64,000 nucleotides of DNA, from assembly GCA_964016885.1 (NCBI GenBank), contig OZ024743.1, forward strand, positions 229,214,001 through 229,278,000. The letters are read 5' to 3'. This DNA comes from Eledone cirrhosa (lineage: Eukaryota). The notes under the pieces are model-generated. The model was not told the origin of the DNA and did not search any database. It saw only the letters and a program-made list of their open reading frames with translations. Both the position numbers and the translations under genes were made by a program. This document shows, piece by piece, positions 1 to 64,000 of this stretch. The number at the start of each line of letters is the position of its first letter. Position 1 is the first letter of the stretch.

Positions 1-137
1 AACTGTAGAAAACCTGCCAGACAGTCCTATGCGAGCAAGACAATCACTCTTGCCTCAAGTGGGACTACCCCCGTCCAAACCCATGCAAGCGTGGAACACG
101 GACGTTAAACGTTGATGATGATGATGATGATGATGAT
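1..137 (+). mobile_element. 3' end (3' UTR plus (GAT)n tail) of an RTE-clade LINE, truncated by the window edge
   Basis: Near-exact reverse complement of 44368-44498, the 3' UTR/tail of the RTE copy at 44368-45945; ends in AACGTTGATGATGAT. Confidence 0.9.
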
Positions 138-180
138 ATACACACACACACATATATATTAATATATATATATATATATA

Positions 181-297
181 TGGTGGCTGCCAACTCGTTT
201 TCGAGTACGGCCACTACTTTATATCCATGTAGGAGAACCCCTACCGATGTGTGACTTTTTAGTCCAGCCAGTGACTTGAAAACTCTGGTACATATAT
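181..297. other. Short GC-balanced, hairpin-rich insertion flanked by a 45-bp direct repeat of compound microsatellite
   Basis: ATATA(CA)6TATATATTAA(TA)n occurs at 136-180 and 298-342. Internal hairpins: TGGTGGCTG..CGGCCACTA enclosing ACTCG-TTTT-CGAGT, and GTAGG..CCTAC. Confidence 0.5.
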
Positions 298-3247
298 ATA
301 TACACACACACACATATATATTAATATATATATATATATATATATACACCATATACAAAGAGAGAGAGTGAGAGAGAGATATCATACATTATATATATAT
401 ATATATATAAACATACAAACATAAACACGTGTGTTTTTCCATGTCTGTGTCTTTCCTGTCAATGTTTAGTTTGATAAAAAAAAAATTGATAAACGAACTA
501 CTTGGCTTCAAAAGATATATGTACTGGGTTTGATATAATGAACTTTAAGGTAATGTTCTAATATGGCCACTGTCAACTGCCTGAAACCAGTGGTAAAACA
601 ATAAAAGAATTGCAGTGTTATGTTTGAACATTAAACAATGCAATTCTTATTTATTCTTTCTGCTTTGACAGTTAAAAAAAAATCATCGAAATGATTTTTT
701 TAACACCAGGGAATTTATTAGGAACTTGTTTATAGTAACACAAGGAAATATCTCTTCATCTGATTTCATATTTTTATAAATTTTTAAAATATTTTATTGT
801 TTTTCCAAACATGTAGCATAGAAAAAAGGGATTTAAAGAAATATATTTAAGAGACATTTTTCACTGTGGTAATCATATTTCTAAAAATTAAGATTTGATT
901 TATAAAGACAAAATTTTAAACTGCATCTGCTTGCAAAAAAAAAAAAAAAAAATGAAATTTTCTATGCAGTACCCCAGCATGGTCGCAGCCAGTGGACAAG
1001 AAGAGATAATCGAGTAAAAGTGTATGATCTATTTTGTTAAAACAGCACTTTTTTGTGTGTGAGGAGTCGGGGGAGTCTCATCAGTGTTCATAGCCTTCAT
1101 TGATATACATCAGCAAAAGAACACACACCTCATTAATATTAACATGAATCTTGCACCATTCTATGTGTAATTATGAGTATGTATCTGTAACTATGTATGA
1201 ATATGTATATTTGCTGATGGGTGAGTATGTGATTGAGTGTGTGTGTGTATTTTTTGATAGTGTGGGGAGTGATAGCTTAGCACAATACTCAGCACCTGAA
1301 ATTTGCTCACAAATTATTAAAAACATGCATGCAGGTACTGTATTTTATTAAATAAATGTTATTAAAACCTTATAATTATTGCGCTACACACCTAGTTGGT
1401 TGCACAAGGAGTGACATACATACCTAGCACTACGTGAATTTCTATCCCTCAAATTCTTTAAACTCTCAAAATTGCTTTTCAGAAGATTGGTAAAGGTGAG
1501 AACTATGATCTTTTAATCAGTGCTGGATTTAATGAAACATAAGCTAAATAAACTCGAAATTAGAACCTTGTCAAATTTTAATCCAGTATTGTTTCTATTT
1601 ACAGCAGAATACAAAGTATTATGAGCATATTTCTTACATTTATCCCTGTTTATTGTCATTGCATTGAGTTCTACCCATAATTGACACTGAAACCGTTTTC
1701 AGATCTGGTTTCTCTATCTACCTTTGGGGTATCCTCGGTCTCTCTTTTCAGGTATCATACATTCCAAACAAATTTTAGAGAGAGGTACATGTTAAGAGTT
1801 TGATGTGACCAAACAATTTGAGGGAGATGCTTTTAATTTTAGTAAATATTCTTTGTTGTTGACTATGATAATAGAATGGAATAGACCTCCATAGGTTTTG
1901 ATGATCAATGTTCCAGTAGTTCCATCAACAAAAAACCCTACTTGTAAAATTAATGTGCAAGTGGGTGAGCATTTCAAAGACATATGTACGCTTAACATAA
2001 TCCTCAGAGATATTTAGTGTGACACATGTGTGAAGAGGCTGGCCTTTTGAATTAGAGGTACAGTCCATCCAACAGGCTTACATACAGTTTTTGGCAAGCC
2101 AATTTCACTCAAGATTTAAATCGACCTGAAAGTATTGTAAATTACACTTGCTTAATATATCATGTGGTGGGATTAAACCTCTATTTTAATGATTACAAAA
2201 CAAGCTTCGTAACTATTCAGCTTTGTTTCATCCACACTCTGATAGGAAAGAAAAAGGAAAGCAGGTGATCATTAGATCAGACAAAGGAAACAAAGTTTCC
2301 ACTGATCAATCTATTGCTGAAACATATCCTGGCAGAAAGAGCAATGTGAAATAAAATATTTGACTCAAGAATACAATGCATCATCCAGTACAGGAATCAA
2401 ACCTGCGACCTTAGGCCACATGCCTTCACAATGATAATAACATGTAAAGAATATGATTTAATTTTGAAAAGATGTCAACAAATGTTGCAGTATTTTCTCA
2501 CTAGAAATAAAAGAAAACAAAAGATTTTCCAAAAATCTTTCATTGGAACATTAGTCATAATAAGAATCAAAATTAGCAGACAAAATCTTGATAGTATTCT
2601 TAGAGTTGGTTTCATTACACATGTTTGAAACGAGAGAGAGAGAGGGAGTTGGCAACAACATGAAGGGTGAGAGAGAAAGAGAGAGAGAGAGATCTTAAGA
2701 AAGTAAAAGAGGTAAAAGCTAGCAATAGTTGGATAAAGAAAGGGAGAAAAAAGATAGTGAGAATGAAAAGGAAAAAAGATAATTAAATAATTTTACAGGA
2801 ATCAAAATTGAAAACTGCATAATGTAAAGGAGTATAAAAGGAGTTTATGAATATGCAAAAATAAAATAATAATAATTATTATTATTATTATTTAAAAAAT
2901 AAAATCAAAACAAATAAACAAACAAGCAAAGAAAAGAATTAACAAACAAAAAAGCTATCTCAGGTTTTTTCATTGTTGTTGTTTTTCATTTTCTATTTTC
3001 TGTTTTAAATTGGATATGTTGATATCAATTATATTTGCACATGCATCTGTGCACACATGTGTGTGTGTATTTTTATCTTTGTTTCAATTTGTGAGTGCAT
3101 GCTTGAACATGTATATATGTATGTGTATTTGTGCATGTTTATATATATATATATATATGCATATCTATGCTTCTTTGCATGTATGTATGTGTATACATGT
3201 GTATGTATATATGCATGTTTGTATACATGTATGAATACATGAATGAA

Positions 3248-3292
<45 letters not shown>

Positions 3293-3371
3293 ATATGTGG
3301 TTTTTCAAATAATCCCTTTAATTAAGGGTTGAAAACACTCCTTTCCTATTTTCTGTTTTCTTTTCTATTAT

Positions 3372-3428
3372 TACTACTACTACAACTACTACTACTACTA
3401 CTACTACTACTGCTACTACTACTACTAT
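3372..3428. repeat. (CTA)n microsatellite
   Basis: Direct inspection. Confidence 0.95.
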
Positions 3429-3630
3429 TATCAACATCATTTGTATGGTTTTCTTTTTTGGGGTGAAGAGGGTGGTTAACCACAAGACAGTGAATGTGAA
3501 CGGATGGTTAGTAGCTATTCAAATTCTTTGATCCGAACGCTAACTTGGAAGCTAATGCATTATCTGAAATCGATTCCATGTGCATCATCAAGCAAAACAT
3601 TACCTCTTCTTCTATATGTATGTAACAGGT

Positions 3631-3633
3631 AGA

Positions 3634-3669
<36 letters not shown>

Positions 3670-3684
3670 GAGGAGAGGGGAGAG

Positions 3685-3720
<36 letters not shown>

Positions 3721-3822
3721 GGAGTCAGAAAGAGAGAGAGAGGAGAGAGAGAGGGAGAGAGAGAGGGAGAGAGAGAGAGAGACAAACAGAACAGAAAGAA
3801 ACAGCGAGAGAGAAAGAAAGAA
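3631..3822. repeat. GA-rich polypurine low-complexity tract
   Basis: Imperfect (GA)n/(GGA)n; explains the spurious ORFs 3508-3942, 3580-3828 and 3612-3863. Confidence 0.95.
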
Positions 3823-4455
3823 AAATGACAGGTCACAAAAATAGAAGGAAATGGAGACTTCAAGAAAGACAGTAACAGGAAACTGAGAAAAGGGAATAAT
3901 GCAGGTATTCTTTATTACTAATACTAATACTACTACTACCACCGACTACCACCATCACTATTTCTTCTTCTTCTTCTACTACTACAACTATGGAAAAAAC
4001 AATGAAATAATTCATAAATGAAAAAGATGAATAAAAAAAATATTGAAATATACTAGAAAGATCATAAACCATTTATTGAAGGAAGTTTGAAGAGAGAGCT
4101 TCAGAATCTAAGAAAATATGGGTGTGTTATGACAAACATACACAGACAAACACACATACATAAATACTTAACACATAAATGACACACATGCAAATATATT
4201 TCATAAATATATTTATCTGAGTTTGTATGTATCTGTGAGATAGAAGGTGGAGAAAGGTATAGTGAAAGAGTGTGTGTATGTATGTGTGCATTTATAAACA
4301 CAAAGTATGTGTATGTATATGTGCAACTGCATAAAAATGCATGTGTTCAGATTTAGTATTTGTAAAACAACTCCCTCTTTATAATAATCAATATATGTGT
4401 GTGTGTGTGTGTGTGTTGTGTGTGTGTGTGTGTGTACATATATATATATACACAC

Positions 4456-4950
4456 GTCATCATTGTCACTTTAACATCCGCTTTCTCTTCTAGCAAGTTT
4501 TGGATGGGTCTACATAGATCAAGTCAGTACTGAAGCTGGGCCAGTGATTTCTCGAGCAGGCCAGGGATCTGTGTCCTGTTTATGTACAGTCAATATTCCC
4601 CCGAATGCACAGGAGAGGTTGTCATGTCTTTGACACAGCTGAGGATCCTCCCAACACTTTGTTTGGTAAGATTTCTATGGTTGGATGCCCTTCCTATCAC
4701 CAGCCACTTCATGCGCTGGATAACTGTTAGGAATAGGGATGGGTTTGAGCAGTGAGATTGAACTAATGATGTTGAGAATAACTGTTTGGGATTTATAGTG
4801 GAGAGAAGGCATGGGGATAGTTTGGGTCACATTGTATGCTGCAGGTCAGGTCTTCCTTAGCACTAAATAGTGCCAGCCATCACACTTTTTATTATTTCTG
4901 TTGTGAGGCTTAGTATTTTAAGGTGGTCTCCACAACATCATCCCAAGCTC
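4456..4950 (-). mobile_element. Old degenerate RTE LINE 3' end
   Basis: CATCAT..TTTAACATCCG tail and TTTCTATGGTTGGATGCCCTTCCTA block resemble 44370-44520; minus strand near 4900-4950 reads like SWDDVV..LK, the RT C-terminus. Confidence 0.6.
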
Positions 4951-6937
4951 AGAAAGACCACTAATTAAAGTAGTACTCAATGTAGTTGAAGAGTTGTTAT
5001 ATTTAGGAAAAATATATTTGACTGATCTCCTACGGTTTCTGCTTGTGACTCCACACAGATGAACATATTCTGGTGTGTGTGTATATATATATATATATAT
5101 AATTATATAATTTCATTAAGGTTGAGTTACCTGTGACTTGTATATTTATAGGTGTGAGTCATAACTGTCTGATGACCCTGTTATCTCACAGATTGTATAT
5201 ATATAAGCACCTGATTAAGATGTTTGCTTCCCAACTGTGTGGCTTTGAGTTCATAATCTTCTACCTGTAATATGGCAACCCTGTAATATGAGTTGTTATC
5301 AGGAAGAGCATCAAGTCATAGAAGACCAGTCTCAAAATGTCTCATTACAAACAATGCAAGCATGGAAAAAGTAGACATAAACATGATGATGATGATTCTA
5401 TCTGATGCTCTAACGACTCAGTCAACCCAAATACAATTGAATAAACTATAGACTATAAATATTTTGTTTTTATTTTAAAACATTGATTAACTATTGTGCT
5501 CTTTCATATCTCAAACTTTAAAACATTACTAAAATATGATTAAAATACTATGGAGCACTGATAAACTTTTGTAAATAAGTAAAACATCTGAAACATAACA
5601 ATACCATCAACAACTAAAATACTCAGACAACGAAAAAAAAAAAAAAACATATAGTAAATTTATAAAGGTGAAAGAGAGATTTCAAAAACAATAAAGAATA
5701 GTCGTTGTATATTATTACTTCAGAGAATACAATTAAATAAACATTGCTTTGATTAAGCTATGTTACACAAAACACATTTAACAAATGCAAAAAACAAAAT
5801 CTTTGTAGTCTATTCTATATGCAGTATTGTTTACAGGATGCAATACATTGTTCAGTACAAAAACTAGACATACGATAAAGTTTCTACAAGAAAAAAAAAT
5901 ATAAATATATATATATATATGATAGATAGATTCCAAAAAATTTTAAATAAAAATCAAAAGATTTTCTAACGACAATGAAATCTTTAAACTATCCGTTTCA
6001 ACACCAATATTTAATTATAAATATACATATATTATACATATACAGAGAAAGAGAGAAAGTTGGAGAGGGAGAGAGAGAAAGCAAGAGAGAGAGAGAGAAA
6101 GCTATTGTTACATTTTTGAAGTTATTTTAAAAAAAGCTGCCCTAATCTTATAACAAGATAAAGAGAAAACTCCAAATATCTATGTTCTTCCAGAATGTTT
6201 TGTAATTATTTGAAACTTTAGATCGTATAACCAAGATAATCTTTTTAAGCAATGTAAGAGATAGGAGAAACTATTAAAAAAAGAACTCAGCTTGGATGAA
6301 GCTCTAAAAAGAGTCGACTAGAAATATTCTAATTAAAATTAATTAAATGTCATGAAATTACATCTTTGTCATCACCACCTCCACCACAATAATTTAGTAA
6401 TTTAGTGAGTTCAAAATCATTAGTTTTCAATTGTATGTTTTAGCATCGGCCATATTCAGATATGTTTTCTAGCCACAAAGTAGATAATTCATTTATATTT
6501 GGATGGATAGATGGACACACATATGAACAAGCTGATTCTAAATAAAGACTAGTACGCCATACTATATAGACAGAAGAATGTAGATATTATTTTCATTCAT
6601 GTAAATCCTATGGTCAAGCTTTAAATATTTTCATAGTTGGATTCAACTACCAAAACAAAATAAAATGCCCTCCATGCACTATATAAAGTGTTAATCATTA
6701 AGGAAGACATCCGACTATAGAGAGTATACCAAAATGGAATGTATGAACAAACACAACTATTAAATTATTACTTTGCTTAAAAAAAAATAGATGAAAAGTT
6801 AGAATCAGGAAGAGCATCTGATAATAGAAAATTCTCATCTGACCCATGCCAGCATAGAAAAATAGACATATGTATACAGACACATACACACATTTATATA
6901 TATATATATATAGTGTGTGTGTGTATATATATATATA

Positions 6938-7010
<73 letters not shown>

Positions 7011-7974
7011 GAGAGAGAGAGCTGATTAGAAAATTATTTAGGAATGTATTGCACATGAAATCTAAATACACACCCTATATCCATCCCATCCTTTCAAACA
7101 AAAAGAAAAATTGAAATAGACAAAGTAATGAATAAAACAGTGAAAGACAAAAGAGAGAGCATTCTATGTTTCTCATGTGCCTAACTTCAGGAAACTCGGC
7201 GCCAGACAGTACAAAATTTAAAAATCACTGACACCATGAACAGAAACAAAAGTCGGGTACATAAAAGCTCACCAATAAATGCTATTTGATTGGATAAACT
7301 GGAAAATTTATTCGCAAAGTGAGGTCAATTAGAAGTAAAAGTCAATGGAAAATTACAGAAATGGAACCAAAATGAAAAGAGGCCATTTTCAAAATGAAAA
7401 ACTTACTGACACCTTAACAAGGGTAATTCTAAGTAATTATTGTTTCACCAGCTGCCTCTCATCTCGTCCCACAACAACACACAAAGACTAATATAATAAG
7501 TATCATTAGTTTGATCGGAGCACATTATTGCATTATTTTTAACAGACAAGCTATTATTTTAAAACTACATTCGTTTAGATATTTGGGGTCAGGAAGAGAG
7601 ATATATCCTTTAAGCTTGTTTCTTTTTATTATTTATTATTTTTCTAAAATTTTGAATTGGTTAAATAATTTAATGCATAACAAGAAAAAGGGAAAAGAAA
7701 AAAAAGATAAATGGAGAGTGGAATTTGGGAGGAGGGAAGCATTACACCCTTAGATATTGCATCTCAGCTGCATCCCACAGACAAGATGATGAAGCTTTGC
7801 TGTGGATGGAGAACAGCCAGCAATACCTGCTACATCAACCTTCCCACCTTATGGGGGTTCCTTCTTTAAATGCGATGCCCTCATACATCCCAATTTGGCT
7901 GACAAAAATCGTAGACCCTCGCCCAGAGACAATGGAGACATTGTTGGTCTAAGTCTAAAGTCTGTCTTAAGCCA

Positions 7975-8230
7975 GAATGCTTGTTAGGCTGGTGCTTATC
8001 CTGGTTTCATGGTGTGAAGCGACAGAGTACAAGAATCCCTCCTGGACAGGATGCTACTCCATCACAAGGTTAAACCCCAGCTATTACAGGTACTCCTTTT
8101 CAGCTGAGTATACTGGCGCAATGTGAAATGAAGTGTTTTGCTCAAGAACACAACACACATCCCAGCCTAGGAATCGAACCCGTGACATTATGATGTTAAG
8201 TCCAACACCTTACCACTAGACCACACACTG
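7975..8230 (-). mobile_element. tRNA-headed SINE (TCTTGAGCAAAACACT body; V-SINE-like tail)
   Basis: Minus strand has A-box-like TGGTCTAGTGG, B-box GGGTTCGATTCC, TTCTTGAGCAAAACACTTCATTTCACATTG, then CTGGGG..ATGGAGTAGCATCCTGTCCAG. Confidence 0.75.
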
Positions 8231-8560
8231 CCACTGTTGGTGACCAGTACAAAAGAGAAACGATCAATCAATGCCTAGTATTTTATCATCCTCTGCTCCT
8301 TAGCACTGCAAACAATGGCACCTAGGTTTGTGGCCAGAGCAATGAGGTTAGTTAAATTATTTCTGCATTTAGTTATTACTCCACAAAGCCACCAATTTTC
8401 AAAACTAACCTAAATGTCTTCAATCAATTATACTATCCTTAAAGAAATATAAGAAAACATTCTAGTCAAATTCTTGAAAATTGGTCAAGACCGATTGTAT
8501 TTGGAAACAAAATCCATAACATAAATACACTAACTTTTCAATACTTAATAGTGTTTGCAT

Positions 8561-8575
<15 letters not shown>

Positions 8576-8648
<73 letters not shown>
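8576..8648. repeat. (GA)n microsatellite
   Basis: Direct inspection. Confidence 0.97.
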
Positions 8649-8650
<2 letters not shown>

Positions 8651-9138
8651 CAAGTCAACAGGGAGAAAATGTCTGAAGATTATAAAAAACAGGGAAAGCT
8701 CTATTTATTGAAAACCTAAATTGAAATTGGATATTGATCATTTCCTATAATGTTACCTAGATAAATATTTGCAGTAAAAAAAAGTCATAGCTTCAATTTT
8801 TTCACGAGTAGATGATACACAACTAGTATTTTGATATTGTTAGAAGTCATAGAATTTCGAGTAGATTGCTAAGTACAAGTTGTAAACCCAAATGCAAACA
8901 TAGAGTGAAGTTAGTTAAGTAAATAACACAAGATCAACAGTCAGCATCAAACAAAATGCCTTGGGATATAGTTACATTTAAGCTATGGCTCTTTTAAGTT
9001 CTGAGTTCAAATTTTACCCGGGTCAACTTTTCCTTTCATACTTTCATAGTCAATGAAATAAAATCACAGTCAAGTACTGGAATCAAGTCAATTCATTATA
9101 CTCTACCCACTAAAAAAATATTCCTGTTACTTCTGTTA

Positions 9139-9400
9139 TTTAACTCTTTTGAGGTCTGAAACCAGCTCTGTTTCTACAATACAAAACTGTTTGTTTTAAA
9201 GTGTTTATATTTATCTAAAACACTCCTATCATAATTTTATATGAGAACATTATGTTCCAAATACTAGATATATAATGGACATGTTAATTATTTTATTAAA
9301 TCTCTTCAAGTTCTGGATTATCTTCAAAATTGTTTGGAAATCACAGGCAGTGTCTTTCATTAGGAATATGGTAATGAAAGAATTAAAGATACGTGTCAGT
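9139..9400 (+). mobile_element. Degenerate copy of an AT-rich interspersed repeat with TTAA-CTCTTT ends (piggyBac-like MITE family)
   Basis: Starts TTAACTCTTTTGA. Related copies at about 17170-17452 (ends AAAAGAGTTAA), 32860-33068, 39605-39845, 43790-43970, 47030-47190 and 57720-57925. Confidence 0.45.
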
Positions 9401-9924
9401 TGTATATCAAGCAATATCATCATCATCATCATCATTCTCATTTAGCATCTCTGTTTTTCTATGCTACCATGGCTTGGGTGGATTGTGACAGACATAGTCC
9501 ATATCTAATTGGAGCTACTGTCCTCACAAATGAGCAGGTTACATACATTCCATGCTAATTCAAAGAGCAGGTTTTTCAACGAATCCTCACCTTTGAAACC
9601 AATGGAGATCCATTTACTTTGTTGAAACATTCTAATTGAAATCTAATTGCTTTCCAGCTTTATCTGATAAGTGGAAACTGACTCTAAAATTTACAATTTG
9701 TGATATATTCAGCAACTACAACTCTATGGAGTAAGTACATTTTCTGACAGAGAATGTATAACAATATGCTTCAAGTATGGTATCAATCAGGTTATAAATT
9801 CAATTTCTTTAAAACAATTGAATTGTTAATGGTAATTCTTGAGAGAAATTCAAAACTTTTAACTTTAGACATTATTAAAACATCAACTAAAACAAACTCA
9901 TTTTATTCAGATGCAAACAACAGG

Positions 9925-9993
<69 letters not shown>

Positions 9994-10118
9994 TGCTATG
10001 TTGAGACCGAGGAGATCACTAATCACATGAGTACTCAATACATGGGGAGATGTAGAGTGGGTATAGAGATATGTAAAATCCTGACCATGGTGCTAAGCGA
10101 TTTCAGCGAGTTTTGTGT

Positions 10119-10165
<47 letters not shown>

Positions 10166-10511
10166 GGAGGCACATGGCTTAGTGGTTAGAGCATTGGCCT
10201 TGCAATCGAAAGGTTGTGAGTTCAATTCTCAGACTAGGTGATGTGTTGTTTCCTTGAGCAAGACACTTTATTTCACATTGCTCCAGTTTACTCAGCTGTA
10301 GAAATGAGATGATAGGACTGGGGTCCCTATCATTCCACTGCAAAATGGTCGTGGAGGTGCCACGGCAAAAAAGCACCCAGCACTCACTGTAAATGAGGTT
10401 GGTGTTAGGAAAGGCATCCAGCTGTAGAAATCAAGCCAGAATCAGTTCCCGCCCCACCCTTGCAAGTAGGGAAAAAGCGGACGTAAAATGAAATGATGAA
10501 ATGATGATGAT
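10166..10511 (+). mobile_element. Young full-length tRNA-derived SINE with RTE-derived 3' tail
   Basis: A box TGGCTTAGTGG (10175-10185), B box GAGTTCAATTC, body CCTTGAGCAAGACACTTTATTTCAC, (GAT)n tail; highly similar to 45964-46299; flanked by (TA)n. Confidence 0.9.
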
Positions 10512-11557
10512 ATATATATATATACACACACACACAAACGAATATATATGAATACAAATATTTGACTTGCAAGAACTAGATGTTAAATCTCCCTCACATC
10601 TCATACTCTACCATCGTTAAAAAGATACCTGCAGGATAATGTGGTCTTGTGTTCCATGCCTACATTTGGAAAATATGGGATGGTCATTGATGGACCGTTT
10701 TTGAAGTTAGATCTGCTTGGTAATGGCTGACATTGAGCTAAACAATTATAGCATTCTTATTTTGTGTATGTTCTATTAAAAGTATATATGTGTGTGTGTG
10801 TGTGTAAATTAATGTGAGTGTGTGTGAATACGAGTGTGTGTGAGTATGAATGGGTGTGCGAGTGAATGAACGAATTTGTATGTTTGACTGTGTGTGTGAT
10901 CTTTGTGTGGATGAGAGAGTGTGTGTGTATGTGTTAAATGAATTTAGATATCAAATTTTTAATGTTTCTTCAGGAAACCTTCTTCATGCTTGTTGAGAAA
11001 ATTTTCAATTCAGCCCCCCAGTGGTTTTATGTTCGAAATTCCACAGTAGACCACAGGAGAGCAGAACTTGCTATCAACAAATGGTAACAAAAACAATAAT
11101 AATAAAAGTAATGAAAAAAACCTACCATCTACAAGTTCTTATTTATTATGAGCACAAAAACAGTAAAAAGAAGTATTTTGCCATCAAATATGTACAAGGT
11201 TTATAAACAAATGCATGCACATACATACATATATGCATACATTCATGTAGACATACACACACATACACATGCATGTGCACAGGCAAACACGCATAATATA
11301 TTTACATGTGTGTAAGTATGTATATATACATATATATATATGCATACATGTATGTATGTATATATATATATATATATATATATGCATACATGTATGTATG
11401 TATATATATACACACACGCACAAACACATATGTAGATACACATACACACAAGCAGCTGAATTACTTAGTTGTACAGAATCACTGCTGAGTTTGCAGCTTC
11501 CATAGCTACAGATGCAATAACATTATAAAGAATTTACTTAAAGTGTAAAGAAAAAAT

Positions 11558-11564
<7 letters not shown>

Positions 11565-11601
<37 letters not shown>

Positions 11602-11608
11602 TACCTGC

Positions 11609-11639
<31 letters not shown>

Positions 11640-11906
11640 CATAAATATATGTAAATATATATATATATATATATACATACATATATACCTGCATAAATAT
11701 ATATATATATATATATACATACATAAATATATGTAAATATATATATATATATATATACATACATATATACCTGCATAAATATACGTAAATATATATATAT
11801 ATATATATACATACATATATACCTGCATATATATATATATATATATATACATACATACATAAATATACGTAAATATATATATATATACACATAAATATAT
11901 ACCTGC

Positions 11907-11937
<31 letters not shown>

Positions 11938-12125
11938 CATACATAAATATACGTAAATATATATATATATACACATAAATATATATACATATATATACAC
12001 ATAAATATATATATATACATATACACACAAAAATATATATACTCTCTCTCACACACACGTATATATATATATATATATATATATACATACACTACATACA
12101 TATACATACATATATAAATACACAC
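11565..12125. repeat. Compound (TA)n-based satellite with recurring ACCTGC and ACATAAATATA(C/T)GTAAAT units
   Basis: Higher-order repetition visible by eye; source of the YIYI ORFs at 11534-12137. Confidence 0.9.
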
Positions 12126-12134
12126 ACATGAAGA

Positions 12135-12425
12135 CATGTTGTGGTTAGGGTATTTGGCTCATGAGCGTAATGTCGTGAGTTCGATTCTCAGCAGTGCACT
12201 GTGTCCTTAAGCAAGACACTTTACTTGATATTGCTTCAAATGAGTTGTGCCTGTAATTCAAAGGGTAGCCACATCACATTCTGTCACACTGAATCTCCTT
12301 GAGAACTGCATTAATGGTAAGCATTTCTGTGGAATGCTCAGCCACTTGCTTGTTAATTTCTTGAGTAGGCTTCTCTATTGATTGTATCAACAGAAATACT
12401 CGTCGTCATAACCGATGGAGTGCCA
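12135..12425 (+). mobile_element. tRNA-headed SINE, same head as 10166 but a different tail
   Basis: GTGGTTAGGG..GAGTTCGATTCTC..CCTTAAGCAAGACACTTT, then CTGTAATTCAAAGGG..GTGGAATGCTCAGCCACTTGC. Related copies at 32625-32825 (+), 53330-53600 (-), 56090-56195 (-) and 60515-60800 (+). Confidence 0.75.
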
Positions 12426-12447
12426 CTAGTACTTCACACACACACAT

Positions 12448-12480
<33 letters not shown>

Positions 12481-12651
12481 CACCAATATACAGAAAAAGA
12501 TAGATAAATAAGCCTTGATATTTTTTTCTTCATCTCTGTCAGTTAGGTATATATATATATATATATACAAGTATTTATTACCTGAGTGTGTATTTGTGTA
12601 CATGTAGACACATATACATACAATAGATACATGTGTGTGCATGTATGTGTG

Positions 12652-12792
<141 letters not shown>

Positions 12793-13954
12793 CATGCACA
12801 CAAGTGGTGTGTGTGTGTGCATACACGTTTGTATATCTATCTATATGTGATGCATGAATGTAAAATGTATCTCAAAATGTGGTATTTATATTTTGTATAG
12901 AAACACACACAAGGATGTGTATGTGTTTGTTTATTTGCAATCATTGTTAAAGTAGAGAAAGAAATGTAACAACAATCAATGCAGGATGAAGAGAAGAGAA
13001 GACTTTTTTATGTGAATACTTATTACCTTTATTGTTGGTGTTATTATTGTTCCACTTAAACAGAAGAACTATGTTATGTAGGTATGTGATAAAAAGTGTT
13101 ATGAAACAATATATATAGAACCAGCATATCAAATAAGCCACACTTCAAATGACATTACAGTGCACATTTTATTATGCAGTCTTTGGTGCAGTGCAGTGAA
13201 TCAGTTGCAGTATGTCGCATCAAGGTGGCTGAACATGATTTCCCTTTTGGCTTTAATTTCTTTCTTTGTTTTTCTAATATTTAGAATTTGTGATGATGTC
13301 ATTTTATGTTGTGTCATACTTTAGCCCCAAGGTAGCCCTAATTGAGTTGTCCTATAATCAAAGAAATCCCGGCTATGATTTTCAAATACTAGATCTAGAG
13401 TTACACTATCTAATGTTTGATGCTATAGCCAACACATATGCAGCTTTAGCTGTTTCTTAACTAAGTTGTATTTCATATGCATTTTCATAGATCCTTTAAT
13501 ACTTTAGCATTTGCACTGGTCACAGTGCTGGATATGTGTACTCCTTCAGAATTTATAAAGAACAACCAAGAGCTGATTAAGTCCTTTTGAGACCCTATGC
13601 ACTTAAAAGATTATGGCACCCCTCTATGTATAATTCTGCAATAAAAAGGTTTTTTTGGAAAGACAAATACAATTAATTAAAATAAAATGATTCCCTTCTT
13701 TCCTTATGCATGTGCATATTTTGCTTAAGAGTTAACCATGCCAAGACTAATATAATAGGCTAACATATAGGCACTATTTCTCAGGCAAGGAAGGTGGCCG
13801 GGGTCTAAAATCCATATTAACATCATCCGAGACCCGGATAGTAACACTGAAGCAAAGTCTTCAACAGAGGAAAAAAAGTCAGCAACCATCTTGCCCAGGT
13901 TTATGTGCATGAAGGATAATAATGTTTTCTTATATCTTATATGCAAGAAGGAAA

Positions 13955-14120
13955 TAATTATAATTTGGCACAAGACCAACAATTACCCCAGTATATTACT
14001 GGTACTTTATTTTATTGACCTCGTAAGGATGAAAGGCAAAGTTAACCTTAGCAGGATTTGAACTCAGTTCGTAAAGGGCCATAACTCTTTGCTGAAAAGC
14101 ATGGCGTCTGTCTCTACTGA
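13955..14120 (-). mobile_element. SINE with GCCTTTCATCCTT..GTCGATAAAATAAAGTACCAG core (Meta/MESC-domain-like)
   Basis: Reverse complement of the family seen at 23995-24167. Confidence 0.8.
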
Positions 14121-14129
14121 TATCATAAT

Positions 14130-14300
14130 GTCCATTATTCAGGATCTTCTTGCTATAGATACAGCTCTAATTGTCCACAATGAGTCAACCTTGCAAGAAT
14201 TACTGACATGCTTTCCTTAGATCAGCACAAAGATGACATATCATAAGGAAACATTGCTCCTGTGTTGATATATACGTAAATAAGACGGTTATTGCTCCAA
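14130..14300 (+). pseudogene. Degenerate RTE reverse-transcriptase fragment
   Basis: Translates IQDLLAIDTALIVHNESTLQELLTCF, resembling the RTE motif IRDLLFADDAAL.AH.E..LQ.L...F with a decayed catalytic site. Confidence 0.5.
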
Positions 14301-14680
14301 TCTGTCACCAAAACACACTAAACCAAATGCCAACCTGCACTCATGACTCCTGCAAAACCAAACAATGACCCACCCTCCAAATTTGGCAAACCGAATTCAG
14401 ACCGCCCACCTTCCCAAACTCAGAATATACAGAGCCAGATTAAATACTGCAAAGCATATTGTCCACTATAATGCTTGCAGATTACATGTTTTAGCAGGTT
14501 TTCTTCATTTGTTTTTTCTTTTGTTTTTAAGACAAATGTGCCAATGCATGCTACTTTGAAATGTATGCATTTAATTATTATTTTGTTCTGGTTAATGAGT
14601 TATTCAGTGTAAAAGACACTCGATATGTTTATGGGATGCCTATTGAGAATTGTTACATTATAAATGATATATTATAAATG

Positions 14681-14732
<52 letters not shown>

Positions 14733-14738
14733 CATATA

Positions 14739-14784
<46 letters not shown>

Positions 14785-15194
14785 TGTATATATGGTTGTA
14801 TTATTAAATGATATATATATATATTTATATACATATATGACTGTTAAATAGTGTTGCATCCTAAATAGCTCAGTGGTTTTGTTTTATTTGGTGCAATTGT
14901 TAGCCTGCTGTTTTGAGAGCTGGGATTTTAGTTTGTTTATGTATAGTTGCAGTCAATGTGCCTCTTATACATTAGAAAAATAGAATTAAAAAGATAACGT
15001 AGGATACTAGAATAACTACTAGAAATTTTGTTGTTGAGAATGTACTGACTGAATATGGTGCATGATAACAGAATTTTAACAAAAACGAATCAATGTCCCA
15101 TTCAGGTTGTGACCCAAGATGGTCATAGTTTATTGACTTAAGCCAGTAAAACAATATCATTGTAGCAATGGCATAATGTACATAAATAGTAAGG

Positions 15195-15720
15195 CAGCTG
15201 ACACTCATCCTCTCAAGGAAGCCTGTGCAATGCACTCTACATGTGAATGAAGTTCCACTGAAGCAGGTGGAGAAGTTCAAGTATCTTGGGGCCGTGTTCA
15301 CAAGTGATGGAAGGCAGGAGGCTGAATTAAGTACAAGAATTGCAGGTGATGGTGAGTATTGCATGAACTTCAGCATTCGGTAATCAGAAGAAGGGAGGTA
15401 GGTGTAAAAGCCAAACTCGCTATCTTCAATTTGGTATTCGTGCAACCCTTTCCTATGGTCATGAATCTTGTGTAGTACCCGAAAGAATACAATCACGAAT
15501 GCAAGCAACCGAAATGGGGTTCCCCAGAAAAGTCTTTGGAGTAAAGTTACATCAGTGAATCACTACAGGCAGAGCTGCTACTTCTTTGAATTGACTGATC
15601 ACAGCTCTGATACTATGGGCATGTGGTTAGAATGTCTCAGAAAAGATCTGCTGGTCAGATTTTATTGACAAAACCAACTGGCAGGAGATCCAGAAGAAGT
15701 TGATGCAATCATCTGATGGA
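15195..15720 (+). pseudogene. Frameshifted RTE-1 (Expander/Rex3-like) RT C-terminal fragment
   Basis: Translates PVQCTLHVNEVPLKQVEKFKYLGAVFTSDGRQEAELSTRIA, then (after frameshifts) KAKLAIFNLVFV, TLSYGHES and RMQATEMGF. Confidence 0.85.
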
Positions 15721-18424
15721 GAAAACAAAATACTTGATCGAAATAAGATAACAAATATGGAAAGAACCAATCATCAATGTTTCCATTAGTCTTTCCATTG
15801 CTGTTAATAACTGCAACTACTGTCCAAAAAGGAGATAAAGTCTTTTGCTCTGGAAAACAATATGCTGCCTAGTCCAGGAATTGAACCCACAAACTTATTA
15901 ACATTAGTCCATATCTTAGCCACTAGCATCTATTGTTGAAGAAAATTAAGTGTTATTACTTCTTTTACAAAATGTTCTTTATTTAAGAAGAGAGTATATA
16001 TAGTTTACAGAACCAATTCAACTTTATACCATATTATCAGTACTTATTTCAATAAACTACAATATAAAATGCTTAATACCCCATTTTATCCTATTTCAAT
16101 ATATATTCCTGTAAGCTTACATTGACCAGGTAGACAAACATCTGATCTTTCTAATTTTTAATTCCCATCTGTTTTTGTGTTTTTTTCTAACTATATTTAA
16201 TTTAATTTAGTAATGTTGCATATCCCAATGAATTTTTTTCAGTTTATTCTTTTATAGCATCTATCTTTACTACTCAAAATGTAAAATAAGTATAAAATAA
16301 AGATAATCTCTTACTGCCATACATTATCTCTCTCATTTTCTCTGAGACACATACGTATATACATACGTTGGTGCATACATACATACATACATACAGATAT
16401 ATGTACATACATACATACAGAGTAAATCAGCCTTCTGTATAAAGAACAATTTTCTTTGAAGTCAATAGAAATAAATAGAAATTCTTAAAACATTTTCCAG
16501 TTAATACAAAATCCGACTACAATGCAACCATCATTGCCATTCAATCCATTATATTGACTGGATAACTGAAACTTACTCTATTAATTCAAGTGAAGATATC
16601 ACACACAACATTCCATAGTGTCTGAGCATCATTGACTACAGGCATTTCATAACATAAGTTAATTTTACTGATAGAAGAAAGTAATCAGAATGAAGCAACT
16701 TAGAATCACCAGGAGTTTGATTTGGGAACAGGACAACTAGATTTTAATTAAAAGATTCACAATGAATAAAGTATCAAATCTTCTTGGATGAAAAGTCAAA
16801 AATATGTCAGTCATCATTGGCACTGTACTGTGTTGATCCAGGGATAGGGCACAAATCATTATAGGGGTCTACTTATATATCAGAAAAATAGTGAGACAGA
16901 GTTAAAAATGAAGGGAGAAGAGGGTGGGATAGAAAGTTGGTACAGAGAGAGATAGAAAATTAGTACAGAGTGAAAGAGTGGGGGAAAAGATGGGAGACAG
17001 AGGGAGAAGAAAAGAGAGAGAGAGAACAATATAGTAGAGCGCCAAATTAGAAATTGCTTAGTAGTTTGGTATGCTAGACATCTGAGATTAAATCTTCCTT
17101 TAAGATGACATTTAAAATTAATAAAACAATGGTCAATTTTCTCATACTGCTGTTTACATCAATACAAAACTACTTAGAGCTAAGAAAATTTAGTCGTAAC
17201 TTTTCATTGTCAGATTTCTAATAGAATTATTTACCTATAATTTTCAAATAATTTGAAAAATAATCAAAAATTTTGAATGATTTAGTAATATATAACTTTC
17301 CCATTATTATGTTAACGTTTAGAATATTAGATAAAGTTTCTAACATAAAATGTATTTTGGGATGGTTTTATATAAATATAAACACTTTAAAATAGGCAAT
17401 TTCATATCAGAGCCATGAGCCATTTCAGGTAGTTTGGTATTAAAAGAGTTAAATATATCCTCCCCATGAGCTCAACATGGTAGCACTGGTGTGATTGTTA
17501 GTTACTGCGCTGACATAGCCATTCATACTCTAAAATTAAAAATAACCACCAGGATTTTTCTTGGCAAAATGACCTACAATAGAATATTATCCCCCCAAAA
17601 TATTGGTCTCTGAAAAACACATAGAATATTTATTTCAGAGCTTCATTTTGTACCTTTTGGCAATATTTATTTAGTTTAAGAAAGATTCTGTGAAATGTGG
17701 CTATATGAGGTTAGCAGCTGATTATTTCTCTACACATTGTTCCAAAATTAATCTGTCTCTCTCTCCCTCTTTCTACCCCCCCCCCCCCACACACACACAC
17801 CATATATTCTAATCATAAAGGTGTGTGGCTTCACGTTTAGGGTGCTTAACTTATGGTTTTAAGGTTGTGAATTTGATTCAGCAAGACACTCAATTTCGCA
17901 TTACTTCAGCCTCCTCAGCTGGCAAAATTGAATTGTACCAAATGGTCAGTCTTGTCATTGTGCCATGCTGAATTTTCATGAAAACTATATTAAAGTTGCA
18001 TTTGTATGCAGAATGCCTAGACGCTTGCATGTTAATTTCACATACAGATATGTTATATTGTTTGAACAACTGGAATACTCCCCGTTGGAACCAACGCAGG
18101 TCCAACACTCGCATCCAACTTTGTACATTACAATGTGCTCTTTCTAATACAAGACACATTAAATGCCTGACTAGATTTTCCTGAATTTTAGGTACTTATC
18201 CAGTACTGAGAAGCTAAGTTTTAGGAAAATCATTCAATTGTAAAACAACTGGATCAAATAATAATTCATTAAAATGTTGAAATTTACAAAGCATTTCAAC
18301 TCATGCTGAAACAAAAGTGAGCAACAAAAATATTTGCCACTTTTGTGATTATAGGCATTTAACCACCAAAAGAATAAATAAAAATAAATAAATTAAAATG
18401 AATAATTTCTTCTTTTATTCTTTT

Positions 18425-18775
18425 ATTGGTTTCAGTCACTAGACTGCAATCGTACTGTGGCACTGCCTTAATTCAGTTGTTCATATCAAACCCAGTACTT
18501 ATCTTATCAAAACTGGTGGTATGTCTTTTATCTATCCCCATTTTCTTGAGCCACTGTGTTATGGCACATACACAGACATTTTAACATAGGATAGCATTAA
18601 CACAGACACACATACACATGTGATGGGCTTCTGCAGTTTCTATCTATTGAATTCCACTCATGAGGCATTGAGCTTGAGGTTATAATCGATGATACTTTCC
18701 CAAGGTGCTGCACAGCAAGACTGAACCCAGAACAATTTGGTTGTGAAGCAAACTCCTTAATTACACAGCAATACC
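18425..18775 (-). mobile_element. tRNA-headed SINE with internal (CA)n tract (third SINE family)
   Basis: Minus strand: GCTGTGTAATTAAGG..GGGTTCAGTC..CACCTTGGGAAAG..GAAACTGCAGAAGCCCATC then a CA/TG tract. Related copies at about 24240-24400, 28543-28687, 41315-41460, 43360-43650 and 48250-48585. Confidence 0.7.
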
Positions 18776-18832
18776 TTCATTAGTATTATAATGAAACAAC
18801 TTTAATATCTTTCTTCAAATTGATTGCCATAT

Positions 18833-19045
18833 GTGGATTGGCAGTATTGATAGAGTGTCAGATAGAGTGTCAGTATTGATAGAGTTATGGCCCTCTACGT
18901 TCTGAGTTCAAATCCAACTGAGGTTAGCTTTGCCTTACATCCTTACGGAGTCGATAAAATAAAACACCAGTAATGACACTGGTGTCGATTTAATCGACTT
19001 TCCCCTCCCCTTCAAATTGCTGGCCTTGTGTCTAAAGTAGAAACA
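18833..19045 (+). mobile_element. SINE, Meta/MESC-like core family
   Basis: TTCTGAGTTCAAATCC..GCCTTACATCCTTACGGAGTCGATAAAATAAAACACCAG..GCTGGCCTTGTG..AAAGTAGAAAC then (ATT)n. Confidence 0.8.
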
Positions 19046-19079
19046 ATTATTATTATTATTATAATAATACATCTAGTTA

Positions 19080-19273
19080 AGGTGGTGAATTAGCAGAATC
19101 GGTGGAGGGTTGGACACCATGCTTTGCAGCATAGAGTTACGGTCCTTTATGTTCTGAGTTCAAATCCCACTGAGGTTAACTTTGCCTTTCATCCTTACGA
19201 GGTAGATAAAATAAAGTACCAGTAATGCACTGAGATAATTGCTGGCCTTGTACCAAAAGTAGAAATAATTATT
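19080..19273 (+). mobile_element. SINE, Meta/MESC-like core family (tandem neighbour)
   Basis: Same family as 18833-19045 and 23995-24167. Confidence 0.8.
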
Positions 19274-21649
19274 ATATATTTAGTTGGCACTGTGGGACAT
19301 TTCCTTCAACAACTGTTGAATAGAGATTCCAATGATTTTAGCATCTCTTGAGTGTATCATTCTTTCCAGAGGTGCTAATCAGCATAAATGCTACCAGGGA
19401 AATCTTCAGGGTGTCTTGGCCTACACTGTAGTATTTTTTTTATTTTCATCACCCATGCTGCTGTAACCACTTCAGTCCTCTAATGTTTATTCCTTACCAA
19501 GGATTTGTTCTTTGCCCTCAGCATTGGTCTTTCTCTTAAATACTTCTTTCATAGAAAGGATCACCATTCTACTGACCATTCTAAGTTGAATACAAGCCAG
19601 ATGAGACATATAGGATCTAGAGGATCATGACATCTGACCATTACTGGAAGCATCATGCACTGCCATTTTTGCATCTTACATGATTCTGTAATTCTTGATA
19701 CCAAGCCACATGAAACCACCCCTGGTTCAATGATAGAAAACTATTCGTTTTTTTTAGAATGCTACTTTATTTCATGTAAGAATCCTTGTTACACCAATTT
19801 AATAATGAGAAAGTTATATAATACTGAATCCTTTCAAATTCTTGATTAATTCTAATTTCAAAATTAGTTGTAAATCATAGGCAGATTCTTTCATTTTAAA
19901 TATGATAATACAAGTGTTAAGTCCTTATAGACTGTTAAAATTTTAAAATTTCTCTTCATAGTAGACTGAAAAATATCACTTATTTTTTTTAAAGAATCTT
20001 AGTTTTAGGTCTTAGATTGAGAAGGACAAACTAGATTAAGTTGCAACAGATTAAAATAAAGATATTCCGTCAATATGCTTTTTTTTAATCTTTCTTTTTT
20101 TTTCTTCCTTATGAGATGCGGCAACAGAAGGAATACAAACCCATAGCCTGAAAGCATATAAAACATTGCTTTCAGCACAGGACCAAAAGGTCAGCAGAGC
20201 TGGTTGAATAATATCAGTATTTGTTCAGAGTTAGTAAAAGCAAAACCTGAATAGTCTATAATTGCTCATAGAAAACTCTAAGTTGCTTGGCTTAGTACAC
20301 CAAACAACAAGGTAGAATTATAAATGAACATATAAACTATTTTAAGAATACACAAAAACAAAAACAACAAAAACAAAGAACATTGCTGTTAGTGTTCTAT
20401 TGCCACGAAAATGCTGTTTTTTCCCTTAAATTTTACTAAGCAGAGTTTCAATTATTGTAATTCATTTACATTTTGTTATCATATCAATGTTCTATTGTTG
20501 GGACAAATGTGCCAAAAGCTTAAATCTTCAATCATCATTCGAAACTTTAAAGTTTTCTTGAGAAAATAACATTAACAATTAATTATGTTTCCCTATACCT
20601 GAGCATTTCAAATGAAAGCCTCACAATCACCTTAATGTGCTGTTTTCATCTAAGACATGTGTCTAGCCAGGTGATAACTACCTTTTTATCCTATACTAAG
20701 TTGAGAAATCAGTGATTTAATTCTTTGTGGAAAGTTTTCCTTGCATAACTAAATGAACTAGTAATACCTTTCTAACATTAATTGTATTAAGATTGATGGA
20801 ATTTGTAGATGCCACCCTACATTTTTAAGCCTCCTATGCCTATTCAATTAGTGCTTTCATTACAATTTTGGCAATGAATGTTCCATTTGTTCAATCAATG
20901 AAACAGCTTACTCAAGAAATTCATTTACAAGTGGTTGAGTATTCCACAGACACATGTACCCTTAATGTAATTTTCAGTGAGATTCAGTATAACAGTGTGT
21001 GGCAAGGCTGGCCTTTTAAATTATAGGTACAGTTCTATCAACTTGCCCAAGATGCCATGCAATGGGATTGTACCCAGGATCTAATGATAGCAAAGCTAAC
21101 CACTTAACCAGATATGCTGTATGTTTTAAACAGTTATCATTGACAGGACACTCTCAAAAGTGGTAGTGCTGGCGCCATGATAAAATGCATTCTGTAATGT
21201 CATGATAAAATGCACCAAGTGCACTCTTGCCAAAATGGAGTATATGAGCACAGCCTGGTTCACAGACTCATCAAGTTTTGGACTATGACAGGCCATCCAA
21301 CCCATGCCAGCATGGAAAGTGGATGAAAATTATTGTGCTGCAAATATTTCAGTATCAACAGTGATCTCAGATCAACTCACTCACTTGCTAAGCAGGTACA
21401 ATTCCACAACAATCTACTTTAATATTCTGGAAATCTAAGCTATATCTATTGAAGCGTATGCTGCATGTTCATTAATAATTTCTTATCCAGGTTCTGAAGT
21501 AGATCTAGTGTTTGCTTATGTTGAGTGTTTTCTTAATTGAATTCTTTCTGTATTGAAGGTAAAAGAATGACTATGTATTCACAACATAACTGAATAGAGA
21601 TAATGGCCAGGCAGAGATGATGACTACTTTTGACTATGGAGTGAATATA

Positions 21650-21727
<78 letters not shown>

Positions 21728-22349
21728 TTATGTGTATACAGCCTCTTAATAGTCTGGCCAAATGTGTTAGTAATAGCGATCAATAAAACAACAGCACTCC
21801 ATCTAATGCACAAATCGAAAAGGAAATGAAATTGTTTCATTTGTTTGAGGCTTGTTTCATTTCCCAGCTTTTATAAAATGTCTTAATCTATCTAACATCT
21901 CAGAAGAGATATTTTTACTACCAACTTCAATGGTTCATAGATTTAAGATTCATGTTTGAAATGAAAAATGAAATTTACAGCTCACAACTATGCAAGTTTA
22001 GCAGGCTTCCTATGAGATTGTATCCCATAAGATATTTCTCATATGTTTTAACATCAGGGACCCCAGTTTTATCATGAAGACAATGTAAAATTTATGCATC
22101 TTGACCCAGAACAATGCACTGCCCAGTCCAGGAATCAAACCTATGACCCCATGATTGTGAGTCCCAATCCTAACCATTAGCTTATGTTCGAATCAGTTTC
22201 CAGTTTATTCCTACATAAAACAAATATTGATGAAATAAAAAGATGTTGACAAGCCAATGAGAAAGCCTCTATGATGTCAAAATTAACTAGATAGAAATAG
22301 TGGTAAAATGTTCCTCAAACTACACACTGGTGTTATATATCATCAAGAT

Positions 22350-22757
22350 CATCATTTAACATCCATTTTCCAAGCATGGATTAGATGGGTTGTCCCATTT
22401 GATGCAAATTGGGTCAGGTGACTGTGTCTTGCTCATATAGAACTATTTCTGGCTAAGTTTCTATGGCTGGATGCCCTTCTTAACACTAACCACATTTACA
22501 GTGTGTGCTGGATGCTTTTTGCTGTGACTCCTACATGGCAAGTTTACAGTATGGGCTCAGTATGGGTGGATGATTTTTTGTTGTGATACCAATATAATTT
22601 TACAGTGTATGGGTGATGTGGACAGAAGTGGGTGGGTGTTGGGGCAGGGGGTCTATGGAACGGGGTATTGTAGTTAAGAGGTGCCTACTAGATGTATGTT
22701 TAAGTTCATGCCTGTGAGAAGGCATGTCTTCTGTATTACTGCATAACGCCAAAGATC

Positions 22758-22760
<3 letters not shown>
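22350..22760 (-). mobile_element. Degenerate RTE LINE 3' UTR
   Basis: CATCATTTAACATCC tail, TTTCTATGGCTGGATGCCCTT..AACCACATTTACAGTGTG block and GTCTTCTGTATTACTG, colinear with 44370-44790. Confidence 0.7.
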
Positions 22761-22798
<38 letters not shown>

Positions 22799-23313
22799 AC
22801 TCAAGGTAAACATTTATGCAATTCAATTCAAGCACTCAACGTACTTATTCCACATAGGAGTGACGGAGTAAATATCGAATAAGGAAAAGCGAAGTAGTTT
22901 CAGATGTTCAAGTCCTTTAATAATAATGCTGTGATATATATTTCAATGGCGACAGTGGCCACACTGTTCCGTGCACCAGTTTCTTTTTGGTTTTGTTGTG
23001 ATGGAAATTCTAACTATGCACCTGCCTAACTACTACCTTTCATACTGTAATTTACCCTTCGTTCTACTGTACGGTACTATCGTTCAGTATGTAGATAATA
23101 TATCTGTAACATTAACACCCCTTTCAAAACTTCTTACTTAAACATCTCCCTACGTAGTATAGTATAGGTGCACATATTTTTTTACTCACTTCAGTCTAGA
23201 TTCTCACTTGTAAATTTTTTTTTATTTTTAATTTTTGATTTCTGATTTTCGATTTTTGATTTTTAGTTTTAATTTCCAACTCTCATTCATAATTTCCACT
23301 GTGAAACCATAAT

Positions 23314-23494
23314 TGTTTCTACTTTTGGCACAAGGCCAGCAATTACCCAGTGTATTACTGGTACTTTATTTTATCGACCCCGTAAGGATGAAAGGCAAAG
23401 TCAACCTCGGCGGGATTTGAACTCAGAATGGCAAGGGCCGTAACTCTATGCGTCAAAGCATGGCGTCCGACCCTCTACCGATACTGCCAATCCA
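23314..23494 (-). mobile_element. Young SINE (Meta/MESC-like core) with 13-bp TSD
   Basis: TSD GTGAAACCATAAT at 23301-23313 and 23495-23507. Confidence 0.92.
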
Positions 23495-23902
23495 GTGAAA
23501 CCATAATACCTAGAATTAAGTATATTTTCTCTTAGAGGTTGATGGTCAATTATACTGTCCATGCTTAATGTGGGGTGGTATTGAGACCTATTGATACTCA
23601 CACTCTCCCAACCCCACTGGCTTTCGGCTGACTGCCACTGACAGGGTGGCTAGCAGTAAGCTATATATTACAGGCCTGAATATGTCATTGTTTGGTTGAG
23701 AGGGGGAACTGCCTAGGCGAATTTCGTTGAACTCTGCGGTAGCTAATGGTCAACTTCCTTCGGACCTGCATCTGTGCAGACCGGTGGGGGTGAATTGGTA
23801 CTCACAAGGGAACGGATGAAGAACCCAGGAGCACACACTTCGTCCGTTCCCATGTCGATTCAATTTGGATTGCCTCGGAAACATAACTTTATTATGTAAC
23901 AA

Positions 23903-23976
23903 GCTATCTGATGATGTCGTGGAACTGGTGCACGGAACAGTGTGGCTACTGTCGCCATTGAAATATATATCACAGC
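23903..23976 (+). ncRNA. Type I hammerhead ribozyme-like motif with long stem II (partly degenerate)
   Basis: GCTAT-CTGATGA(23908-23914)-[45 nt, TGTCG..CGCCA base]-GAAA(23960-23963)-TATATA-TC-ACAGC. Palindromic minimal stem III; stem I pairs 4/5. Confidence 0.6.
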
Positions 23977-23994
23977 ATTATTATTAAAGGACTT

Positions 23995-24167
23995 CAGTAT
24001 CGGTAGAGGGTCGGACGCCATGCTTTGACGCATAGAGTTACGGCCCTTGCCATTCTGAGTTCAAATCCCGCCGAGGTTAACTTTGCCTTTCATCCTTATG
24101 GGGTCGATAAAATAAAGTACCAGTAATACACTGGGTAATTGCTGGCCTTGTGCCAAAAGTAGAAACA
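23995..24167 (+). mobile_element. Young SINE (Meta/MESC-like core) with up to 18-bp TSD
   Basis: ATTATTATTAAAGGACTT at 23977-23994 and 24168-24185; only 2 differences seen from the inverted copy at 23314-23494. Confidence 0.92.
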
Positions 24168-25208
24168 ATTATTATTAAAGGACTTGAACATCTGAAACTA
24201 CTTCGTTTTTCCTTATTCTATATATAGATATATACACACATGCGATAGTCTTCTAAAGTTTTTGCCTTTGAAATTTCACTCAGAAGGCATTGGTCAACCC
24301 AAGGTGATAGTAGAAAATACTTGCCTAAGGTGCTATACAGTGGAAATGAACGTGAAACCTCATGGTTGTGAACTGAACTTCTTAACTATAAGGCCATGCC
24401 ATATAGATATAAATAAAGTTATCTGAGGAGTTTATTGACAATAAGATCGAAAAATGGGGAAGAAAAATGACAATAAATCATAAAAGTACCAAAGAAACTG
24501 GTTTTCTTCTTTCTGAACAGCTAAGAGAAAATCTGAACTTGTATGTTTTCTTGTAGAAACCAGCAGCCAAACAAGTGAACCATGCCATATCATATGAAGA
24601 AAAAGATATTGAATAAGAAACGGTATGATTAATTATCTAGAGGTTCATTTTGTTACAACAGAGAGTAGAGTCAATAATGCATCATCACCATGACAACAGT
24701 TACATTGTAACTACTATAACCAACTGAAATAGAGAATCTATTATTATTATTATTATGGACACCAACAGCACAGATATTTACTTCTCTCTCTCTCTACCTC
24801 TCCCCCAACAATGTTGTCTATACAAGAAGGTAATTGTATTTAGAATAAGAAAAATGACATCTGTAAACAATGAGATGTACAGTTAGTGAATTCAAGACAA
24901 ACTAGAGTTGGTAGGGAGTGGAGGCTATGAGGTAGTGAGGAAAACTAACGAAGACAGACCAGAGAGAAAAGACTGAACAGAGCAATAGAGATGTATGACC
25001 CCCACCACCTACTTTCCAGAAGACAGAAAAACTGAAGGGAAGATATATAAGAAGATAAAATGAAATGAAAAAATGTAAAAAGAAGAGAAAAAGTGAATGT
25101 AAGAAGAGGAAAAGAATAAAAAACAGAAATGTAAAGAAAAAAATAAGAGGAAATGTGAAAGGATTACGATAACAGGAAGTGAGATAATGTAGATGGCATA
25201 GATTACAT

Positions 25209-25466
25209 CAGTGGGTCTCAACCTTTTCATTACTAAGGACCCTTTTAATTTTAATGAATTTGTCTATGGTCCCCTAATAACTTCACTCCTACATGACTAT
25301 GTAGCAAAAATAATAATTGAAACAAAATGAGAAATATTTATATTTAGAGAAGAAGCTATACCTAATAGTGTGTGTATATTGCTTTTCACAAGTTATTTGA
25401 AATGTTGAACTTAGCTTACAAACCCCATCAGTTTTACTTTTACAGATCCCAGGTTGGGAACTGCTG
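25209..25466. mobile_element. hAT (Charlie-type) MITE
   Basis: Imperfect TIRs CAGTGGGTCTCAACCT / AGGTTGGGAACTGCTG; TSD decayed. Confidence 0.7.
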
Positions 25467-25918
25467 TGTTAGAGCACCACAGGGTTAGAAAAGGAGTGTT
25501 GAATATGGCTGATAAACTAAGTAGAGAGTAAAAAGAGAGAAAGAGACGGATAATTATTTTCAAGGCTTTTTCTTTATTGAGCTTGTACTCATCAATATTA
25601 TGCATAAACATGTTCAAAGTGATTATGTCTAAAAAATCTTATTCTTGGTTCTTCACTTATATAAAATGCAAAACAAGGCCACACAGACCAAAAGATTTTT
25701 TTCTAAACAGAATTATTTAGATCCTCTCAGAACAAGCGATTTGGGAACCTACTCAATAATTCCTTTATTTTCTTTTAATTCTGAGTATGTTTAGGCACTA
25801 TCTTGATTTAGTTGATCATATCAACCCCCAAAATTTATTTTCCTCAAGTTGTGTACTCTTTTTGTCGAACTTCTAAGTTATGAGACATAAACAAAGACTC
25901 AAATAGAAGCATGCACAC

Positions 25919-26302
25919 GTTGTCTACAAATGTAAGGTTGTAACACCCACGTCCCGTAGGGCCTACATAGGGTTAACCGCCAATAGTTTCAAGCAGCGTC
26001 TTTACATGCATACCCATTCTTTTCGTTACCCTCTAAGAAGGAATATGACGTCACTTTCAGCTTATATCTGGAGTCTAAAAGACAACCACACCCAATATAA
26101 GTTACACTGGGAGATCCTAGCTGGGTCTAGATCGTATAACGGAAATAAAAGACCATGTAACCTCTGCGCCGCCGAGGCCCTGGAAATACTCTACGCTACA
26201 GACCACATCTTAAACAAAAAATCTGAGGCAATTTCGGCTTGTAAACATAAATTGCACAAAACTTTCCTGTATTACAGCCCCACGTTATACCCTAACGGAT
26301 AG
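25919..26302 (+). pseudogene. GIY-YIG endonuclease domain of a Penelope-like retroelement (5'-truncated, frame open)
   Basis: The frame extends upstream of the listed ORF: VVYKCKVVTPTSRRAYIGLTANSFKQRLYMH..TSLSAYIWSLKD..WEIL..CNLCAAE..LNKKSE..CKH. It has VVY/YIG, catalytic R, E and N, plus CxxC and CxH motifs. Confidence 0.88.
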
Positions 26303-26884
26303 CACGATCTATACGTGGATATTTTACGTCTTGATGTGGGAGCTAAGTATATGTTTTGTTTATTCCTTTACTTATTTGCATAGGTAAGTATATATTACCC
26401 GTATGTTTTGTGAAGGTATGTATACCTTCTCGTACGTATATTTGACTGTTATAGCGTATAATTTTTACATATTCTGGAATTTAGGGTTTGGCTATGTGTA
26501 TACGGGAGTTTTGCGTCCGCGTGAGTGTGCTGGTTCGTACGTATGGTGGGTGTGTGTATATGTGTACTTCTTGTTTTAGTTGACTTACGTCTCCGAACAT
26601 TCGTGTATTTATATGTAGGTATGCGTGTGCGCTTGTTATATACGTATTTATTTACTTATATACGTTTATATAATTATTTATTTATTTGTACACAAGCATA
26701 CACACACACACATATTTATATGTGCGTGGTTTTGTATACCCATGGTAAGGTTTTGCGTATGCTTGTGTATGTACGTATCTGTTTGCATGTATGTATTTAT
26801 TTGTTTCTATTACTTCTGTATTGTATTTATTTACTTTGTTCTTAACTCTGTAGCGGAGATTCATTTGGTCTCCTAGTTGGAATT

Positions 26885-27139
26885 TTAGTCTACGATTTCT
26901 GCTATACCATTTACATGGTTTTGTCTTTGCGTGCTATTGTTCTCCACGCTCCACATATGACTTATTATCTTCGTTTTTTCGTTCATTGCCAGAGAACGTC
27001 TCTATGCACCACCTAAGAGAACATTAGTCTACGACCTCTTTTTACCATAAACGTGGTTTTGTCTTTGCGCGTAATTGTTTTTCACCGCTCCTATTAATGA
27101 CGTATTATTCGTTTTTTCCCGTTCTTTGCCAGCGAACGT
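26885..27139 (+). repeat. Diverged tandem duplication of a ~115-bp unit (26885-26999 and 27024-27139)
   Basis: Both units run TTAGTCTACGA..TACCAT..TGGTTTTGTCTTTGCG..ATGAC.TATTAT..CGTTC.TTGCCAG.GAACGT. Confidence 0.85.
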
Positions 27140-27213
27140 TACCACGAACCAAAGTATCGTCTTCCTGTCTTCCTCCGGTTGCAACGTTTTTTGAAATATC
27201 CAGTTCTGCGTTT

Positions 27214-27289
27214 ACAGATTGACTTTGTTAGTTTCAGAAGATCCCGTTAAGGGTGAAAGCAGCGATTCTTTGCTTAAACTTTAATCTGT
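27214..27289 (+). ncRNA. Type I hammerhead ribozyme with variant core (CAGAAGA) and bulged stem I
   Basis: ACAGATTGA/TTAATCTGT (9 bp), bulge CTTTGTT, AGTTT/AAACT (5 bp); core CAGAAGA 27235-27241; stem II CCC-GTTAA-GGG; GAAA 27255-27258; stem III AGCAG/TTGCT; triplet CUU. Confidence 0.72.
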
Positions 27290-27291
27290 TA

Positions 27292-27297
<6 letters not shown>

Positions 27298-27346
<49 letters not shown>
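27298..27346. repeat. (TA)n microsatellite separating two Penelope-like elements
   Basis: Direct inspection. Confidence 0.95.
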
Positions 27347-27350
<4 letters not shown>

Positions 27351-27468
27351 TTGTTAAACAATATTCTGTCAAAGAATGAGTGTTACAGCAGATTGGAAGC
27401 ACTCAACCAAAAAATAATTTTCAGGAGTTATTAATATTAAAATATAAGTATTAATAAAATAGATGATC

Positions 27469-27533
27469 AATTACATTTTATTATACATATTTCGGATGTA
27501 CGACAGTACGTCCTCATCAGACAAAATATAATT
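27469..27533 (-). ncRNA. Canonical minimal type I hammerhead ribozyme (inverted copy)
   Basis: Reverse complement reads AATTATATTTTGT-CTGATGA-GGACGTAC-TGTC-GTACATCC-GAAA-TATGTA-TA-ATAAAATGTAATT. Confidence 0.88.
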
Positions 27534-28419
27534 ATACATGACATACCCTGAGATGTTAAATGGTTAAGATTTAAACAAGGTAGTGATTAACCCGATAGAA
27601 ATTTTTTACTTATATCCTATTTATGAGAAAATGCGAAAACGTAATAAATTCATTAGAGAATGTGTGAGTAATAAAAAACGTTGCATACTGTAACTGTTTT
27701 ACCCACCCAGTTATACATATGTATATATTTATCCTTAACATCCTTCAATATATTATCTTATTTTATTTTTATCTTCGTCGTTATTATTTACCTCAAACAT
27801 ACTGGCTCATTAATATATACCTATATACATAATAGTTATTTAAATATTTATAACAATAAGTACTTCAAAAGCTTTACATACCTAATATGTTGGTATATTT
27901 GTTAAAGTTTGAATTTAGGTAAATAATCAACAGTATAATATTTCATTCTTTATGTGCCAGCTAAATCCTTTAAATGTTACTCTCAAAATTCAGAAGTTTA
28001 GAAATGATAACACACTTATCGAATTTATATAAATAATATATAAATAACTAGCAAATAATCCTGAAATCTGGAGTCTTCACCCTAATATTATAAATAAAAT
28101 ATTTTCAAATCTAACCGTTTAACTTTCGAAAAAAAAACCCCACACTTTATTTTTGCCTCTTTATAAATCGTTTTCCAGTGGCTATCACTGGCTGTTTTGA
28201 TTCATGAGACGTTTTCCTAGATATATCGTAGTATCATACACTTTAACATTTTAGAACAGTTACAGTATGCAACATTTTTTATTACTCACACATTCTCTAA
28301 TGAATTTATTACGTTTTCGCATTTTCTCATAAATAGGATATAAGTAAAATTTTCTATCGGGTTAATCACTACTTTGTTTAAATCTTAACCGTTTAACATC
28401 TCAGGGTATGTCATGTATC

Positions 28420-28482
28420 ATTATATTTTGTCTGATGAGGACGTACTGTCGTACATCCGAAATATGTATAATAAAATGTAAT
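28420..28482 (+). ncRNA. Canonical minimal type I hammerhead ribozyme
   Basis: Stem I ATTATATTTTGT/ATAAAATGTAAT (12 bp including 2 GU); CTGATGA 28432-28438; stem II GGACGTAC/GTACATCC (7/8 paired) with TGTC loop; GAAA 28459-28462; 2-bp stem III with ATGT loop; AUA triplet, predicted cut after 28470. Confidence 0.9.
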
Positions 28483-28542
28483 TGATCAAAAAAACATCTA
28501 TTTTATTAATACTTATATTTTAATATATATATATATATATAT

Positions 28543-28687
28543 ATGGGCTTCTGCAGTTTTTGTGCATCAAATTCCACTCACAAGGCTTTGGTCAACATGC
28601 TGTTCAATAGAAGACATTTGCTGCAGAGCACAACTGAACTGATGTGGTTGTGAAGCAAACTCCTTAACCACACAGCCACGCCTGCAT
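28543..28687 (-). mobile_element. 5' half of an older SINE whose 3' half lies at about 25770-25913 (split by elements 2 and 3)
   Basis: ATGGGCTTCTGCAGTTT..AACTCCTTAACCACACAGCC matches 18624-18770, while 25790-25895 resembles 18460-18575 of the uninterrupted copy. Confidence 0.6.
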
Positions 28688-29513
28688 CTTTGAGTATGAT
28701 CTGAGGCAAAATGTGTAGCATATATCAAACTTCCTTCTCCTTTTCATAAGTATTTGAAACCTCTTAATTTACTTTAACTCTCTGACAACAGAATTTATAG
28801 TTCCATTAAGATGAAGACCAAAGAGTACATGCTGCCAGCAGCTGTGGTATCGAAAGATTTTTAAAAAAACCTCCCAAAAGAGAAATTACAAATAGTCAAA
28901 ACCTTGTATAACTCAAACAGACTAAAAGGGATAAAAGCAAAAAGTTAAAAAAATAGAAAATAAATAAGTTAGGAGACTTTTACATAACCCAAAATATGAA
29001 AAGGAATAATGACTTGTGCTGCACACATAAAACACAAAGTATGCAGACAGAAGCAGACAAATATTTGAAATATATGTTACAAATACACACACACACACAT
29101 TGACCTGGCCATATACAACACACCCTCAGTAATTGATTAGTGGATAGCTCTGTCATCACCACCTAAGTGATATTAGATTACAACACTATACATTATTGGC
29201 ATCAGAATATCATTAGAAGAAGTCTAATCTGTGATGGAGGGAAAGGGATCAAGAGCAGAGAAAAGTGTCCCCAAAAGGATGATAAGGTTGTCAACATAAT
29301 TCAATAAGGCATGGTGCAAGAGCAGAGGAAACAGGTTCAATGCTAGCTGGCTGTGAAGATCTCACTTTACTCAACTGTCAGTTAGCTGTTAGTGATGTAG
29401 TGTCCAATGTCATAAAACAACAAATGACCTTAATGAAATTATCAAGAAATTAAGAAGCAAACAACCAATGTGATAATAATATTAATAACAAATATAGTAA
29501 TAATAATAATAAT

Positions 29514-29855
29514 TCGACATGAGAGTGCAAGAGAAGGAGAGGGAGAAAATTAACCGATACCAGGACTTAAAGTGGGAGGTAAAAAGGATTTGGAACTGCC
29601 ATGAAGTCAAAGTGGTCCCGATTGTCATAGGCACACTAGGTACTATCTCAAAGAGTTTCCAGGGATGGTTAAAGAAAATTGGCCCCGCCCCGCTTTTTGG
29701 AACACTTCAAAAGGCATGCTTGCTGGGATCAGCAAGAACCCTCCGATATGTCCTGAATATCTGAGGCTGCAGGTAGTGGCTTGATATTCATTTCAACAAA
29801 CTTTCCAGTTAACCAACATCAATGACCGAGACTCAAAGAACAATAATAATAATAA
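29514..29855 (+). mobile_element. 5'-truncated Dong/R4-clade LINE (restriction-like endonuclease C-terminus plus 3' UTR) in (TAA)n
   Basis: ORF 29519-29764: KEREKINRYQDLKWEVKRIW..VVPIVIGTLGTI..LQKACLLGSARTLRYVL. (TAA)n at 29498-29513 and (AAT)n at 29842-29855. Confidence 0.88.
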
Positions 29856-31348
29856 CATAGCTCTTGCCAAAATTGACAAAAATAAATATTCCAAAAAATA
29901 ACCATCCTATCACTTGCCTTCCCACACCACACAAAATTCTCATCTCAAACTTGACTGAGATAACCTACAAATTCGTCTTTTCCCTATTGAGCAGAAAGGT
30001 TGTTGCTATGAGTCTTAGAGTTGCAAAGACTACCTTCTCGTTAACCACATGATTCTGGAAAACTGTCATAACAAGCACAGTAGTTTGTGTAATACTTGGA
30101 TTGACTATAAAAAAGCATTTACCAGTGTTTGCCGCTCATGGATTTTGCAAACTTTGGATGTTCTGAAAATTTCCACAGTAATATAAAATTCCTGAAATAC
30201 AACATGTCTATATGGAATACAAACCTATCAGTCACACAGTGATGGAACTATAAATTCCAGCAGCACAAGCATTAACTGTGGTATTTTTCAAGGTGATTCG
30301 TTTTTTCCTCTGATATTTTGCATTGCACTCGTTACCCCTGTCTCTTATGCCCTAACAAAACAAAATATTGCCACAAAATAGACAACAAAATCATAAATCA
30401 TCTGTTTTATGTGGATGACTTGAAACTGTATGCCAAAAATGACAGTAAAATGAAAGGACTGCTGTAGACAGTCAAGGTGCTCAACGATGATGTAGGGATG
30501 GAGTTTGGATTGGAAACATGTACCATAGCAACATTCAAGTAAGGCAGAATGAGAAGCACAAACTCAGTGGAAATAGATGTGAATACATTAATTAAGGAAC
30601 TAGAATAGGAACAAACCTACAGATATCTAGTAATCAATGAAGCTCAAGGTTTTCACCACACCAAAATGAAAGAGAACATCAAGAAGGAATGCTACCGGAG
30701 AGTATGCGCTGTCTTGAAAACTGAGCTCAACACAAAGAACAACAAATTTGCCATAAATGTGCTTGCAATTCCCTAGACAAAATGGAGGCAACAAAATAAT
30801 CCAGCTTGAGCTGTCATGCAAAATATCAACCATTGGACTCGATCAATATCTTAAAACAACAGAATACTAGATGCTGCAAATGGTTGCAGATCACGAAAGA
30901 AAGATGATGTTTCATAAAGGAAAGTAAGACATTTGCGAAAGAATTGGGAACACAAAGAACATCAAAATGTTGACGAAACATGAAGTTCAACAGAAACTTT
31001 CACTAAATGGGGGGAAAAAACCAGTGTGTGGGCAATATATTCTCCATAGCAAAGAGATACAATAAGAATAATAATATGAAAAATATTTGGATACGTGGAA
31101 AGCCAATTTATGTAAGAAATACAGAAAATAGTGCTGACTGATACTGTCAATGTCGTGAGAAGGGCATTATCAATCTAAATACCTTGCAAAGATATTTAAT
31201 GTTGTCTATGCCATAATGGCATCATTTCTATGACAATTGTTTGTAAAATGTGTATATCATCAAATTTGGCCTCAGGTGTCTGGTTGACATTCAGCATGAT
31301 ATGAGAGAGAAGCAGAATTCAAAGGAAATTTCAAATAATAATAATAAT
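29856..31348 (+). pseudogene. Older, disrupted Dong/R4-clade LINE (RT domain and C-terminus)
   Basis: Motifs across frameshifts: PKNNHPITCLPT, EQKGC, WIDYKKAF, GIFQGDS, INHLFYVDDLKLYA, GMEFGLE, TYRYL, and terminal IQKIVLTDTVNVVRRALSI*. (AAT)n tail at about 31334-31348. Confidence 0.85.
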
Positions 31349-31502
31349 ATATTTAGAGGAAAACTGAAAATATGCTCTGAGAACAATAGAAAATGTAATA
31401 TGCAATTAAAATTCCAGTATTATCTTTTTCTTAACTTTTTTGATGCTCTATTTGTAATGAAGATAATCTAGTATTTGGAGAAATTTAGTAATATAACTTT
31501 CT

Positions 31503-32020
31503 CAGTATGTGTAAAAAATCCTTTATCCAAAATTCCCAAACCCAGAAGTTTTTCTAGTACTGATATGTCATTACACAAATGGAAAATTTCACAAGGGACT
31601 ACATTTATATAAGACTCCATTTAGTGTATATGTAATTCCTATTAAAACTACCTGAAGTGTGTATATAATTTATATAAACTGCCTTTAGACTATATGCAAT
31701 TTATATAAAACTACATTTAGCATATATGTAATTCATATAAAAACACCTTCAGAATATATGTAATTTACATAAGTCTACCTTTAGCATATATTTAATTCAT
31801 ATAAAACTACATCCAGTGGATATGTCATTTATATAAGACTACATCGGTGTAGACAAATAAGCTGTACTATGAAAAATGGATATTATTTTAAAACAGGGGT
31901 TTCATCCTCAAGCTGACCCATTTTCTAGATGTGGTACATAAACTATACAAATATATTTCATTCAAAATCTGAAAAAAATCCAAATCTAAAACATTTCTGG
32001 TACCAAGTATTCTTAACCTA
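31503..32020. mobile_element. Degenerate Tigger/pogo-like non-autonomous DNA transposon
   Basis: Ends ATCCTTTATCCAAAATTCCCAAACCCAGAA and AAAATCTGAAAAAAATCCAAATCTAAAACATTTCTGGTACCAAGTATT resemble Tigger4/Zombi subterminal repeats. Confidence 0.5.
31605..31845. repeat. ~32-bp minisatellite, about 7 diverged units
   Basis: Consensus approximately ATATAAAACTACCTTTAGCATATATGTAATTC. Confidence 0.85.
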
Positions 32021-33482
32021 TGTTAAGCTAATATTTGAGATATAAAGTTTCTTATCTAAAAATACATTCCATCATAATTTATATATAAAAATATAGACCT
32101 AAGAATAAAGAGACTTTTTTTTATCATAGTATAAGGGTCATTTTTGAGTGATTTGGTATCAAAAGAGTGGGTTTGAGTTGATTGAAATATAAAGAACTAT
32201 CATACTTGATGTAACCACCAATCACTATATAATATTCAAAAGACATTGTTATTCTGTCTGATTTTCAAAATGTACAACTTGCATACTTAATCCCACAAGA
32301 ATTTCAATAACTATTTTTTACCAAAAGCTTATTCCTCTGAAAAAAACAAAACGCCTTAGAAAAAAAGTAAATAAAAAGAAAGTGAGGGGAGAGAGGGGGG
32401 GGAGATAGAGAGAGAGAGAGGCTGATACACAGATAAAATGAAAACTGAGAAGCTGAGCAAGGCAGTACCAATCCCTCCTCTTCCAATACAAAGTTGCAAT
32501 GGATTATTAAACACATGTTGTAATTTACTTAGAGGAAAACAGACCAGAACAACAAAACTGACAATTGCGAATAGTGTGTGTGTGGGGGGATGGGGGGTTG
32601 TCTGTAATTATATAAAAATGTGAGGGTGTGTAGTTTAGTTTCTGGCTTGTGATCATTAAGTGCTGAGTTTGATTCCCAGACTGGGCAGTGTGTTTTTTCC
32701 TTCAACAAGAAAGTCAGTATAGTTCACTTTGCTTAAACAAATGACTTATGCCTGTAATTCAAAGGACTAGCCTTGTCACCCACTGTGTCATGTTCAATCT
32801 ACTCAAGAATTACATTAAGGGTACAATGTTACCATATTTACAATGAAAGGAACACCCTATAATTTTCAAATCATTTTGAAAATAGTCAGGAATTTGGAAG
32901 GATTTAATAATATAACTTTCTTTTTATTAAGCTGGTGCTTAGAACATAACTTGACAATGTAAAATTATGATGGAAGGTTTTATTTGTTAGCAGAAACACT
33001 TTAAACGGGACAGTTATGGATCATAGATTCATTGAAAATTTTAGGTGGGTTAGAATCAAAAAGTTAATATTTCAATAGCTATGTTTGTTGTTGATCATTG
33101 AAACTAAAGGAGGTCCAGTACACACATATAATTATGGTGTATAAGCTATGAAGTTAGTGAGATTATTTACTATATGTAAAGGTACAAGATATATAGAAGT
33201 CAGTAGAATCACTTGACATTTCAAAAGAACTGTGGCAAGATGTTTCCCTAACTATATGATTCATGGTGAGTTAGGAATGTGAGAGAGAGAGAGAGTTGAT
33301 CTCTAAACATACATATATATGTGTGTGTGTGTGTGTGTGTTCCAGGGAGGGAAGGTCATTTTAGTGCATGTCTGAATGTGTGCATGAGCATTTGAGTGAA
33401 TGTACATACATATGTATGTCTATGTAACTGATTACTCTAAAGCCTTTTAGGTGGACATATATATATATATATATATCTACCA

Positions 33483-33700
33483 ATAATAATTGTTTCTAAT
33501 TTTAGCACCAGCCATTTTGTAGGAAGGGTAAGTCAATTATATTGACTCAATATGTAACTAGTACTTTTATTTTACACCAGAAGAATGAAAAACAAAGTTG
33601 ACCCCGATGGGATTTGAACTTAGAATGTATAAGACCGTAACTAAATGCTGCAACGCATTTCTCAGATGCTCTAATGATTCTGCCAATTCACCACCCTAAT
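33483..33700 (-). mobile_element. SINE, Meta/MESC-like core family (older copy)
   Basis: ATAATTGTTTCTA..AAAGTTGACCCCGATGGGATTTGAACTTAGAA..CTGCCAATTCACC; similar copy at 62465-62670. Confidence 0.7.
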
Positions 33701-36700
33701 AGCAACAACCACAATAATAATAAAACTATATAAGTTACATTACACAACTCTGGGAATAAATTAACCTAGCTCGTAATAAAAATACAGTATCAGTTTCTAT
33801 TTAATCCTTCAAAATATTTTAATAAAACTATAACAAAAATGACTGATATGGTATACTTATAAAATATATTCTCAATCTGTTGGCACCACTTCCTTTACTA
33901 ATTTATTACTCCAGAGAGGAAGAACTCTGTTTCAAATATCTAAGAATCAACTGGTTTATGTGAAATCAAATTGCATGTTGTACTTTGAAACTAAATCCCT
34001 CATTTATTACTCTGCATGTTGATGGACTTCCCCTAAAATATAGCTTAACTGCTTCAGAATACAAAAATATATGAGTACTTTTAACAACATTAACAGTATC
34101 TAGTTTTGACAAATTAAGAAAACATACATCCAATGAAATAAAGCATGACTTCTGTATTAATGACGGTGCATAGCTAGGGTATTCAGCTTATAATCGTAAT
34201 GTCATAAGTTCGATTCTTGGTGACATAGTATGTCTTTGAACAAGATACTACATTCCACCTATTATTTGTGAAGGCATGTGGTATAGAGGTTAGGGCGTTT
34301 GACTCATTATCATAAAGTTACGAATTTGATTCCCAGCAACACACTATGAATATTAGAAGCCACTCATGCATGCAAGTCTTTCCTCTGCACTCCACTGATG
34401 TTGTTAAAATGGAAGATAATCACTTTAAAGTTTAGCATCTATGTCATTACAACTCATAAGTACATTATATATAGATTATATATACAATATGTATGATGTT
34501 GTCCAAGGCAAAGGCTGCTATTCCTTGGGACCTGTACTCACTTTTTCCAGGTGAGTGGACTGGAGCAACATTAAATAAAATATCTTGCTCAAAAACATAA
34601 CACAACGCCCAGTACAGAAATTGAACTCCTGACCCCAAAAGTCATAATCCCTATGCCCTAACCACCTGCTTTCATATCCACATAGGGATCGTAGTCTATT
34701 ACAAATTACTCTATGACAACTGAATTATATTAACTCAATTTCATTTGCCTGTTTCCTTATAGTACGGTACCAGCTACAGGATTGTCTCTTCTTTTCAAAA
34801 TAATTTAGTCCAACACTTTAAAACCTGAATGGCAGAAGGAATAGTTGATTATATTGATACAATATTTGACTGGTGTCTACTTTATCAACCTTGATAGAAA
34901 GAAAGGTAAGGTTCATCTCAGTGGGATTTTAAACTCAGAACGTGAAAGGATGTCACTAAATAACTAAAGACATTACACTAAAATTTCACTGCCAGTTCTG
35001 CCAATCAATCACCCTGGTAACATTTCAGCTAATATACTATTTTTTGTTGTTCAAAATAAGTTTTATCATACATAATTTTCAAACTTCAGGATATATATCA
35101 TCATCATCTTTGTTTAACATCCATCTTCCACGCTAGCATGGGTTAGACTCATCAATCAGCAGATGTAATATGAGTGGGCTAATATATAGCCAGAATCAGT
35201 TCCCGTCCCACCCTTGCAAGCAGGGAAAAGCAGACGTAAAATGATGATGATGATATATATATGTATATATATTACATCTGCTGATTGACTTTTGAATCAC
35301 AGAACTTCCTGGGCAGCATTGAATATTTAATTTCATAGAATACCTGGTAGTGGTTTTACATTGGTTGTTAGTTAAATATAGGAGAGGTGTTCTTATATAC
35401 CTGCAGTTAAAGCTACAAGAAATCTAAAGAGAAACACTGGATCTTTTCATATAAGAGATTGACACAGATAACCTCTTGGTATTTATTAAGATCTGTATAG
35501 AAATGTCATCGGAAGTTGCTATTTATTTCTCATACCATGTAACAGGATCTCATTCATGAACAAGGAGTCAGTTTACTGAACAAGAGAGACAGGGAAAGGG
35601 AAAGTGAAAAAGAGGATGGTAGGGGAAGAAAAACAGAGAGTAAGATGGCAGGAGAGAGTGAGAGAGAGGGTGTCGAGAGAGAGGGTGATATGTATATATA
35701 TATAGGAGGGTGAGAGATATATGAGAATGAGAGAGAGAGCTACAGGAGATAATAGGAGAGAGAGAGAGAGAGAGATCAGAAAGAGAAATGAGGGGTAGAG
35801 GGAGAGAAACACTCACAGAAACATACAGAAATAAATGCATACCTGAGTGCATGTTGGACATGTATGAACATTTTTGCAAACAGGCTATGAACAATGTAAA
35901 CTTAAAGATCACAAATCATATTTTAAAGAAAACCTGAACAAAAGCTTCACGAACACAATCTTATGAAATAAAATCTAATACCATAAAATGTGGAAATTAT
36001 TTCAACAATTTACTGAAAAATTTTCCAAGAACTTCCAAGTTATTAAATGAAGTAATACAGTTGAACATGTAAACAAACTTAATATTAGCTAATACTTTTT
36101 AGACAGGAAGACTCCAGCATCATAGTAATATTCCATTGGGATTGCTATATGAAAGAAGTGTTTTTATGACATTATTAGCATGCAATTTACTGCTGATACT
36201 GGTAATACTGCTACTACTGTTACTATTATAATTACAATATTATCTTTTTCAAGTCGTTTTTTTATATTTACTTTTTGTTTTATTATTTTTTTTTTATATT
36301 TTTAATTAGTTATACTTTGAAAGAAGCATGAAACAAATTTTTCAGAGTTTTATAAATACTCAAGGAAAAAAGCTAAAGTTACAGGCTTAATAGTAGCTGC
36401 CATCTTTGAATGGTAGGCACCAGGCTGACTGGTAAATGTGAGGTAAAAATGACATTATTAGTTAAACAAAGAGGATGACACAGTCAGGCTTAAAATTTAA
36501 GGATTTAAAAAAATGTCTCTATATGAAAAGGAATTCAAAGATGATATATAAAGGAGATAAAGAGAAATTTCTATATGCGACCCTACAATTGTGTAAAGGG
36601 CAATACAACCTCCCAGTTGGTGCCATGATAAAATACACATTGTAAGTTCTGTAAAGTGCTGGAACATATGTCAGATGCAAGCCCCAAACATCTGAGTGGT

Positions 36701-37629
36701 CAGTAACTGACTTGGTTTGTGATGATCCACCCAATCTATGCCAGCATGGAAAAACAGTTGACCTCAGCATGATTTGAACTAAGAGTGCAGATTCAGAATA
36801 AATACCACAATGTATGATATCCAGCATTCTAACGACTGTCATCCTTATATTTAATGTATAGAATATTAAAAAGCTAACTAAAAATAATTGTGCAGTCATT
36901 TTCTCCCCCACTCAGAGGCTCATCATACCTGAGTTTATCATGGATTCATTGGCATTAAGCAACTGAGAGTACTAGATTCTCAAACTCAAAAAGAAAATGT
37001 CAAGAATTTCATAAACAAACATGAAACCTTGGAGAAGTATCTTGCTCAATTCCAGTACTATAAAAGATATAAACAACACCACTAAAAAAAAAAGAAAAGC
37101 AAAGCAGTATATACATACATACAATGGCTTCTGCTCAGCCATTGCAACTCTTTAAGTAGAAAAAAAATTTGAAATCTACTGATAAAATTTAGCCTGTAAG
37201 AAAGATGAAAAGAAACTGTCCAAGAAATTCTTCTGATATATGGAAAAACAACCATTAAACCAATAATTATATTAGCTGATATTTTTTAACTTCCAATTAC
37301 CATAAAACATTTTTGCAGATAAACAGACTGAAATCTAGTTAAATATTGGCAATAAATATTTTCATCTTGTTATCAAATAGCTATAGTGATATTGCAATTT
37401 AATTCTGACTACTATATTTTTCAGTTTATTTTTGTTGTTTTTTTTTCTCTCGTGATATTGGGGATAAGACCTTATCAATGAACTTGCAATTGGAAAAATT
37501 TGATCAAGTCAGATGTACTACACCAGTAATCATTTCTTCCTAGCCAAAGTTGCCAATTACAGCTTTGCCTACAGAGAACAAAATAGGTTCATGTGAAGTA
37601 TTTAAAAAAAATACATGCATGTCTATAAT

Positions 37630-37680
37630 CACACACATATATATGCATGCAAACACATACACACACAAATATATATACAC

Positions 37681-37713
<33 letters not shown>

Positions 37714-37841
37714 CATGCATATATATATACACACACACGCATATATGCACATGCATATATATATACACACACACACGCATATATGCACATGCATATATAT
37801 ACACACACACACACATGCATATATATATACACACACACACA

Positions 37842-37883
<42 letters not shown>

Positions 37884-37910
37884 CACATACACACGCATAT
37901 ATATATACAT
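37630..37910. repeat. Compound (TA)n/(CA)n/GCAT satellite
   Basis: Direct inspection; source of ORFs at 37540-38064. Confidence 0.9.
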
Positions 37911-38322
37911 ACAAACTTTTCTCAGAGGTATTTAAATATGTGTGTGTGTGCATAAACATATGTACATATACATAAATATTTATATACAAATACATTTGTA
38001 CATACATATTTATACACACATATATACACGTATGCAAAATGTAAACAGAAAACAAATCAAACAATACAATGAAGATATATATTGGTTTAACGCTTGATAT
38101 AGTAGGAAAAGAGTCTTAACATAATTTCAGCTAACCTAGCTTTTTGATCGCACAAAGTAAATTACAATACCTGCAATTTCTACTACATAGTGCCCACTTG
38201 CCCACATCAAATAAAGTGACAGGTCTTAATACCATATGACCCACCACACAACTTTGGATAATTACACAATACTTACTATACAGCAAAAGGTTTAGTGATT
38301 TATTTATTGATATCAGAAAATA

Positions 38323-38536
38323 CAGGGTGACAACAAAAACACTCCTTGATTTCAAATACTTATAATATGAAAACTTAAATGAATATTCTTACAATATTGG
38401 TGGCTACAGTTGTATAAACTAACAAAATTTCATGTGGTATTGATTGATATTATAAACACTTGATGTCTGCCCCTTTTGTTGCTCGGCAAACTTCAATGCG
38501 ATAATCAACCTTGAAGTGTTTTTTGTTGTCACCCTG
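38323..38536. mobile_element. Tc1/mariner-type MITE
   Basis: TIRs CAGGGTGACAACAAAAA(A)CACT; TA dinucleotide at 38321-38322 and 38537-38538. Confidence 0.88.
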
Positions 38537-39079
38537 TATATTCAATTTAATTATACAAATTTGTACATAACCGTGATCCTTTAAGGTTTAGTAATGCCTG
38601 GTTGGCCACGATTGTAGCACTGGATCTGACTAGGGTCAGTATGACTGAGTATATCCTTGAAGATGATGCCTCAGTGTTAGTATAGTCTAATGAATGAAAC
38701 CAGTAAAAGAATAAAAGACTACTGTGAGGGGAGATCTGAGAATGAGGGTCTCACAAATGAGGAGATAGGATAGAGGAGAATTACTGTAATTTGGTTTTAT
38801 GAGTGCTTAAAATGAAGGAGCATCTGGGGCTCATGGAAAGAAAGGAGAAAGAAACCTTTTCGCCAGAGGAAATCTGCATAGATTACTTTACAACAGTGTG
38901 CTAAAGACATTCAAGGACCAGGAAGTGCTATTAAATGTTACTGTCCCATACCACATAAAACCACATTAGTAAGGTATTCACGAAAAGTTAAAAAAACAGC
39001 ACTATGACTGCATTGCACTAAAAATTCAAGTCTTTACTGTAATACCACAAATTTGCACAATCTAAACTATAATAAAGGA

Positions 39080-39550
39080 AGGTATGCGGGACTGCGTACG
39101 GTTTTTTTTTTTTTATCCCGTTAGTAAAATAAGTTGGATTACTTTGAATGAATATTACATAATTTATCTACTAAATTTCGTAAACAAAAATAATTTCGTA
39201 AAAATAAATAATTTAAAATTGACTTCTTTTCAAAGTTGCACTTCCGGTATATCGTTGCCACCACCACCACTTCAACTACAATATATATATAGAAAGAGAG
39301 AGTGTGTGATGTCAACACTTCCGGTGGCGATCACTTAAATAAACATACTAATTTTCTGTCACTAATTTTCTCCTAATGCAGTTTATATATAATGTCTTTT
39401 TTTAATGTATCATGGATTATGTTACTGATTACATCTTCGTTCAATTTCTGTTTATATTGTCAATTACGATTTTATTTGATGCATCATATCTACTTGCATA
39501 TAATATCAATAAACACATTACACATGCTAGCAGAAAACCACCCGAAGGTT
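39080..39550. promoter_or_regulatory. Putative promoter: local CpG enrichment with two ETS/GABP-type sites
   Basis: CACTTCCGGT at 39239-39248 and 39316-39325; many CpGs in non-repeat sequence within a CpG-poor neighbourhood. Confidence 0.45.
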
Positions 39551-42160
39551 GGTTTTTCTGCTAGTGTCTACTAATAAAGATACTTTAAACATTTAAATGA
39601 ACTATTGATACCCAACAAACTGAAACCACAAAATTCTACAAAGCAAAGCTGTTTTTTAAAACTGTATACGTTTATTTTAAAACTATCATAATGTTATGTA
39701 AGATCCTTTGTTAAGCTATGTTCCAGGTATCAGCTTAATAATGAGAATGTTATATTACTAAATCCCTCTAAATTCTTGTTTTCAAAATTATTTGAAAATT
39801 ATAAGTAATATCTGTCATTAAGAATATGGTAACTAAAGATTAAACAAACCTACTTTTAGATATTTTCTGTTAAATTACTACTGGTTATTAAGTGTTAAAC
39901 TAATTAACATTAAGTCTACCCCCTCAGAACAGTTACATTTCATTCGATGGGCTTCCATGCAGATTTGATTCATTCATTTCCATGGTAGAAGAAAGGCATT
40001 TGCCCCAAATACCACACAGTGAGACAGAACTTGCAACCATATGATTGCAAAGAAAATTTAACAGCATAACCATGTTTATGTTTATGAATATGCAGGTGCT
40101 TTGTTACATCTAATCCTTAAAAACATTAATATTAACCATGGCATTGACAATTATGATATGGGTAAAAAATAAACTGTTTTACTTCAGTTATTTATTTTTT
40201 TCTTGCAAAATGTATTGGTTACATGAATTTAAATGTTTACTTTTTTATTGGTTGTTAAAATGCTGCCATGCTGAGACATCACTTTCCCTGCCTTCATAAG
40301 CATAATCCCACTCTTGATCAAATAACTTTCAACATTAATAGCTGGTACCATTCTCTATGATACATTCTCCTCGGTGAGCAATCTCTCATGTATTATTTCT
40401 ATGCCCCTTTCTTCTTAGAGACAGTGATGAGTGATGCATCAGGCCTATAAACAATGCCTATCTACTAAATTAACCTTGCAAGGTGCTGTTCAAACAGATG
40501 CTAGAGTAAAAGACACTTGTCCAAAGTGTCACACAAGGGAGTTGAACCCAGAGCTATGTGGTTACTGAGCATTCTTCTTAGCCAAACTGACATGCTTGCA
40601 CTTGGATATTTGGTGCAGATGTTCTACTGTTAAATAGAAGCTGTTCTCTTTATCAAAATATGGCAGTAGTTTAAAATTAATTTGTTTATAATATAAAAAT
40701 CCATTAGAGCAAAATTAACAGTGTTATCCTCCATACATATAACCTGTAAACAATCTGTTCTTGATAGATCCATTGTTAGATAGCTAGGTGCGAGCAAACA
40801 TTTAATCACATTCTCCTCCTACAAACATCAATTCATAAGATAAGAGGGAATATGACGTCATCATCTGTTCTCAAGTTTAAAGTGTCAACAGAAGAACAAA
40901 TAAATGATGTGTATGTGAAAATGAAAATTACCTGAAGTATGAGAAAGTTTTATAATTATGTAAACACAGTTTCATCACCATCATTTTACTCTCACTTTCC
41001 ACGATGGCATGGGTTGAATGGGTTGCCATGGTCCAAGACCAGGCAGTTCAGAGCAACCAATCTGGCATGGTTTTTAAAGCTGGATGCCTTTCATAACACA
41101 AACTACCTGACAGAGTGCACTGGGTACATCTTTCATTATACCAGCACAAAGCAAACTGTAAAGAGCTAGAGCTTGATGGCAGAGCTCTTGCTGTTATGAC
41201 TGGGTATATATATCTTGCAAGTAGAATTTGGTAGATGGAAACTGTAGAAGCCTGTCATCACCATCAGTCCTTTTTTTAATTTTAGCATGTAAAAACGATG
41301 ATGTGGATGTTGACGGGTTTCTACACAGTTTCTGTCTACCAAATTTAATTTGCAAAGCATTGATTAAGCCAATACTATAGTAGAGGACTCTTGGTCAAGG
41401 TGCCACAGAGTAAGACTGAACTCTCCAAAACATTCAGTTAGAAAGTAAACTCAACCTATGTAAGTAATGAAACTAATTAATTGTATTTTGAACCAAATAA
41501 AAAATAAATTATGTCAAACCAGACTAGTGTTTATTTCACTGGTCCTCACATTGTACACCATGCCTATGCATCTGCTAGTAACAAATTCTGTTAGTCTCAC
41601 TGCACTTAATTTATATTGCATATACAATATCGAATTTCTACCTACTTATTTTTCTCCAATTCCCAGATGGCAGTAAAGTCCTGTCTTCTTTCCTATATAA
41701 CTTGTTTTTATTTTGTCTTTACAAAGTTTACTTTGCAACCTTTCTTCTCAAGACTTTACACAGGCTGTGTCATACACCCACATAGTCATATTTATATATC
41801 CATGTAAGATAGTTATTATTAAACCACATAAGATAGTTATTATTAATGATGACTGTTTACTTAATAGTTTCGCTGATGTTACCAGCTTCTTAAAACAATC
41901 ACCATTAATAAGATAAGGGTCTTCTGAATCAATTAAAGATGTTTATCATTTCTTCAATTTACAGAAAAATTCGTATTTTCTGGCATGTTTTCATGCCTAC
42001 ATAGTAGATATATGTATATATTTATACATATTGGGGAAGTTTCAGTTACACCCTCTTTATTTAAACAAATATAGCTTTATTATTCAATTTGGTTGCTAGC
42101 ATACATCTTACTGTGTATATACTCGTACATATGTGTGTGTGTGTGTGTGTGTAATGAGTG

Positions 42161-42211
42161 AGTGTAACTGATGAAAGATTAACAAATTTTGAAACAGCAC
42201 TGTATGATAGT
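42161..42211 (+). ncRNA. Hammerhead ribozyme-like motif (solo remnant, weak stem I)
   Basis: CTGATGA 42168-42174; stem II AAGATT-AACA-AATTTT; GAAA 42191-42194; near-palindromic stem III ACAGCACTGT; GUA triplet; stem I TGTAA/TGATA pairs 4/5. Confidence 0.55.
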
Positions 42212-42468
42212 ATCAGATCATATTGGCAACTCTGTGATATATTCAGGAAAATAGAGAAAAAACTTTTTTTCGTTATGAAAAAATATTTTTCTTTGTCAGT
42301 AAAGCTATCCATATGCTTATTGTATATAAATATATTATATATGTTTACATATACATTTCTATTATGCTTATATATATATGTATATATATATACACACACA
42401 CACACACATATATACACATATATATACACATATATACACACACAATTACCTAAATGTACCTGTGCGTG

Positions 42469-42511
<43 letters not shown>

Positions 42512-43991
42512 AATATTGTGGGAATCAGCAGGTGCTTTCCAATGAGTATGTGTTGCCACACACAAGAGCTGAATTGACAAACTGTTTCAAAGAGAAATTG
42601 TCCAAATGATAAATTTTCAAACTAGAATCTTTCTGTTAAAGATGATTTACTTTTCATATCACGTTTGCAGTATAAGAAAAGTGTTACAGAGCAGCAGGTG
42701 TCATTCATACCAGCAATCATACAATATTTCTTATCACTTTATTTTCAAGAGAAAAATCTAGATTGCAGATCAAATATACAAGTTTCTTTTTAAATAAGAA
42801 GTTACATAAAACAAAGACTGCTGCTGCTGCTGTTGCTACTACTACTACTGCTACTACTACTACTACTACCTACACTATGAGGAGAAGGGGAAAGATAACT
42901 GTTTTTAATTGAAGCACAAAGCTAGTAATTTTGGGTAGAGGGAACATTGATGACTATGAACTCCTGTACTCCAATAGTAAGTTATTTTATTGATCCTGAA
43001 AGGAGGAAAGGCAGAGTTCACCTCGGCAGTAATTGAACTCAATGTACAGAGATGGAAGAAATACACCAAATTATTTCTTTTGATTCACTAAAGCTCCTGT
43101 CAATCCATTACGCTTTAATAATAATAATAATAATAATAGATTAATTTTATGTGAGTGTATGTGTGTGAGAGAGAGAAAGTGTGTGTTTATACAAATCAAC
43201 ATTTGGTGCATATGTACATGCAGGTTTATTTATGAAGCTATGTAGGTTTATGTAGAACAAAATACATGACTACATGTAGATTTGTAAAAATGTACATATG
43301 CATGGGTGTTTATGCACGAATGCATGAATATGCAATATATATCCATGAATGTGAATTCTTTTACTGGTTTCATTCGTTTAACTGAAACCATGCTGAAGCA
43401 CCACTTTAAAGGGATTTGTTGAACTCCCAATACTTATTTGTTTTACCCTTGGAACATATATTTCATTAAACCACCAGGTTACTGAATTTAATCACATATT
43501 CTTCTATCTTTCTGTATGACACTTTTAGACTGTTTCTGTCAGACAAATTTCAGTCACAAGGCAGTTGTCAACACAGCACTATAGTAGAAGAGACTAGCCC
43601 ATGCTGCCACATGGGAACAAAATGAATTACTTCACCAAATAACCAAGCTTATACTAGGGTATATTTATGCATAGGTATATATATATATATATATATTTGC
43701 TACAAAGTTTGCATATTCTCCCAATAAAGACTCAAAAGATTTAGATAAACTAGGGAAAGAATTTGAATTAGAATGATTTAATCTTTTTATATCAAATCAT
43801 CTGAAACCACTCCTAATTCTATGACACAAATCTGTCTATTTTAAAGTATTTTATTTTTCAATCCTTCTAAATTCCTGATTATTTTCATAATTATTTGCAA
43901 GGCATAGGCAATGTCTTTCATGAGAAACATGGTAAAGAAAGTTAGATAGATGTTTAGATATTTTAGCCAAAAAGAAAATAATGCTTTCCTG

Positions 43992-44022
<31 letters not shown>

Positions 44023-44367
44023 GTTGGAGGCAAGACAAAGAAAGAACAAAAGATATTTTTATTAAAGAACCTTGTTGAAACCAAAGATCAAATATCACTT
44101 CTAGTGGAAGTAAAATGAACACTACTTGTTCAAAGAATTTAGTGTCTTGGGAAACCATTTCCAATTTCAGTTGTTCTTGCTCTAGTGTTTTTTTTAATCT
44201 CTGTTTAATGTTTATGTGAATGTATAGATTTATTCATACAGAAGTGAGTGATTCTTTATATTATTTGTGTATAAAAATATTCCCATATAGTGAAGAAGTA
44301 TGTGTGCATATATGAGTGTGTGCGCGCGCGTGTGCGTGTGCGTATATATATATATATATATATATCT

Positions 44368-45945
44368 ATCATCATCATCATCATCAACGTTTAACGTCCG
44401 TGTTCCACGCTTGCATGGGTTTGGACGGGGGTTTTCCCACTTGAGGCAAGAGTGATTGTCTTGCTCGCATAGGACTGTCTGGCAGGTTTTCTACAGTTGG
44501 ATGCCCTTCCTAACACCAACCACATTTACAGTGTGGGTCTGGGAGGCTTTTACCGTGTTGCCTACACGGCCACATTACAGCGTGGACTGTGTGTTTTTTT
44601 GTCGTGACACCTACACGATCTCATTTGTTTCAGCCTGGATGGTGTGGCACCAACATCACTTTACATAGAAGGGGGCGGTGTGGATGGGGTGGGGTGGGGG
44701 TGTATTTTGTTAGAGATGCCTACTGACTGTAGTAGGTTTTACTATGTATTTAGGTAAGGCGGGTCTTCTCTATTACTGAGTACCGCTAAAGGTCTCGGTC
44801 CAGTGACATTGTCTTGGAGAGGTCTAAGTGTGTGAGGTCGGAGTTTATCAGCTCGTCCCAGGTTTTTCTGGGTCTGCCTATTCCGTGGCTACCGTCTATC
44901 TTTATTGCCCTGCACTTTGTTATACAGCTATCGTCTTTCATGCGCATCACGTGTCCATACCAACGTAGCCTTCTCTCGAGTAAACAACATCTGATCCCTC
45001 TTATTTCTAATTTTTTCCTTAGTTCGTTTATGCTTTGCCGTTCACGTATATTACTATTACACATCCAGCGGAGCATGCAAGCTTCGTTCCTCTCTAGTCT
45101 GCGTATATCCTCTGCACACAATGCCCAGGTCTCACTGCCATGCAACATTGCTGTTCGTATGCAGGCATCATACAACCTGCCTTTCATTTTTAGGGAGAAC
45201 CCTTTAGCGGCTAATAGTGGTATAAGCTCTCTGAACTTTTTCCATCCAGTTCTGACTCTAGCTACTGTACTTTCAGAGCACCCTCCCCCACTGCTCATTT
45301 TGTCACCCAGGTAACGGAAGCTGTCCACTATTTCTATAGAGCCCTCTGCGCAGTTGAAAGAGCTAGTATTTTGTGGGCACTTGCTGCTACTTATTGCACC
45401 AGAGCACCGGCCACATGTGAAATCTATGTTCTTAGTTAGCTTACCTGTGATCCCACTACATCTTTTTTGCACCCATACTTTGCATTTCGGACACAAAATG
45501 GAGTTTCTACCTACGCCTTTCCTACACACTGAGCATGGCCACTTCCCGGAAGGGACCGCCACCTTATTTTCTTTCCTACAAACTAGAACTTTGGTCTTAG
45601 CCAGGTTAATTTTAAGGCCTTTTGATTCTAGGCCGTGCTTCCATGTTTGGAATTTCTTCTCTAGCTCGGCCATTGATTCAGCTATGAGTGTTAGGTCGTC
45701 TGCGTATAGGAGTTCCCATGGGCAGCCGGTCTTGAACTCCTCTGCTATAGCCTGAAGGGCAATAATAAATAGTAGGGGGCTGAGAACAGAGCCCTGATGG
45801 ACGCCAACTTTTACGCTAAACTCTTCACTATATTCGTTGTTAATTCTAACCTTGCTGACTGTTTCTTTATACATGGCTTGTATAGCTCTCACAAGCCATT
45901 CGTCAACACCTAGTTTTCTAAGAGCCCACCAGATAATGGAACGGG
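44368..45945 (-). mobile_element. Young 5'-truncated RTE-clade LINE
   Basis: Uninterrupted RT frame, ~400-nt 3' UTR and (GAT)n tail; both ends abut (TA)n. Confidence 0.95.
44786..45945 (-). CDS. RTE reverse transcriptase C-terminal part with Cys-rich (PHD-like) insertion; 5'-truncated
   Basis: GVHQGSVLSPLLF, LLYADDL, GLKINLAKTKV, CSVC..CPKC..C..CGRC insert, FRYLG, MLHGSETW, RRLRWYGHVMR, GRPRKTW. The listed start at 45973 lies in flanking microsatellite/SINE sequence. Confidence 0.9.
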
Positions 45946-45963
45946 ATATATATATATATATAT

Positions 45964-46299
45964 GGAGGCACATGGCTTAGTGGTTAGAGCATTGGCCTTG
46001 CAATTGAAAGGTTGTGAGTTCAATTCTCAGACCGGGTGATGTGTTGTTTCCTTGAGCAAGACACTTTATTTCACATTGCTCCAGTTTACTCAGCTGTAGA
46101 AATGAGATGATAGGGACTGGGGTCCCTATCATTCCACTGCAAAGTGGTTGTGGAGGTGCCACGGCAAAAAAGTACTCAGCACTCACTGTAAATGAGGTTG
46201 GTGTTAGGAAGGGCATCCAGCTGTAGAAATCAAGCCAGAATCAGTTCCTGTCCCACCCTTGCAAGCAGGGAAAAGCGGACGTAAAATGATGATGATGAT
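45964..46299 (+). mobile_element. Young full-length tRNA-derived SINE with RTE-derived tail
   Basis: Same family as 10166-10511; A/B boxes; internal hairpin GATAGGGAC-TGGG-GTCCCTATC; (GAT)n tail. Confidence 0.92.
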
Positions 46300-46524
46300 A
46301 TATATATATATACATGCATACATTCTTTTATTCTTTTACTGGTTTTAGTTATTAAACTCCAGCTATGCTACAACACCATCGTAATTTAGTCCATCATATT
46401 GTCATAGTGATCTTAGTCCTTATTTAATCAACTCCTTTTGTATTGAGTTGCTAAGTTATTGAACATAAACACAAGCACAGGCAAAAATGTAAACAAAAAA
46501 GGAGACACACACACACATATATAA

Positions 46525-46782
46525 AGACCTCCTTCGGTCATGAATGACAATAGGACTTCCAAGACAAGTCTGGGCAAGGTGTTTTTGTGGAAGACCATGC
46601 ATACTAGTCTCTCTGTGGAAGACCATGCATACTAGTTGCCCATGCATACTAGTCTCTCTTTTCCATGCCACCAATGTTGTCCAAAGAAAAGGCTAAGGCT
46701 GATACAGTTTGGTACCAGTGATGTCACAACTTATTTCTACAGTTGAGTGAACTGGAGAAATATGAAATAAAGTGTTTGCTTA
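46525..46782 (-). mobile_element. SINE body/tail of a further subfamily, with a small internal duplication
   Basis: Reverse complement resembles 49340-49580 (..CATGGG.GACTGC.GGT.TTCCA..CAT(G)ACCGAAGG); TGTGGAAGACCATGCATACTAGT is duplicated at 46586 and 46614. Confidence 0.6.
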
Positions 46783-49242
46783 AAACATTGATAGAAGAGC
46801 TTGTCTCAGCAATCTTGGAAATATTTTTTTTCCTTCATTCATTTGTGTTTAGGATAAGTACAATGTATCACTGTATGACATAAGGTAACTAATACCGTTG
46901 GCACTAGGAAGGACTTTTGGCTGTAGAATATTTCTTCAAAAATGAACCCACAATGAGTATGAATCCTTTCATAGGTGTGGCTAGAGCTAATTCCTGCTTT
47001 ATAAGAGGAAAGTATCCTTAACCCTTCCATCATAATCTTAAATAAGAACCTTTGTTATATTATGTTTTACAAATGCCAGCTAAATAATAACAAAAGTTAA
47101 GTTATATTACTAAATCCCATCAAATTCTTCATAATTTTAAAATTATATGCAATGGTTTTCATTAGAAATGAGATAATAAACAGATTTAAATGCTTGCCTA
47201 CTCTATTCATGTAAATAAACATACCCTTTTGAAATAAAAAAAAAACTCTGCTCCTAACAGTTGATGTTTCTTTTGAGAGTTTGTTATTGAAAGAATATCT
47301 AGTTGGATTAGTTTAAACAATACAAAGAATCACAGGAAAGAATGGAGGAGATAGTGCTGAGTGTTTCAATTGTTGTATAAGAAGAAAAAAGAGTATTTAA
47401 TAGAGAAACAAAAAACAACATTTTCTTTAGGCGAAGAAGAGGTGGTGGAGAGCAGACATGTAAAATATTGCTTGCATACTTCCCAGCAAAGGAAAAATAT
47501 CCACATTCCACTAAGATGCGAACCATGTTAGTTCATGGCAAAATGTTAGATAAATAAAGTCAAAGACCTGTGTCGCCAGGAAAAAAAACAAATATAAAAC
47601 AAATATAAAAGCAATAAAAGAATTTACCAAGTAGAATTATCTGAGAACAGAAAAATAACTGCACCAACTATAGAAAAATAAAGATCATGAATTTGTGTGT
47701 GTATTATATATATATATATTCATATATTTATATACATACATGCATACATACACACATATACATACACACATAAGAAAAGAAGTCCCATGAAAGAATCAAG
47801 ATAAAAAAAGAGGACAATTTCCTCTCATTGGAACCAGAGAATGGGGTTAGGGATAAAGACCCCAAGTTTTAATCAAACTGACACTGCTGACATGTCAGTT
47901 GACAACCATTTAATCATTTAGTCTCATTTATTTTAAGTTTAACCCAACAACAACAATAACAATAACATTCAGCAGCACTGCTGTTCTTTACAGTCAATTC
48001 TGATTAAACCATTGATTGTAAAACCTGGAGACTTGTAAAAGTCAAATTGAGACACCGATGAGACAAATATTGAGAGTTCTAAGAGAAAATTAGAATTAAA
48101 TATAGGGTAAAGGGGAATAATAATATCCTTGGTGAAAGGAGTAAGGAAGAGGGATTGAGAAGTTAAATTCAACAGAAATTCTCATCTAATTTGAAATTTA
48201 TAAAACAAGAATTAGATACTTTGCAAATGATATTTTCTTTTATACTATTCTTTTCATGGTTTCAGGCATGAAATTGTGATCATGCTGAGGCACCACTTTT
48301 ATTTAGATTTCCAAGAACTTGTTTTATCCAAGCACAATTTTTTCTGATACTTATTTTATTAATCTCATTTTTTAATTTGTTTTGTTGAATCAGTAAGATA
48401 TAGGACATAAACACACATACACACACACTTTTATATGGTGGCAATCTGTAGTTTCTATATACCAAATTCCACTTACAAAGTATTAGTCAACATGAAGATT
48501 CTTCCAAAGCTTCCACATAGTGTGGGAGTGAACCCAGAAACATGTTGTTGTGAAGTGAACCTCTAAACTACATGGCCTTGCCTGTGTAAAAACAATAATA
48601 ATATCCTAAGAGAAAAGAGTTAGGTAAGAATTTTCCGTGTTACTTTATTTCATTCAATATGAAATATTTTAAAGTGAGGAATAGATTTTGTTTTTCAAAT
48701 GATCTCCAGAGTTTTCTTAATTCCCATTAGAATTATAGGCATCCTAGCTAAAACTAGTTCTGGTTATATGAAACAAAACCACTCATTTTAAAATATTTCT
48801 TCTAAAATTAACTCTTGTACCACACTAAAAGCACTATAATTACCTCACATTAATGACTGACGTCTTCACAAATTTTTATCATGATCTGCCCACCGGTATA
48901 GATGCTATAAACATTTGAGTTAAACCCATTTTTAAAGATATTTCTGCTAATTTATTACAGGGTGTTAAGTGGTAGAATGTTCCATTCCAACATAATTTAA
49001 TCTAAGAAGCACATGTTAAGTTACTGTATTAGTAATGGAATAATTAATAATTTTAGTAAATCCCTTAAAACGTTTCATTAATTAATCTTTAGAAGTTACA
49101 CGTGGTATCATTTAGAGGAAATGATAAGATCAAAGTCAATAATCCTACACCTTTTGATTTAATTAGTTAAAGCGAGATATACAAACAGAACATTTTAGTT
49201 ACCACCTGCATAGATTCTACTACTATATGAGGATAGAGTGTG

Positions 49243-49585
49243 AAGGTGTATAGCTTAGTGGTTAGGGTGTTCATCTCAGGATAATAAAGTTGTAAATTTG
49301 GTTCTCAAACAAAGTAGTGTGTTGCAACCTTAAGGATGATACTTTATTTCACATTGCTCTGGTCTACTCAGGTGGCAAAAGTGATCTGTGATGACACTAA
49401 GGCTAAGCTGTATTAGCTTTTACCTCTTTCCTTTAGACAGCATCAATGTCATGAAGAGGGGAGATTGGTGTGCATGGGTGACTGCGGGTTTTCCACATAT
49501 CACATTGCACAGTTTTATGCCTTTAGGAATAACTTTCCAGGTGCAAACCCATCGTCAGTCATGGCCTAAGGGAGCCTTTATGAGG
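49243..49585 (+). mobile_element. tRNA-headed SINE with a fourth tail type
   Basis: TAGCTTAGTGGTTAGGG A box and ACTTTATTTCACATTGCTC body; tail related to 46525-46700. Confidence 0.65.
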
Positions 49586-49610
49586 ATATAGTGAGTGATT
49601 GAGTGAGTCG

Positions 49611-49641
<31 letters not shown>

Positions 49642-49915
49642 GTATACAGATATATATATATGTATGTGTGTGTGACTACATAATATTTATCGTGAAGTTT
49701 ATAAAAAGCACTGGAGTATATTTAAAGATTCTTTTCTTTAATCTGACAGAATAACTATTTTTATATTTGTTGCATTTTAAATGGATTTAATTTCTATCAG
49801 ATATTACTGGTCTCGATTGGTATGACAACAGAAGATAGAAAGGAAGACAGATGAGAGTAAAAAAGAATACAAGAAGAGAAGAAAAAACGTGTCAATCATC
49901 AAGTTTATATGTGTG

Positions 49916-50194
49916 CAGGATTGGATTTAGACCTTGGAGGCCCCTCATACACAAAAAATTAGAATACACAGCAAACACTGCAATTTTATATATCAAATTT
50001 AGCTAGGTACAAGTAATTATAATTGAAAAATTATACATACAGGTATTTTACATTCAAAAATTCTAACCATCCTAAAACTAAAAAGCCCAGCTAAGGGCAC
50101 AAATGAATTGCTACAGCTGTCGCTGGTCGAGCCTCCCACTGCAGAGGGGGGGGGGGGGGCCCAGTTGTCCCCTCCCCTCTTAAATTCGGCCCTG
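49916..50194. mobile_element. hAT-like MITE (CAGGGCCGGATTTA-type ends)
   Basis: Left CAGGATTGGATTTA; right TAAATTCGGCCCTG; subterminal GGCCC motifs; 8-bp flanks TATGTGTG / GGTGTGTG. Confidence 0.65.
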
Positions 50195-52219
50195 GGTGTG
50201 TGTGTAGGCATATGTTGTATTGACATCATTTGATACATATTTTGCACAAGTACATATTCTACATATTAATTGTTTAAATTTTCAATGTTTGTAACAGTCA
50301 AATATACATATATACACTCATCCACAAAAGGCTTTCAGAGAAAGGCATAGTTGTAAACTATCAGAACACACATAGAAAACATACAACACACATAGAAAAA
50401 GACAAAAGAGAAAAACCTACAAAGTAAAAACACTCACACCCAATTGCAAAAAGAAAAAAAAAACATTTGCACTATGTATACCAACCAATAACATCTCTTG
50501 ATCCTATTCACACTCATCTAATGACAAAAATAAAAGATTGTAAGTGGCAAACTCCCCTGACCACAGTAACATTACCTCCACATACATTTAACAAACACAG
50601 ACAGACCAGCAAACAGCACTATACAAATAATACTGTTCTGCCATTACAAAGAAGAGGATGAGCAAAAAGATGTGAATGCTTTTTGAAGGAGATTCTCAAG
50701 CCTATAGAAAAAGACTTTATACGACCTTAATAGTACTAGGAAGCATTTCTTAACAATAAAACTGATTTTAAAGCCATTATTGTCTCTTTACTTTCTATCA
50801 CTACTCAATCTGACTATCAGGTCACAGCTTCTAATAACAGAACATCACTCAAATGTTGTTGTTATATCACACATCTCCTCTAGTCTATATAATACTACTT
50901 CCGACAAAAGATAAAGAAAATATAAAAAAGAGTGAGTATGTCATCAATAAATGATATTTCAACATTAACTCCTAACAAAATTTACTTCCAGTTAAACAAT
51001 TCCAACTAATATCTCACAAAAATGTTTCACTTGTACACTTCAATACAAAAGCGACAGTGAAGATGGCAATAACAAAAAGAAAGAGACAATAAAGTAAAAC
51101 ATAATAAAAAATAAAAAATAAAATAAAAATGTTTTGAGTGGAGGCTTCCATATTGTTTTCTGTCTTTCAAGAGACTACTTTCTGAGAATATATAAAAGCT
51201 CCCGGAACACACATATCAAGAAAGATAGACTAAAGAGTTATCAATAGATATCATCTTCCAACTTTTAAGATTAGAATAAAAGAGTACACAATACATTTGT
51301 ATATGAGAAGATTGAAGAAGGAGTAAGAGAGAAATATTACTAAAGTTTCTTGCTTTAAAAAAAAATACGATATGCTTTTTTAAAAATAAGATACACCTAA
51401 ATCTTTCTATTATTTTTTTTCTTTCTGACAGGTATATAGCTATTTCAAGAGCAGAATCCAGCACCTTCTACAAAATTAGATGATTCCAAATGTCAACATA
51501 TAGCATAACTAGAAAAAATGTTTTTAGAAAAATCCATACGTGGTGCATATAAACCATACATGTTACATAAACGGATGTTAGAGAAGTTACATATATCATA
51601 CACATATGTGCAGATGTATGTGAGTAAAAGAAAGAGCGAGAGAAGTGTGGTGTTGGTTCATGTTTTCATTCAGTTGACACAAAGTACGAATGTTTAAATC
51701 TAAAATTGTAATCATATTTTGCATATCTTGTAGCATTAGTTATATACATACATACACACATTTAAATTACAGAGAAATATTTTAAAAAAATATAAACTGT
51801 AAATATTTCTTTATATGTCCAATGAACATATGTGTGTATGTGTGTAAACTACTATTTTATCAATCTTTATTATTTTATTTCATTTATTGAACCACTAAGT
51901 TATGGGGGCATAAACAAACATTAAATGTACACACGAGCATTACCACTTTACAGATTGGCTTGGATGCATTTATCCTGGTTCCAGCACACATACATACATG
52001 CATAATGATATCTGTTTTTTATTCATATCTTTACAGGGACACACCATTGCTCTCTATATTTTAACACACACATTATAACTTTTATTTTACTGTACATTCA
52101 AAAGAATTCACTTTTGTCATTAAGTCTGTTTCTAACTTGAAACTATCAACGATTTTCCAAATTGAATGAATTTCTTCTCTCATTATTGATCTTGTCAACT
52201 CTAATTCCTTTAATAATTT

Positions 52220-52292
52220 CATTTCTTATTATAACCTTGAACATTTCTTATTATAACCTTGAACATTTCTTATTATAACCTTGAACATTTCT
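52220..52292. repeat. Perfect 22-bp tandem repeat, 3.3 copies
   Basis: Unit CATTTCTTATTATAACCTTGAA. Confidence 0.95.
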
Positions 52293-54739
52293 CCTTAAGG
52301 CTCTCGTCATTCTGTAGTGTTGGTGTTATTGGTGGTAGAAGCTGACACCTCTGAATTATTTCAGGTTTCATCTGAAAACTGATGGATTCAATTAGTACTA
52401 ATTAATTATGGGAGTTACTTCTAATTCTAGAAATAGTATTTCAGTGCTTGGAAATTGTGAATCCAAAATCCAAAATGTTTAGCTCACAATGCATCCCTCA
52501 TATTAACTGTTGATCTCTTCAAGTTGGTTTTATGAAGCAGCATTCAATTTCCTATACCGGATTATTCAGAGCAACAAATAAAGAAAGGCTATTATTAGGG
52601 GTTTATATGAAGGGGTCGGGTACAGCAAGAAAGATTCGAAAAGAAAGCTATAATCAGAGGACACACATAACTCTGAAATAAGGTGTACCCTTTACTTAGA
52701 CACACACAATAGCAGTAAGCATTTATAAACTAATATATTTATATGTGTGTGGAGTGTGACTAATACGTGTGGAGTGTAAAACTGAGTAGCTGCATACCAC
52801 ATATTTATAATGATTATCAAGAACTCATACTTTCTTTCAATTTTGACATGCAAATAGAAACATGATGTAACAGGGTGTGTGTGCGTGTGTGTGTTGTCAC
52901 AGTCAGTTCCTGCCAAGAATTATCTATAATGTTACCTCATTGGTACACCTTTGGAAACTCTAGGATTCTCCCCCCCCCCCCCCACTTCTATCAGGCTTTT
53001 TAATAACTATGAATACTTCAGAATCAGGACAAACCATTGTATAAGTAAATTATATTTGATAATTATTTCCTCGTCTGCTTTCACCATTAAACTTTAGCTT
53101 TCACTGTTGCATTTCTAAGAAAATCAAAACAAGAGTAAACTAATTCGTATAGTACCAGTTTGTCCTCCAAACAACCATAACCACATATAAACTACTAGTT
53201 TGTTCACTTTGTTTTCTAGAATTTTAAATACGCCAAGCCGATATAGTTGAAGTATAAAATATGATATAATATCCACAATTTTGAATTGTTATTGGTCCTT
53301 CGTCAGTTTTAATGTATGAATGTTCCAGTTGTTTAATCAATGGAACAGCCTGCTCATGAAATTAGTGTGCATGCATTCGAAAGATATGTATACCCTTAAC
53401 GTAAAATACAGGGAGATTCAGCAGGAGAGTGTGACAAACTGGTGCTTTGAATTACAGGTACAACGAATTTTTCTACTAACTGAGTTGAGTGGGGCAATGT
53501 AAAATAAAGTGTCTTGTTCAAGGGTGCAATGCACTACTCAGTACAGGAATCAAATTCACAACTTTGCAATCACAAATCCAACATCTTAACTATTAAGCAA
53601 CGTGCTTTCTCTAGTTTGTGATACGGAATATCCAAAATAGCAAACAGCAATAATTTCAGAATATTTCCCATTAATTCTGTCAAAAAGCAGTATACAATTT
53701 TTCTTTTTTATTTGTGGTAAGATGTGAACTGAAAGCGCAAACAAAAAGAAGCAAATTGCACTACTCCAGGGAATTTCATGATAAACAAGAGACATAAAGG
53801 ACATATGTGACCTATTCTAAGGATGTCAAACAGTCCACACCCATGAAAAGCTATACGTTTCACCAATGACAAAACTCAGAAAGTCTATTTCTCATGAAAT
53901 GATATAAATTTTAAAAAGTATGAGGACATTTTCTTTACACAACGAAAGGACCGTTTTTTTTTACATCAGGACTTTTCAAAGTGGTGCAAATAGATCCCTA
54001 GGGCAAGAAGACTATTTTGGCAGGGTTGAATAAAACGTTAGGGGGTCTACAGGGATTAATTTACTAGCTTGCATTTATAACGGGAGAAAAAAGTTGCTGG
54101 GTCAAAATACATAACAGAATGCCTGATTGGATGTAATGATCACTACTGATATATCCTGCACGAACAACACATTTAAAATGAATGAGCTATTTAAATGGAT
54201 GTATAATACGGCTCTGACCATAAAATTCCTTATCTTTTAAGTAACATTAATATCACACAATCATATTTTCATATATGGTGCACATTTGGGTTCAGCTATG
54301 TGCATCATATACTAAGCAAACAAAAAATCATTTAGAAAATAGACCGTAGTGATTTGCAGCTTCATTTCACATACTTGCAATCTATTATTTGTGATATTTT
54401 CATTATCCATCAAACACATTCAAACAATGAAGATGCCATTGCATTTGTTTACGGATTTATATCGACGGGGTATTAAACAACCCATTTGTGGCGCCTTCCC
54501 CTTATTGGGAATTTCGATTGTTAAATTTGTTTGTTTCAATATTTTTACACGATTGTATGTAAAATCCCGGCATGTGTCCTTGTTTTGTCCCCCTTTCTTG
54601 TGTGCCCTTGTGGCAAATAAAGAAATATATCTTAGTAACTGTAAATTTGTTTTATTTTGCAAAGTTCTTACAAACATTAAAAACAAAGGATTTGCTGCTT
54701 GAAGAACATACAAAATGATATGTAACATAAAAAAAGTTC

Positions 54740-54870
54740 AGGGTGGAGATGGCTACACGCAAGACACCTGCGAGCTGGAGTGGCTGTTCGAGCACGTCTC
54801 ACTCGCCATTATTCCGGGTAATGTCTTCTCCATTCTGTCCACTTACACCACGAGGCGGACTAGGCCTTAA
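54740..54870 (+). pseudogene. CRE-clade non-LTR retrotransposon extreme C-terminal fragment
   Basis: Translates ELEWLFEHVSLAIIPGN, resembling the CRE terminal motif E..WL.QRLSLAI.RGN. Confidence 0.6.
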
Positions 54871-56201
54871 ACAGTGAGTAATAAAAGAAAAGTTTAGTTT
54901 TGTGTACACAGAAATGTTTCCGTTGTAACTGTTAACAATTGTTGCACGATATGATCGTTAAGTGAAGAGTTTCTGTATCGACAATATACTTCAGAATTCT
55001 CAAACCTTTTTTAACTCGCACTTTAGAACAAACTAAAATATTCTAGCACAATTTGTACCCAAATTAGCACAACACAGAAATATAGATATTAAGAATACAG
55101 AAAAAATATTTGCACTCCCTTCTTTAGTCAATAAATGAGCAAAGTTATCAATGAGAAACATGTGATTGGTGTTTATTGGTAATGATTTGTTTATTGGTAA
55201 TGATTTCATTCTTCCCCACTTTGAAAGTTATATATGAACTTCATTACGAATCTCAATTTGTATTTATATTTTGAAATAAAATTTTACTCTTTCGCGGTGC
55301 ACCTACTTACATCTCACAGTGCACCATTGCACTAAGTCGCACTATTTAGTTAACTAGTAAATTATACTTGATTACATGGAGTAAAATCTGAAGACCAAAT
55401 TGTTGATTATCAAGTTTTAACCACACCAGTATACATTTTTTTCTTTTCATTCTAGGATTTTAATCAAAGGAATATAAAGAAGCCAAATATTTAAAAAGCC
55501 TTGCCAACATTTTAATTTACTCAATATGAAATAAAAAAAAACAAAACAAGATTTAAAATTCAGAACATTATTATTTTTAAATTGACTTATACATGAAAGA
55601 AAAGCTATTCTAAAATTCTGTACACAAACACAGGAAATATTTTATTTCCAAATTACAATTACAAAATTATAGTTAATATAAAACACATTGGCAGCTTCCC
55701 TTTACTACTGTTCTTTCTTTCCATCCCCCTCCCTCACACAAATAAACAATCACACATAAAGTAGAGCTATGGCTAATTCTCCAAAGACTTGGCCAATCCT
55801 GCCTTACAGCCGTTTGAGAGAGAGTGTGTGTGTTTGTGTACATATACATTATATATACACACATATATATATATATACATATATATTATGATAGAGACAG
55901 ATTAATAATAATAAGCAAATACCAAGTGAAATAAAATGAAATAACGATGTCAACGAAGAATTATGGGTAAAGTAATTTAACTTGATGAGCCAAAAGTGGA
56001 ATTAAATTGCTATACTCTGAATTTAAAGCTACTAGCTAATTATCGATGAGACGGCTTCGAGCGAGATTGATACTGTGTGTATTTGTTGGACCTCCGTCGA
56101 TTCCAACGATGAATCGACCAGTACTTCGAAAGACAGAACAGTCTGTTCATGAAATTAACAAGCAAGTGGCTGAGCATTCTACTAATATGCGTACAATTTA
56201 C

Positions 56202-56720
56202 GGCAATCGCTCCGGCGGAATTACCCTCTTCCCATTCAAAGGTGGCAGATTCCTCATTTGGGGACGCTAAATGTTACGAGATGTTCTTCGCCTCCAGCTT
56301 AGTCGCTTCGGCCACAAACCCCAGTACTGCGACCAGCAATGCAGAGGAAAGGAAGACAAACAAATACCACAAATTGTTCGGCGGCTTCCTCTTCGCACCG
56401 GTCACTGTCGAGACCTAAGGTGTACATAGACCCCGTACTGCCGAGCCCCTCTGCAAGATCGGAACGTCATCAGCCCGTCTGAGGAAGGAGCCCCTCAAGG
56501 CGGGGTAACTGTTACAGCGCGTGTCGTTGGCTATTGTCTGCGGTTTTGTCAGCGGGGCGCAGTCCAACACCATCGCGCCCTAGGACTAGCGCTCATAACC
56601 CTCTCCTTCCCCATCCCATTCTTCTGTGACCCTAGAGCCCTTTCCTTTTTTTTTCCATTTTTAAATATTTGTAGTGTTGTTATTTGAAATGAATTATATA
56701 TATCATGAAACAAAAATAAA
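56202..56720 (+). pseudogene. CRE-clade restriction-like endonuclease domain remnant plus 3' UTR
   Basis: GNRSGGITLFPFKGGRFLIW, frameshift, DAKC..AEERKTNKY..FLFAPVTVET*G..LLQRVSLAIVCG. This fits the RPDG..WD.T..AE..K..KY..F.P.AVET.G pattern. Confidence 0.85.
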
Positions 56721-58435
56721 TTTATATAGTTCTCTTGGAAATTCAGCCTTACACAAGTGTCACAATTTTGAATCACATGTACAACACATTTTTTTTCATC
56801 TGAGTAGTCTACAGACAGTAACGTAGAATAGCATTCTTTTTTACTCAACGATACAAAGGTCCAAGGTCACTTTCTCATCTCTCCACGAATAAATAGTAAC
56901 AGAAAAAAGAAAAAAGATTGAGATACATTGTCAGTGAAATATGGTTGACGGAAACTGCTTGGAAGCCCGGCGTGAGTTTAAATACGTGTTGATGTGTGTG
57001 TGTGTTATGTATCGTAACTTAACGATTCGACAAGAAGAGGCCGACGAAATATGTACAGGCTTTGCAAAAATAAGTACTGGGTTTGAAATGATCAATTAAA
57101 TCTCTGAAGGGTGGTGCACCTGTATGGTCAAGGTCAAATGGCTGAAACTAGTAAAAGAATCAAAGAATTCAACAAAATCAATCTGTAGCAGATTGTTCAG
57201 GAGTATGAGAAAACTTTAGGCTAGCTTAAAGAACCGGCTAACGAATGTTTAATTCTCAATGACTCACACCTATCTTATATTAAAAATGTTTTATATTTCC
57301 TGTAAAACATTAGTTACGCTAACGAAAGAGATGGATTGTGGGTGTGTGCGTGTTGCGTAGACTGGTTGGTCTCAAAGCTGAAAATAAAAGAGATTACCAA
57401 GGGAAAACATTGACATTACACACACAAAACCAACCATGCAAGCCTGAACAAAAACAGAGGTTTAAGTTTATATAGGCATGCATTGTAGCTTTCCCAGCTG
57501 AAATCCGCTGGAAAACCATATTGTTTAAACAAATATCATGTCCGTAAAAACAAATATGCTGGGAGAAGCGATAATAACATGAAATGGTTTATTTTTCCTG
57601 TTAATTACATGCTAAGAAGGTTATAGTCCTTACCACGAGAGAGTTAACACCGCCTGCGAAGCGAAATATACCACGTGCATGCTTATGCTTGTAAAATCTT
57701 TTCATACAAAAAAAAACGCCTCGTTCAAAACTGTTTATTTTTAAGTATTATATTTATCTAAAAACACTCCCATCGTGATTTTATCTAAGAACCTTTGCTA
57801 TGTTAATTTCTAAACAGGAGAAAGATAGTTATTTTATTAAATTCCTCCAAATACTTTATTATTTTTTAAATAGTTTGAATATTAGAGGCAGGGTTTTTTA
57901 AATTAGATATATAGTAATGAAACGTCTAATCTAAATAGGAAAAAAAAAAAGAAATATGGTTGCATGGAATACAAAGAAGGAGTTGGGTAGAGAATTCTGA
58001 TGGATATAACAAAGAATGGGAATCAGAGATTTAATTATTCATTCAGCAAGTGTAAAATGAGTTCTTTATTCTTGTGTTAGTTGCAGTAGACCGCCGCCAA
58101 GAGTGGGCACCGCTTTGATTTAGTCGAACATATTGAACCAGTACTTACTTTTTGTTGACTTAAGAACAAACCAAATGAAAATATTTACCGAAATTAATGT
58201 TTAATACATGATGTAGAGTCAAATATCACATGGGTTTCTCGATTTTTCTGAACCAATGCTTACAAGTAGCTATTTTATTCAAGTTTCTTGTCTTTCATAA
58301 ACGACCTGATTGCAAGTTCAACACCCCAACCACTAGATCATACACCATCACTATATGAAAATTTGAACACTGATATTATAAGACAATTTTATTAACATTC
58401 AAAGCCAACAGATCGAACATAGTTGTTCTCTAGAG

Positions 58436-58594
58436 CAGGGGTTCTCAACCTTTTACAATTTGCGAACCCTCCATAGTTGAACAGAAATATTATGGAACCA
58501 AAAAGTGAATCGCAGCAATGCTGGCAATAAACGGGTGACAATAGCATTAAAATACCACCACGGCTATCGGGGAGCACATGTTGAGAATCCCCAA
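58436..58594. mobile_element. hAT (Charlie-type) MITE
   Basis: CTCTAGAG target site, then CAGGGGTTCTCAACC; decayed right end GTTGAGAATCCCC. Confidence 0.7.
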
Positions 58595-58659
58595 ACTAAG
58601 AATTCAAGCTTTTTGTTAAAATATAAGCACTTATTTTTTATTTACGTTTTCATTTAGAG

Positions 58660-58945
58660 CAGTGGGGCAATTTGAATATTCAAGCGTGGCAATTGGAAAA
58701 TGATGTTAATGAGAGCAAACTTCAGGTTTTACCCTATCACTTTTACACCAAGGCAACTTTGGAACAAATTACTATCGGAAACTCCTGTCTCACCTCCTTC
58801 ACACATATTGTGCCTCTGGTATCACCCATATGCCAATTTGTTTACACTTTGTAGTTGATCATCGCTGTTTTTATGTGAAAGTGGGACATAAAAATGTTTG
58901 AAATGTTGAGATGGGGCATAGGGAACAAAAGGTTGGGAACCACTG
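58660..58945 (+). mobile_element. hAT (Charlie-type) deletion derivative with perfect 8-bp TSD
   Basis: ATTTAGAG at 58652-58659 and 58946-58953; ends CAGTGG and GGTTGGGAACCACTG. Confidence 0.85.
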
Positions 58946-60398
58946 ATTTAGAGGAATCATTTTTATTGCTAGTAAATATTACCATCAATATCATAATTTA
59001 ATTTAATTGATTTCCCCCCACCCCTAAACAGTGAAAGATTAAAAATAAAATTTAGAATTGCAACAGGAGATGCCTGATATAGTCAGAGACAAGTAACAAG
59101 GATTAATTAATGCTTGAAGAAGCGACAAAATTAAGCAAAATCTTTACATTGATTTTGTCAATCTGACGCCAGCTTAATCATTATTACGTTAAAGGCGAGA
59201 AACAAAACTAACGAAACTTATTTATATTAACCGATTAATTTGAGTGAGTATTAAAAATTGTCGCATGTGCAGCTAAATATATGTGTTTACTCGTTGTTTT
59301 GCTAGCAGGGACAGGAAAGTGGTGAGTCAAGTCAAACTCGCCCCTGGTAATACAAATGTTACACTATCAAGTCAAAAATATAAAAATTAAATTTCTTAAC
59401 CAGGCACTAGACAGCGGCCATACTGGACCACAAACTTGAAATCTTTTAGTCGATTATATCGATCGGTCTACTTATATTTTCCATGTTTGAGGTAGTTATT
59501 TTATCAAATATATATATATATGTATATATATATTTTATCAAATATATATATATATGTATAATTAGAGAGAGACCGTGGTATTTGTTCGATAGAACAGAGA
59601 GGAGTCTAAAACGAGCGCCCACACAATATTTTCCTAATGGTATTCTTTACGCTCACAGTTCAAATTACAAACATCGATCTAACTACCAATATATATATAT
59701 ATAAATAAACTAAACCTACTATATGAATTTGCTGAGCCACGCTTTCTAGTAAAGCTGACACATACCTTTTTAGGCCCTTAACTCTGCGTTGAGTTATAGG
59801 GGCGCCGTCGTGACATGTGACATCTTGGACATCTCTTGAAAGCTTAACACGATAGCGAGACAAAGAAAGAAACACACGCATGCCCGCACGCGTACACACA
59901 CACACGCGTTGTTTCAGCATGAAATGAAAAAAAAAAACTCATATCATTTATTAAATTATAGTAAATGTAGAAGAGGCAGATCTTCAAAATTAAGGCGACA
60001 GGAATCTTGAGAACTAAAATAAATAAGTTCAATACGAAGATTACAGGTGAAATTTTTACTTTTGTGATCTAATATTGAAGTTTGGTTGGATTGCTGTTCT
60101 ATGAAAAAACGATGAAATGCATGAGTGAATTAATTATTTAGATCTTCAGACTAGCTTCTGATGGTGGCACCAATTCTCTGGAGTTCACTAAGATTAGGTA
60201 GTTGATTAACACATCAAAGTCTATCCGTTTATATTTCTAGTACGTGTAATTTAGTGTAAACTTGTATAGCTGTCTTATTGTGTGCGTTTCATCCTTCTGG
60301 TGTTGATGAAATAAAGTACCAGTCAACTACTGGGATCAATAAATATTCCAGTAATGCATTGTAGGTGTGAATGAAAAGGATGTATATAATATGTATGT

Positions 60399-60439
<41 letters not shown>

Positions 60440-61336
60440 CATACATACATGTTCGCTTTTATGCATAGGCATACAGACTAACACGCACACCAAAACATTA
60501 AAAAGTATGTGTGTGAAGGTATGTGGTTCAGTGATGAGAGTGTTCAACTCACGATCGTAGGTTGTGAGTTCGAGTGCCATACCGTTTTAAGCAAGACTAT
60601 TTTAAGTCGCCTTCAGTCTATTCAGCTAGAAAAAATGCGCTGTAAATGTGATTCAAATACTCAGTTTTGTAACATAGTGTCACGCTGAATCTTCGTGATT
60701 ATTATGTGAAGGCTACACATGTCTGTAGAAAGCTCATTCATTTGTATGTTATTCAAACAAGTGGAACATTCGTCGTTAAAACCGAAGGAAATCCATTCCA
60801 CTTTCATGTGTCGATTTATGTATTTTATATATCACACGCAGCTTTTTCCAAGTGTTTGTGTATGCTAAAAATCAAATGTCTATTTTCAAACACGTGTATC
60901 CATAACGTATTTATTGAAGAGATTCAATGAGGCACATTGTGTAATGGCTGGCTCCTTTGAATTACAAGTACAGACTGGCTTGCATAGTTTCCATCTACCC
61001 AAGTTAACTCGAAGTGATCCGAGTCTATAATAAATGACACTTGACTAAGATGCCAGGCAGTGGAATCAAACCCGGCATCTTATGATTGTGAAGCTAACTT
61101 TATGCTGCTTCTACACACAAACTCTAAACGTTCGTTTAGAAACCAGTACATGCCTTTCCAAAAATATTTCCCTGGAAAGTTTTATGTTTCTTCATCATAT
61201 TGAAGCAAAATGTGTGATAATGTCGATGAGGGAGGGGGTCCTTTTCTTACTTCTTTCTGTCTGTTTTTCTAAACATTCTAAGAATAAAATATTTACTATC
61301 GATGCGTTTATCATTAATTCTATATGCCTGTGTGTG

Positions 61337-61368
<32 letters not shown>

Positions 61369-61400
61369 AGCTTGCACATACACATGTGTTGGTATGTGTG

Positions 61401-61447
<47 letters not shown>

Positions 61448-64000
61448 CGCACAGTGATATGTATACACTCATGCACTCACATATCTTCCAGTTCCTTGAT
61501 AGAAATAATGTCTTGTTAAGTGAGAAATTATTTCCGCAGTCACACGTTTAAGGGCGCTTTCCACCAAAACATTTGGTGTTGGTGAAATTGAGTTAGTGAC
61601 CGGAGAAAATATGCCAGAATATTTATTGTCTTTTGGGTTTAGTTTAGTCTTATTTTATTTCTTTCATTTTCATATTTGTTTTCTTCTTACATTCTACATA
61701 TATATAAAATAAAAATGGCAATTCCAGACGGCATGATGGTTTTAATTTTAATACATATCAAATCTAATTCTGTATTATATGTGTGCGCGTGTGTGTGTAT
61801 TTATATATATATATATATTCGTTTATCTATGTTTCTGCGTGCGTTTTCTCTATATGTGAGACAAGCATTTAACACCTAATTCATAACTAGAGTTATTAAG
61901 CATATAAAAGGGGGTGGTGTAACACATAGCATGTGTGACAGTTGCCAAACGTAGGAGATAATAAATGTCTATGTTGGCTAATAATTTATATAATCCAGTG
62001 CTATGTCTCGAGAAAGAAAAAAAATGAAAATCTCAAACAAAAAAATAAATATATCAAAGAATACAAAAAGACGTTTTATTTTTGTTGCCGTTTTCTTTTT
62101 GCTTTTTCTTTTCCATTTGTCCAAGACGAACAGACAATATACCAAAAGCACAATTTATTACACACAGTGTAGAAGGAAATATTGTAGAATATTGGAAGGA
62201 CTTAGTAGAATCGCTGGGTAGTCAAGGATACCGGTTCATATCTTGCTCCAGGCGCTATGATATGAACCCATAGAGGGGTGTACCGTCACACTTCGAAGGC
62301 CAAATTAAGTTGGACCAACAATTGAAATGTTTTCTCATAAGAACCAATCATTCAGAAAAGCCCTCAAAGGAATAAAGTTAGAAATATTTGTTCTATTTTA
62401 TTACTTTATAAATAATTATATTTCGTAAAATAACTGAGGTTTCGCGAGACAATATGTTTTCTATAATGGTCTCTGATTTAGGAACAAGGCCAATAATTTT
62501 TGCGGGAGGGAAAATTGGAATAAATCGACCCAGTACATTACTGGTGCTTTATTTTATTGACCCACTAAGGATGAACGGCAAAGATAATCTTGACGGGATT
62601 TGAACTCAGAACGCAAAGAGCCGTAACTGTGCTGCTGAGCATGGTGTCCGACACACTACCGACACTGCCCAATAATTTTGCGTTATTTGATTTCAGTTAA
62701 TTCTGATGCGGCCTTTAAGCATAAAATAAGTTCCAGACTTGATAAAATACATACTGGGGACAATATACATAATCGATTCAAACTTTCAAGGTGGTGCGAC
62801 CGCAATCTAATTATTGAATCCAGTAAAAGAATACAATATGTTTTTAAAAATCATATCGACCCCATGGGTATAATAAGCAAAGATGACATCTGGATGGGTG
62901 GGATTTTAAAATCAGCACATAAAACAATGTAACTATATATTGTAAAACTTTATGCCCAACGCACAGCCAACTTTGGCTATCCATCACATCTATCAATTTA
63001 ATAACACTGAAAAATTGCTAGAAACTTTAAACATTACTTGAAGTGTTTAAAAAAAGCAGACACTGTAAGCTTGGGAGTTTTATCATATCTAAGATATGTA
63101 TTTTGTTTTTTAAAAAAACATCACCAAAGGAAAACCTATGTAGTATAATTGTATAAAATATGTTATACATATTTTATAACAATAAATTCTACTTGTTAAA
63201 AAAAAAAAAAAATTTTTTTTTTTCAACACTTGAGTCAAAACACTCAGGAATACATCTGGTCCAGATTAGGCACAATAAAAAGTCTGATTTTCCCATAAAT
63301 AAACAAAGAGTTAAGAAGAAATACACAATAATAATAATAACAGCTAAAAGATTTAGTGACCGAGATTATAACGAGCTTATGTCAGTTTGTAAACTTATCA
63401 ACACCACCTTTTAACAAATACGAATGGAATCTAACGGACCCAAATATTGCGTCTGTTGTAAAGAAAACAAAATAAATAAGTCACCACGGTATACACACAT
63501 AATAAAATGTGTCATTTACTTCATTCACATCCCGACAAGATAGAAAGTACTCAATACATAAGTAGAGCATGTACTTTTACTGAGGGTGCAATGTCTCACT
63601 ATAAGAAATTGTGAGAAAGAGAGAGAGTGTGAAGTATTCACGATTCCACGACCGAGAAAACCTCAAATCTGGGTAGTATTCGATGTAGATTTAGGTGTAT
63701 AGAACATTATGTTGTATATAACTGGGGATCGATAAAATAAAGTACAAGTGGATGAGATGGCTTGCCATATATATATTCCGGCTCTATGAGATATGAATAA
63801 AAACCCGACTATGGTCTACTAGAGTGTTAAGCTTAATTTGTCGCCGGTCCAACACTACCATCTGGCTCTCGAGTGCCATTAGTGGCAATCTTTTGGATCA
63901 GTTCCCTGCTCTGAAGATACCTTTTTCCTCGTCTTTCCCCATCTTTGAAGGGGCTGAAAAGGGCCACAGACACTGTTCTTCCCCCACTTATGCATTTAAA

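Follow-up and report, generated by a model that had tools for sequence, protein, structure and literature searches.

The locus probably records three independent insertions into TA repeats, all three stopping a few bases 5′ of a conserved bulged hairpin, the likely docking site of the reverse transcriptase (RT) and determinant of where the copy starts, with two of the elements, E2 and E3, being 5′-truncated copies of autonomous Penelope-like elements (PLEs) of the Hydra clade and the third, E1, a 1.31-kb non-coding passenger. The elements lie in a 64-kb window, the whole stretch of DNA analysed, close to the positions given for them in an earlier note on this sequence (E1, 22803–24218; E2, 25917–27297; E3, 27346–28526; Table 1). 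As that note had observed, their bodies lack DNA similarity, and cross-family blastn matches are limited to the TA-rich end and to two short ORF stretches, the latter between the full-length E2 and E3 references. The elements are multi-copy PLEs, as it had proposed. All three are present in high copy in the genome, each family has a different hammerhead, and in all three the pseudo-LTRs (pLTRs) occur as partial tandems with inverted 5′ copies and an optional tail. The claim that every element sits beside (TA)n holds for the arrays left of E1, between E2 and E3 and right of E3 (the last with approximate limits), but TA is lacking at the 5′ end of E2, and on its right E1 adjoins just a short impure TA run.

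Table 1. Features of the three elements (positions in the window; dot, no strand).
Feature	Position	Strand	Details
(TA)n target left of E1	22761..22799	.	
E1 inverted arm	22803..22981	-	family 3′ end with long tail, truncated hammerhead; 97% to monomer positions 1138–1308
E1 bulged hairpin A	22831..22869	-	inside inverted-arm tail
E1 body	22979..24218	+	5′-truncated copy of 1.31-kb non-coding, non-autonomous PLE unit; ends at proximal terminus
Presumed SINE insertion in E1	23309..23494	-	12-nt target-site duplication
E1 hammerhead	23903..23976	+	type I, long branched stem II, palindromic stem III; predicted cut after 23971 (AUC)
Second presumed SINE insertion in E1	23995..24172	+	99% identical to first; 18-nt duplication
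E2	25917..27297	+	5′-truncated copy of young autonomous Hydra-clade PLE
E2 endonuclease remnant	25917..26302	+	C-terminal, GIY-YIG type (CxxC before E, CxH after N)
E2 3′ UTR direct repeats	26885..27139	+	two, diverged, ~139 nt
E2 hammerhead	27230..27280	+	type I fold, U4A core (CAGAAGA), U·U at stem II base, 5-bp non-palindromic stem III; predicted cut after 27275 (CUU)
(TA)25	27297..27346	.	common to E2 3′ end and E3 left end
E3 inverted arm	27346..27701	-	complete hammerhead and long tail
E3 bulged hairpin A	27398..27428	-	
E3 hammerhead, inverted copy	27470..27532	-	complete
E3 body	27704..28526	+	last ~820 nt of ~1.7-kb 3′ UTR of second autonomous Hydra-clade PLE family
E3 hammerhead	28420..28482	+	type I, canonical core, 12-bp stem I, near-palindromic stem III; predicted cut after 28470 (AUA)
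(TA)n right of E3	28521..28544	.	

The preference for TA repeats extends beyond this locus. Among the terminating sites of the three families, 52/67, 72/87 and 25/29 are flanked by (TA)n, compared with a background of 4.3% (391/9115). The alignment-based end table misplaces ~28 E2 sites, since TA runs are matched there to a TATA stretch inside the element, and the E2 ends were instead read by eye. Each family follows the order hammerhead, proximal end, hairpin A, distal end and hairpin B, followed by an ATG and the RT-endonuclease ORF in E2 and E3 or by the non-coding body in E1. In all three families the hairpin, RCUC-stem-UY-GAGY-RCU, follows each of the two alternative ends on the 3′ side at a distance of a few bases, and its pattern has 27,539 matches genome-wide against 223 for the reversed pattern. 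In the octopus families the upper stem often extends just 1–2 bp beyond a fixed C-G pair, and E2 uses its hairpin A although this is degenerate, with a long insert, a UC bulge and a CCU tail.

Hydra loci from marine metagenomes carry the same motif, with 100 sense matches in 54 of 77 loci, five antisense matches and none for the reversed pattern. For a 2-nt bulge, the interior pairs form in 45, 42, 38 and 29 of 48 hairpins versus 34, 21, 19 and 19 after shuffling, while bulges of 0, 1 or 3 give no excess of pairing. Two-sided changes number 18, a count reached in 0 of 500 shuffles; as the loci are related, these shuffle values are not probabilities. A pairing-based search placed 73 of 74 sense matches outside the ORF, and in all five contigs with both a TA-flanked end and read-through, the hairpin or a variant begins 7–13 nt after the end. 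The strict motif is absent from 23 of the 77 loci, many of them short contigs and some with variants.

From its position and conservation, the hairpin is likely a docking signal for reverse transcription. The element would be transcribed through its own pLTR, and the protein would bind a hairpin, nick (TA)n and prime reverse transcription ~1–11 nt 5′ of the hairpin. A start at hairpin A would yield the short end and one at hairpin B the tailed end, so that two-armed insertions would combine one short and one long end. We think it improbable that these same elements use the hairpin for something other than initiation, be it, at the DNA level, an internal promoter or a site recognised by the endonuclease, or else an element before the ATG that affects translation or stability; the ends would then adjoin it simply because an internal TA of the element pairs there with the TA target. 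Such a role would suit the location of hairpin B ~35–55 nt before the ATG in the autonomous families, the near-invariant sequence of the lower stem and the location of most ends at a TA or ATA inside the element, and DNA cleavage by the Drosophila virilis endonuclease needs tail sequence (cited in Frangieh et al. 2024, PMC11167929). It fits poorly with two hairpin copies that each stand beside one end and are both kept by non-coding E1, with an upper stem that covaries through all four Watson-Crick types and allows G-U, and with the other TA dinucleotides of the AT-rich UTRs, which are unused as ends.

A broader form of the docking model has, in our estimate, slightly less than an even chance of being right. 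Hydra-clade PLEs from coral and sea cucumber to octopus would use one portable bulged hairpin of 20–30 nt as a ruler, which docks the telomerase-related RT and lets cDNA start a few bases upstream; its duplication would make the PLE tail, license non-coding riders such as E1 and render the hammerhead dispensable, as in E2. For another PLE clade, Frangieh et al. (2024, PMC11167929) describe two internal start sites that require the RNA 3′ of them, and hammerhead mutants had no effect on insertion in vitro.

A structure scan of the 64 kb detected three hammerheads, with cores at +27235, +28432 and −27520, compared with a mean of 0.13 and a maximum of one in 30 Markov-shuffled windows. The plus-strand hammerhead that the earlier note had placed near each right end was recovered for E2 and E3, whereas the E1 copy is damaged and lies 250 nt from the end because an insertion that we take to be a SINE sits behind it. 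The window E1 copy fails the scan because of a G>A change in stem I and further changes in stem II; the family form is intact. The canonical core (CUGANGA..GAAA..UH with stems I–III) is present in the E3 copies and in the E1 family, with stem I broken in window E1, and is absent from E2, where the proposed fold stands but the core reads CAGAAGA rather than CUGANGA. Besides the plus-strand copy previously noted, E3 carries another complete hammerhead, on its minus strand. In single-sequence folding of the window copies, the active hammerhead fold is not the lowest-energy structure, which is usual for hammerhead motifs. The Rfam search that had been suggested as a check found none of the hammerheads and no match at gathering score in the window; in nine loci it gave just low-complexity miRNA-type noise and a tRNA-like match, with E values up to 5 and none on a hammerhead or hairpin. 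We dropped the idea that U·U at the base of stem II is unusual, since many of the published Hydra hammerheads have it (Craig et al. 2021, PMC8557442).

The altered core of E2 is fixed in its family, with 20,697 U4A copies versus 99 with U4. The U4 copies are no commoner than C4 and G4 copies together (124), and many arise at inversion junctions; there is therefore no sign of a U4 master copy, and a U4 master subfamily was dropped. Because the family comprises more than 20,000 hammerhead copies with the U4A core, self-cleavage is probably dispensable for insertion, and E2 is a young, very successful family with an altered ribozyme core that may not cut. The U4A hammerhead might instead still be active, assisted by protein or slow yet sufficient, in which case E2 would be silent on whether cutting is dispensable; we take this seriously while leaning against it. 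Of 30 E2 copies, 29 retain the three stems and the rest of the core, a natural U4C viroid variant is infectious despite low in vitro activity (Perreault 2011), the Anolis PLE hammerhead cuts only with protein (Frangieh et al. 2024) and one of 66 metagenome Hydra hammerheads has U4G. Set against this are the retention of U4 in the other 65, the low activity of CUGA-turn mutants in a saturation screen (Roberts 2023) and the missing trace of a U4 master.

Coding sequence in the window is confined, as previously noted, to the GIY-YIG-type remnant in E2, but the families tell a different story from the proposed one autonomous element and two retrozymes: E1 is indeed non-autonomous, whereas E2 and E3 are 5′-truncated copies of autonomous families. 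The E2 family has a stop-free RT-endonuclease frame of 672 aa (L125) with YRDD at 309 and VYK..YIG at 547. E3 is not non-coding as a family, since its body continues colinearly into an RT-endonuclease ORF, within the 1.5 kb covered, at 13 of 30 loci; ORF pieces show about 38–45% identity, with read-through from pLTR to ATG (L131, L137). Both families have a single ORF with an RT followed by a C-terminal GIY-YIG-type endonuclease, DKT in place of DKG (by eye in E3 DNA) and RLRWR as a near match to the N-terminal RWK motif, with R for K. The linkers, CNCRNRADC in E2 and CNCRNKTNC in E3, fit CxCX5C, and the endonuclease motifs are CDLC..E and CKH in E2 and CPLC..E and CLH in E3. Pfam gave no match for the E2 window endonuclease or for the full RT-endonuclease of either family; 375 homologues were found, and E2 and E3 probably belong to the Hydra clade, their similarity to the published Hydra alignment being judged by eye.

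E1 is the sole non-autonomous family of the three. Loci selected by its 5′ linker run from hairpin B and the linker straight into the non-coding body in 30 of 30 cases, so that the unit is closed, with no PLE-protein match. Among 30 loci selected by the hammerhead tag, none has a joined ORF and two have PLE-protein matches outside the unit. Head-to-tail arrays have units of 1300–1321 nt, as at C1:130.88 Mb, where one strand has five units and the opposite strand three, and the longest ATG-started frame of an array unit is 46 aa. Most copies are single or partial tandems, and in the window copy the two presumed SINEs with their target-site duplications account for ~360 nt. Because E1 keeps both hairpins and the hammerhead but has no ORF, its copying likely depends on an enzyme of the Hydra clade acting in trans. 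It seems very improbable that E1 represents just the 3′ part of some autonomous family with unsampled full copies. E3 did prove to be such a part, the searches scored the best 40 candidates and the 90 E1 loci are a small part of the family; no autonomous parent was found among those 90, and the closed unit, the 1.31-kb array repeats and a best match to 120 Hydra-type proteins at a non-significant E = 0.008, on the minus strand, argue for a complete non-coding element. A relative 75% identical to E1 (L152/L302) is a bare 3′ end.

We doubt that E1 is a bona fide retrozyme, in which paired hammerheads cut array transcripts into 1.31-kb monomers, these circularise and the circles template insertion. 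Its non-coding unit and tandem hammerhead units are retrozyme traits (E3 lacks the former), five of six array units shown have an intact hammerhead, stem II contains a compensatory change (G-C in 12 and A-U in 9 of 24) and stem III is a dimer-type palindrome (Cervera and de la Pena 2014, PMC4209133). The copies, however, end at hairpin-adjacent sites ~55 and ~130 nt past the cut site rather than at it, autonomous PLEs also make partial tandems and inversions, and the unit is far longer than described animal retrozymes (150–450 nt; 51–972 nt). For the integration step, the retrozyme reading is compatible with the docking explanation.

The locus itself is not a special cluster, an idea that we dropped: hammerheads of other families occur ~1 per 10 kb of flank (54 in 523 kb, in 43 of 147 loci; one of the 54 is a mis-assigned E1 copy and overlapping loci are unmerged). 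A search of viral contigs gave no relative. The value of the locus is as a matched test set, with near-intact E2 ORFs, a covarying hairpin, a passenger that keeps it and a natural core-mutant ribozyme, the U4A core being a natural test of the importance of cutting. The choice of internal starts by PLEs, the reason for their hammerheads and the way in which animal retrozymes borrow PLE enzymes are called open in the literature. If sufficient, the hairpin would be a compact tag steering any RNA to an enzyme with TA repeats as its insertion target. Searches of the open-access literature turned up no account of the hairpin, of a PLE hammerhead with U4A or of a Hydra family from octopus that is non-autonomous, and the bulged hairpin at the ends and the fixed U4A core of E2 are additions to published knowledge. 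PLE hammerhead variants were reportedly treated by Lunse, Weinberg and Breaker in 2017, which may bear on both.

That the system is new, or specific to cephalopods as the earlier note's reading would have it, is not supported, since hammerhead-bearing Hydra-clade PLEs that prefer (TA)n are already described, among them an Octopus bimaculoides member, Hydra-1_Obim (Craig et al. 2021). E2 and E3 share with that clade the single RT-endonuclease ORF, DKT, CxCX5C and CxxC/CxH motifs, (TA)n targets, a pLTR with tail, the inverted 5′ copy and type I hammerheads with U after A9 and U before G12. They differ in RWR for RWK, in longer 3′ UTRs (1.0 and 1.7 kb) and in being separate families from Hydra-1_Obim, with hammerheads and N-termini that differ by eye; the Hydra cores given there are solely CUGA, unlike the U4A of E2. 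The hairpin can be seen by eye in the coral and sea cucumber consensus sequences of that study, and as variants in copepod and octopus, but the words 'hairpin' and 'stem-loop' are absent from its main text, and its account of the clade names no non-autonomous family, whereas E1 is one. The minimal metazoan PLE hammerheads of Cervera and de la Pena (2014) are likewise type I in pLTRs, with a palindromic stem III as in E1 and E3; E2 departs from them in its 5-bp non-palindromic stem III and U4A, and E1 in a 44-nt branched stem II.

PAc, a Poseidon PLE of Anolis, has two internal starts that account for its tail, as proposed here, but these lie inside the ORF at an AC-rich stem-loop, with no conserved binding motif defined in that report (Frangieh et al. 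2024), in contrast to the duplicated, covarying UTR hairpin described here. Chlamys PLEs such as MRC1 (Craig et al. 2021) resemble E1 as non-coding passengers with pLTRs and head-to-tail insertions; they belong to another clade and kingdom and have 3′ sequence in common with a known autonomous family, whereas what E1 shares with E2 and E3 is limited to the hairpins and the hammerhead architecture. Animal non-LTR retrozymes (Cervera and de la Pena 2020, PMC7229834; Li, Clavereau and Pollet, bioRxiv 10.64898/2026.07.22.740005) are, like E1, non-coding with a type I hammerhead and occur as monomers and multimers, and Li, Clavereau and Pollet propose a dependence on PLE machinery that would apply to E1 alike. 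E1 differs in its 1.31-kb unit, beyond the 1000-nt period at which their search ended, and in being known from DNA alone and mostly as dispersed two-armed insertions; a probable cis signal that it shares with the helper family is identified here.

Three elements (E1, E2 and E3, from left to right) occupy 22.8–28.5 kb of the window (G000:C4:229214001-229278000 within the 3.0-Gb assembly), with unrelated DNA between them. A structure-descriptor scan returned three hammerhead folds, compared with a mean of 0.13 per shuffled window. The earlier note had given each element a hammerhead; the elements are real, and the hammerhead of the E1 copy is damaged. The predicted cut sites fall after 23971 (E1), 27275 (E2) and 28470 (E3). 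An Rfam check of the window for hammerheads gave no match, and Pfam and Rfam together missed all of these elements, recognising neither their proteins nor their hammerheads.

Features located in the window
Feature	Position	Strand	Remark
Hairpin, E1 tail copy	22831-22869		
E1 hammerhead	23903-23976		recognisable, yet damaged in this copy
SINE behind stem I of the E1 hammerhead	23995-24172		
Pair of 139-nt repeats	26885-27139		~79% alike, fixed within the E2 3′ UTR
Hammerhead fold (descriptor scan)	27235	+	
Hairpin, E3 tail copy	27398-27428		
Hammerhead fold (descriptor scan)	27520	-	
Hammerhead fold (descriptor scan)	28432	+	
83-aa frame	29513-29764		presumably similar to the restriction-like endonuclease region found at the C terminus in a non-LTR retrotransposon; Pfam search of the frame, nothing
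Minisatellite	31603-31844		32-nt units, 96-nt higher-order period

The E2 copy in the window breaks off within the endonuclease, and longer copies carry a 672-aa reverse transcriptase (RT)-endonuclease frame without stops (locus L125). This frame contains DKT, YRDD, CxCX5C, a GIY-YIG-type motif, CxxC and CxH, which are features of the Hydra clade of Penelope-like elements (PLEs) as described by Craig et al. 2021 (PMC8557442). E3 had seemed non-coding because its window copy covers just the final 820 nt of a 1.7-kb 3′ UTR; its body runs on into an RT-endonuclease ORF in 13 of 30 loci in the match table, and one locus (L137) shows the pseudo-LTR (pLTR), the ATG and the start of the ORF. Assigned by their motifs, E2 and E3 both appear to be autonomous Hydra-clade PLEs, and the supposed E3 retrozyme is an ordinary truncated copy of one. 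In the E3 ORF (L131, L026), the RT thumb is separated from the linker by an (AAT/AAC)n-type Asn/Lys-rich tract, which is expanded in some copies.

The second supposed retrozyme, E1, retained its status as a non-coding, non-autonomous element. Where an E1 copy has a 5′ pLTR, a short linker connects the tail directly to the body, so that a unit of 1.31 kb is closed (L062). All 30 linker-selected loci run into the body and none of them holds a PLE-protein match, and no ORF is joined to the E1 hammerhead tag in 30 tag-selected loci. Mirror-image E1 arrays at C1:130.88 Mb (L220 and L221, G000:C1:130880500-130895500) consist of repeats of 1300–1321 nt with a longest ATG-started frame of 46 aa. In stem II of the E1 hammerhead, two subfamilies differ by a compensatory change (G-C/A-U), which is one inherited event counted repeatedly. 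Judged from these sequences, E1 behaves as a non-autonomous PLE and fits the DNA-level definition of a retrozyme, length excepted; a search for its parent family found none among 90 E1 loci. Within the arrays, identity is 99.85% between units 1 and 3 and 99.0% between units 2 and 4, but only ~94.5% between neighbours; therefore, a dimer was duplicated. Two insertions with target-site duplications, which we take to be SINEs, make up ~360 nt of E1 in the window; they are 99% identical, inverted and 508 nt apart. Insertion of the same SINE recurs at 13 of 78 distinct sites, always into an ATT-repeat that directly follows stem I of the hammerhead in E1.

All three elements are multi-copy. First-look genome candidates numbered 2619, 2816 and 2375 for E1, E2 and E3, and exact hammerhead tags numbered 1,488, 20,697 and 2,055 genome-wide (reversed patterns, 0), counts that represent arms rather than insertions and undercount older families. 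Identity to the window copy is 98–99% for the best 40 E2 copies and 92–96% for E1 and E3 copies, which makes E2 the youngest of the three. The proposed preference for (TA)n also held, with such flanks at 52/67, 72/87 and 25/29 terminating sites (E1, E2 and E3, respectively) against a background of 4.3%. The elements nest because TA arrays are their common target, and E2 was probably inserted into the TA array adjoining E3. The flanks of 147 fetched loci contained 54 other-family hammerheads in 523 kb; a cluster of hammerhead elements is ordinary for this genome. At least 15 further hammerhead families, differing in stems II and III, were seen in the flanks of L002–L219, and many share the hairpin described below.

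Each of the three families has two alternative 3′ ends, one short and one with an 80–100-nt tail. In read-through copies, ~1–11 nt past each end, lies a bulged hairpin composed of RCUC, a variable stem-loop, a 2-nt bulge, GAGY and RCU. The pattern occurs 27,539 times genome-wide (reversed, 223) and is present in many families, typically ~57 and ~145 nt past the hammerhead cut site. Its first pair in 179 matches is A-U (135), G-C (39), G-U (3) or A-C (2).

For a test outside this genome, 38 homologues were aligned with E2 and 77 loci were fetched from marine metagenomes. A sequence-only definition of the hairpin gave 100 sense matches in 54 of the 77 loci, against 5 antisense matches and none for the reversed pattern. 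Of the 75 interiors that differed from one another, 48 were long enough for a pairing test; with a 2-nt bulge, 45, 42, 38 and 29 of the 48 paired at the respective interior positions (shuffled: 34, 21, 19 and 19), and bulges of 0, 1 or 3 nt gave no such pairing in these 48. An ungapped alignment of 15 equal-length hairpins contained 18 two-sided changes, a count reached by 0 of 500 shuffles, although the metagenome loci are related to each other, which inflates the hairpin statistics. A single position occupied by four Watson–Crick pair types in distant families would be hard to obtain without structure. The metagenome hairpins lie ~40–55 and 105–112 nt past the cut site, 73 of 74 found in sense by a pairing-based search are outside the ORF, and in 5/5 informative contigs a TA-flanked end lies 7–13 nt ahead of the hairpin or a variant. 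Visual inspection of published consensus sequences also showed the hairpin for coral and sea cucumber, and variants of it for copepod and octopus. In a lizard PLE, copying begins at two internal sites, which define the tail, and RNA 3′ of these start sites is required (Frangieh et al. 2024, PMC11167929). The simplest reading is that the hairpin is a candidate Hydra-clade binding site; searches of the open-access literature found no description of it.

The E2 hammerhead carries A in place of U at core position 4 (U4A) in the 20,697 exact matches, against 99 with U and 124 with C or G, and the CAGAAGA core is present in 29 of 30 full copies; U4A is fixed in the family. By comparison, U4 is kept in 65 of 66 metagenome Hydra hammerheads and in every hammerhead of the Hydra list of Craig et al. 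2021 (PMC8557442). The sole non-CUGA core among the 66 is a U4G (CGGAAGA) at L285:2308-2345. Among the 99 E2 hammerhead copies with U4, many (L143–L158) arise at inversion junctions within the core, where the base is rewritten by template switching. Changes in the CUGA turn are reported to strongly reduce hammerhead activity (Perreault 2011; Roberts 2023), and the E2 ribozyme is predicted to be weak or dead. A U4C viroid variant is still viable (Perreault 2011), and the stems of the E2 hammerhead are still conserved; to residual or protein-assisted activity of this hammerhead we give somewhat less than an even chance. With a weak or dead ribozyme as the favoured prediction, E2, the youngest and most abundant of the three, would thus have spread with an impaired hammerhead, in line with in vitro results for the lizard PLE, whose insertion did not require cutting (Frangieh et al. 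2024, PMC11167929).

The observation of the earlier note is real, with these corrections, but its cephalopod system belongs to a kind already described: Craig et al. 2021 (PMC8557442) list a Hydra family from Octopus that bears a hammerhead and prefers (TA)n. What is new here, and renders two open questions directly testable, is a hairpin that marks both ends clade-wide, the E1 passenger of 1.31 kb in which this hairpin is retained, and the family with the U4A core.

Follow-up and report, generated by a model that had tools for sequence, protein, structure and literature searches.

A conserved bulged hairpin of Hydra-clade Penelope-like elements, a candidate start site for reverse transcription

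Results

Three elements in a 64-kb window of Eledone cirrhosa

The window, that is, the whole 64-kb stretch of DNA that was analysed, carries three elements whose features are collected in Table 1. Elements 1 and 3 are each organised as the insertion unit of an EN+ Penelope-like element (PLE), with a hammerhead near the 3′ end, an inverted 5′-truncated partner, a one-sided tail, and (TA)n flanks, and each of the two insertions has one short and one long end. The hammerheads were recognised by core pattern and stems only and are predicted ribozymes; Rfam gave no gathering match in the window. A relative's copy, seen as a loose end of run X6, stops at 27434 and runs into (TA)n, and the read depth of the element 3 family is far higher over the hammerhead and tail than further 5′. 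The inverted-pair arrangement of both elements, with no tandem unit among the window's direct repeats, argues against non-LTR retrozymes.

No ORF remnant was found in elements 1 and 3 by tblastn, so their clade assignment is not protein-based. The protein criterion for a Hydra-clade PLE was a reverse transcriptase (RT) with RWK and DKT motifs plus, at its C terminus, a GIY-YIG endonuclease without CCHH. Element 2 falls in this clade, as C126/C129, E132, N146, and C155/H157 do not vary in alignment A1, of which the window protein is part. Its endonuclease is of the type of Hydra-clade EN+ PLEs (PMC8557442) and is 42% identical to P0014, by eye the Hydra-2_Amil endonuclease. Word-indexed protein searches found no relatives of the element 2 protein, it matched no Pfam family, and 27 pattern matches in viral contigs included no relative. 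No RNA run was listed among the sequencing runs with a match, a result that has no bearing on expression. The end of element 2 lacks a hairpin, as expected of a short end. Elements 1 and 3 are likely 5′-truncated or non-autonomous copies of two families that have an A-U-closed variant of the hairpin described below.

Table 1. Features of elements 1, 2, and 3 in the window.
Feature	Position	Strand	Remarks
Element 1, one-sided tail, short end to long end	22800..22876	-	long end 31-36 nt past hairpin, adjoins (TA)n 22762-22793
Element 1, bulged stem-loop (hairpin 1)	22831..22869	-	ACUCC 22869-22865, GUUGAGUGCU 22840-22831
Element 1, ACTCCT of the preliminary description	22861-22856	-	poorly pairing second copy within hairpin loop
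Element 1, UA at -5/-4 before hairpin 1	22873..22874	-	predicted template start of short end
Element 1, left (inverted) arm	22877..22981	-	5′-truncated inside hammerhead
Element 1, right copy, minimal type-I hammerhead core (CUGAUGA...GAAA)	23908..23963	+	stem II decayed
Element 1, right copy 3′ end (short end)	24168..24223	+	stops 2-7 nt before hairpin 1 position, into TA-rich sequence
Element 2, C-terminal GIY-YIG endonuclease fragment, Hydra type	25907..26302	+	5′-truncated copy; query for related loci
Element 2, decayed hammerhead-like core and short end	27235..27297	+	end 39 nt after GAAA, into (TA)n
Element 3, one-sided tail	27346..27433	-	long end 51 nt past hairpin, at (TA)n 27298-27345
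Element 3, bulged stem-loop (hairpin 1)	27398..27428	-	conserved fold is free-energy minimum, -5.5 kcal/mol
Element 3, UA dinucleotides at -5/-4 and -8/-7 before hairpin 1	27432..27436	-	
Element 3, left-arm minimal hammerhead core	27490..27520	-	61 nt before hairpin
Element 3, right arm	28252..28526	+	hammerhead core 28432-28462; short end 5-9 nt before hairpin 1 position, into (TA)n 28524-28543

The shared motif is a stem-loop of variable spacing

The sequence AAGCACTCAAC-N15-AGGAGT is found at 22830-22861 and 27397-27428 (+), with no third match in the 64 kb, and this pattern, picked after inspection of the sequence, had 0 matches in 100 shuffled windows. A preliminary description had presented it as an exactly spaced motif in the tails of two otherwise dissimilar elements. 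The motif is real by these counts, and the dissimilarity is borne out: blastn gave no alignment of elements 1 and 3 outside the motif (best E 0.059), and a global alignment of their hammerhead-to-tail stretches scored barely above shuffles (2/500; 11/500 with the 3′ arm masked). The exact spacing, however, is not kept in relatives, where the loop measures 4-23 nt, and even within element 3's own family, where one base is missing at 27408 in 109/279 reads of run X8. The sixth letter of the AGGAGT box also varies, 27423 being C in 200/228 reads of the same run. The 15-nt spacing of the two window motifs is accidental.

The suggested pairing of ACTC with GAGT is real, these being the arms of a bulged, covarying stem-loop. 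In element 1, a second ACTCC lies 8 nt further 5′ at 22869-22865; it pairs much better in the conserved fold (-6.4 vs +0.4 kcal/mol) and is the copy that the covariance model also picks. With this ACTCC as the 5′ arm, the loop is 24 nt in element 1 and 16 nt in element 3. Both motif copies are on the hammerhead strand (-), inside the one-sided tail of a (TA)n-flanked insertion with an inverted arm. Their placement in the tail beyond the inverted arm and 3′ of the hammerhead holds for both, but the left arm of element 1 has only the 3′ half of the hammerhead, the entire core being in the right copy (23908-23963). A loose end of run X4 has AGGAGT near the expected offset, but this is a 40-nt AT-rich match without a hammerhead core upstream.

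Several other identities for the motif were rejected on inspection by eye. The variable loop and covarying stem are at odds with a fixed-spacing DNA box, and a coding remnant (15 nt as 5 codons) is contradicted by identical third positions and by relatives that vary freely in length. An antisense 3′ splice site would need an AG that is variable here, 27423 being C in most family reads, and there is no match to a SECIS or Pol III box consensus.

The hairpin is conserved and covaries in Hydra-clade relatives

Across 78 Hydra-clade Penelope-like loci with a Hydra endonuclease (249 kb), we found 77 pattern matches, compared with 0-3 per set in 20 shuffles. The sense strand holds 71 of the 77, and 63 have a hammerhead core within 200 nt on their 5′ side, at distances of 45-143 nt, which bears out the suspected enrichment 3′ of hammerheads. 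The consensus is RCUC-Y-[variable hairpin]-R-UH-GAGY-RCU with a UA ahead at -9..-4. Pair 5, which the pattern leaves free, is C-G in 36, U-A in 26, U.G in 1, and C-A in 0 of 63 distinct matches. On the endonuclease tree, this pair switches between C-G and U-A 4 times; bootstraps give 3-5 switches, and strong branches require at least 2. Of the two pairs that follow, 44/56 and 30/39 are Watson-Crick, with all four pair types seen. Two of the 77 discovery matches (L012:375, and L045:2215 inside an ORF) were left out before training. The resulting model had 28 matches in 27 held-out loci (L079-L105), with 95.7% of cells paired and 0/500 shuffles as high. After two held-out matches without a hammerhead (L098:4319 and L104:893) were left out of the pair and UA counts, pair 5 was U-A in 11 and C-G in 9 hairpins (n=20), and UA was present at -9..-4 in 18/20, as in 61/63 discovery hairpins vs 26-31 in control windows. 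The 5′ arms were not alignable by MAFFT. Counts of G.U vs A.C wobbles were 11 vs 10, too even to point to one strand as the folding one, and partly artefacts of three alignment rows shifted one column; the pair counts were taken from anchors and are untouched by this shift.

At E<=1, Rfam gave sub-threshold matches only, and the sole overlap with a hairpin was two microsatellite-driven miRNA/UTR matches at the first hairpin of L092. The hairpin is visible by eye in 4/6 deposited Hydra consensuses of Craig et al. 2021 (PMC8557442): in the tail of both Hydra-2_Ajap and Hydra-2_Amil, in two copies at the 5′ start of Hydra-1_Ajap, and in degenerate form in Hydra-1_Crog, with no clear hairpin in Hydra-1_Obim and Hydra-1_Amil. 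It is kept from corals to sea cucumbers and copepods, and a literature search found no description of it. The proposal of a cis element common to families is thus upheld, in that the hairpin recurs in unalignable Penelope-like families and is positionally tied to hammerheads and element ends. What had been missed was the bulged hairpin itself, its covarying stem, its usual presence as a tandem pair within the next unit's 5′ UTR, and the ending of copies just 5′ of it.

The window copies are best read as a divergent variant

Both window copies fold as a 4-bp outer stem RCUC/GAGY, a 2-nt UH bulge, a Y-R pair, and then RCU, with energies of -6.4 (element 1) and -5.5 kcal/mol (element 3), the median of 81 relatives being -6.0. 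The distance from hammerhead GAAA to hairpin is 71 nt in element 1 and 61 nt in element 3, on the sense strand and within the 45-91 nt of relatives, and a UA is found at -5 in both. Short ends stop 2-7 nt (element 1) and 5-9 nt (element 3) 5′ of the hairpin, compared with 1-12 nt in relatives. Tails run 31-36 nt past the hairpin in element 1 and 51 nt in element 3, the latter beyond the usual 29-41 nt and below the 56 nt of the widest gap between hairpins. Such a score at that hammerhead distance is reached by just 0.11% and 0.77% of window positions. The covariance model trained on relatives only gave the window copies 7.9 and 6.6 bits, which is not significant (E 1.4 and 2.7 in 7.5 kb), and a search of the 64 kb did not list them at E<=10. 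Their closing pair is A-U and not the consensus G-C, and they have C and G at +2, where 56/59 relatives have U; this A-U/G variant is absent from all hammerhead-linked hairpins of 105 loci. Because of the weak model score, the A-U closing pair, and the missing +2 U, we filed the window copies as a divergent variant and not as plain members. On present sequence evidence, the best reading is that they represent a divergent A-U variant of the Hydra-type hairpin, assigned mainly by position.

It is very unlikely that the two motifs of the window lack homology to the Hydra hairpin and reflect leftover similarity of two distantly related families, or chance. The weak scores, three departures from consensus, the slight residual 3′-end similarity that persists with the 3′ arm masked, and a TA-rich stem III that both window hammerheads have and that is uncommon in Hydra loci would all fit such an origin. 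Against it, the change of the closing pair is compensatory, GAGYGCU is found in 6/20 held-out hairpins, and strand, hammerhead distance, UA, and both end offsets fit, at positional frequencies of 0.0011 and 0.0077.

Copies end just 5′ of one or the other of two hairpins

In relatives, a complete 5′ end usually has two hairpins that separate the hammerhead from the ATG. The hammerhead is followed by 45-91 nt, a UA, 2-7 nt, and hairpin 1; then come 33-56 nt that include a second UA, hairpin 2, 15-40 nt, and the ATG. A copy runs into a microsatellite just 5′ of either hairpin 1, at a short end, or hairpin 2, at a long end. In a survey of 66 sites, with ends defined by the microsatellite alone, 37 ends were at +31..78 after GAAA with no hairpin passed and 24 at +105..146, of which 22 had passed exactly one strict hairpin; 5 were elsewhere, and none had passed two hairpins. 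Reference sequence was available for 24 ends, and 18 of these, with 12 reference families, fall 1-12 nt short of a hairpin, 17 being in the range of 1-7 nt; 5 were uninformative and 1 was at an internal TA run. Three of the 18 precede hairpin 2, and other end comparisons add 2 further clear cases at hairpin 2. Measured from hairpin 1, tails run on for 29-41 nt (23/25) and hairpin 2 begins after 33-47 nt (23/25). Junctions share 0-8 nt of letters. Four ends do not fit: those of L074 and L099 fall 2 and 13 nt after GAAA, that of L053 falls 8-9 nt beyond hairpin 1, and that of L086 falls within the hairpin, at an inversion junction.

Short ends near hairpin 1 would also be expected if hairpin 1 were a plain mark of the unit's 5′ start, which leaves the 5-7 hairpin-2 cases to carry the weight. 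These bear on the idea that the hairpins have a role in transcription start or translational control within the 5′ UTR, with copy ends adjacent only because such features cluster at the unit boundary. Hairpin 2 does end 15-40 nt before an in-frame ATG in loci with a 5′ copy, and published consensuses start 2 and 6 nt before a hairpin. We nevertheless consider this highly improbable, as it accounts neither for long ends that show the same offset of 2-5 nt ahead of hairpin 2 nor for the UA in front of both hairpins.

Discussion

A candidate RT start site

We favour, as the somewhat more probable view, that the motif corresponds to both arms of a bulged hairpin conserved in Hydra-clade PLEs, and that this hairpin likely acts in RNA as an RT-binding start site, with copying from a few bases 5′. 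The positions of copy ends make an RT recognition or priming signal the best reading. The template would be a read-through or circular transcript, of which the RT-endonuclease would bind one hairpin and nick a (TA)n target; the nicked ...TA end would then pair with UA-rich sequence lying 5′ of the hairpin, where copying would start. Use of hairpin 1 would yield the short end, and use of hairpin 2 the long end, whose extra 55-85 nt, hairpin 1 included, would be the PLE 'tail'. Two hairpins would thus give two starts and so the tail, a feature that has long been puzzling and that the hairpin would account for.

Alternatively, the hairpin could work in DNA, where the GIY-YIG endonuclease would recognise a single-stranded or extruded intermediate and cut bases away, so that the two ends would reflect endonuclease-mediated resolution and not two RT starts. 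Craig et al. attribute the tail to such resolution (PMC8557442), the D. virilis Penelope endonuclease needed the tail for plasmid cleavage as recounted by Frangieh et al. (PMC11167929), and the wobble counts do not favour RNA. We regard this as unlikely, because short-end copies would lack the hairpin in target-primed cDNA, the (TA)n targets have none, the conserved UA and the shared junction letters fit template-primer pairing, and both tail ends of the Poseidon PLE coincide with RT start sites (PMC11167929). Quite unlikely, in our estimate, is that the hairpin directs RNA 3′-end formation, by cleavage or termination a few bases 5′, and that the RT starts LINE-like at that RNA end. The same fixed offset and the two ends would follow without internal initiation; a cut 5′ of the hairpin, however, would strip the template of its only conserved structure, the junctions inspected show no polyadenylation-like signal or poly(A), and the related Poseidon PLE shows internal initiation (PMC11167929).

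How the PLE RT chooses its RNA, starts internally, and leaves an optional insertion tail are standing questions, for which the hairpin pair is a concrete, mutable candidate. Telomerase has the PLE RTs as its sister group, and a defined element for template positioning would therefore bear on the origin of telomerase RNA recognition. A rule drawn from the hairpin pair predicts both copy ends, each hairpin being 2-8 nt 3′ of an insertion end. Hydra-type fragments without an ORF can also be assigned to their clade by the hairpin, which sets the boundaries of their consensus. The sole in vitro study of a PLE located the starts and not the signal (PMC11167929). More tentatively, Hydra PLEs may carry a minimal portable template-selection module of <45 nt, made of a UA alignment site and a bulged RT-binding hairpin and functionally comparable to the template and boundary hairpin of telomerase RNA, PLEs being the retroelements closest to telomerase. 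Its duplication would cause the PLE tail, its graft onto any RNA would lead to insertion of that RNA at (TA)n from a start 2-8 nt 5′ of the hairpin, and modules of their own would be present in other PLE clades.

Comparison with known systems

Stem-loops for RT recognition include the 3′-tail of stringent LINEs and SINEs, hepatitis B epsilon, group II intron domain IVa, and the telomerase template-boundary hairpin. By analogy, what these would share with the Hydra-type hairpin is a small structured RNA that probably brings in the RT in cis and sets the point at which copying begins or halts. Searches with the Hydra-type hairpin gave no sequence or Rfam match. The LINE stem-loop is 5′ of the start and is copied, whereas the Hydra-type hairpin would be 3′ of the start and uncopied, with a tandem pair giving two starts.

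As short hammerhead-bearing repeats that are probably mobilised by PLEs, elements 1 and 3 are similar to non-LTR retrozymes (Cervera and de la Pena 2020, PMC7229834; Li et al. 2026, 10.64898/2026.07.22.740005), for which the consulted passages of these accounts describe no mobilisation signal. Retrozymes form head-to-tail arrays, whereas elements 1 and 3 have minimal hammerheads and come as inverted pairs.

In the hammerhead near the 3′ end, (TA)n targets, inverted 5′-truncated partner, and one-sided tail, they are like the Hydra-clade C-terminal EN+ PLEs of Craig et al. 2021 (PMC8557442); the consulted passages of that account describe no hairpin or start signal. The account gives the PLE tail as generally 30-40 bp (PMC8557442), compared with ~55-85 nt here, where the length is set by hairpin spacing.

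For the Poseidon PLE of Anolis, two internal RT starts bound the tail in vitro, the minimal RNA must reach ~55 nt 3′ of the starts, and targets are AT-rich (Frangieh et al. 2024, PMC11167929). The Poseidon starts are inside the ORF at an AC-rich stem-loop, whereas the Hydra type has a covarying hairpin pair in the 5′ UTR with UA just upstream, and no conserved or duplicated binding motif was defined for Poseidon (PMC11167929). The Poseidon start site was reported not to be homologous to the cut DNA (PMC11167929), which speaks against the UA pairing proposed here. The polarity of the two systems agrees, as RNA 3′ of the starts is required in Poseidon (PMC11167929) and the Hydra-type hairpin is 3′ of the inferred starts.

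A conserved hairpin follows the hammerhead

Elements 1 and 3, two insertions in the window, each contain two inverted arms with minimal hammerhead cores, (TA)n on the flanks and a one-sided tail on the left, minus-strand copy. They share this anatomy with endonuclease-bearing Penelope-like elements (PLEs), for which the available text of PMC8557442 describes an inverted 5′-truncated partner, a tail and microsatellite targets. The motif reported in both tails is indeed present; the window matches it nowhere else, giving 2 matches against 0 in 100 shuffles. The elements are otherwise dissimilar as described: blastn gives no alignment outside the motif, and global alignment of their hammerhead-to-tail stretches scores barely above shuffles. 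We found no protein evidence that would place elements 1 and 3 in a clade. Next to them lies another PLE copy, element 2, whose encoded C-terminal GIY-YIG fragment has 3926 relatives at E<=0.001. When 40 relatives were aligned with the window protein, the CxxC, E, N and CxH positions diagnostic of the Hydra clade (PMC8557442) showed no variation.

Using a 16-protein alignment, we collected 78 discovery loci from metagenome contigs (from the best 80 of 555 confirmed matches) and, with the same alignment, the 27 held-out loci L079-L105 from bacterial genome bins that include host contigs. Many of these bacterial-assembly contigs are animal-type DNA, rich in Hydra PLEs and (TA)n, and are probably host contamination. 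Once the window and the deposited Hydra consensuses had been inspected, the motif was broadened to RCTCY-N2..25-RTHGAGYRCT. This pattern gave 77 matches in the 78 loci versus 0-3 in 20 shuffles. The proposed positional link to hammerheads is borne out, as 71 matches lie on the sense strand and 63 fall within 200 nt after the core, clustering at 45-91 and 111-143 nt.

The pattern does not constrain pair 5, which is C-G in 36, T-A in 26, T.G in 1 and C-A in 0 of 63 distinct matches. Watson-Crick pairing holds at the two following pairs in 44/56 and 30/39 cases, with all four types present (permutation means 17 and 11). Mapped on a tree of 38 endonucleases, hairpin 1 switches between C-G and U-A 4 times, with 3-5 switches in bootstraps and no fewer than 2 forced. 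A covariance model from the discovery loci matched the held-out loci 28 times, and 95.7% of cells are paired in an alignment fitted to the model, versus 16-52% in slid controls; anchor-based counts at pair 5 were U-A 11 and C-G 9 (n=20). The covarying pairs in both sets therefore identify the motif as a hairpin, with a 4-bp outer stem, a 2-nt UH bulge on the 3′ side, a Y-R pair, a variable inner stem, a loop of 4-23 nt among discovery hairpins and an unpaired RCUNU at the end. TA starts 4-9 nt upstream of 61/63 discovery and 18/20 held-out hairpins, against 26-31/63 in controls and a shuffle maximum of 54. Rfam holds no family matching the hairpin. Wobble pairs did not discriminate which strand folds; recognition of the hairpin as DNA by the endonuclease is unlikely.

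Among six Hydra consensuses deposited in the supplement of PMC8557442, we see by eye a look-alike with G-C replacing A-T: two carry it in the tail, one has it twice at the 5′ start, and a fourth family shows a degenerate form; the other two have no clear look-alike. Three spellings of the 3′ arm gave 6 matches in this 584,000-character supplement, where line breaks may conceal others: 4 at Hydra consensus ends and 2 within other ORFs.

The window copies

The conserved fold is the energy minimum in element 3. In element 1 it forms through another ACTCC, displaced by 8 nt in the 5′ direction from that originally proposed (-6.4 vs +0.4 kcal/mol), and a different fold lies 2.3 kcal/mol below it. 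The suggested ACTC/GAGT pairing thus holds in element 3 but in element 1 only with this other ACTCC, and for the same reason the equal 15-nt spacing is accidental. Sequencing reads show that spacer length and the sixth letter both vary in element 3's family, with no difference inside the two arms proper among the best-supported 40 of 143 differences.

Both copies have an A-U closing pair with GAGUGCU and lack the +2 U. The G before the final CU occurs in 6/20 held-out hairpins, and the A-U/G combination is absent from hammerhead-linked relatives in the loci collected. The covariance model scores both only weakly, at 7.9 and 6.6 bits (ranks 1 and 3 in 7.5 kb). The hairpin lies 61 nt (element 3) and 71 nt (element 1) from the hammerhead with UA at -5 in both; short ends lie 5-9 and 2-7 nt upstream of the hairpin position, and tails stop 51 and 31-36 nt past it, respectively. 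Such a score at such a hammerhead distance is reached at only 0.77% and 0.11% of window positions. In another organism, a relative's copy stops at 27434, into (TA)n. Judged by position, the copies are very probably homologous to the Hydra-clade hairpin; that they are unrelated to it, as the weak scores might suggest, is improbable.

The three best model matches in the window are of the same hairpin type and end in AUUGAGUACU, two with an A-U closing pair; none has a hammerhead core upstream with one mismatch permitted. The second, which (CA)n and (CT)n runs enclose, may be what is left of an old, short copy.

Features of the window
Feature	Position	Strand	Remark
Motif, element 1	22830-22861
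Motif, element 3	27397-27428
Best model match	63544-63568	-	21.7 bits, E 0.014
Second-best model match	10028-10058	-	16.9 bits, E 0.14
Third-best model match	4970-4994	-	15.3 bits, E 0.32
TGTTTA, element 1 tail	22806-22813	-
TGTTTA, element 3 tail	27353-27360	-
CCTGAA...GGTTGAG, in element 1	23675-23700	+	blastn E 0.21
Inverted SINE-like copy	23309-23486		13-nt target duplication 23301-23313/23495-23507
Inverted SINE-like copy	23995-24172		18-nt target duplication 23977-23994/24168-24185
(TA)n shared by elements 2 and 3	27297-27346

TGTTTA stands about 7 nt before the long end in both tails and also occurs in loose ends of element 3's family; it is not general among relatives examined. In run X1 this family is ~30-100x deeper over hammerhead and tail (27377-27593) than beyond 27690; its members may be severely truncated at the 5′ end or belong to a short, non-autonomous subfamily. 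The weak likeness of 23675-23700 to element 3's hairpin is missed by the covariance model and is probably chance. Element 1 also contains a young SINE-like repeat in two copies, 99% identical. A SINE resemblance hints at a cephalopod host. Different PLE families often lie side by side in one (TA)n tract, as elements 2 and 3 do, also at L079, L089, L091, L102 and L103.

Both insertion ends lie just before a hairpin

Units with their 5′ end present usually carry two tandem hairpins, with a strict second hairpin 55-83 nt on from the first in 22/57 and the remaining first hairpins mostly at ends. Copies stop before hairpin 1 (short end) or hairpin 2 (long end). We surveyed all 66 hammerhead-like sites that a microsatellite follows within 200 nt; a few of these have cores of non-Hydra type or are internal TA runs. 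The microsatellite starts at +31..78 in 37, with no hairpin passed, at +105..146 in 24, with one strict hairpin passed in 22 of them, elsewhere in 5, and after two hairpins in none. Same-family references, found for 24 sites, place 18 ends (12 reference families) 1-12 nt before a hairpin, 3 of them before hairpin 2, and 17 of the 18 at 1-7 nt after extension of shared letters; five others were uninformative and one was an internal run. Additional ends include two clear ones at 5 and 3 nt before hairpin 2, two before a degenerate hairpin 2 (3 nt; 8 or 13 nt) and hairpin-1 ends in unique DNA 5-9 nt before. Four exceptions are the ends at L053, L074, L086 and L099. In cases lacking a reference, the tail ends 29-41 nt beyond hairpin 1 (23/25), and hairpin 2 starts 33-47 nt beyond it (23/25). 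Both ends of Hydra insertions therefore fall on the conserved UA, the same short distance 5′ of either hairpin 1 or hairpin 2.

Other hammerhead families with a different stem III and without the Hydra hairpin (L079:1138, minus strand; L089:2001 and 3351, plus strand) also have short (+44) and long (+100) ends, with a common two-part tail motif, TATGAAGA...ATTGGATG, unlike Hydra's; tail signals particular to other PLE clades may exist.

The following unit carries the hairpins in its 5′ UTR, where hairpin 2 stops 15-40 nt before the in-frame ATG; a promoter or translation role is most unlikely. The copies at L092:1664 and L083:2536 immediately follow (TA)n and begin either at hairpin 1 or some 40 nt upstream of it; this 5′ end may be that of the RNA or a stop site.

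A possible origin of the tail

The covarying structure, its duplication, the 5′ UTR location and the end offsets are established. The preliminary description had proposed a conserved cis signal, which stands as a hairpin conserved across relatives with end offsets; its suggested role in RT recognition or priming we infer. In the available texts, PLE transcripts read through tandem units from a pLTR promoter (PMC6765202) or may circularise after hammerhead cleavage (PMC4209133). A role of the hairpin in RNA 3′-end formation is quite unlikely. Reverse transcription of the Poseidon PLE starts at two internal sites that delimit the tail and requires RNA 3′ of them (PMC11167929, available text). 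We consider it somewhat probable, from sequence comparison, that the Hydra protein would bind one hairpin and nick the (TA)n target, and that the primer would pair with UA-rich sequence on the hairpin's 5′ side, where copying would start; a start at hairpin 1 would give the short end and one at hairpin 2 the tail.

With this hairpin, ideas on how the PLE tail arises can be put directly to the test. We found no description of it in the accessible literature; subscription papers, Repbase/Dfam annotations and figures could hold a mention. Stem-loops recognised by RTs are known from LINEs, hepatitis B epsilon, group II intron domain IVa and telomerase RNA. The clade that carries the hairpin was already known, and the hairpin itself would be akin to these RT-recognition stem-loops.
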